From NCBI GenBank assembly GCA_039096225.1, contig JBBPEB010000029.1:868001-932000 (forward strand): a stretch of DNA of 64,000 bases, written 5' to 3'. Positions 1 to 64,000 of the stretch are shown one piece after another (positions within the stretch are counted from its first letter, which is position 1; each line of letters opens with the position of its first letter). The notes below the pieces were generated by a model. It was not told the DNA's origin, did not search any database, and was given only the letters and a program-made list of their open reading frames with translations. A program made the translations under genes and the position numbers. Source of the stretch: Blastocystis sp. Blastoise. Its lineage: Eukaryota > Protista > Bigyra: Opalinata.

Positions 1-449
1 TCTGACCAGGGTAATATCCTACATGTTGACCAGGATGAAGTTGAATGCAAGCGACATTCGCAAGATCTTCATAACCTTGTCTATATATATATATGTATAT
101 AATAAATATAATAATATTAAATATAATAATATTAAACAAAACAAGCATAAACATAAACATAATAAACATAAACATAATAATAAATATCTCTTTAAGCTTT
201 CATAACTGTGACCGGTAGCTGCTGCCGCCACTCCAAACGCGCCACAAATGCTGGTGCCCTGAACACCACGGAACTCACTGTCGATTCCCGCGATATTATC
301 AGCAATAACACGCGCCTGACGATTGGCGGGACCAGCAAGAGCCAAACAGGTAGGCTTTTTAGTAATAAAATCATAAGTTTGAACAGCATCTCCCGCGGCA
401 AAAATGGCGGGATCGGAAGTACGCATGTGACTGTCAACTACTATACTAT

Positions 450-526
<77 letters not shown>

Positions 527-643
527 TCTCATGCCAAGTTCAAGACCAGCTTGTTTGGCTAATTGTGATTCGGGGGATATACCAACGGAAAGTAACGCCA
601 AATCACCATTAATAACTTGACCATCACTACATACCATCTATAT

Positions 644-692
<49 letters not shown>

Positions 693-1143
693 TATATATA
701 CTTCTAAAGAATCATCTTCCTTAGTTCTGATTTCTTTTAATCCAGTACTATATTAATAATAAACATAATAATAAATATAAATATAATAATAAACATAATA
801 TTAATAATAAACATAATAATAAATATAAACATAATAATAAATATAATATATATAATTTGTATATAAATGAACACCTTCCTTCGTGATTTGTCTCTGTAAA
901 TAATTAGCTAAATCTGTTGAGAGAATTGGAAGTACATGAGGGGCCATTTCTATTATAGATACATCTAAACCTCTATATATATATATAGATATATATTAAA
1001 TGTTTAATTATATATAAATATAACAAATAATAATATATATATAGTATACTGATGTTTAAGGTTTTCAGCCATTTCCAGCCCAATAAAGCCACCTCCCACA
1101 ATAACAGCCTTCTTAGCTTGACGATCAGCAATCCAAGACTTTA

Positions 1144-1184
<41 letters not shown>

Positions 1185-2063
1185 CTTTAATAAAAAAAGA
1201 TTAATAAAAATATAATAATACTAACATAAATAAATATAATAATACTAACATAAATAAATATAATAATATATATACTTGATTACTATCAGGAATATCACGC
1301 AGAATAAAGACGCCGGGAGCATTGACACCAGGTAATCGCGGGACAATAGGTTTAGAGCCGGGAGCTAATACCAAATAATCATAAGCTTGAGTATAAGTAT
1401 GGTATATAGAATAAAATAAAATAATAAACATAAAGAATAAAAATAAATAAAATTTATAAATAATAAAAATGATAATTATAAATATACGTATGATTTGTAT
1501 TTGCGTCTTTGACGGTAATCGTTTTATTTTCTTTATCAATAGATAATACTTCATGTTTTACACGAACATCAATGTTAAAATAACTTTTGAAAGTAGATGG
1601 AGCAGTAACGACTAAACTACTTTCCTATATATATTTAAAATATACTAATCTCAAGAATTATCACTTCATTGATCCATAGAAGATACGAATTTATAAAGAA
1701 AATAATGATATCATAATAAAAATACTTTTTCAATGACATTACCAACATAATAAGGTAAACCACAATTAGCGAAAGAGACGTAATTGCCCTTTTCAAACAT
1801 CATAATATTAGCAAATTCATCTAAACGACGAAGTCTATAGAAAATAAAACATATTTATAAAAGAAGAGTTGATTGAAGAGATATTTAGATTTTATTTATG
1901 CTTAGAATAGTCCGATACATACCTGGCAGCAGCGGAAGCACCACCAGCTACACCTCCTACAATGCATATATTCTTAACTTTAGAAACGGTTCTAAAATAA
2001 TGTTATTCATATTATCATTGCAATATACGACATAGTTCTTAATAAATTAATTCTGCTCAACAT
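1..2063 (-). CDS. cdr: CoA-disulfide reductase / NADH-dependent persulfide reductase-like flavoprotein with a putative mitochondrial/MRO targeting peptide; 3' end runs off the window; 9 introns visible
   Basis: Spliced translation: MLSRINLLRTMSTVSKVKNICIVGGVAGGASAAARLRRLDE...SFANCGLPYYVG...IVGGGFIGLEMAENL...MRTSDPAIFAAGD...ALAGPANRQAR...HPGQHVGYYPG. SFANCGLPY (redox Cys) and YYPG are CoADR-family motifs. Confidence 0.9.
451..526 (-). repeat. Intron consisting of GT(AT)35AGAG
   Basis: Read directly; exons join as LGMR|NSIVVDSHMRT. Confidence 0.85.
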
Positions 2064-2897
2064 TTACAACTAATAAAAAAAAAAATTTTTACGATCTAAT
2101 TGTAAACAAAAGAAATTTGAGCCGAAAAAGAGAACTTATTTCTGGTTATTTGGTTCCAATGGGTGGAAACTTTCATTTGTTCCCAGTCAGTTGCTTAATT
2201 TTCAATAAAAAACAGAAGAAATTGAAAATGGTTGTGTATGACATTATCAACAACATTTTTTATATGAAATAAAGCTTGTATGATGCACAGTCTATTGTTC
2301 TATCATGTAACATAAATAGAAGAACAATTTGGCCAAATATTTTTCGAAAAACTAAAAAGGACTGTTATAACGATAGTGTTTTATTTCTTTGGATGACTTC
2401 GTTATGTATGTATTCATTCCATACAAACTACGTATAACAAAGGTAAGTCTATGTCTCGCTGATACAACAAAGAAACCTGGGTTTTTTCTATATCTATTCT
2501 TCATATACGAGCATAATCCCTAGAAAAGCTTTTCTTTAGTTGTTTTTATTCTAAGGAAATCATTTTTTTCTATCATTAAAACTCTAATGTGATGGATAAT
2601 GATGAAGCTTAGGTACTAATATGTTCATGAAAGATAACAGTTGTAATTCAAAATGAATATTGAATGGTTTTTAAGTAAATGGTCAGTAATAGAAAAGAAG
2701 GAGGAGAAACAAAAATGCATCATTTGGAAAATATGATTTTTGTGAAAACTTTTCATGAATTCCCGTGAACTTGACCCACTTTTTATTCTCTTTCATTTTT
2801 GTTTTGATTGTGTCTTTTTGAAGATTATATTGTTGTATAGCATGATTTATTTTTTAAGCATTTATACATCATTTCTTCTATATTTCATCATAGCTAT

Positions 2898-4404
2898 ATG
2901 CCAAAACGTAATTTTAGTTTTCTTTTATTGTATTAATCTATTTAAACGTAGACCGACTTAATAAACTCTTATCAGCAGATAGTAATACTGTCTGGAATGT
3001 TACAATTTCTCCTGGTATGCCTTATATAACTGTTTTCTGATCGAAATAATTAACTTATTATTAATATGTTTTTAGGTTGGAATAAAAAAGAAATTCATAT
3101 ATTGCGTCTTGCTGTTATGAAATTTGGTCTTGGAAACTGGCGAAAAATTCATAGAGCAAATGTTCTTCCAGGGAAAACTGTGAATCAAATTGTTAGTGAA
3201 GTTCAACGAATGATTGGCCAACAATCATTGAAAGGTATTTCTATGTTGACATTTTATATATAACAATCTTAGAGTTTCTTAATGTTCATGCTGATCCATA
3301 TGCTATTGGAGATGATAATTCGAAAAGAAAAGATGTAAAACGAAAAAATGGGATGATTGTTAATGTTGGAAGTATTTTTTTATATTTCTTTACATTTATA
3401 TATATTTCTTAATAATATTTTAAGATATGCAATATACAGTTTATATATAATGTATTTGTAACATGTTTTTCATTAGAATTTATTTTCTATTCATTATACT
3501 TTATATATATAGAAACATTAACAAATGAAGAGTATGAAATATTACACAAATCGAATATACAAAAATATGGCCTTAGTAAAGAAGAAATTGATGCTATTGA
3601 GATTCCTGTAATCAGTCAGGAAGAATCGTCAGGCGTATACTTATTATTATATGTTTATTATGTTTATTAATGTTATATTTATTATTCTATATAGTATTAT
3701 ATATATTATTCTATATATTAGTCTATATATTATTATATTTGTTATTATATTTATTATTATATTAGTTATTATATTTATTATTATATTAGTTATTATATTT
3801 ATTATTATATTAGTTATTATATTTATTATTATATTAGTTATTATATTTATTATTATATTAGTTATTATATTTATTATTATATTAGTTATTATATTTATTA
3901 TTATATCTATTATTCTATATATTATATAATATATAATAATCATATATTATATATAGTTCTTAGAGAATGAAGAGAATATGATTATTCAACGTTCGATGAA
4001 GTTACGCAAGTTAAGTGAGTTACGTTATTCATTGTTATATCTTCAACAGAAAGATCATACTAATGCAAATAATCATGGAAATCTCGATATTCATAATAAT
4101 CTCATCTCTTTAGACAACATCAATTCGAATGTATATATATATATATATATATGATTATAATTATAATATATATTGTTCAATAGATAAAACAAAATTTATC
4201 AAATCGAAAGAAAACTATTAAAAGGTATATATATATATAATATATATATATATATTATAGATTACATTATCTCAGTGATGACGAAGATGATGATGATGAA
4301 GAAGAAGATAAAACTAACTATGTATATATATATATTAAGTATTAAATATATATATATAGATACCTCGTAATAGTAGACGCATTCGCGGTTTATCTCCCAT
4401 GTAA
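2898..4404 (+). CDS. p1 (AMTP1)-like subunit of the MTA1c/AMT1 N6-adenine DNA methyltransferase complex (HTH/Myb-like domain); 8 introns; start codon uncertain
   Basis: Spliced VWNVTISPGWNKKEIHILRLAVMKFGLGNWRKI...LPGKTVNQI...QRMIGQQSLKEF...DVKRKNGMIVNVG...NIQKYGLSKEEIDAIEIP matches my recollection of ciliate p1 (WNYxLSPGW...FGIGKW...LPGKS...QRLLGQQSL...RKNNCIINTG...YGLS). Confidence 0.8.
3740..3905. repeat. 24-bp intronic minisatellite, about 6 copies
   Basis: (GTTATTATATTTATTATTATATTA)n. Confidence 0.85.
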
Positions 4405-7313
4405 TGAAGAAGACTTCATTTTTTAAAATTACCGTGATTATTCGTAGTATTCTTCTTCGTTGTGCTTGAACCTTTATTCCTTTTTTTATTCTTATTTTTT
4501 ATTATATGTTATTAATGACCCATTCCCACGGTTTTTTCCATAATTATATGCATTATACTCTGTCCCTTATCTTTATTCTTTTTGTTTACTCTTTTTTATA
4601 CTATTTTTTTAACTCATGCCGTCTCCGCTATATATTTATATAATTTTGTATATTTTCTTATTTAAATTTCTAGAATTAATATATATAAATTAATAAAAGA
4701 ATTTTTCTATATATAGCTGTATATTTCTTTATTATTCTTATTTTTCATCCTCTTTAATCATCTTTCTATTGGATGAACTGTTTTTCCCTCCAGTCTTCTG
4801 TATTTCTATTTCCCTCCTTTTTTTCATTTTTTTTTTACCCATTTATTCACGTTTTTTTTTTCAAATTTTTATATATACATATATTCTTAAATCTTTTTTT
4901 TAAATTTATTTTTGTTTTCTTGTAACTTTGTATTTTTTTTTCTTTCTTTTCTTGAAAACCTATATATATATATATATTTCTATATTATATATATTATTTG
5001 TTCTACTAATTAATTATTAAATGTGATTTTCTCAAAAGAAAAGCCACAATTCAATAATTTCTTTTTATATATATATATAATATAATATATATATATAATA
5101 TAATATATATATATACATAGATTTTTAAAAGTATTTATACTTTATTGTTGTTTTCTCTTATATAATATGTACTATATGCAATTCTTGCACTGTTTAATTT
5201 TTTAAATTCTATATCTATATATTTATATTATTCTATTTATCGTTTTCTATTCTTAATCTTTTACTATTCATTTCTAATGAATATTTACTCTTGATATCAA
5301 ATGATCAATAATATTTTTTTAATTCTTTCTCTTTCTCTTCTGTGGGCATCATATATACATATATATATATATTACTATTATATATTATGTTCATTAACTT
5401 ACTCTTTTATAAATAAAATTAAAACAAAAATAATATGTATATATATTTTATTTTTTATTTATCTTTATCTTTTTGACAATTACTAATATATACTCTATTT
5501 CTTCTCTTCCTTCAAATACTTCTTCATATTCTCTATTTATTCTTTTTCATTTATTTATTATCCATTTAAAATTGTCTTCCATGTACTAAGCAATACGTTT
5601 ATATGCATATATATACATTTAATATAATAGATGTATATGTTAATATATATATCGATATAGATTTCTATATAATTGTTTTTTTTTGTTTTTTTTTTAAATA
5701 TTTTTGATTATTCACTTTATATATTTATATACACTATATATTTAGATATATACAAGTTAATTGAAGGATTATCACGTGATATTTTTTCTTTTCATAGATA
5801 TCTATGATAATCATTATACGTATTCTTTATGATATTGGTACTATATAATACTATATAATATTGAATTTAATATTATATGCTATTTGATTTCTATAGTCTT
5901 CAAAATAATCATAACTTTTTTATATATTATTTTTATCATATAACCTATATTCTTATATATATATACATAAATTTATCATAGTCTATCTGTGCCAGTATAT
6001 TTTCTATATATATCTATAAACATTATATATATATATATATTGCTTTTTAGCCTTCAAAAGTTTTGATTCTCTTTTTTAAATGTGATATTTCTATATCTAT
6101 TTCTCTATTCAACTTTATATATATAAATCATTTTTTTTTATTAATCTATTTTTTTTCTTTCTTCATATATTGTGTTCATATCCTTTCGTTTTTTTATTGT
6201 TATAACTTTCTCCCTCTTTCTGATATATAATATATCTTATTCTATATGAATATTCTCCAGATATTCTTTTATATACATAATCAGGCATCTATTCCGATAA
6301 GTATATATACTTCACTATTAATCATTTATTCTTTTTTTATTATATATATATATCTGTTTATTCATATTTCTATGAAAATGGAAATACTATTTTGTTCGTT
6401 ATCTATTCTATATACATTGATTTCTACTTACTTAATCATTAATTTTTGAATTTTATTTGTTTCTATAATAAATAATATTCTTTTGTATTTTTTATGCATC
6501 ATAAAGCTATATATTGTTTATTTCCCAAACACTGTACTAGTATTTTATTACTATAATTTTCATATACTCGTTTTCTAAATTATTTTTACTATTTTTTTAA
6601 GAATAAAAACTCATTATATATTTTTTCGTTTTCTCCATAATATCATAATATCATTCTTATCAATTCTATACTTAACTACTTTATTTTCTATATCATCTGT
6701 TTATATACTTTTTAAATATCCTATTTTATCATTATTTAATTTGTAAGCGTATGTACTATATTTTATTCCGACCTATCAATTTTTACTTCTATAACTTTGT
6801 TTTTCTTTATTATCGTTAGTTTTGTACTATTATTTCAATGAAACTCATCTTTAGAATGTTATATATATTGTTACATTACAATATATATTGCTATTTTTGG
6901 TGGAATTCAATTTGAATAGAAACTATTTTCCAAAACAATACAAAGAAATAAGTATTACAAACCTTACAATAATTGGAAAAAAATAGAAAAAATTAAAAAA
7001 AACTGACAATAGAAACAATATAGAGGTTTTAGAATGCTCATCAATCCGAATATAAAAATATATTTATTTTAAAAACATATATAATTTCAAGAGATACTAT
7101 AATACAAATTTTAGAGACGTTATATTCAAATATGAATACAGAATAGAGAATATATAGAGTTATAATAATGAAGAAAACATGAATTCTTCTTTATTCTTAT
7201 AGGAAGAAAGTGAATATATATATATATTAATAATAACTGCATTAAAAGAAGAAGAAGAATCTATATATGAAACAATTCAGTCATTATAAGCTCTGTCTGA
7301 AATAGTATGTCTA

Positions 7314-9000
7314 TTAGTATTCAGCATTTGTTGCTTTTATAAGTAATCGTTTAACTGTTTCATATACAGTCCACGAGAGAGCAGCCGCAGGAGCCTGTTG
7401 AAATATACGAGCTTTGGCACCCATAAAAAAGGCGCTAACACCTTCCTCACGCTATATAATATAGATAATATATATATAAAGGGTATATAATATATGTATA
7501 TAACTATATATATATACATATAAACGAGAAGCAGTTCCTACTAATCCTCTATATTGTTGTTTTTATATATATATATATATATATATTAAAAAAATTTAAA
7601 ATAATAAAAAAAAAAAAATAAAAAATAAATAAATAAAAAATGAAAATATTTTAATTAATGATTCTGTTCCAGCCGCTTGTTTGATTTCCCAATCATTTGT
7701 TTGTAATCTAGTTTTAATAACATCAAGAGGACAAGTTAAGAAAGCACTAATACCGCCAGAGAGAAAACCACTTAATAAAAATGCACCTGTATTTTATATA
7801 TATATATATATATATATATTAATGGAGTAAGAAGTATTATAAATAATAAAATAAATTATATATACAATATATATAAGATATCATAAATAGAAATATTATA
7901 AATAATAAAATAAATTATATATACAATATATATAAGATATCATAAATAGAAATATTAATAATAATAAAATAAATTATATATACAATATATATAAGATATC
8001 ATAAATAGAAATATTAATAATAATAAAATAAATAATACACATAATAATAATTATAAGATATCATAAATAGAAATATTAATAATAATAAAATAAATAATAC
8101 ACATAATAATAATTATAAGATATCATAAATAAAAACACAAATAATAATAAAATAAATAATACACATAATAATAATTATAAGATATCATAAATAAAAACAC
8201 AAATAATAATAATTAAAAAACAATATATATTATTTTTGTTTTCCTGAAGGATTGAAGATACTTTTAAAAAAGTCATTACAAGCCACAAGAATAGCACTAT
8301 TCGGTATATTCATTAATAACGTAGTAAAATAAGAAGCGTATAATGCACGAATACCATCTGTCTTAATAATAACTTTAAATGCATGCCAAGTATGTTTATA
8401 TAAACCTAATTGCATTCTTTGTTTAACACAATCTAAGGGAGTCATTATACTGTCGTGAGCTAAAGTAGCTAGAGAACCAGCTAAAGCACTTACAATCGGA
8501 TTATGTACAATCATGTTAAAAAAATATATTTATTTAATTAAAAGAATACATATTTATTTAATGAACATATATAATTTAATGTTAAATAATAATAAAATGA
8601 AATCAATAAGGATATTTTCATGTTCTTTTCCAAAAGCATGTAATGTGCCTTCATAAATACTAAAAAAGCAGGCATGAGCAGGAATACAAGCAAGAAAAGT
8701 AGGTGTCATTCCTCTCCATAATCTACGTATACCACGAACTCGAACCGAACGTTTCAAATATTCTAAGTTATTTTCATATTTTGGAGCAAAAACACGTGTG
8801 TGCATGTGATGATGTAAATCACGATGATTATTTGGTTGAGCACTAACCTTCTTGGAAGTCACAGCTACTTGCATATTTGTTCTAATAGTATCTATAGGAA
8901 AGAAAACAACATGCTCAGATATTCCAGCAGTAATACCAGCCAAACAGTGTACACCAAAAGAAACTTTTGTAGGATCACGTATTTCCCAATCGTCACTCAT
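7314..9000 (-). CDS. Mitoferrin (MRS3/4, SLC25A28/37-type mitochondrial iron carrier); 4 introns, 3 of them non-GT-AG
   Basis: Three carrier signature motifs (FPIDTIRTNMQ, TPLDCVKQRMQ, CPLDVIKTRLQ) plus the mitoferrin-type EH/HD residues, PAHA and SYFTTLLMNIP. Confidence 0.9.
7835..8212. repeat. About 60-bp intronic minisatellite, about 6 diverging copies
   Basis: Recurring TATAAGATATCATAAATA core. Confidence 0.85.
8505..8615 (-). other. U12-type AT-AC intron (mitoferrin)
   Basis: GAA A|ATATCCTT...TTTTTTAAC ATGATTGTAC|AT AAT CCG; restores the frame EHENNPIVSA. Confidence 0.9.
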
Positions 9001-9622
9001 AGTGATTTAGATAGATTTGTAAAATATAAATGTTTTAATATAATTATTTTAAATTATATCTACCTCAAATAAGGTATATATAAAGAAATAAAAAATGAAC
9101 ACTTGTTTTTTGCTTTCATCCATTTCTTTCACTTCTCCTATTTTCCCATAATTATCGATGTTTCCCCTAGTCATTTTTTATTATTTACAATTACTAAACT
9201 GTCTTTAACTTAGGTTTCATTTTTTGTGTGAATCTTTGATTTAGGTTTAAATAATGGTCATTTATCAGTTATGGTTATGTTTTTATAATAAAATGGAATC
9301 ACTGGTTCAATGAATATAAACTGATTAAAACTGTATTCTTTTTTGCAATTCTTTTGTCATCAATTTACTGTTTTGAGTCTTTTAAAATTTCATTATAATA
9401 AATATATATTTTTTGTAAATATTCTATATGATATCAAATGTAATAGGATATGTAAATTAAAAAATACAAGTTTTTTAAAAATAAATTAACAATTAGTACA
9501 ATTATTAAGATAAAAATAATAAGAAAATAAAGAATAGTAATTGTTAGAATTATTTGGAGATTTGAAACTAAGATTTGAAAAAGAGAAAAAACGAAAATGT
9601 ATTTGATTGTGAATAATTCATA

Positions 9623-13309
<3,687 letters not shown>

Positions 13310-13531
13310 TGAAATAGCAATAATAAATGCTTTTTAAAAAGAAAATGAATTTGCAAATGAAAAACGACTGATTATTTCTGAAACAAACAATCTGAACAGA
13401 ACTGAATGTGTCTAAAAACTGTGTTGACAACTGAATTTTCTCTGAAAAATACTGATTTTCTGGTTTATTGGTTTTTGTCTGATAAATTTAAATTTCGTTG
13501 TATTTGTCATATCAAGTAGTAACAAGATAAG

Positions 13532-14317
13532 ATGAGTACTGAACGAGGAAATATAAAGAGAAAGGGTCAAGCTCATCAAAATGCCTTTACTTTCAGACAT
13601 AATAAAAACTCAAAATTAACACAAAAAATTCTTGATATGCCTATTCAATCTGTTTGTGAACGATGCAAAGAGAAACTTGAATGGAAAAAGAAATATAGAA
13701 AATACAAGCCTTTAACAACTCCTGGTAAATGGTATGCTTTTATTCTACATAGTTTTTTTTATTTTTGTTTCTAATTGTTGATATATTTTGTTTTTGTAAT
13801 GCTTATTATTTCATATAGTAAGAGATGTGGTCAACGTAATGTGAAAGCTGCTTATCATGAAATCTGTAAAGACTGCTCTGAAGTATTTTTTTAGATTTTT
13901 ATTTTTTTTTAGAATTTTTTTTATATATTATTTTTTTTTAGATTTTTATTTTTTTTTTAGATTTTTATTTTTTTTTAGATTTTTATTTTTTATATATATA
14001 TTTTTTTAATTTTATTATTTTTTTAGATTTTTATTCTTCTTTATAGTGAGTAATAATAATAATAATTTAATTAATAAACCATTTTCTATGAATAAATCTA
14101 TGTTAATATATAGAAAGATCATATATGTGCAATGTGTTTGAATCCTCTTCCTGAGCGTTCACAAGAAGAAGAAGAAGAAGAAGAAATGATGAATGAAGGT
14201 ATGCCTACAGGAAAAGAGAATAAGAAGAAGAATAATAAAGAAGAAGATCTATCAGATTCAGATATGGATTTCAGTGATTATGATGATGATGAATATAATT
14301 TGGATGATCTCTATTAA
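13532..14317 (+). CDS. C9orf85: C9orf85-like (DUF2039) conserved Cys-rich protein; 2 introns
   Basis: MSTERGN...QAHQNAFTFRHNKNSK...VCERCKEKLEWKKKYRKYKPL...CKRCGQRNVKAAYHEICKDC...ICAMC, followed by an acidic tail. Confidence 0.85.
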
Positions 14318-14797
14318 TCACTTTTTATTTGTAAATGCAATGTTTTCAAGTAGATAAATCTAGTAGAATAAACAACTTTCTATTTCATTTTACATTTTGT
14401 CTTTTTGTGTTTTTTAATGTTTAAAGAATATATGTTTCTTATACATGATTTTTGTTGTTGTTGCAATTATGAATTGAAAAATAATTTACAAGAAACAGAA
14501 TAAAAATATATAAATAAAATATTTTTGTATGAAATAGTTAATAAACTAAAAAGAAAAGAGAACAATAAGAAACTTCAAAAGTCATTGATAGAAAAGAAGG
14601 CATTGTATATAAATGAACAATGAGAATAGTAAATTGTTTGTATAGAAAATAAAGACAATACAAAACAGACATTTAATTATATAAATAAATAATGAATAAC
14701 AACATCCCCTACAAATAGTATAATAAAAAAAAACACATAGATATCAAAAGCATAAATAAAATATATATAGAAACAATTGACTATGATTCATATAAAT

Positions 14798-15412
14798 TTA
14801 ATCAATAGAAGCATGATTCCTTCGATGAGGTTTACTTTTGACTCTTACAGCATTATCTATATACATTTATATATAATGAATCTGTATATTAATTTAATAT
14901 ATATAATTACCATTATTTTCTTCTTTTGAATTTTCCATTTGTTCAATTGGAACTTCAGAGACAATTTTTGTTTCAGATATGGATGTATTCTCTTCAATTT
15001 CAGTTTTGTTTTCATTGTTTACTTTCATTGCTTGAATATCTTCTTCTTCGTTTTGTGTAGTATCTGTTTCAGTTTCAGTAGCATCAGTTTTTTCTATATA
15101 TAAAGAAATTAGCCATTTAAAAATACTATCCAATGATTTTGACATGTAATATATATTTATATATGTATAAGAATATGATGGACTATTTGAATCCTTAACT
15201 AAATAACGTTTATACCTTCAGTTTCTAATTTCTTTTCTTCTAAATAGGATGTAAAATAGTTAAAACTAGCATAATGAATGCAAGTACTGAATGTAGATAT
15301 GACATAAAGAGTATATACCTTTTGCTGGTTTCATATAAAAAATAATGAGAAGAAATGTCACAAAAAAAGTAGCTCCTAAAGCCACAAAAATAGCCGTTTT
15401 GTCTCCTTCCAT
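14798..15412 (-). CDS. Small hypothetical protein with an N-terminal TM anchor and an acidic E/T-rich body; 3 introns
   Basis: MEGDKTAIFVALGATFFVTFLIIFYMKPAK|EEKKLETE...KSKPHRRNHASID*; GT-AG junctions join in frame. Confidence 0.65.
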
Positions 15413-16465
15413 GGATTGTGAATTCAAATAGATATACTTTACGAAAAATCAATAAGAACTTGATGAAAAAGTTAAAGAATATATTACACAATTATAAAAT
15501 AGTAATAACCACGGTAATTCTTTTTTTTTTTGAAAAGAAGAATCCAGGGGTAAATTTATGTTATACGGGGTACTAATGGGTTAAAAATGTAAATACCCCC
15601 ATGAGTATTGTCTGAATTATTCTTATTTTTGTTTTTTTACTTAAAAAATCTCTAAAATGATTTTCATGAAAGAAAAGAAAGGTATTGGATGTTTATTCAT
15701 GATACTGTTCTCATTTCTTCGGTTTCTACATGACATAATGAAACTAGAAATAAATGAATAATTATCATATATTAGAAACAGTTAAAGCATTTGAGATTTC
15801 ATTTTAACATATTGAACTATGGAGAGAATCATCTATTTATCTAATTAAATTATTTAGAGAAATAAAACTCATGAATTGTTTTTTGTTTTTATGATATTTA
15901 TTGATTATAGAATGTATATACTTATTCTATTAGTAGTATTTGATCACTTGAGACTAGTAATATATATATATCTTTTATTTTTTGATTAAAAAATCATTAA
16001 AAACATAAAAAAAAATGAAATAATTATGCTAATGTTGATGTGTCTTTTTCATTTTTTGAAAGATATAGGGTCATTTTTATTCAATTTAAATCCTTTTTAA
16101 ATCTATGGATAATGGTGTCTAATAGCATATTTATAATCAAAAAGGTTTATTTATTGATTATCGATAATATAATAGAAAAACAATTAAAAGGCAAACAAAA
16201 AAAGAGATTCAATAATAAAGTTATAAACATAAAAAACTATATAGCTAAACAAAAAATAAATCAAAAAATAAAGAATATATATATATGAATAAATATATGA
16301 ATACAATTGAAATAGAACTATAGAGAATCACAAGTAAAGAAAAAATAAAATAAAGAAATAAAAAAATATATTATTAAAAAAGTATTCCAATAGTAATAAA
16401 TGAATACATAATATATATTGATTATTGTTTACATATATAATACTATATATATATATGATTATTGT

Positions 16466-17835
16466 TTACATATAACGAGCACTAGACATTTTATCTGGGT
16501 CATAATTTTGAACACTAGATTGAGTCATACCACTTGTTTCTAAGGATTCATTTCGTTCTTTCTCTTCTATATCCTCTTTAAATACTAATAATCTCTATAT
16601 ATAATATATATATATTTTTAAGAATATGTATATATATTAAATAGTTATATAAACATATAAATATTAATAATAATAGTTCTCTATGTATCTTTATTTATAT
16701 ATATAAATAAATATATACCTTCTTACGTTCTGGTTGTTCCATAACAACACGTGTTTTCATTGGATATTCAAATATTCGTTTCTTAAATATAAGCATACAT
16801 GCTAAATCAAAAATAGATGTGAATAAGAATAAACTAGAACCTAAAGGGCCTAAACTACTTGCCATGACTAATAATCCCCAAGGACTATAAAATATTCATG
16901 ATTATAATATATATATAATAGTTATATGCTATTTTATTATAGATGATATGATAAGATGTATTAAAGAAATTATTGAATTGAATAGTAAATAGAATAAAAA
17001 TTGAATAAATAGAATAAATAGAATAATAAAAGAATAATAGAATAAAAATAAAATAAATAAAATAAATAGAATAAAAATAAAATAAAAATAGAATAATAAA
17101 AGAATAAATAGAATAAAAATAGAATAAATAAAATAATTGAATAAAAATAAAATAAGCACAAAAACCATAATCATATTATTCATATATATACGCATTTCGG
17201 ACAGCATTTCTATAGGGTCCAGATATACGACCATCGTTTGTTAATATTTCCAACTTCATTAAACGTTTTCCTAAGGATCTAGTTTTTTCTTCAAATAATG
17301 AATCACGAATTAGCATGGATAATCCTAAATACATAGCTCCCATAACAAATCCTAAGCCGGGGTCATTCAATTCCAAAGTAGCTATTTGTGTAACAGCAGC
17401 ACCAACACCTAATTACATAAAAACATAAATAAAAATGCTTCTAGTGAATGATATTCATAAAAATAAAATACCTAAACTGATAGATGTATCAATTAGACCA
17501 GCAGTGAATCTTCTCCATAAAGGAGCATAAGGAATCACATTATCTAATGCATAAACAATTTCTAAAGTCTTTTTATTCTGATAATAAACTTTTCCATCTG
17601 CATTTTTCATTTGAATCCAAGTACGATCATATGCTAAAATAGATTTTTTAGGAGCTTGTGGAGTCGGTACTGCTTTTGTTTTTGTGTCTGATGTCTTTTT
17701 CTCTTCATTACTCACAACAGGTTTAACTTCCTCAGAAAAATAACGACGACAAGACTCACTAATGGAAGGAAACACTCTTACTACATTTCTTCCTGGCAAA
17801 ACATAGCGTATATTCGTAAGTAGAAGTCTTTGCAT
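16466..17835 (-). CDS. RDD-family membrane protein with a mitochondrial-type presequence and a WW-like segment; 3 introns
   Basis: Arg-rich N-terminus ending CRRYFS; WIQMKNADGKVYYQN; YAPLWRRFTAGLID; SLGKRLMKLEI; AVRN; KTRVV. Confidence 0.75.
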
Positions 17836-18513
17836 GTATCTGTTTCTATCTTTACAGGATTACTTTGAACAACAATCAACTTTGAAGATAGTTGTTCTTT
17901 TTTTAATTTTTTTTCCAAAAACAAAGCTTATGAAAATCGCGGGAATAAAAATATTAAAAGCGAATAATACTATAAAACAACGGTTTTTAAAAATTATGTT
18001 TTTTACATTATACAAGGTTCTAAAGTTAACTAGAGAGCTTCAAATGCAATTAAATATTCGAAACAGATGTAATGAGAAAGCATCTACAAAATAGTTTAAT
18101 TTACTGTGTTTCAGAATTCAAAAATTCTATAATTTGTATTTGGTTGATCATATATTGATAATATTCTGACTTCTCTAAAACTTATCTATCTAAAAAATAT
18201 CTTTAAAAAGCAAAAGTATTTGTTTATGAGTGAATGAAACCATCATCAAATACAGTTCATTCTTTATGTCAATGCATTCTTCACCTTATTTACTATTATT
18301 TATTCGAAATCAAATACGAATGAGATACTCATAATAGAAAATACTATTGAAAAATGTTAAAAATACAGAAAAAATTAACGAGAAAAATGAAACGACTACG
18401 AGTTTAAAATGAAAAAGAAACATGGAAAAATCAAAAGTGACATTTCATTGAACAGATATATTCTGTTGATTTCTCTGGAGATAGAGTATTCATTTTTCTT
18501 CAGTATCTAACAA

Positions 18514-20102
18514 ATGGCTTCTAATTGGGATGATTGGGATGACCAATCTCAAAAGACTTCAAACTCTGATGACTTTTTTGACGATTGGACCTCTGGCTCT
18601 AACAAAGCCAGAAAACCTACTCGTAAACAAAGTTTTACTGATACTTGGGGTGATGATGATTCTAATGATGCGTCCAAGAACAGCAATTCTTTAGATGATT
18701 GGGATGAACAACCAAAGAAAACTACGAAGAAAGCCGATGTTTTTGAAGATGACTGGGATTCTCCTTCTCAACATGTTAATGAACCAACTTTTGAAGATGA
18801 CTGGGATACTCCTACTCAACCAAAGAAACAACAACCTAAAGGTAATTTTTAAAAAAAATATATATATATATATTTTTATAGATGATTTTGATGATGAGCC
18901 AGTGAAGAGATCTCCTAAGACAAGTATATACTATTATAAAATATTATTGCCAACCTAATTATTACTTTTCTTTTTTATAATAATAATTATTCAATGAATA
19001 ACAATAGCATCTCCTGCAACAAAATCCTCTCCAACAGCCCATACTGTACGTAAAGTGAGTAGAATTCAAGCTAAGACTACAGGTATATTTATTTATGTGT
19101 TTTTATTATTATGTTTTAGTATTATTTGTATTTTTTTATTTATTTTATTTATTTTATTTTATTTGAAAGAATCACAATTTGTCGTGTTTTTCAATAAATT
19201 TTTCTCGTTTTTTTGTGCTATTATTTTTCGTTTTTCTTTTTTAGTAATTTTATTTCCAATGAATAATTTTTGTATCTATTTTATTTCTATGCTTTAAGAC
19301 TTCTTTTCATTTTATATTACAAATTTTTGTCGTGTTTGAATATAGAATATTAGAATATGAATTCATGATTTTATATACTATCTATAGAGACTGTAAAGAA
19401 ACCAAAACCTACTCTTGCTGAAATGGAAACAGTATATATTTTTTTTATGTTGTTCTATATAATAATGAGTAATAATTATATATAAATCTATAGCAAAAGT
19501 ACAATATTCGTTCTAAAAAGGGTCGTATCACTCATAAAGAAGGTGAGGAAGACATTCAAACTCATGATCAAGATGCTTCTAGAAGTTCGAAGAAGCCTGC
19601 TGCACGTGACGATTGGAGTGATGGTGATGACGATGCATTTGTCACCACTAAAAAGCCTGTGACTTCCATGAATACAAACGATTTATTTGATGATGATTGG
19701 TCTCAACCCTCTCAAACTGCTTCCAATTCCCGCGGGACTAAGAAGATTTCTCCAAATTCTCATAAATCTGCTGTTAAAGAAGATAGTGACGATAGTTGGG
19801 ACACAAAGAGTGATAACGACGATTTTGATTGGGACAAAGAAGTGACACACAAACCCGTATCGGAACAGAGTACAACAAATGATGAATGGAATACAAATAG
19901 CTCTTCTTATTATAATAATAATAATAATAATAATACTTCTCGTAAGAATAAAGTAGGTTTAATGGATGTATTCTCAAAAACTATTGAAAATCCCGCGGAT
20001 ATTAAGAGAAATCTTTATAGTATGATTTCAGAGACTTTTTATTTATTATATATATTCATGATTATTTATTGTTGTTATTCTTTAATTTATATGAATTGAA
20101 CT

Positions 20103-20133
<31 letters not shown>

Positions 20134-21085
20134 GCTGCTGGTAAAGTCTTATTTGATTCAAAAGATGGTTTATTCACGGGACTGAGTAATTGGGTTAGTA
20201 ATGCTGTTCAAAGTATATCGACTGAGGGACCTCTCATGATTCATGGACAACCTTATGCTATTAAGGTATATATATATATAGTAGGAGAAGGAGTATTATA
20301 GTGATTAGTATTATTATCATTATTATGTATATTATCATTGTTACGTATATTGATTGTATTTTTTATTGAGTAGTATTATTATATTTATTATATTTTATTA
20401 TATTTATTATATTTATTATATATCTTTACATATAAATATATATAGAAGAAGTTAGGTGAAGGTGGTTTTGGTAGTGTTTATTTAGTGTATAAACATACTG
20501 AAAATGATTTCAGCTTTAATATGAATGAGAATAAAGAGTATTTCGCTTTGAAAAAGATGATTGGTAGTAATCAAGAGACAATTCGTGATATTGAAAAAGA
20601 AATTAAAGTATTAAAAGATTGTAAACATCCTAATATTCTTCCACTTATTGATTGTGATAAACAGGTCAATCAAGATGGTATTCCTGAATATTATTTATTG
20701 ACTCCTTATTATGCTAATGATACTGTTTGGAGTATTATTGAGTATTATAATAAAGAATATACAAAGATTTGGCCATTCACAGAAAAACGATGTCTTACTA
20801 TTTTCAAAGATATTTGCTTAGCTACTCAAGTATATATATATATATATATATATATGATCATTTAGTATGGTTTTTTATTCATATAATTATATATAATTAT
20901 ATATATATAGCATATGCACGCAAAGGGTTGGTGTCATAGAGATATAAAGCCTCATAACGTGATGTTATATAATGATGAGAAAGGAAGGGAACGCGCTGTT
21001 TTAATTGACTTAGGAAGTGCTCAGCCGATTCACATTGAAGTGAAAGATAGAAGAGAAGCTAATGATCTTAAAGTATTATTATTAA

Positions 21086-21167
<82 letters not shown>

Positions 21168-21173
21168 GTTATT

Positions 21174-21266
<93 letters not shown>

Positions 21267-21372
21267 ATATTATATAGGAGAAATGTGAGAAGTATTGTAG
21301 TGCTGCATATCGTGCTCCGGAATTATATGATCCCATGAAGGGCATGGTCTTGATATATATATAATACATCTA

Positions 21373-21403
<31 letters not shown>

Positions 21404-21853
21404 CTAACATATCTAACATATCTAACATATCTAATATATCTAATATATATATATAGTGGATGGTTGTGTTGATATATGGTCTCTCGGGTGTACCCTCTAT
21501 GCTATGGCCTTTGGTATGTCACCTTTTGAATCACCTATCGAAGGTATATATATATATATATATACTTATTATTATTATATTACTTTCTCTATTATTTATA
21601 TCTCTTTATATTATATATTACCTCTATACATACATATATTAACTATTCTATATATATATATATAGGTGTAATGACTCTTGCTATATTAGATGGTAAAGTA
21701 ACTTTCCCTGCTAATAATACTTATCATTGTTGTACTTATTCTAAACCATTCTGTAAGTTTATTAAAATGATGTTAAATCCAGAATATAAAGAAAGAATTG
21801 ATATTGAAGATATTCTTGAAAAAACTGATTTACTTCTAGAACGATGCAATTAA
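18514..21853 (+). CDS. STK16/NAK-family Ser/Thr kinase with a long acidic Trp-motif N-terminal extension; 10 introns
   Basis: LGEGGFGSVYLV, FALKKM, HPNILPLID, HRDIKPHNVML, LIDLGSA, CSAAYRAPELY, VDIWSLGCTLYAMAFGMSPFE. Confidence 0.85.
21075..21261. repeat. (TTA)n microsatellite, intronic (kinase)
   Basis: Near-perfect trinucleotide run. Confidence 0.95.
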
Positions 21854-22685
21854 ATAGATTTCTTATTCATACTATTATTTTTTTTTCTATAATACTTATA
21901 TACAAGATTTGTTTAAATGTATATATATATTATTACTCTATAACATATAGAATTCTATTTTCATTTTGTGTGTCTACATTATTAAAATCAAATTTGTTCT
22001 TTTTTTATTGGTTTTTCTCACTATTATTATTTGTTTTTCTTTTTTTACATTATAATACTTGAATGACATTCAATTTGTTTATATATATATATTGTTTGTT
22101 TTTCATTTCTTTCATAGTACTATCATCTTTTTTATATTATCTCTGTTTTGTTCGTTCTAGATCAAATATATTGTTTTCAACATAGTATTATTGAAAAACA
22201 AGAGAATATTATCAATTTAAAAGTTTACTTTTTATTTATAATATTTAAATCATAGATGATGAGAATTAGCGAAGATTTTCCAGATTATAAGCTAATTACT
22301 CTCCTTTCTATAGTTTTAGTCAAATAAGGTTATGTGCATAGTCCTTAGATTATTTATATTATTAACTATACATGTTCATGAAGAAAAGTAACCAAATAGA
22401 ATGATAGTAAGTAAATACTTTCATAGAAACGTTTCCATAATAATAGATTCATATATATGAGATGAGTCGATTATATAATAATAAAGATTTTGAAGTATAA
22501 ATAAATAAATCAAAAGAAAAGGAAAGATTCTTTTTTATGAAAATAAAATCAGAAAGAATCAGAAAACGAATGACGCACAATTCCAGATCGGACAACAAAT
22601 AAAAAAATCAAAGGATTCAACCAAATTTTGTGTTGGTTTGCTTTACCCTGAAAGCTTAGTTGATTTATTTTGTTGTAGATAATAT

Positions 22686-25114
22686 ATGGCTGATAGAAAG
22701 GAGTTAAATATAAGAAAATATACTGTTGTACCTAACATTCATTTGAATGAAGTTCGTATGATTGAGGTTCCTCACATGAAAGATCGTGTCGTCATTACCG
22801 ATCAAAACCGTGATGATCCTCACCTCGTTAATAAGAGAATGTTTACTGGACCAGAAGGAACCAGTTACTATAACGATTATCAAACTGATTATTCTTGTAT
22901 TCTTGCTGATATTGTCCGAAAACCTAATGATAAGCCTTATATTACTGCATATGTGAGAGGTGGTCCTCGTTCTAAGCTTTGGTTCAATCCTAAGAAATCC
23001 AACGCTGTCATTGTTACTTGTGGTGGTTTATGTCCTGGTTTAAATAATGTCATTCGTGAAGTTACTTGTTCTTTGTATGTTTTATAATGTAATTAAGCAT
23101 TTTTGGCTTATTATACTATTTAAAATTTTAATATTATTAATTATAATTTCTTATAGAATAGAAAATTATGGTGTTGAACATGTTTATGGTATTTATGAAG
23201 GTTATTCTGGTTTTGAAAAAGCTCTTAGTGACCCTAGTTATATGGTTGATTTAACATTACAATTCATTGCTACTATTCACCATGAAGGTGGGTCTATTTT
23301 AAAGTCATCTAGGTATATGTTTTTTGTATTTATTATATTTATATTTATTATATTTATATTTATTATTAATAATATATACATTATATATATAATATATCCT
23401 ACCTATTTTTATTAATAAATAGAGGTGGTTTTAATGCTGATAAGATTATAGAATGGTGCTTAAAGTATAATGTAAATATGATATATGTTATTGGTGGTGA
23501 TGGTACTCATAGAGGAGCTACAGTTCTTTTCGAAGAAATTGAAAAACGAGTATGTTTATGTTTCTTTTTTCTTTCTTTTTTTTTTTTTTTTTTTTTAATT
23601 ATTCAATTTATTTTATATTTATTATGTTTTGAATGTTATTTAATTATTATTTATGATTATGTTATAATTTAGAATTGTTCTTAACACTATATATATATAG
23701 AATTTGAACATAGCTGTTGCCGGTATTCCAAAGACCATTGATAATGATATCGCTATGGTCGATCGATCTTTCGGTTTTGATACTGCTGTTCAGGAGTCCC
23801 TTCATGCTATTCATAGTGCTTGGGTTGAAGCTACTTGTGCTCCTAATGGCATTGGACTTGTCAAATTGATGGGTAGAGATGCTGGTTTTATTGCAGGTAT
23901 ATAATATAATTATTACTATATATATTAGTATGGCTATGTTTATGTGATTATTATATTTATTAACTATTGATGAAATTAACTTACTATTATTTATACAGCA
24001 TTCGCTACTATTTCTTCTCACGATGTCGACTTATGTCTTATTCCTGAAGTATATTATATATATTATATTTATTGTTATTATATTTCTTATTATTATATTT
24101 ATTATATTTATATATAGGTACCAGTAGTATTTGATGATCCTGAATTCCCTGAATATAGTATAATTCCTTATATTGAGTCTATTCTTAAACTGAAAAAACA
24201 CTGTGTTATTGTTGTTTCTGAAGGAGTTCAAATTCAAGGCGTTCAAGGAAGTGTATATAGATTATTTTTATTATTATATTTATTATGTTTATTATTATGT
24301 TTATTATTATGTTTATTATTATGTTTATTATTATGTTTATTATTATTATTATATTATTATTATTATGTTTTATTATTATTATTATGTTTATTATGTTTAT
24401 TATGTTTACTATTATTATAAAAATGAGTTCAAGTTACTAATATAATTAGTATTAGCATGTATAAAATGATCTGATCTATTATTATTATTATATTATATTA
24501 TACTATATATATTATATATGATTCTGTAGGGTACTGATGAATCAGGTAATAAGAGATATGCTGATGTAGGTAAATTCCTTAAGGATTATTTAACAAGTAC
24601 ATTTGCTGAAAGAGGTAACCCTGTGTCTGTTAAATATATTGATCCTTCTTATATGATTCGAACGTATATATATATATATTCTTATTCATCTTATTCTTCA
24701 TTTTTATTATATTATAACTCTATATATGATTATATATATAGTACTCCTGCTAATGCCTTTGATAGTCAGCAATGTCTGATTTTGGCTGAAAATGTTGTTC
24801 ATGGTGTTATGGCTGGTATATATATCATTATATATATATATATATAATTCTATTCATATTACTCTTTAGGTTATACGGGTTTTACTGTTGGTTTATGTAA
24901 TAATAGAACTGTATATATACCTATTGAAATGTTAACTGATAATTCTCCTCGTTATCTCTATCCTTTTGGAAGAACCTATGAACGTGTTGTAAATATTACA
25001 AATCAACCTGATTTCAGCCAATATATGAAGATTCAGATGGATAGAAAAGCCAAACTCGCTGCTGAAAAAGTAGATGAAAAACCTGCTGAAAAAGTAGATG
25101 AACCTAAAGCTTAA
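22686..25114 (+). CDS. PFK: 6-phosphofructokinase, group X type, probably ATP-dependent; 8 introns
   Basis: [31 protein letters not shown] (Gly at the ATP/PPi-discriminating site), [30 protein letters not shown]. Confidence 0.95.
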
Positions 25115-25940
25115 AGAGAAGAATAACAATTATATTTCTTAATGAATATATTTATATTTTCTTTATTTCTTATAAATTATATTTATTTGTTGCATTACTG
25201 TACTATATGAATATATATTTTGTTTTTAATGTTGTTTCAAACATTCCTTGTATATCTTTTGTTCAAATATCTTTGATTACTCTATGATTTATTATGGAAC
25301 AAAGAATAATATTCTATTATTCATATTTAACGGAAAAAACGATATTGAAACTAATATTTATTTTCATCATCACTAAGACTAATATATTAAATTCATTTAT
25401 ATAATTAGTACTACAAAAACAAACAAGAATCTCACTCATTTTCTATCCTAAAAAAGAAAATGTAAATTACTTTATGAAGCTCCCACAAAAATTGATCTAA
25501 TCCCATGAAGTGTATTCTTTTTAACTTTTATTCATCATTAAAAAATATATTCGCATAAAATCAACAACATAGATCCTTTTCATTTGATTTATTATTTATA
25601 GAAAAGAAAAACAATGATGACGCAACAGTGTATTGAATGACATATAAGTGTCATTCAGACATAACTTCGAAATTATTGGTTAATTAAACTATAGACTAAT
25701 CACAAAGTTAAATATGTATGACGCTATCATGTATCATTAACAGAAAAAGAAAACCGATAGTGATGAAAAATAATCGTGGAACTATTAGGGAAATTCCGTA
25801 AGAAAATCGAAAGTTTTACGATTACCCTTATTATGTCCCAATTATCTCAGCCTTTTATGTGGAACGAAGCAAATACACTCCAGATTGTTTTCTAGAAATC
25901 TCTTATTTAAGATTTATTGTTGCCTATAAAATTTATTACA

Positions 25941-27837
25941 ATGAGTACATTCAATTTAGAACAAGTGTATGTTTCTTTATTTATATTATAAAAATCTGTT
26001 TAGAATAGCTAATTTGACTGAAGAAGAAAAAGTCGGTTATAAGACTGTTTGTGATTGCCATCAAGAAGATGTCCTTAAGTCCTTAAAGAGCGAAGAAGGT
26101 ATTTTTTTTTATTTGTTGTCATTATTTTCATGATTCCTTCTTTTATGTTTAATTTTTTTTTGAAATATTATATTAATTATTTGTTCATAGCTGTCCATAC
26201 CTTCATTACTGAATGTCAAAATGTCAGTAAGACTTATCCTGGTGGATTAAAGGCTTATGTTGATAAATACTATACTTTGATTGATAACACAATGAAAGGT
26301 GTTAATCCTTTAAAGGGATATCGTCCTGAATTACCTGTTGGTAAGAATTTAGAATTTGGTACTCCTGAATTTATTGAAATGGAAAAGATTGGTTTAGAAG
26401 AACTTCAATATACTTGTTTTGTAATTGTTGCTGGTGGCTTAGGTGAACGTTTAGGATATCCTAGTATTAAAATTTCTTTACCTTCTGAAACTACTACAAA
26501 TACTAATTTCATTAATCTCCTTATTGAAAATATCAAACATATTACTGTATGCGATGTTTTTATATATTTTATTATGTTTATTTATTTTATGTTTATATTA
26601 TTTATATTATGTTTATTATTATGTTTATTATTATTATTATTATTATATAGGAGAAATATGGAAAGAATATTCCTCTTGCTATTATGACTTCCAATCAAAC
26701 CTATGAACCTACAGTAGAATTATTAGAAAGTCATAATTATTATGGTATGAAAAAGGAGAATGTATCTATTATGAAACAAGATAATGTCCCTGCTATTAAG
26801 GATAAAGAAGGTCACGTGGCTGTTACTGATGACGGACATATCGTCACTAAACCTCATGGTCATGGTGATGTCCATCTTTTACTTAATCAATGGAATCTCC
26901 CTCAGAAATGGGTAGATAATGGAATGAAATGGGTTGTGTTCTGTCAAGATACGAATGGTCCCGGTTTCCACTGTTTCCCCTCTTTAGTAGGTGTGTCACA
27001 AGCTCTTGATTTAGATTATAACTCTATGACTGTCCTTAGAAAACCAGGTGAAAAAGTATAGTTAATATATATTATATATATTAGAAATCTATTATAGATT
27101 CTTAACTATTATTCTATTCAGTTTATTGTTATCATTATTATTATTTTATAATTTTTATGATTATTATTATTTATATTGCCTATTTGTTTTCTTCTTTTAA
27201 TTATCTAATAATATATATATATGTATATGTATATAGGTAGGTGCTATATCCCATTTAGTGAATCCAGAGACGGGTGATAATTTCACTTGTAACATTGAAT
27301 ATAATCAATTAAATAGCGTTTTAAAGGACTCCGGAATGGGAGGAGATATTGCTGGACCCAATGGATATTCTAAGTATATATATATAATTATTATAAGAAG
27401 AAGAATATGTTATTGTTATATTATATTCTTAATTTATAATATTCTATAAAATAGTTAATAATAAAATTATCTTCTTTTTTTTCTATTCATGATATATTAT
27501 TAATTGATATAATATATATATATATAGTTATCCTGGTAATATTAACTTATTATGTATCCGTTTATCTACTTATGTTGATATCCTTAAGGCTTCTCAAGGC
27601 ATTGTACCTGAATTTATTAACCCTAAATTCGATAAAGTCAATCCTAGTTTATTCACTTCTCCTACTCGTCTTGAATGCATGATGCAAGATTTCCCTCGTT
27701 TATTAGCTGGTAGTAATCATAATAATGTTGGTTTTGTTTCTTTACCTCGTTGGTATTGTTTCAGTGCTGTTAAGAATGATATTACTAAGGCTGAAATTCA
27801 AGCTGCTGGTACTGGCTATCCTGAATCTGCTTATTCT

Positions 27838-27921
<84 letters not shown>

Positions 27922-28640
27922 AGAAGAAGATATGTATAGAATGTATCGTCATATTATCCGTTCTGCTGGCGTTAAGATCGATATGGACGAATCACGTGAT
28001 CAAGAACTCGTTGGATTTGATGGTCTCCCTCAAATGCCTATTACTGTTATTCATCCTTCTTGTGGTATATATAGACATTCTATTACATTATATATTATTG
28101 ATTCTATATTATTGATTATAGTTTTTACTATATTTATAATAATATAACTATATTATAATAATATAACTATATTTATAATAATATAACTATATTTATAATA
28201 ATATAACTATATTTATAATAATATAATTACATTTATTATACATATAGGTGTAACTGCTGCTCAACTTCAAAGCCATTTTGGAAAGAATGTTGAAATTTCA
28301 AAGAAATCATGTGTTGTCTTTGATGCTCCTGATGTTTATGTTGAAAACTTCAAATTTGATGGTTATGTTGTTATTAAAGGCGTCAAAGGTGCTAAAATTA
28401 CCTTAAAGGATGGTGAAATTAAGAATGCTGGTGCTATTTTCAGAACTATTAAAGAAGAAGAAAAGTCTTCTCTTCCTCTTGGAGTCGTTATTAGAAAGTA
28501 TATTTCTTTAGTTACTTTTTTTTCTAATATTTAATCATTTTAATAATAAATATTATTATGTATATAGTTATGTATTAGAATCTAAGGAATGCCGTGAAAT
28601 TATCTGCAATGAACCCGGTGATTATGTTTTCTCCAATTAA
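25941..28640 (+). CDS. USP: UDP-sugar pyrophosphorylase; 8 introns
   Basis: YPGGLKAY, VAGGLGERLGYPSIK, TKPHGHGDVH, CQDTN, NIEYNQL, YPGNIN, VPEFINPK, PTRLECMMQDFP. Confidence 0.93.
27839..27920 (+). repeat. Intron consisting solely of GT(AT)39AG
   Basis: Read directly from the sequence; flanking USP exons join in frame (SAYSG|EEDMY). Confidence 0.9.
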
Positions 28641-29102
28641 ATATATTATTAAACTTTCTTTTTATATCTATTAATTTTCATTTTCTTTACAATATTTTTT
28701 TGAATCTAATAAAAATGTTTTGTTCAAATTTAGAAATAATAAAATAAAATTGAAAATAAAAAATATTTCACTAAATAAATGATATTTTGGGTTTTGTATT
28801 TTTTTTTGAAAGGATTTAGAAGATGTATAAAATTCTAGAAAATGTCGTGTTGTAATATTTGTGTATCCTGTAGTGTATTTATATAATTATTATAGAAAAA
28901 TAAACGTTTTGTGATTGGGTAATGGTTTATTTTTTGTGGTTTTAAAGCTCTGCTATATATATTATATTTATATATGCTTATTCTGATAATACAAAACATC
29001 CTTTTTACATATATAATGGTTTTAAATCTATAAAATACTTAAACTATTGTTAATGTAAGGAGAATAATACTCAAATGACCTTGTTGAAATAAAATATCAA
29101 CA

Positions 29103-29176
29103 GCTCGCATAGCTCAGTCGGTCAGAGCACCGTGCTAATAACGCGGGGGTCGCCGGTTCGATCCCGGTTGTGAGCA
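29103..29176 (+). tRNA. tRNA-Ile(AAT)
   Basis: Acceptor stem GCTCGCA/TGTGAGC, D-arm TAGCTCAGTCGGTCAGAGC, anticodon arm CCGTG-CT-AAT-AA-CGCGG, T-loop GGTTCGATCC, T-run terminator downstream. Confidence 0.95.
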
Positions 29177-29741
29177 ATTCTTTTGTCAAAAATTTTTCTT
29201 TTGTTGATTTTTTAAAACAGTTTGTTAATCATATTTGGATAGGTATAACGAAACATAAGTTGTTCTTAAAGTCATCATTTAGTTTACATATATAAATTAG
29301 GCCTATTCTTGTTACGTTATTGACAGATTTGTTTTCATTTATTACAGATATATCGTCTAAATAGTTTTTGCTAATGCTATAAATATTGTCCAGATTCATA
29401 TATTGAAAAGAATTATGTTTTCTGATATATTTGTGTTCATTGGTTTTGAATTTTGGACATGATTCACTATAATAATATCTTATTTAATAGTAAATTTTGA
29501 TTTATTGACAACTGAATTATTAGAAAAAACCTTATTAATAATTATTAAAGAAATAATTGTCATAATTTCAATTTGTTTTCATCAAGTTATTAAAACAAAA
29601 CGACTTATTAATAACAATGAATAGCAAACAATAAAAAAATACATAATAATGATAATAAATAATATACTTACGAATCAAACCATATAAATAAATAAATGAA
29701 CAAAAACAAAGAGAGAATAGAAACTATTTAGATAATAAATT

Positions 29742-30505
29742 TTAAGATTGTTTGAAAAGCATTTCATCATAAGAAGGAAGAGGCCAAGCTTTAGATCCAA
29801 TAAGAGTTTCTAATCTATCTCCATGTTCACGAATACCATCAAATAAAGGTTTGATTTCATCTCTACAGAAAATAGATTGAGCTTCATAAATAGGTTTATT
29901 CTTTAATTCATTAAGAACTTTAGTAAGAACATCAATATTCTTAAGAGAGGCATTAAGAGATTCAGTAATACAAGCAACATGAGAGAGTTGAGGAGCTTTG
30001 TTAATTTCAGGAGCAGCAGCACCTAAAGAAATAATAGATCCACAGAGTTCAGTTTGAGATTTGAAAGCAGCAGGTATAATATAATCTTGAAGCATTTCTC
30101 TGTATAATTTAGCTTCTACAGTAATTTCTTTAGTATATTGATCCCATTGAATATTAGCACGAGATTGAACTTCTTCTTTAGTATAAATACCAAAAGAAGA
30201 GAATAACTTTTCATTCTTTTCAGAAGCAAAAGCAGCAATAGCTTCAGGAGTTTGTCTATTTTCAGGTAAACCTAATTCATGAGCTTTTTGTCTCCATTCT
30301 TCTGAGTAATTATTACCATTGAAAATAGCACGTTGATGTTTAATAAAAATATCTTGAATAACATGAGCTATAGCACTATTTGTATCCATTGTCACCTTTC
30401 TAGCTTCAATTTCATTAGCAATGTATCTATAGAAAATAGTTTTAGAATTCTTATTAATGTATATAATATATTATATAAAGAGGAGAAATATAATAATGAC
30501 AATAA

Positions 30506-30539
<34 letters not shown>

Positions 30540-32692
30540 TACATACCTAATAGAATCAGCAAAGATGGTATTAAGAATGATATTAGAACGAGCAATAGGT
30601 TGAGAGGAACCAGCAGCTCTGAATTCGAATTTATTTTCAGTAAAAGCGAAAGGAGAAGTTCTGTTTCTATCGGTACCTCCTCTACGAATATGAGGAAGAG
30701 AAACAACACCCATATCAAGATCTAAAGAAGGTTGTTCTTCAACAGTTTTCTTTAAGAATTTATCAACAGCAGCAGAGACATCTGTACCTAAGAAACAAGA
30801 CATAATAGCAGGAGGAGCTTCATTAGCACCAAGACGATGATCATTTGAAGCACCTGCAACACAAGCTCTTAAGAGATCTCCATGCATATCTACGGAACGA
30901 ACAGCAGCAGCTATCATAATCATAAAAGGAATATTCTCTTCAGGCTTCTCACCAGGAGTAAATAAACAAGGAATTTCATCAGTACCAATAGAGAAGTTAT
31001 TATGTTTACCAGAACCATTAACACCAGCAAAAGGCTTTTCATGATATAAAACCTTTAAACCATGCTTATGAGCAGTCTATAGAACATATATTATTATTTT
31101 TATGCTATTCATAGGGTAATAATAATAATAATAATGAAAATAGATAATAATATATAATAAAAATATATAATAAAAATATATAATAATATATAATAAAAAT
31201 ATATAATAATAAAAATAATAAAATACTCTTCTTAAGATATCCATAGTAAGTAAGTTTTGATCGGTAGCTAACATAGAATTAGTATAAAGAGGAGCTACTT
31301 CATATTGTCCAGGAGCAACTTCACGATGTCTAGTGACAGTCATAATACCCACTTTCCACATTTCAATTTCAGCTTCATGAATGCAATCAATCATACGTAC
31401 AGAAAGATCTGCAAAATATTGATCATGAAGTTCTTGACCTTTAGCAGGAGCAGCACCAAATATAGTACGACCTGTTAATTGTAAATCAATACGCTTATTA
31501 TAATAATCACGATCTACTAAGAAGAATTCTTGTTCAGCACCTGTAAAGACATTCACTTCTTTTTGAGGTCTACCAATTACTTTAAAGAGTTTCTTTGTTT
31601 CGTTAGTAAGAGCATCTAAAGAACGAAGAAGAGGAATCTTCTGATCTAAAGTCTTACCAGTCCAAGATAAGAACACAGAAGGAATATATAAAGTACCACT
31701 ATAAATAATATTATTATAATGATAATTATGATTTAATAATTGAAAAATAAATAAAAATTATGATAATAAAAAAAAAATTAAAAAAAAAAAAAAATAATAA
31801 TATATTAAATAAAAATCAATAATAATAAAAGCATACCCATTACCATGTTTAACAATAACGGGATAACTATTAGGGTCCCAAACGGTATAACCACGAGCAA
31901 TATGAGTTTCACGTAAACCTCCATTAGGGAAAGAAGAAGCATCAGGTTCACCCTTAATTAATTTGCTACCTGTGAAATTAGAGACAACTTTACCATCTTG
32001 TAAGTTGAGGACTACATATATATATATATATAAGAATTATAAATTATAAGAATAAAAATATAACATATAAAATATATATATAAATGAATAAAAACAAAAA
32101 AAAAATTCAGTAACATAAATACAAAAGCAAATATATAAATAGATAAAATAAAATTAATACAAATTAATAAAAAATATATATATATTAAAAAATTCAATAA
32201 TATATACAAGCATCTTGTTTTTGGGCAGTTTGACCAGTAAGAGGTTGGAACCAGTGAGAATAATGAGTAACACCATGAGATTGAGCCCAACGCATAATAG
32301 CATGAGCAATAACATCAGCGTTCTCCTTATCGATATCACAGTCACTACACTTACGAGCCTTTTGAACAACATCATAACTAAATAAGATATTGAATAAGAG
32401 AATAGAGATCATGAAGGATAGAACATGAATAATAAAAGATAAAAAAATGAAGAAACATACGTATGCTTAGGAACAGAAGATCTTAATGCTTCATCATTAA
32501 AACAATACATGCCAAAAACATCCTCAATCTTATCACATGTCTCCATATTAATGGTTCTTCCAGTTTCAGTCATCTTAGAAGTGACATAGGATCCAGCTCT
32601 TAAGGATTGAGTGGCCATCTAAATGAACTGTGAAAGGAAATATCGAACACCATTACAGAAGGAATAGTTTTTCTTAAACAGGCTGCCAACAT
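29742..32692 (-). CDS. Glutamine synthetase type III with a putative targeting peptide in a short first exon; 6 introns
   Basis: THYSHWFQPLTG, GEPDASSFPNGGLRETHIARGYTVWDP, GAEQEFFLVD, HREVAPGQYEVAP, HEKPFAGVNGSGKHNN, RLGANEAPPAI, DRNRTSPFAFTENKFEFR, WPLPSY. An upstream exon MLAACLRKTIPS(VM) joins ATG 32618 in frame. Confidence 0.93.
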
Positions 32693-34626
32693 TGTAATTC
32701 AACAGTACAAGAAAAGTAGTTGATTCAAAAAAATGAGAATAATTCTACTTGATCACCATACTTTAAATACTAAGGCAGTTATGATAATCTCCATACAACA
32801 AATCGTTTGTCATCTCCAACGATTCTCATGACGCGACGATGTCACAACTAGGAGAACCAATCATTTATTGACAGTTAATCCTCCACAAAAAAAACGTAAT
32901 CTGAACGGTCGATGGATTAATGGTTCTTCTTTTTGAATGGTCTTTTTCTTCGTCATTTATCAGTCATTTTTCTATTAAAAATATTTCCATGAATATTTCT
33001 AATTTTATAGAGTAATCTTTGTCTTTTTTTACGACTATGAATTAGATTATTTCAGATAACTGTCTTTATTCATTACTCTTTCTAAAAAAAAGTAATTTTT
33101 TTTTCTTTTATAAGAATCAACACATCTTAGTTAGTGTATATAAATTATAGTTCGTTACTGGTAAGGTAGGAATAAAATGTTTCTCTTATAGAATTAAAAC
33201 AAAAAATCTGTGTTGAAACTAGACTCAAAACAGTAACTTTTATTGTTGTTTTTAATGACGCTTCCTATGTCTATATGTGTGATATGAAAATAAAAATATT
33301 TATGCATAGTTGCAAGAAAATTGTGTCTTATCTTAGTCATCCTTTAAGTCATTTGCTCTTCTTTATGAAAACAAAAGAATAAAAGATGTAAATATAAAAA
33401 ATATTCACGGTTATTTCTCAATACAACCTAAGGAAAACAATATATTCCTGGTTTTTATTAATGTTGTTCAAAATGATCTTTTTCGATGTGCTTCATGGAG
33501 AATCATTTGTTTTAGGTATCTCAACTTCATTTGATTGAATGAAGACATCCTTGAGGGAAAGAGAAGCAAACTCAGAATATTATGAACAAAAAAAAAAAAG
33601 AAAAAATGATTCTTTTCTTGTTTATACACAATTATGAATCTTTATAAAGTATTATCTAGAGAAAAAGAACTCAGATAAGTGATATAAATTAATTCTAAAT
33701 GAACAAAATCAATAAACTATCGTTCTCAGCAAAAAATTAAAAAAAAAACAAAACAATAACAACATATTAAAATATTAAATAATGCGTACTTTCCGTAAAA
33801 CTATAAAAAATAATATACTTATGTAACATATAAGAATATACATGAAGATATGAATAAACACGTAAAAAAAAATATATAATAATAAAGGATAGAAAGCGAA
33901 GTATAATATAGAAAAGTAATGAACATTGAAATACAGTAATATATATATTTAATAGTGACTAAGACAAACGCAAAAGGAGAGAAAAATGAATTTATATATA
34001 TAATTCTTTTTGAAAAATAAAAAGTGAAAAAAGCATATATATATAAGAAAAAAAATTAAAAAAGAGGAAAAAACAGATACATGAAATTAAAAAAAAAATG
34101 AATAAAAAAGTGTTAGGAAACTAGGTCTATATAGATATATATAGATATATGTAGAGTAATAATAGAAATAAAAAACAGCATTAGAAGTGCCTATTCAAAG
34201 TAATAATTATGAATATTAAAAAAAGTAGATAGATTTATATTTACACAGAATAATCAATAAATATATTTATACAATATATTGTTCATACTATATATATACA
34301 GAGAATATATAAGATTAAAAAATATATATAGGTTTTTCCCCTAGAGAGTGTGTATATATATAGATATATAAAAGGAAGAAAACAAGAATAGGAAAGATTC
34401 ATATAGATAAATATATAAATAAATAATATAAATATCACGGTAGAAAGATGAGTCGAATAAGAATATATAGATATATAATGAAAGAAAGAAATAGATAACA
34501 GAAAAAGTAGTAAATAAACTGTTAACTATGACATATATACAGATAGATATAAAACACAAAGATTGTAGGAGGAATGATAAATATAATTATATATATATAT
34601 AAATGCTATTCATATTAGTCGATTCT

Positions 34627-36068
<1,442 letters not shown>

Positions 36069-36412
36069 TATGTGATTGAAATTCACCTTTTTATATAATT
36101 CAAATATATTTCTTTACCTCTACAAAAATTACGGTGTAATTAAGGAAATTCCAAAGAAAAATGATGACTGTTTTTCTGTTGATTTTTGCGATTATAGAAT
36201 CGCAAATTTCAACCGAATTCACAGAGATACTTTATCAATAAACAAGATTATTTATTTTGACTTCCTTTTTAGATATTATATTTTAAAAGTCGTTATTTTT
36301 TAAATAAGAGTATCTCCTATTCTACTTTTTATTCACTATTCTATTAGTATCCTATAAGATCTTATTGAAAACAAAAAACAAATAAATATTATTGAATTCA
36401 TATCCAAAAAAA

Positions 36413-39852
<3,440 letters not shown>

Positions 39853-40210
39853 TAACCACGGGAATATTCAATACAATAAAATATTCTTTCTTCATATATA
39901 TATATATTGTAAATCAATTAGATTCTATTATTGATTCTTTATAATATATCCTATTTTATAAACTTCATTCTTCTATGTATATTATTTTGTGTTCTATTCT
40001 CTATACTTCACTGCTTTATATTATTTGAATTGACTTTTTTTCTTCTATGTAAATTCATCTAACTCTTATTCTATATATCTTTTGTTATTTTCTTTTCACA
40101 TTCTTGTTTATAAAACAACGTATATACATACTAAACAATGCAATAACAAGAAACATGGATCAATAATAATGAACATTCATAATAAATCATACAAAACAAA
40201 TATATATAAA

Positions 40211-41212
40211 TTAATTTCTATCACTAATTTTTTGTTTCAATTCTGTAATTTTTGTTTCAATTAATGATATTTCACCTAATAAACGAGCATTCTCAACTTG
40301 ACGACCTAAATAATCAATCTTATACTGTTTCTCTAACCCAACAATAATACGTTGATTCTCCGTAATTAAAGTGTTCATTTCTAAAATCTGATTGGCTAAA
40401 ACAGATCCATAATCTTTCTCTATTTTCTTACAGTATTGAGTATATTCATCTTTTTGTTTTTCTAATTTTAATACTATCGCATCCTCCTTTTCCTATATAA
40501 TATATATATAATAAAAATATTAAATAAAAAAAGTTACATAAAATAAATAAAAATAATATATAAAAAAATATACATGTAATAATTGATTATAACACTTTTG
40601 CATATTTTCCATCATTTCTTTATATTCATCAAGAGTACAGGAAGATGAACTACATGAAAAATTATGTTGACTATTCGTCATCTCTATGCGATTAATTTCT
40701 TTTTGTAACTCATCAATGAGATGACCTTGACTTTTATGTTGTACTTTTAAACCATGGCCATTATTTGTATCAGAACTAGATTCTGATGAATTTGAGATAC
40801 CATACTTCTTGGTAATAGAATCCAACTTTGATTGAAGATCATCATTTTTCTTTTCGTAATCGTGAATGCTACTAACCACATCTTCATTTCCATATTTCAA
40901 TAAATTATTCTTTCTTGTCTCATACTCCTCTTTTTTAGAATGAAGCATCGTCGAAAAATCATCACGTTCTTTTAAAATACTTTTTACTTCAGGTGGTAAA
41001 TCATCCATTTGTTCTAATTGTTTAATCGATAAAAACCTATCACCTTCCATATTCACACGATCCTTATAGATTTCACGTGTTTTCTGACACATCTCAGTTC
41101 GTTTTTGTAATAATGAATCGTGATGTTCTTGTTTTTTCTTTTCTAGAAGATCATCAAACATTCTTTTCTGCTCCTCAATCTGAGCTTGAAGTTCCTCAAT
41201 AGACTCTGACAT
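40211..41212 (-). CDS. Hypothetical coiled-coil protein; 1 intron
   Basis: A long E/K/Q-rich ORF joins through CAT|gtatat...atag|GAA to an open second exon ending TAA at 40211. Confidence 0.75.
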
Positions 41213-42321
41213 TGATTAAAATGTATATCTATAGAAATGTATCTAATTAGTAAACATTTGATATTCTTTTTAAATATTAAATATATGTTTTTAAGTATCA
41301 ACTATGTATTTAGATTGTTTTTATTATATAAATAAGTATATATATATACATTTTATATTAAATAATAAAAGAAAATAAAAGAATTAAAGATTTTGATGAA
41401 ATCTTTATTTGTATAAAACTCAACACGTGTTTTTTTGTTTGCCAAATTTGAAAACAACTTCTTTTTTAAGGAAGATATTAATTTATTTAGTTTATTAAAT
41501 ATATATGCATATCTCAATAATAAATTATTGAAATAATAGTAGATTATACAAAAAGAACAACTTCTTGTGAATCATGTCATTATAGTTGAATATTTTGAAT
41601 ATATTACGAATACGATGGTTTTATCTAAGGACATTATAATTATAAGTAAGCAGAAAACATAGGTGAGTGAGTTGTACTAAAAAATATTATAAATAACGTT
41701 AAATAGTCCAATTGAAGGTGTTATTACACATTCTTATTAAATTTGTTGGATGTATGTGATATACTATGCTAAATATAGTATTCAAAACTTTATTATGTAT
41801 TGTAGTGTTCATTTGTAAGAGATTTTCTTTCAAAATTACTTTTTTTTTCTTTTATGTCGTGACAATTCTTCTTGATTCATCTTTTAAGGATATGTAGATA
41901 CGAGCCAGACCAATAAGGAGTATTTAGTTAAATAAAAAAAGATTTAAATTATAATATTTTTTATTTATTTATCAAATTCATAATATAAACTTCGTCGAAT
42001 AACTGTTAAGAAGCGATATCCATTAATGTTGGTCTTTAAAAAAATAATATAAAAAGATTAGAAACATGTGAGTAGAATAATTTTCTATGAGCATCATAGA
42101 GAGCGAACAAAATCTTATGTTCATAACGAAAACCAAGAAAAAAAAATTAAATCAACAAAATAAATATATATAAATATAAAAAAATTCAAACCAAAACATA
42201 AAAACAATTGAATAGAATAGCAAATGCATATAGATCAATAATTACTTAATACAAACAATACAGCAAATAGTATTTTTAATGAATAAATAATGATGAATCA
42301 TGTAAAACTCATAAAGACAAC

Positions 42322-42501
42322 TTAATCGTGTTTTTGTTTATTAGGGTCTACAAATTCGTCAGTATTTTCTGGAGTAGGTACAGGAGAAGCATTGAGTTCT
42401 TCAGATTCAGGATGTTTATATCCAAATATTTCAAGAACAAAAGCAATGACTAGACCTAAAAAGGCGATCAAAATAGGCATAACACCAGTAAAATCGGCCA
42501 T
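42322..42501 (-). CDS. 59-aa single-pass membrane microprotein (below the ORF-track cutoff)
   Basis: MADFTGVMPILIAFLGLVIAFVLEIFGYKHPESEELNASPVPTPENTDEFVDPNKQKHD*; a coding-like GC island in AT-rich flanks. Confidence 0.65.
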   Translation of the reverse strand: MADFTGVMPILIAFLGLVIAFVLEIFGYKHPESEELNASPVPTPENTDEFVDPNKQKHD

Positions 42502-43111
42502 TATGATAATTCTAAAAAAGAATAGTAATAAAAATGTGTCTTTGAAAAATTAAAACAAAAAAAGAAAAAGAAAATCGAAACTCTGATTCTTCATGGATAA
42601 GGATGTAATTTTCCTGCATGATAAGTAAAATAACCGCGATTCTCTCGATCAATATGGGATATTCATTTTCAGTTCGATTAGAATAACATCAGTTTAACAG
42701 ATTCTTTTGGATTTATTTCAGTGTTATTTCAGTGCTGTATATATGAATAGAGTTTGTTTTTGTTTCCTAATATATTTAGAAATGTTTTAATGTTAATACT
42801 ATAAAGTAGATTCGTTATCTTCGTGATATAATATGCTAATTTTTCGTTCTTTATTTTATTATGTAGTATTTATTTTTGAAATATAATCCAATCAATAGAA
42901 ACTAACATTTTAATTTGTGTAGTGAATTCGTTTATTGAAAGGTTATAAAAATTTTTTTGATTAAAAAGAATAAAGTTAAATAAACAACAGGATGTGGTCA
43001 ATAGATATATAGATTATTTGTAATATAGAGTGTTTAATAATAAAAATAAGTATATGGTAAAGAACGACAATATCAAATAATTTAAGAATTAGAAAGAAAT
43101 ATAGAGTCTAT

Positions 43112-43404
43112 TTATTGAAAAGTAGCCCATTTTTGTTTTCTAGCTTCAATTTTTTTCTGTTCTTCAGGAGAAAAAGAAATCACCTTATTATTATTATTAT
43201 TCTATATAGATATAGTATTATTATTTATTGTTAAGTGATAATATGCAAAAAAATATAAATATATAAATAAATAAAATAAATAAATATAATAATTAAAATA
43301 ATAATAATAACAATAATTAAAATAAATAAATAATAATTAAAAAAAAAATAAAAAGCTAAATATAAACAAATATATACATTATTACGTCTTCTATTCATAT
43401 TACG

Positions 43405-43437
<33 letters not shown>

Positions 43438-44179
43438 TCTTTGATTTCTCTTATTATTTCTTTGATTTCTCTTATGATTTACAACTTGAGTTTTCTTTTC
43501 GTCTTCATTGAATTCAGGAATAGGAAGACCAAATTTAGCAGCTCTTTCACGTATTTTTATTTGTTCTTCACTATATTTACCAGTACCAAATTTCTTTTGT
43601 CTTGCTTCAATTTTCTTTTGTTCTTCTGTTATTTGTTCAGAAGCAACAGATTTCTTTTCTTCACGAATCTTCTCAATCATATAACTACTGGCATTAGTAC
43701 CAAATTTCTTCATACGATTTAAAATTTGATCGTTTTCAGCAGATGCGTTCATTTGAGCAGTCTGTTCAGGAGCAGCAAAAGATTCTTCAACAACCATTTG
43801 CTGAGGAACTTGCTCTTCAGGAACAACTTGTTGAGGAACTTCAACTGGATTAGCGACAACAGCAGGAGCAACAGAAACTTGAGCTACTTCAGGTTGAGCA
43901 ACAGGTGCATTATCAGTGTTTACAGTTGAAGCTGGATAAATAAATAATATTAGAAATGACAAAGAAGATGGCAAAAGAAACAAAAAGAAACATACGAGCA
44001 ACTTGATTTTCTTCAACATGGACATTTCCATTCCCATGGAGTTCTTCTTCGTCAATACAATTAATTAAACGGGTAACTAAATCACTCTTAGTACCTTTAA
44101 GATCTTGGTTTCTGCTCTTTAATTCAGACTTCAGTCTAACAATACTAAAACTATAAGGATCAATAGGTTCTCCAGGCAT
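43112..44179 (-). CDS. SARNP: SARNP/Tho1/MOS11-like SAP-domain mRNP export factor; 2 introns
   Basis: SAP domain IVRLKSELKSRNQDLKGTKSDLVTRL plus repeated R-x-x-K-F-G motifs (RMKKFG, RQKKFG, RAAKFG, RKQKWA). Confidence 0.8.
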
Positions 44180-45284
44180 CGCAATGATTATATTAAAAAA
44201 TAATAGCAAACTCTTTTTAAAAAAAATAGACTTTTGTTTTTTCTCGTTGATAGAAATAAACAGGGTAATTCACTTTTTATGGAGAGAAATATAATATTTT
44301 TATATGGTTATTGTTTGTGATGTTTTATTGTAACAATAGCAGTAGATCTGTGTTTTTATTCTTAATAAGAAATAATAAAAAGTTTTAAAGATTTATTTGA
44401 AAAGTATTGAGAGTCTGTATAACAATAAAGAATTATGTAATTGAATTGTTTGACCTATATATCCTTTGTTTAACGTTATTGATGATGGTTTCATAATAAA
44501 TAATAGAATAAATAGAATAAAATAGCAGTTAGAATGGAAATTGTTTAGATGAGAATAGTTATTTAGATAAATCATAATTCAACTTGATATTAATCACGAT
44601 AACTTATTTCAGATAGTATAGATAAAGATTATAAAGGTGTAAAAAATGTCATATGATTATTAAATTCAAGAAAAAAGGAATAGAATCTAACAATCACAAA
44701 ACCAATTTCGATATTCACTGCATTTATTGAATATAATTTTATACAATTAATTTTTAAATATAATAATTAACAATGTAGAGTTTGTTACAAAACTTTTAAA
44801 ACATATTTACAAGAAAGTTCCTAATAAAACAGTTTCAACAAATATAACAACACTCAGATTGATATTTTATATATAATATAAAGACTGTAGTGTATTTCAT
44901 GAAGTATATTAAACATTTTCATGATAAAGAATGTTCATGATACCATCCTTAGTTAAATATATATCATAATGAAGGCTATATAAATAGAATAATAACTTTA
45001 ATTCATTAAATAACATTAACTACCATGTAAATGAATGTTAAAAACAAAAGAATCAAAAATTCGGTATAGAATGGTTGATAACATTTGGGGGTAGAAAGAA
45101 GCGAGAGTTTCACGGGGATAATTTCTTTTTTCAAATCCTATGGTGTTTTCTGTAGTTTTAACATATACTATTTTAAATTATTCATTTCAAGGTATATATT
45201 GACTCTATTATACATTGCGAATAATACCTATATATCTGAGTTGTTTGTAGGATTAGTATTATTGATTTCTTTATATAGAAAAAA

Positions 45285-48230
45285 ATGAGTGGATCTCCAA
45301 GACCTCCGGAGAACGTGGATTATATTATGTCTACGAAAGATAGAATTCGTATAACGAATCGTAATCTTCTTTATGCATTATTTGCATTCTGTTCTTTCCT
45401 TCTAATCTTAATTGTCTATGTTGTTACAACTACACATAATCAAATTAAGAATAGTCAGCCTTCTCATTTCGGTACATTCCGTACAGACAGAAAAGAAGAT
45501 ATTGCAGTCATGTTTACCACTTTTTCTGAACCTCAAGTATATATATAGTTTTTTTTTAAATATATTTTTCAAAATTAATAGTCAAGTCTAATTTTAATTA
45601 TAAATATGATTTTATTTATAGGCAGAATGGCCTGATATTACAGATGTTCAACGAAATACTCTTACTTATATGTCATTGATGCCTAATGTTGTTGCCGTTT
45701 TATTCACAGATAGTGATTATTGGCTTAATGAATGTAAACATATGAAAGTCTTATGCTATAGTGATTTCCCGTATGTTTTAATTTTAATTTCATTTTATTG
45801 TAGTTTATGGATTATTATGTATATATATTTACATTATTATTATATAGTAAGAATCCTTATGGTTTACCTTTCTTATTTGGTATGTTTCAAACAGCTATAA
45901 AGAATGTTCCTGGTCGTCCTTTCTACTGTTATATTAACGGAGATATCTTAATTCAACGTACATTAACACCTACACTTCAAGATCTTCAACGTAAAATCGA
46001 GCAAGGAACTCTCTCTCCTAAAGTATATTTTTATATTATGTTTTTTATAATTATTATTATTGATATATTTATGTTTATTATTGTTATATTTATTATTATT
46101 GCTATATTTATGTTTATTATTGTTATATTTATGTTTATGTTTATTATTATTGTTATTATTATTATATATATAGGTGGCTATGTTTACTCAACGTCGTAAT
46201 TTCTATGTGGATCTTTCTGTAGATATGTATACAGACACAGGTATTGATGAGTTATTCGAAACTCAAAAGCGTAAAGCCAGAACCTATTGGGATGCTGCTA
46301 TTGTATATATTGTTATTATTATGTTTATTATTATGTTTATTATGTTTATTATTATTATTATGTTTTTATTATTATTATGTTTATTATTATTATTATGTTT
46401 TTATTATTATTATGTTTATTATTATTATTATTATATTTATTATTATGTTTATTATGTTTATTATTATGTTTATTATGTTTATTATGTTTATTATTATGTT
46501 TATTATTATATTTATTATTATGTTTATTATTTCTTTCAATTTTAGGATCTTTTTGTGTTTACTCCCTCGACTTTCAATTGGGATTTTATGCCTCGTTTTG
46601 TTATTGGTCGTGCCAAATTTGATAATTGGATTATTCAGTATGTAAGTAGAAGTGAAGAAATAGCTATGATTGATGCTACTCAAGCTGGTATATGCTATTA
46701 TTATTACTTATTTTATTCTTTATATATGTATATGAAATGATGAATTTATGATTGTTTGTATTATGGTGAATCTATATATATAGTAATGTTACTTCATCAG
46801 ACAGGAAAGAGAGGTAATCGAAGTGGTGTAAAGAAAGAAAGAGCAGGAGGTGCTGGTCCTGACCCAGGTATATATATATAGATATAGATATAGATATAGA
46901 TATTATTATTGTTATTAACCAAATTATTATTATATTAAATTATTATTTTATTATATTAATATCATTATTATTATATTAATATTATTATTATTATTAACCA
47001 AATTATTATTATACTAATGATTATAGGTAGTAATTTGGTATGGAATGATATTATAGCTGGAGCTATAGAGAAAGGATGTTGTGAAGAAATGTGGTTCTCA
47101 GAACAAGCTCATTATACTCTTATTCCTACAAATCATGGATTATGTTTAGAGAAGAAGGGATCACTGACTTATTTCGAAGATGATTATCAAGAAGATGAAA
47201 AACGAGTGTTTGCTGCTTTCACAACTCATCCTTCTAGTATATATATTGATTAATATACTTATTATACTTATCATTATTATTATTAAACTTATTATACTTA
47301 TACTTATGTTTATGTATATTATTATCTACGTATTATATATTATTATTATACTTATACTTATTATATACATATCTTAGATTGTTTGGTACTTGGTGAGGGT
47401 ACTGTGGATGGAGTTGAGAATCTATATTGTGATACTATTACCTATCTCTTCTATAGACCCGATCAATGCGCGTATATATATATATACATACTATATAATA
47501 CTATAAATATCTTATTCTATCTTCTAGTGATTCCCGTGTTCGTCTGTCTACTTGTTTCAGTAATAAGGAATATAAAGTAATTTGCTCTGCCGCTCGTCCT
47601 GATCTATATCCAGAACAATATTTAGCTCCTCTTAAATATACCAAAGAATCCTATACACATGTATTCGTATTATTAAAGAAAGCTCCTGGCCTTCTTAACT
47701 ATATATCCTTATATATACTATTATTTATATATTATTATTTATATATTATTATTTATATACTATTATTTATATACTATTATTTCTATAACATTATTTCTAT
47801 ATTATTTTTTATATACTATTATTTATATATTATTATTTATATATTATTATTTATATATTATTATTTATATATTATTATTTATATATTATTATTTATATAT
47901 TATTATTTATATATTATTATTTATATATTATTATTTATATATTATTATTTATATATTATTATTTATATACAATACTATTATTTCTATACTATACTATTTC
48001 CTTAATCAATCTACCTTCGTCGCTACATTAGTCCGAATCGTCTTAATGTACCAGGAAGTCACGCGGGAGACATGGGCGTCATCTATATGCGTCGATGGAA
48101 TCATAAAGAGACTTCGTACGGTATGACGCATGGTACGGATTTCAGTATCCTTCATCTCCTTCCTCCTCCTACACCTATGGAAGGACCTCACTTCCCTTAT
48201 TTAGGTCTAGCTGTTCTTACTTTTAACTAA
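45285..48230 (+). CDS. Type II membrane protein, putative GT-A-like glycosyltransferase; 9 introns, the last U12 AT-AC
   Basis: N-terminal TM helix; NPYGLPFL, CYINGDIL, DLFVF, FVIGRAKFDNWII, IDAT...LHQ motifs. The function is inferred. Confidence 0.65.
47703..48014 (+). other. U12-type AT-AC intron (glycosyltransferase-like gene)
   Basis: AAC TAT|ATATCCTT...TTTCCTTAAT CAATCTAC|CTT CGT; canonical U12 donor and branch point, with an open last exon. Confidence 0.92.
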
Positions 48231-50203
48231 TTATTATAACACAAGAATTGAAAATTGATTGTCTATCCTTGACTCTATATATGACATGATTGTGTTTTAT
48301 TGACATTCAAGAGACACGTGATTATTATATTGTTCTGAAACATTATTTTTTTTTATAATTATTAAATATTCTATTTATAATATGTATCCTCTATATTTCA
48401 TTTTTATATACATATCTTTTCCTTATTATTATTTCTTATTTTTATTTTATTTTTTATTAATTCTTATATATATCTTTTTCTTTATGGCTTTATTTATATT
48501 TTTCATATTTTTATTATTCATATTCATTTATATATTAGCATACTTTTCATATAAATATATATATTTCTTTTTCTTCTAAAATTATTCATTTTTTTTTTAA
48601 ATATTTTTTAATATTATTTTTCTTTTTTTTTTTAATTCTATATAATTATTGTTTATATATATTCATTTCCTTATTTTGTCTCATATCTATTTTTTACTTG
48701 TATTTCTTTTAAATTTTCTTTTCCTTCGTATTCAATTCTATTAATTTATATAATTATATTAATATGTATATATGTATTTGTATACACTTGTATATTTTTT
48801 TGTTTTTTTTATGAACTATTTGTATATCTATATAATTATTATTTTTCTGTATGAAATATTGTTTTTCTGTCCATAAAGCATATCTTTTCTATAAAGTACT
48901 TTGTAAAAAATGTTCTTTTGTTAAAATATAAAAAATTATTTGAGAATTTTTTAAAAATAAATGAAATAAAAAAACGATAAAAACAAAATTGTATAAAATA
49001 CCTGTTGTTGTCTTTGAATATCTATAAACATATTTATCTTGTTTTGAATCCAAAATACAATAAATGTAATTTGAATCGATTGTCATTAAGAGTCATATTT
49101 TAACTAATATATATGCATATATTTTTTAAAATAATGAGCTAATTAAATCATCATTTTCATGACTTTATTCTAAAATAATTGTGAAATCATCTAATTGTTA
49201 TTGTTAATCATACTTATTCTATGTATAATACGGGATCTAGAATGTAAACAACATTAAATGGAAACATAAAACTACCAATTTTATGAGTAATTTCATCTTT
49301 TAAAGAATCAAATACATTTGTAATGATTCTCTTTAAGATAAATTATATCTTATAGTTATATCAGTAAGCTAATTTACACTCTATTCAATTATTTATATAT
49401 ATTTACATTTTCAATAATTTTGAAATAACACTTTGTTAACACTTGAACGAATATGAGAGTGATACAGTCAAGCTACTTTAATTATTAATAATTTAATAAA
49501 CTATGTATAATCACTTTTAAATGCTTTGCTAGCAATTAATTGATTTCGAGAGTAATTTATAGGAATTTGAGAGTTCGAGTCAGACTAATAGGATTATTAC
49601 GTTGTTAAACATATAAGAATTCAGTATATATAATAAAGCATCTCTTTGTCTTGAAAGAAAGCATGACAATGTTCATTGATAAAAGGATGAGAAATGTAAA
49701 GTGATTTCGATTCAAAAAACGTTTTATATTATATAAGATATCTAATGATTTTACAAGACAATAGTCATAAAACACATTTAGTTTCCAAAAGAAAACCTTC
49801 AGTTTAATCTTGAATATTCTCATTATTTCCCTGGATCTTCTTCTATTTCTAAGATTATAAGGATGTTGCCCAAAGTAGTTTCTCCTTTTTTCCTGAAAGG
49901 ACATGGTTCATCTCTATCATTTCCCCATCGACTTCCATCGGATGTTTCCCCTTAAAACGACTCTAGGAAGATTGGTGGAACATCAAATTGATTTTATAAT
50001 TTATATACACTTTCGTTGTCATTGATGAATCACTTTACAGATGGCTACACATTATTTCTAAAATATTTTTTTTTATTCTTTCTTTATAGAATAGTTTTTA
50101 TTCTAGTTCATATTCATTAAACAGCCGTTTGTTTAATAAAGTATATTACTTATATTATGGAATAGTTCATCAATCTTGATCTAACTCTATTTTTTTTGTA
50201 TAG

Positions 50204-53200
50204 ATGCAGAGAGTTTTGAATTATGCTTTACGTAACTACAGTATCCCCGTTAGAAATGCTGTAGCTAGACGTGTTTTTAGTACCATGAAGCCTTTTGCTC
50301 CTTGTTTCCAAGTATTTTTATATTTTATTTCTGTTCATTTTTGTTGCTTATATATATATTTTTGAAATTTATAAAGCTTATTTGTTGTTTATTATTATAT
50401 GCTTTATTTGATGCTTTTTGCTTTTAAAAATTTATTTTTATTTTTATATATATTCCTTTATAGTTTGTGGATCGTGCTGTAGGTCCTAATGAAAAAGATA
50501 CCAAGGAAATGCTATCTGTTCTTGGCTTTAAGAGTCTTGAAGAACTTATTGATAACACCGTTCCTAAGAATATTCGTAGACCTGTATCTATTTTTAATTA
50601 TTTTCTATTTATTATTATTCTTATTTTTGATTGTTATATATATATATATTTTTTTTAAATATTATAAATCTATGAATGATTATAATTATTTTCAATGTTT
50701 CTATCTATGTTGCTATAGGAAATGAATACAATTGAACCTCTTTCTGAAGAAGAAGCTCTTGCTAAACTTCGTGGTTATTCCAAAATGAATAAGATTCAAA
50801 AGAGTTATATAGGTACTGGCTGGTATAACAATTATATGCCTACTGTTATTTTACGTAATGTCCTTGAAAACCCTGGCTGGTATACTGGCTATACTCCTTA
50901 TCAAGCTGAAATCTCTCAAGTATTTATTATTGTTGTTTATTATATTTTGTTTTTTATTTTTGTTTATTATATTATTTTTGTTTATTATATGTTATTTTTT
51001 ATTTTTGTTTATTATATGTTATTGTTTATTTTTGCTTATTATATATTATTTTTTATTATCAATTAATTATTATCTATTTAAAATAATAATAATTATTTAT
51101 TCTCTACTATATTATATAGGGTCGTTTAGAGGCTTTATTAAGTTATCAAACTATGATATCTGATTTAACTGGTTTACCTATTTCTAATGCTTCTCTTCTT
51201 GATGATGCTACTGCTGGAGCTGAAGCTTTTAAAATGGCTCATGTTCATTGTAAAGAAAAACGTAATAAGTTCTTTGTTGCTGAAGATTGCCATCCTCAAA
51301 CAATTGCTTGTATTAAAATGAGAGCTAAATTACAAGGAGTACAAGTCGTCGTCGGTAATCCTGCTACTACTGATTTCTCTACTAAGGAGTATAGTGGTTG
51401 TATTGTTCAATACCCTAATACTTATGGTAGCTTACAAGATTTCTCAGGTATTAGTGATAATGTCCATAAATCTGGTGGTCTTTTCATTGCTGCTTCCGAT
51501 ATATATATTATAGATCATTTAGTATTGGCTATTTTATTATTATATAATAATATAATAATATTATAATATAATAATATAATAATAATATAATAATATAATA
51601 ATATAATAATATAATAATATTATAATATTATAATATTATAATATAATAATATAATAATATAATAATATTATAATATTATAATATATAATATAATAATATA
51701 TAATATATAATATATAATATATAGATCTTCTTGCTCTTACCGTTATTCATCCTCCAAGTGAATTTAACGTCGATGTTTGTATTGGTTCTACTCAAAGATT
51801 TGGTAATCCTCTTGGATTCGGTGGTCCCTCTGCTGGATTCATGTCCGTTAAGTCTGAACACGTGCGTAAGATGCCCGGTAGAATTATTGGTGTTTCTAAA
51901 GATTCTGATGGTGAAATTGCTTTACGTTTAGCTCTTCAAGCTCGTGAACAACATATTCGTAGAGATAAAGCTACTTCTAATATTTGTACTGCTCAAGCTC
52001 TTATGGCTAACCTTGTATATATATTTGATATTTTAATATATTTTATTGTTATATATTTTTGCTATTTTAATATATTTTATTGTTATATATATTTGATATT
52101 TTAATATATTTTATTGTTATATATTTTTGCTATTTTAATATATCTTATTATAATATATTTGTATATATTAATAATATATATTTTATGTGTCTATAGTCCG
52201 TATTCTATGCTATATACCATGGTCCTGAAGGTCTTCAAAAGATAGCTAATAGAGTACATCATATGGCTTCTGCCTTCGATATGGGGGTCAATAGCTCTGG
52301 ATTCCAAACAGATAAGAAACCTTATTTCGATACTGTTACTATTACTGTATATATATTAATAATTTATTGTGTTTTATAATAAATTTTAGATAACTCTATG
52401 TTTTTTATTATAATATATATATTATAATATATATAGGTACCAAGTGCTAGTGAAATCATGAAAGTTGCTGAAAATAAGGATATCTTATTACGTAAGATTG
52501 ATAATACACACGTTTCTGTGTCTTTCGATGAAACTACTACTTCTGAAGATTTACAAAAACTTCTTTCTGTTTTCAACTGCAACAAGGGACTTGAAGAACT
52601 TGATAGAACTGCTTCTAATGAAATTCCTTCTTCTTTCAAGAGATCGGGTAAGATCTTAGATTATCCTGTTTTCAATGATTATCATGTATATATAATATAA
52701 TATAATTATAATAATTATTAAAATAATAATATATATGTATATAGTCTGAACATTTAATGACTCGTTATTTACATAAATTAGAAAGCAAAGATTTATCATT
52801 GAATTATTCTATGATTACTTTAGGTTCATGTACTATGAAATTAAATGGTACTAGTACTATGATTCCTATTACTTGGCCTGAATTCACAGAAATACACCCC
52901 TATGCTCCTAAAGAATCTACTAAAGGTTATTTAAAGATGATTGATGATATGAATAAGATGTATATATATATATAATTATAAAATTAATAATTTAAAAGAA
53001 TAATATTCTTAAATTAAATTTCTATTAAATCAATAATTATCTTTTAAATAAGAATAACTTTATAAATAACTCTATTTTCTGTGATGTCACTGGTTTTAAG
53101 AAGATGTCTTTCCAACCTAACTCTGGTGCTGCTGGTGAATTTGCTGGATTATTATGTGTACGTAAATATTTAGATTCTATTCATGAAGAAAAGAGAAATA

Positions 53201-54650
53201 TTTGTTTATTACCTACTTCTGCTCATGGTACCAATCCTGCTTCTGCACATATGGCTGGATTCCAAGTTATTGATGTTAAGAATAAACAAGATGGTTCTGT
53301 TGATATGAAAGATTTTGCTGATAAGATTCATCAATATAAAGATAATTTAGGTGTATTTATGATTACTTATCCTTCTACTTATGGTATTTTCGATGAAGAT
53401 ATTCGTGAAATGGTCGATATGGTTCACGCTGCTGGTGCTCAAGTATATATGGATGGTGCTAATATGAATGCTCAAGTTGGTTATACTTGTCCTGGATTTA
53501 TTGGTGCCGATGTATGTCACTTGAATCTTCATAAAACATTTGGTATGCCTCATGGAGGTGGTGGTCCAGGTGTAGGTGCTATTGGTATATATATATTATT
53601 ATATATATAGTATTATATATATAGTATTATATATTATTATATATTATTATTATATATTATTATTATATATTATTATTATATATTATTATTATATATTATT
53701 ATTATATATTATTATTATATATTATTATTATATAATATACTATATATATAGGTGTTACTGAACATCTTACTCCTTTCTTACCTGCTCATCCTATCGTTCC
53801 TACTGGAGGTGAAAAGGGTATATATATATATTATATATATCTATATAACTTTCAATATTAATATATATATATATATATTATAGGTGAATTAGTAGCTGCT
53901 GCTCCTTACGGTTCTGCTGATTTACTTCCCATTACTTGGATGTATATGAATATGTTAGGTACTCAAGGCCTTAAGAGAGTTACTGCTACCGCTATTCTTA
54001 ATGCTAATTATATGGCTAAGAAATTATCTGGATATTATGATGTATATATATATTATATTCTATATTAATAATTATATTCTATATTAATTATTATATTCTA
54101 TATTAATTATTATATTTTATATTCATTATTTCATAATATAACAAATATATATTATTATATAATAATATAGGTAATGTTTAAGGGTGCTAAAGGAATGTGT
54201 GGTCATGAGTTTATTATTGATATGAAGCCATTTAAACAATATGGTATTACTGAAACTGATATCGCTAAGAGATTAATTGATTATGGTTTCCATGCACCTA
54301 CAATGTCCTTCCCTGTACATGAAAGTCTTATGATTGAACCTACTGAATCTGAAGATAAAGGAATGCTTGATAGAATGGTGAATGCTCTTATTTGTATTCG
54401 TAAAGAAATTGATGATATTGCTACAGGTAAAGTAGATAAGAATAATAATCCACTTAAGAATGCTCCTCATACTGCTAGAGCTATTGCTTCTGATAAATGG
54501 GATCATCCTTATTCACGTAATTTAGCTGCTTATCCTTCTCCTGAAGCTATTGATAATAAATTCTGGCCTGCTGTAGGTAGAGTTGATAATGTCTATGGTG
54601 ATCGTCATCTTATTACTACTGTCAAAGGATTTGAAAAGAAACTTGAATAA
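50204..54650 (+). CDS. GLDC: Glycine decarboxylase (glycine cleavage P protein) with a mitochondrial presequence; 11 introns, 2 non-GT-AG
   Basis: [78 protein letters not shown] (PLP lysine), [20 protein letters not shown]. Confidence 0.97.
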
Positions 54651-55180
54651 ATAAATAATAATGTCATCTTATTATTATTTACAATCATTTCTAATTTGAT
54701 GATATATTATTATATATAAAATTTGTGTTGTTTGAACTCTTATGCTTTTTTTTTCTTATATTTGAATTTTACTTTTGACTTTATCTACATATATTTAAGA
54801 TAGATATTGTTTTGTATTGATTATTCTTTTAAATAAAATATTTTATTTTGATGAATAAATAAATGAAAATAATCTAATTATGATGACAGAAATAAATAGA
54901 TATTAAAATAACATTAATACAACTAAACCACATGAATATATTTTATTGAAGAGCTAATCAAAACAAATGAATGACAACAAAAACAAATAAAGAAAAGATA
55001 GAGAAAGAAAAAAAAAAAGAATAAACAAGCCAATAGATTCTAAATAGAGTAGTATTAAAAAAAAAAGAAAGAATTAAAAAAAAAATAATATGTAATATTT
55101 ATCAGAAAAGATTTATATGTTAAAATAAAAACAAATAATAATTCATATTGTAAAAAGATATTTTTTTTTAATAAAAAAAT

Positions 55181-56077
55181 TTAATTCTTCTTTTCGAATT
55201 CTGCTCCTTCTTTAATTGTTTCTCTTACTCTTCTATCATATTCTGTTCTATTTTCATTATATAATCGTGAAGCTTCATAATTAGCAGGAGATGAAGGATT
55301 AGGATCTGTTAATAATGATTGAATAGAAAGAAGAATAGCAGCAACATCATAACTAGGTGTCCAATTTGTATTTAATATATCCAAACAAATAGAACCATTA
55401 CCATATACTATAGAAGAAGATAAAGATTATATTAATAATAATAATAAATAAAATAAATATAATAAAAATAATATAATATAATAAATATAATAAAAATAAT
55501 AAAAAAAAAATAAATAAAATAAATAAAATAAAATAAATAATATAATATAATAAATAAAATATACCATTAGGATGATAGACTTTAGTAATAAAAGAAACTT
55601 TTGGAGGATCATTAGGATAAGTTTCTTTGAATGAAAGAGATAATTTGAAGACACCTATAAATAAATAAATAAATATATTATATATAATCTACATACCACC
55701 TTCCCAAGGAGTTCCAGCAGGACTATATATTTGAAATATAGAAATAAATTAAATAAGAAACACTGTTTTACAAAAAAAAAATATTATAATCAAAAGAAAC
55801 AAATATAATTTCATATGCTATTTACCCAACAATCAATCCAGTCCATTCCTATATATATATATATATAAATAAAAGAGTTGATCAACACGGCAATATATAA
55901 AAAATATAGAAAAAGATTACATGTAGGAGATGAATAGTGAATTTAATGAATAATATATACCATAATATCAGTTCCAGTAGGAGCAGCACAAATTCCAGTA
56001 GGAGGTTCGACTTTCAGTTTCTTTAAATCTCTTAATAAACGTTTTCCGGCTTCAGATAAAGTAGGTCTAGTAGGCAT
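55181..56077 (-). CDS. RAD6: Ubiquitin-conjugating enzyme E2, RAD6/UBC2-like; 4 introns
   Basis: [66 protein letters not shown]. Confidence 0.9.
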
Positions 56078-56642
56078 TTGAGTCGATAATAATAAAAAAT
56101 TAAAAAATAAAATTATATAAATTAATTTAAAGAAATTTTTTGAAAAAACCCGATTTCCAGAAATGTTCTGGAATGTTTTTAATTTGAATAGAAAATCATG
56201 ATTAAATGTGAAAAATGACTTGAATTTTGTTGATTTCATAATAAATGACTGAAACAAGAATTCAGTTACAGAGAAAAAAAATAGTTTTTTGATATGATAT
56301 TTGGGTAGAATAAGTTTTTTTGAATGAATTTGTTGTGGATAGAGATATACTAGGTATTTAGAAGAAGATGAAAAAAATATGTTGATTTGATAAAAATGAG
56401 TGAAAGTATACAAGTTGATTGACAGTAAATTGATTAAAAAGGGATGAAAACGAAACAAACAAGAATGAACATATATATACATGATTTTTTCCCACTAACA
56501 AAAGTTATTGAATAACAATTATTGATAATACAAATAAAATAACTTGAAGTATTGTTTGCAAATATAAAGAGATAAGGAATATATATAGATATAAATAAAA
56601 TTATAGTAGAGAAATAAAGGAATAATGAAAAATAAAAGTTGT

Positions 56643-56973
56643 TTAATATGATATTTGTGTAATTGGAGTATAATTAAGATGAACTTCATTTTTAGGTCCA
56701 AAACGAACGCCCAAACAGAATGAATAGAGATCTAAGAAAGGATTAAAGTTACTTTGAAGAGAAAGTGAAGTCGATGGAGAAATAGGTTCTAAAAGAGAAA
56801 GACTTATTGCACCTGTACCATTAATAGATGTATTATAGAATATAGAATAGAATGTAGAATATATATTATTATTATTATTATTATTTATACTTTAATTTAA
56901 CACCAGTTCTAGGGAAATCAAATAAAGCAGCTAATGTAGTCATTGCCTATATAATAATAATAATAATAATTTG

Positions 56974-57012
<39 letters not shown>

Positions 57013-57584
57013 CAGAATATGTACATTAAAATGAAGAGCGGTATTTGCAGGATAGACATGAAGACTTGCAGCTAATTTGACATTTTTAGTTACATTCTAA
57101 TAATATATAATAATAATAAGTTGTATATCTTAAATAATAATTAAAAAAAAATAATAATAATAATAAATAAATAAATATATACCTTTAAATAATGAATAAA
57201 TAAATTATGACCTCCAGTAGCAGCAATAATATATGTATATAAAGGATTTGTATATTTAAAAGCACCAGAAACAAACCAATTCTTATTACTAATACAATCC
57301 CATACTAATTCAGCTATAGAAATAATATATAGAATAATAAAATAAATAGAATAATAAAATAAAAAAAATAGAATAAATAAAATACATAATATAAAACATA
57401 ATAAACTTAAAAAAACATAAATAAATAAATAAACATACTACCAATATGAATATTATTATTAATAGCTTGTAAATAAGTTCCACGAATACCACTGAAAGTA
57501 TTAAAACAAAACTGAAGACCAAAATCAGAAGCAGTATAATTCATCATCATATCAGCCATATTATGTTTTTTAGATTTAATATAC

Positions 57585-57662
<78 letters not shown>

Positions 57663-58100
57663 AAAATAAAAATAAATGTATATATATCTACATTTAAAAT
57701 AAAATTATATATATCTACATTTAAAATAAAATTATATATATCTAAAATAAAAATAAATACATACATCCCAATCAAAAGTAAATTTAAAGTTTTCATTATA
57801 TTTGAAAATTGTTTTTTGTTTTAAAAGACCACTACCACTAGCAAAGAAAATAGCAAAAAGGTTAGGATCATCATAAACTGCAGAACCAGAATAAACAGGA
57901 GTTTTATTTGAATGAACAGATCTAAATTGAAAATTGAAATTTTTGTAAGGATAAGAAAAAACAGAGAATAATCCACTATCTCTGTCATCAGTATCTAACA
58001 CTTTGATGACATCATTCCACATTTCAGAATAAACACCAGGGTTTTTAATTTCTTCTATAGGCTTAGAAGGAGTATTTACAGGTATTTCAGGAGTAGACAT
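56643..58100 (-). CDS. TOM40: Tom40-like mitochondrial outer-membrane beta-barrel; 5 introns, the last GT-AA
   Basis: N-terminal NPGVYSEM, YLQAIN, alternating beta-strand pattern, beta-signal-like YSFCLGVRFG. Divergent sequence. Confidence 0.7.
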
Positions 58101-58383
58101 TGTTGAAGTAAATAGATTATTTTAACAGAAAGAACGAAATTGTTAATTAATCTTTATGGAGAAAGAATAAAAGAAACAAGAAATGCTTCTCCATTAGAAT
58201 CGCGGTTATTTCTTTTCATTCACGCTTTTTTTCACATCTATTCTTTTTTTATTTGAAAATAGGATAAATTGTATTATTTCCATTATTCTACGTCATTTTT
58301 GTTGATTGATGTATATTATTATTATTACTTTAGCTTTTTATTCTATACTCCTCCTCTTTAATTCATAGATACAGGAAAAAAAT

Positions 58384-60276
58384 ATGACAGATAAGTTTTT
58401 TTTGCGAGTAACTTCACCTGAAATGAGTTGTTTCTTTGATGATCTATCTCTCGAAGCAAAACGTGAATTATCAGAAAATTCTGAAGATAAAAACAAACCT
58501 AATTCTACTCGTGGATCCTCTTTTATTCCAGATACACCTGTATTTTTATAATTATTATAGTTAAAACACTATGGACTTTGTTAATAATATATATATATAT
58601 ATTCTAGTCGAAGCCCTATGCTCAAGAATCTAAAAATGCGTATTTTAAATATATAAAATTTGTTATAAATTTATGAATTCTATTATGTAGTGATTATCCA
58701 TTGAATGATATTTCAAGACTACCCTGCAATATTGCGCTAATCTATAAAACAACACAAGAAAATATGGAAATTAATAATCAAAATAGTTATTTAGTTAAAG
58801 AAGATTTAAAAAAATGTCAAAAACAAATAGATATCTTCAATTTTTATAAGAGTTTATTGAATTCTGTTGAAGATATCATTTCTCCTTCTGTATTTCATGA
58901 TTTTATTTTATTTTTTAATTATTTATATTATCGTACGACTACTAAATCGGTTCCAAATCGATATATAAAAGTAATTTCAAAATCAAGTATTAGTAACCAA
59001 ATACGTAGTTTATTTGATAAAAATATAAAGAAATCTTCTTCTTCTTATAAGAATAATTTTAATAGTAATAATAATTTTAATAATAATAATAATAAGAATA
59101 ATATTCCAGATAATAATAATAATAATATTCCAGATAATAATAATAATATATCAACTCCTCAAACTATAAAACCTGCCTTAAATACAAATAATATAGATTT
59201 ATCTTCTACACCTTCTTATTCTATTACTTCTATTCCTCTTGTAGATGAACCTATAGATAATGAGAATGAATCCTTTAAAGTATCTTTATATTCATGGGAA
59301 AAAGCACCTTTCTGCACGATCTTACCTCCCGTGGGAAATCTAGAAAAGAAAGGAACACAAATCCCTTCCTGTCTTCATGTCGATCGTCCTTATTCTTATG
59401 GTAATTTATTATTATTTTTATTTATATTGATTTTAATTGTTTTAGATATATATTATAAATACTGTTATTGTTTTATAATTATAATTATAGCATAATAATA
59501 ATTGCTATATTTATTAGCAACTATTATCGAATCATTTTATTTACTTTATATTATTTTCTTCATTATATATAGATTCTATTAAAGTGAATATTGTTAAAAC
59601 AAAAGAAGAAGATGACAAAGTATTTTTTCTATTCTTTTATTTTCTATCTTATTATTCTTCTATATATATATATTTACTCTATATGAATACTCTATATATA
59701 GACATTTTTAGAATTATTACTATTACAAGTTGTCAAACATATATCTATATTATTTATTCCCTTTTTTGAATCTTTTATACATTCTATTCAATTAAATAAA
59801 AACTCAAATTTATATTCAAATTCAGATTCTAATTCAAATTCAAATAATCAATCAATTGTATATTTAGAGGTTATATATATAAATTATTTATTAATATTTA
59901 TTATATATATGATTTATTTTTAATATTATATATAACTTATTTTAATATTATATATAATTTATAATATTCATTAAATATATAATTTATTTTAATATTATAT
60001 ATCATTTATTATATATTATATATAGTTAACTGATATAGCAATTGAAACACATGGTTTTTTAATTCTTGTTAAACAAAAAGAGTATTTTATATATATTTAT
60101 TCATACTCTATAAATAATAATAATATATATAGTGAATTATATAAATCTATTCAAGAACAATATACAAAGCTTCAAAATATTTATGATGTATGTTAATTTA
60201 TTCATATTTTTTTATTTGTTTAGTAACTATAAAATTATTTTTTATTTAGGATTTTTGTTTGAATTACGTAGATTAA
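58384..60276 (+). CDS. Hypothetical protein, multi-exon
   Basis: Exons join in frame through GT-AG from ATG 58384 to TAA 60274-60276; no family recognised. Confidence 0.6.
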
Positions 60277-60605
60277 CTTATTTGTATGCCATGTAAACTA
60301 GTTGCTGATAAATAATTATTACTTTTCATTTCTGTAAAAGTGTTTCTTCCTTTCATTATACGATTTTTCTTTTTTGTCATAAATGATTAATGTCTTCATT
60401 TATTGTTTTGTTCATTTTATATAGAATAAACTAATTTATTATTATTATTGAATTGAATTTGAATATATTAAATAAAAAAATAGAATGATAATTAAGTTTC
60501 GTGGAAAAATCAAAATTTAAAACTAAATCACATTCTTTTCCCAGAAATATTATCAAATTCAAAAAAAATTCTTTTTATCTCATAAACTTTTTTTCTAGAT
60601 AGATA

Positions 60606-61854
60606 ATGGAATATTCATTACCTGAAAGAACAACAAGAGGTACAAGAAGTAAGGCTTTATCAGCAGAAGCTTTAGAAGCTGATCAAAATTTCTGGAATCA
60701 AGATTTCTTTCAAGAAAAGGATACAGATGACAGTTTTACTGAATCAGGTATTTCAAAAAATTACAAAATCTTAAATAAAATTATTATTTTTTTTATAAAG
60801 ATGAGACATCATCTGAATCTGATAGTACTGATTCTGATATTGATCTTCCTGAAGATGAAGATGAAGTGATTCCTCAAGAACCTGTTGAGAAAAAAGTATG
60901 TATCTGATTAAAACAAAGATTTTATTGTTCATTTTTATTATTTTATTGTTTTTATTTTTTAATATTATTATATATAGGTAAAGCCAAAACGAACAGTATA
61001 TTTAGATCCATCTAAAAGTAAAAGTCAAACACTAAAACGAGCCAAACTACGTTTACAAAAAAATAAAGAATTATTACAACAATTAAGAGCTAAAGAAGGC
61101 TGTATGTAGTTTATTTAGATGTGAATTATCTATAATAAATATAATAAATATAATAATATAATAAATATAATAATATAATAAATATAATAAATATATTAAA
61201 TATATTAAATATATTAAATATAATGAATATAATAAATATAATGAATATAATAATATAATAAATATAATAAGTATAATAAATTATTATTATTGATATTCTT
61301 TATAGTATTAACATCATCAAAAGAAGCAAAAGAATTAAATATCAATAAAAAGGATACTTTTATAAATAATGAGAATAGTATTCCACCTTCTTCTCCGGTT
61401 TCCACAGTATCAAAACCATTATTATCTCCTCCTTCAACTCCTATTCCTGAAGATGAAAGTGATTTGAAATCCATGTCTGTGTCTCCTTCAGAAACACAAT
61501 CATTAAAATCAACACAATCATTGTCTTCGTCACCTATAAAGAATAAAAAGAATATGAATAAAAAAGTACAAAAAGGAAAAGTTGTATCACCTGCTCGATT
61601 CCATGGTAGTATTATTGAAAATAGTACAAGGGTATTAAGAAGAAGCACAATTCGTCAAACAGAAGAAATAGAAAAAGAAGATGGATATAGTAGTGAAGAA
61701 TATGAAGATGTATATATCAATTATTTTATTATTTATATATAGACTTATAAATATTTGTTTTGTTGAAAGTCATATATTTTTCTTCGTAATATAATAATTC
61801 TATTTTCAATTTTATTTTTAATATTATAATAATTGTTTATTGTAGTTGTTTTTG

Positions 61855-61890
<36 letters not shown>

Positions 61891-64000
61891 CATCCTCAAA
61901 AGAATCGTCGTCCTCATGTTCTTCGTAGACCAACACAAAAACAAATGCTGAAATTAGTTGTAAAAAATGAAATTGTGAATACTATGAGTTTGAATAGAGT
62001 ATTAGAAGAAGAAGCTTTAAAGAAAAAAATACCTGTGAAAAAACAAAAGTATAATGAAGATATATATATTAATATTATTATTTTTGTTAATACTAAAACA
62101 TAGAAATTATAATAAACTTTTTAAAATATTTATTAATTTTATATTTTATTAATCATTATCTATAAATATATAGAGTATTAACAGATTTTATTCGTGTATA
62201 TTCCAGTGAGAAATGCCCAAAAGTATATACATATTCAAGAATGCTTTATTGTCCATTTATAACAAATAAACCTTTAGGTATATATATATATAATATTATT
62301 ATTATATTATAATACGAATATATATATATAATATTATTATTATATTATAATACGACTATCTATATAGAATATAAGCCATTAATAAGTTGCATTTCAGGTT
62401 TTCCCGCCAAATATATAGATCCATTAACATTAAAAGCATATACAACTGTAGAGGAATTTAAGAAGATTCGAGAACCGATTAATAAAAAGAAAACTACTGT
62501 ACGATTCAATATGAAGAAAATCAGACAAGCTGTTGGTATGTTTATATACTATTGTTATTTTTATTGAAATTCAAAAATTATTCTTTTCAAAATAAAATTA
62601 TATATATATAATGTTTATTTTATAATATATTACACTATTGTTATTTTTATTGAAATTCAAAAATTATTCTTTTCAAAATGAAATTATATATATAATATTT
62701 ATTTTAAAATATATTACATTATTATTTTTTTATTGAAATTCAAAAAATTATTTTTTTCAAAATAAATTATATATATAATATTTATTTTATAATATAACAC
62801 TATTGTTATTTTTATTGAAATTCAAAAATTATTTTTTTTTCAAAATAAAATTATATATATATTAATTATTTTCTATAGATCCGTCTGCTATTCCTGCGGG
62901 TATTGCTATAAAACCTACAAAAGCTGTGAAACAAAGTAAAACAAAGAAGAAGGAAACAGTATTAGAAAACAGTAAAAATTTGGGATTCAATAATTCTATA
63001 GTAATAGATTCAAATAAAATAATGAATACTTCTGCTACTCCAACTACTATCGTATCTTCTTCATCAGTATCTGAACTAGAACAAAAAGGAAAACAAGATA
63101 AACCAAAAAGAAAATATACAAAGAGAGCCAAAGTCGCAGCTGCTTCGTTATCAACACAATCTACAAATACAAATATACTTCCAACAAATATAATTTCTTC
63201 TTCATCTTCTCTTTCAATTAAAGATGAATGTAGACAACAAAGTATAAATACATTAATTTCTCAAAATATTAATGTAAAACAAGAACATTCAAAGAAAAAT
63301 TCATCACTTTATTCTTTATCCAATTCAATTAACGATGATATTAATGATTATTTCAGAACTAAATCAAATCATAATAATTCAATGAATAATTCAATGAATC
63401 CTGTTTCTTCATCTCTTTCTATACAACAAATGAATTCAGCTTTAAATAATGTATCTACTCCTCTTTCTTCTACTTCTATATCTACAAAGAAACATATAAA
63501 ATCTACATTTAAAGCATCAACAGCATTAGCGAATTCTTTAAATAATCAACTTAATTCTTCTTATCCTTCTTCTATTGTAATTGATGCTAATAAATTTGTT
63601 AAAGATCCATTAAGTATTCAAGGAATAACCAAAGTTAATTCAATTCCTTCTTCTTCTTCTTTATCATCTATTGACCAAAACTCTGTTATGAATAATAAAA
63701 ATACAAATATAAATCAATTCAATTCATTAACAAATATACATATTCCAGAAGAACCTAAAAAACGTAAATATTCAAAGCCAAAGAAACAATCTTCTTCAAA
63801 AGTTACAGTATCAGCGTCAAATCCAATAATATATGATACTATACAACAATCCTCATCAGTCTCAAATATAAAAAATAATAATGATTTTAGTAATATATTA
63901 TCTACAAAAACGAACGGTTTGACATCTACATTGAAATCTAAAGAAATAATGAATAATACGACAAATACAAAAACAAAAGGAAAAACAGGAAAAAGAAAAA
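60606..64000 (+). CDS. VPS72: VPS72/YL1 (SWR1 H2A.Z chaperone subunit) with a long low-complexity C-terminal extension; runs off the window
   Basis: LPERTTRGTR...FWNQDFF...DSTDSDID, LRRST, PTQKQML...NTMSL, YL1-C motif CISGFPAKYIDPLTLKAYTTVEEFKKIRE. Confidence 0.85.
62548..62860. repeat. About 84-bp intronic minisatellite, 4 copies
   Basis: Recurring TTTTTATTGAAATTCAAAAA...TTTTCAAAA core. Confidence 0.85.

Follow-up and report, generated by a model that had tools for sequence, protein, structure and literature searches.

In human and plant genomes, non-canonical splice sites of the major (U2-type) spliceosome belong to a small minority of introns. U12-type introns, the substrates of the minor spliceosome, tolerate AT-AG and other variants at their ends. 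Euglenids carry nonconventional and intermediate introns with non-GT-AG ends, short border repeats and ambiguous junctions, and these coexist with conventional introns. Rare U2-type sites of the AT-AG, TT-AG, GT-AC and other non-canonical kinds are documented in human and plant transcriptomes (e.g. PMC4176328, PMC6310983), and introners or transposon-borne introns are documented with target-site duplications (PMC9860276). In Blastocystis ST1, hundreds of minor introns have been reported, 77% of which are AT-AC (PMC10639083).

The window analyzed here is a stretch of 64,000 nt from Blastocystis sp. Blastoise, and its genome (33.3 Mb, 21-23% G+C) comes from a study of tortoise-gut isolates (Lind et al., Genome Res 2025; PMC12129017). 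The window is AT-rich, with 19-29% G+C per 2 kb. A split gene of 15 exons and 14 introns occupies its beginning on the minus strand, with the ATG at position 2033 and the 3' part running ~900 nt past the window start. Three of its introns, the fourth, seventh and tenth (termed I4, I7 and I10), were proposed by a sequence-only reading to have the termini GT-AC, TT-AG and AT-AG, and both the deposited protein and homology agree with these ends. The remaining 11 of the 14 introns are GT-AG. The genome paper makes no mention of non-canonical splice sites (PMC12129017), and our literature search found no paper on the pattern.

The predicted product is a CoA-disulfide reductase (CoADR) with a C-terminal rhodanese domain, and a homology-based spliced model of the gene gives a protein of 560 aa. 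Peptides from its exons match Pyr_redox_2 and Pyr_redox. The assembled protein matches the Pfam profiles PF07992 (3e-64) and PF02852 (1e-6), and PF00581 scores 21.0 bits, which is below its cut-off of 22.2. Pyr_redox_2, Pyr_redox_dim and a C-terminal rhodanese domain are arranged as in CoADR-RHD or persulfide reductases, and both cysteines of these enzymes are present, the redox Cys in an FANCG motif and the rhodanese Cys in ISC(N); the corresponding activity is thus predicted. No frameshift interrupts the 1.7-kb coding sequence. Its alignment with solved CoADR-RHD/persulfide reductases (3ICR/3ICS/3ICT, 3NTA and 8A56) runs end to end (residues 8-554, E = 6e-147 for the B. anthracis enzyme 3ICR), and the protein keeps their FAD and NAD(P)H motifs, redox Cys and rhodanese Cys. 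It differs from the bacterial enzymes in the rhodanese loop, which is CxxGxR in bacterial CoADR-RHD and CNVGLT in this protein. Its gene, interrupted by 14 introns, is also eukaryotic and nuclear, unlike those of the bacterial enzymes. The exons have 27-49% G+C and the introns 3-23%; the introns are packed with repeats, among them (AT)n, (AAT)n and short minisatellite-like ones. Coordinates of the features are collected in Table 1.

Table 1. Features of the CoADR-rhodanese gene in the window
Feature	Position	Strand	Remarks
CoADR-rhodanese gene, window part, exons 1-11	1..2033	-	exons 11-15 in L001; WA158_004864 maps here
Intron 1, GT-AG, 37 nt	1992..2028	-	common to ST4
Intron 2, GT-AG	1835..1922	-	common to ST4
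Intron 3, GT-AG	1625..1725	-	common to ST4
Exon 4, end ...NTNH(T)	1488..1624	-	model + alignment
Intron 4 (I4), 91 nt, phase 2, ac/GTATAT...CATAC/t	1397..1487	-	matches ST4 intron 4 in position and phase
Exon 5, start (T)YTQAYDYLVLAPG	1276..1396	-	model + alignment
Intron 5, GT-AG	1145..1275	-	common to ST4
Intron 6, GT-AG	973..1049	-	common to ST4
Exon 7, end ...GVHLYT(N)	856..972	-	model + alignment
Intron 7 (I7), 108 nt, phase 2, aa/TTATAT...ATATAG/t	748..855	-	no ST4 counterpart
Exon 8, (N)TGLKEIRTKEDDSLE	702..747	-	model + alignment
Intron 8, GT-AG	638..701	-	tortoise lineage only
Intron 9, GT-AG	451..526	-	tortoise lineage only
Exon 10, end ...HSYESLK(R)	188..450	-	model + alignment
Intron 10 (I10), 107 nt, phase 2, ag/ATATTT...ATATAG/a	81..187	-	matches ST4 intron 8 in position and phase
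Exon 11 start, (R)QGYEDLANV...	1..80	-	extends to L001:1181

A word search identified a deposited protein, WA158_004864 of Blastocystis sp. Blastoise (a "hypothetical protein" of 565 aa; P0032), that maps exactly onto this locus. It is identical to the homology model through every junction, including all three odd ones, and the sole difference is that the deposited protein adds a fourteenth intron, of the GT-AG kind, near the stop codon. To our knowledge, the ab initio predictors used for the annotation do not propose TT-AG or GT-AC introns; thus, the odd junctions in the deposited model should stem from spliced reads. The annotation pipeline accepted introns strictly on RNA-seq support, with at least three STAR reads per junction, and combined StringTie, BRAKER3 and Mikado (PMC12129017). 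In an RNA run, X1, the fraction of sampled words from the CoADR locus that was present is 0.48. Words that lie wholly within the coding exons account for a share of 0.416, or 0.545 if the three odd introns are retained, with UTRs adding to both values. The share in X1 therefore roughly favors full splicing of the CoADR mRNA.

Each of the three introns departs from the U2-type pattern at one end only. At the 5' end, where U2-type introns have GT or GC, I4 begins with GT, and I7 and I10 begin with TT and AT; at the 3' end, I7 and I10 have the usual AG and I4 has AC. Otherwise, the extended consensus GTATxT...TATAG is followed: positions +2 to +6 read TATTT, TATAT and TATAT in I10, I7 and I4, as in the 11 canonical introns, and the 3' end of I4 is CATAC in place of the usual TATAG. 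Because the bases at the junctions are partly repeated, the cut can be placed in more than one way. The I10 junction slides among AG-AT, GA-TA, AT-AG and TA-GA, that of I7 between TT-AG and TA-GT, and that of I4 through six placements over CATAC, and none of these placements is canonical. I4 is also free of any AG throughout its length, just as had been claimed from the sequence.

Homology fixes the junctions independently of the deposited model. A set of 63 bacterial CoADR relatives was drawn from GTDB genomes, and 20 of them were combined with the spliced model in a 21-row alignment. The model aligns over residues 8-556 to the 63 homologues at ~50-52% identity. At all three junctions, the alignments with the 20 homologues and with 3ICR are free of gaps, which upholds the proposal that the joined exons reproduce the spacing of bacterial CoADR. 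Conserved residues straddle the junctions themselves: TR..YD.LVL at I4, GV.L....GL at I7 and L.R.G at I10.

All GT-AG, GC-AG and AT-AC pairs that keep the frame open were enumerated as alternative splice sites. The eight nearest alternatives for I4 are chance AT-AC pairs that change the protein by plus or minus 3 to 18 residues, and no frame-keeping GT-AG or GC-AG pair occurs among them. Alternatives for I10 lose 5 to 11 residues or gain 3 to 5 foreign ones, and the frame-keeping GT-AG pairs for I7 lose at least 11 residues or replace conserved ones. The GT-AG alternative that the sequence-only reading had named for I10, which deletes eight amino acids, does exist, and it is adopted neither by homology nor by the deposited model.

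The gene is of bacterial type, as had been suspected. The closest relative of the protein is a "disulfide reductase" from Blastocystis ST4 (56% identity, 697 bits), and all non-Blastocystis relatives found are bacterial, with 50-53% identity. A tree built with FastTree unites the proteins of the tortoise isolate and ST4 in a single clade amid bacterial sequences (SH-like support 100). The simplest reading of this phylogeny is that a single bacterial-type gene would have been acquired before the tortoise and ST4 lineages split. Because the gene is of bacterial type, its introns must post-date the transfer, as the sequence-only reading had argued. A protein-level metagenome scan with exon 10 retrieved bacterial relatives alone, at no more than 67% identity, and the exact CoADR exon pattern had no match in JGI metagenomes. 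A word search with exon 10 yielded no near-identical fragment, so transcript-derived ORFs of the organism are absent from that length range.

The age of the introns was assessed by mapping the protein of ST4 strain WR1 back onto its gene (L089). The ST4 gene has 11 introns of 29-33 nt, all of which are GT-AG. Tortoise introns 1-6 and 10 correspond to ST4 introns 1-6 and 8 in residue and phase, with an offset of 10 residues, and introns 11 and 12 correspond to ST4 introns 10 and 11 if small indels are allowed; introns 7, 8, 9, 13 and 14 are found in the tortoise lineage only. The ST4 counterparts of I4 and I10 are GT-AG in two independent assemblies, WR1 and BT1, and their odd ends are therefore derived from canonical ones. 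I7 is the only odd intron that lacks an ST4 counterpart. The earlier proposal that atypical introns arose in this lineage thus requires amendment: the odd ends are indeed lineage-derived and not ancient relics, but I4 and I10 are old, ordinary introns in which a terminal base has changed. Its further suggestion, that the 5-nt repeat CATAC, with which both I4 and exon 4 end, is a target-site duplication, has to be given up. I4 is shared with ST4, where the repeat is absent, and because the intron is old, CATAC is not the footprint of a recent insertion.

The deviant bases follow a simple rule, in that each is the same as the base found across the junction in the mRNA. The first base of I7, T, is the first base of exon 8; the first base of I10, A, is the first base of exon 11; and the last base of I4, C, is the last base of exon 4. 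The rule also applies to an intron in a kinase gene of the same window (21351..21456), with the junctions T/TG...AG/TG. The distance from this junction to the DIWSLGC motif of the kinase is 13 residues, a spacing that we take to match STK16-like kinases. Beyond these, two RPL39 copies have donors of the form AG/ATAC..., in which 4 nt and 9 nt of the exon that follows are copied. One RPL17 copy has introns with the termini GT..AC and GT..CT and the other has CT..AC and GA..CT, and the deviant bases again copy the exon. Altogether, the deviant splice-site base equals the adjoining mRNA base at 15 of the 15 positions checked (CoADR, kinase, two RPL39 and two RPL17 genes), although the ribosomal protein cases had been pre-selected for this check. 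For the four odd introns in the window alone, agreement with the rule has a probability of ~1e-3 under a base-composition null, by a rough estimate. All deviations are substitutions that stay in register within an otherwise normal splice-site consensus.

We favor, with somewhat better than even confidence, the explanation that the odd bases are present in the DNA and belong to ordinary U2-type introns that lost a terminal G in the tortoise lineage and are still spliced. The three segments would then be introns of the major spliceosome in a laterally acquired CoA-disulfide/persulfide reductase gene, and at least two of them would be old. Three losses of a terminal G would be involved, G+1 to A in I10, G+1 to T in I7 and G-1 to C in I4, with the consensus otherwise left intact (xTATxT at the 5' end and TATAx at the 3' end) and each intron still excised exactly at its ancestral junction. 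If the ends are real, the copy rule implies that they have a templated origin. The spliced transcript may thus have served as the template for the odd bases, possibly when cDNA or mRNA guided repair or conversion and the copied tract reached 1-9 nt past the exon end. Such templated repair would belong with the events by which introns are deleted. The lineage's spliceosome would have to tolerate the odd ends, probably at reduced efficiency. Tentatively, the phenomenon may extend to ~9% of ordinary introns in tortoise-gut Blastocystis, those of essential ribosomal protein genes included. The terminal bases of these introns would have been rewritten by repair or conversion templated on spliced transcripts (in tracts of 1-9 nt), and the introns would nonetheless be removed precisely, either by a tolerant spliceosome or through a choice of sites guided by the junction repeats.

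The same rule could be produced by the assembly process, which we consider somewhat unlikely. The true genome would be GT-AG at all three introns, and the terminal G would have been overwritten in short-read polishing by reads from spliced RNA or from carried-over cDNA, whose few overhanging bases would have been placed inside the intron as mismatches. Overwriting of this kind would account for the copy rule, which holds in every case checked (three CoADR introns, the TG-AG intron of the kinase, two RPL39 introns and four RPL17 introns). In-register substitutions in an otherwise perfect consensus are also what overwriting would leave. Among the affected genes are those of ribosomal proteins, which are very highly expressed and altered on both sides, and the G is kept in the ST4 orthologues and in one RPL17 paralogue. 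Known spliceosomes, moreover, can hardly do without G+1 and G-1, which counts against real ends, as does the fact that both RPL17 copies would need GT-AC plus GT-CT (or CT-AC plus GA-CT) splicing. That 11 of the 14 CoADR introns keep GT-AG in DNA with 3-23% G+C implies that their terminal Gs are under selection, and this sits badly with free tolerance of odd ends. The assembly was polished with four rounds of racon on Nanopore reads, three of Polypolish with PCR-free Illumina DNA and then POLCA, the last step being worded merely as 'short-read polishing' (PMC12129017). However, DNA is stated as the source of the Illumina reads for Polypolish, and the usual recipe employs the same DNA reads for POLCA. 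A control is provided by BT1, which was assembled with the same pipeline, and WR1, an independent assembly: over 14,995 bp they differ by two SNPs and one N, with no differences at the splice sites of an estimated 56 introns, where ~5 would be expected from a strain-independent artifact at a rate of 9%. In a simple model of spliced reads aligned in the manner of bwa, the first sites to change would be the donors of I4 and I5 and the acceptor sides of I7 and I10, ahead of those that were observed to change. The most exposed sites are unchanged (6-7 overhang lengths with one mismatch at the I4 donor and 3 at the I5 donor), whereas weakly exposed ones are changed. This model of read bleed-through also predicts longer copied tracts than those observed, which end after 1-2 fixes despite four rounds of short-read polishing. 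Its failure to reproduce the changed sites is a tension and not a disproof. The RPL17 and RPL39 paralogues argue further for real ends, in that they share the kind of odd end though their introns have otherwise diverged.

The other explanations considered, which are that the introns are of the U12 type, that their junctions are wrongly modeled or that they are dead, are improbable even when taken together. A U12 assignment is prompted by the AT-AG termini known from such introns, by the many minor introns of ST1 and by a textbook example elsewhere in the window. This intron, in a mitoferrin gene (8615..8505), has AT-AC termini, the donor ATATCCTT and the branch site TTTTTAAC 11 nt from its 3' end. 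The odd introns begin instead with ATATTTAT, TTATATAT and GTATATTT, which do not fit the U12 5' motif (A/G)TATCCTT, and a search of the last 40 nt of each of the three introns found no branch motif resembling TCCTTAAC at 10-15 nt from the 3' end. The ST4 orthologues of I4 and I10 begin with GTAGGT and GTAGAG, as is typical of the major class. With neither donor nor branch motif, the U12 interpretation of the three introns was dropped and appears very improbable. It is equally hard to credit that the mRNA uses nearby canonical sites, such as the I10 pair that deletes eight residues, and encodes a slightly different protein. Frame-keeping GT-AG pairs do exist for I10 (+3, +5, -8 and -10 residues) and I7 (-11 or more), but they remove or replace residues conserved in 20 of 20 homologues, LKRxG at I10 and GVxLxxxxGL at I7. 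For I4 the enumeration produced no canonical pair, and the deposited model, which is based on RNA, takes the non-canonical junctions. Direct repeats at non-canonical junctions are a classic mark of template switching by reverse transcriptase, and the repeats of 1-5 nt seen here might indicate that the splice sites are dead, the introns mostly retained and the gene decaying, with the junction reads being artifacts. This is scarcely more plausible. None of the 15 exons is damaged and their conservation extends from end to end, three changes of a terminal G with no other lesion do not resemble the decay of a pseudogene, the same pattern appears in both copies of the essential RPL17, and the share of words in X1 fits spliced RNA. 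With its exons conserved and the deposited protein complete, the view of CoADR as a pseudogene was dropped.

As a separate observation on the mitoferrin gene, its intron at ~7790-8233 can be read either as GA-AG or as a canonical GT-AG intron that drops eight residues.

The consequences differ according to the source of the odd bases. If the ends are real, the near-universal GT...AG rule is broken at many old introns by a patterned copying of spliced mRNA. The lineage would then offer a natural system for learning how much of the terminal dinucleotide a spliceosome needs, and for testing whether transcripts feed back on intron ends, by a route that is thought to delete introns. If the odd bases are consensus errors, a published reference genome has thousands of wrong bases at splice sites, which should be known to its users and to those who include it in surveys of non-canonical or minor introns.

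Several of the systems described at the outset share features with the introns of this gene. Introners resemble I4 in the direct repeat CATAC that spans it. Matches to the intron sequences across the genome are low-complexity, minisatellite-like repeats with 73-79% identity. An introner with a target-site duplication was dropped as a candidate because I4 is old and its ST4 orthologue is a GT-AG intron without the repeat. The U12-type AT-AC introns of Blastocystis (PMC10639083) have in common with the odd introns the genus, the AT start of I10 and the presence of a U12 intron in the window; their ATATCCTT donor and TTAAC branch site are absent from the odd introns. The likeness to euglenid introns consists in non-GT-AG ends and direct repeats at the borders. 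Euglenid introns, however, pair their ends in a stable structure, whereas I4, I7 and I10 keep the conventional consensus except for one base. No stable structure pairing the ends was found in the three odd introns, which fold no better than 200 shuffles (z = -0.18, +3.46 and +0.82), and a euglenid-like intron was dropped on this comparison of minimum free energies. The non-canonical U2-type sites of humans and plants are alike in their single terminal deviation and the good consensus that remains, and precise removal at the expected junction is predicted for the present introns as well. They differ in that here 3 of the 14 introns of one gene are affected, and in that the deviant base copies the adjoining base of the mRNA.

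Deviant intron ends occur in both RPL39 copies of the source genome assembly, G000. The RPL39 intron that follows ...TIR begins with ATACAATTC in locus L090 and with ATAC in locus L091, and in each case these bases copy the start of the next exon. Direct repeats of 11 nt (L090) and 6 nt (L091) are present at the intron, and both acceptors are a normal TATAG. In RPL17, the last two introns lack the AG end in both copies, and read GT..AC and GT..CT in locus L092 and CT..AC and GA..CT in locus L093. About 280 nt of RPL17 exon are identical between L092 and L093, and the introns are unalignable except for about 9 nt at one donor.

Within the window, bases 1-2 of a kinase intron are identical to bases 1-2 of the following exon. 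This intron has no GT donor that fits; a GC-AG pair is available, but its use costs 3 residues. In the predicted protein, APE and DIWSLGC lie 13 residues apart, which supports the assigned junction. The long intron of a mitoferrin-like carrier gene has two donor options, a GA donor that keeps the residues NPSG and a canonical GT donor at which 8 residues are lost. The same gene carries a U12-type intron with the donor ATATCCTT and the branch site TTTTTAAC, located 11 nt from the 3' end. Because this intron has the textbook form, the minor spliceosome consensus is intact in the Blastoise genome.

Introns and ribosomal protein gene copies considered here (slashes mark exon-intron junctions)
Feature	Location	Strand	Description
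U12-type AT-AC intron	window 8505-8615	minus	mitoferrin-like carrier gene; textbook form
Long mitoferrin intron	window 7790-8233	minus	about 440 nt; tandem repeats of about 60 nt inside
Kinase intron	window 21351-21456	plus	T/TGATAT...ATATAG/TGGATG
RPL39 copy (L090)	G000:C15:230350-233442	minus	
RPL39 copy (L091)	G000:C34:133734-136820	minus	
RPL17 copy (L092)	G000:C29:1058862-1062248	minus	
RPL17 copy (L093)	G000:C32:537798-541169	plus	

Intron sequences of the CoA-disulfide reductase gene at window 636-866 and 1145-1277 match more than 25 other loci in the genome with 73-79% identity. The matches consist of minisatellite-like ATAATAAACAT and AAT runs, which suggests shared low complexity and not a mobile family.

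Four short Logan-derived ORFs (P0024, P0025, P0008 and P0023), which have 51-55% identity to reductase exon 10, run into unrelated sequence as though cut at exon ends. Other eukaryotes may have intron-bearing copies of the reductase gene.

At the start of the reductase gene (window 1923-2033, minus strand), a 37-nt intron interrupts codon 2, and the FAD-binding GxGxxG motif has only about 8 residues in front of it, which seems to leave too little space for a long presequence of mitochondrial type. In the orthologous reductase of Blastocystis subtype ST4, the N-terminus is 10 residues longer.
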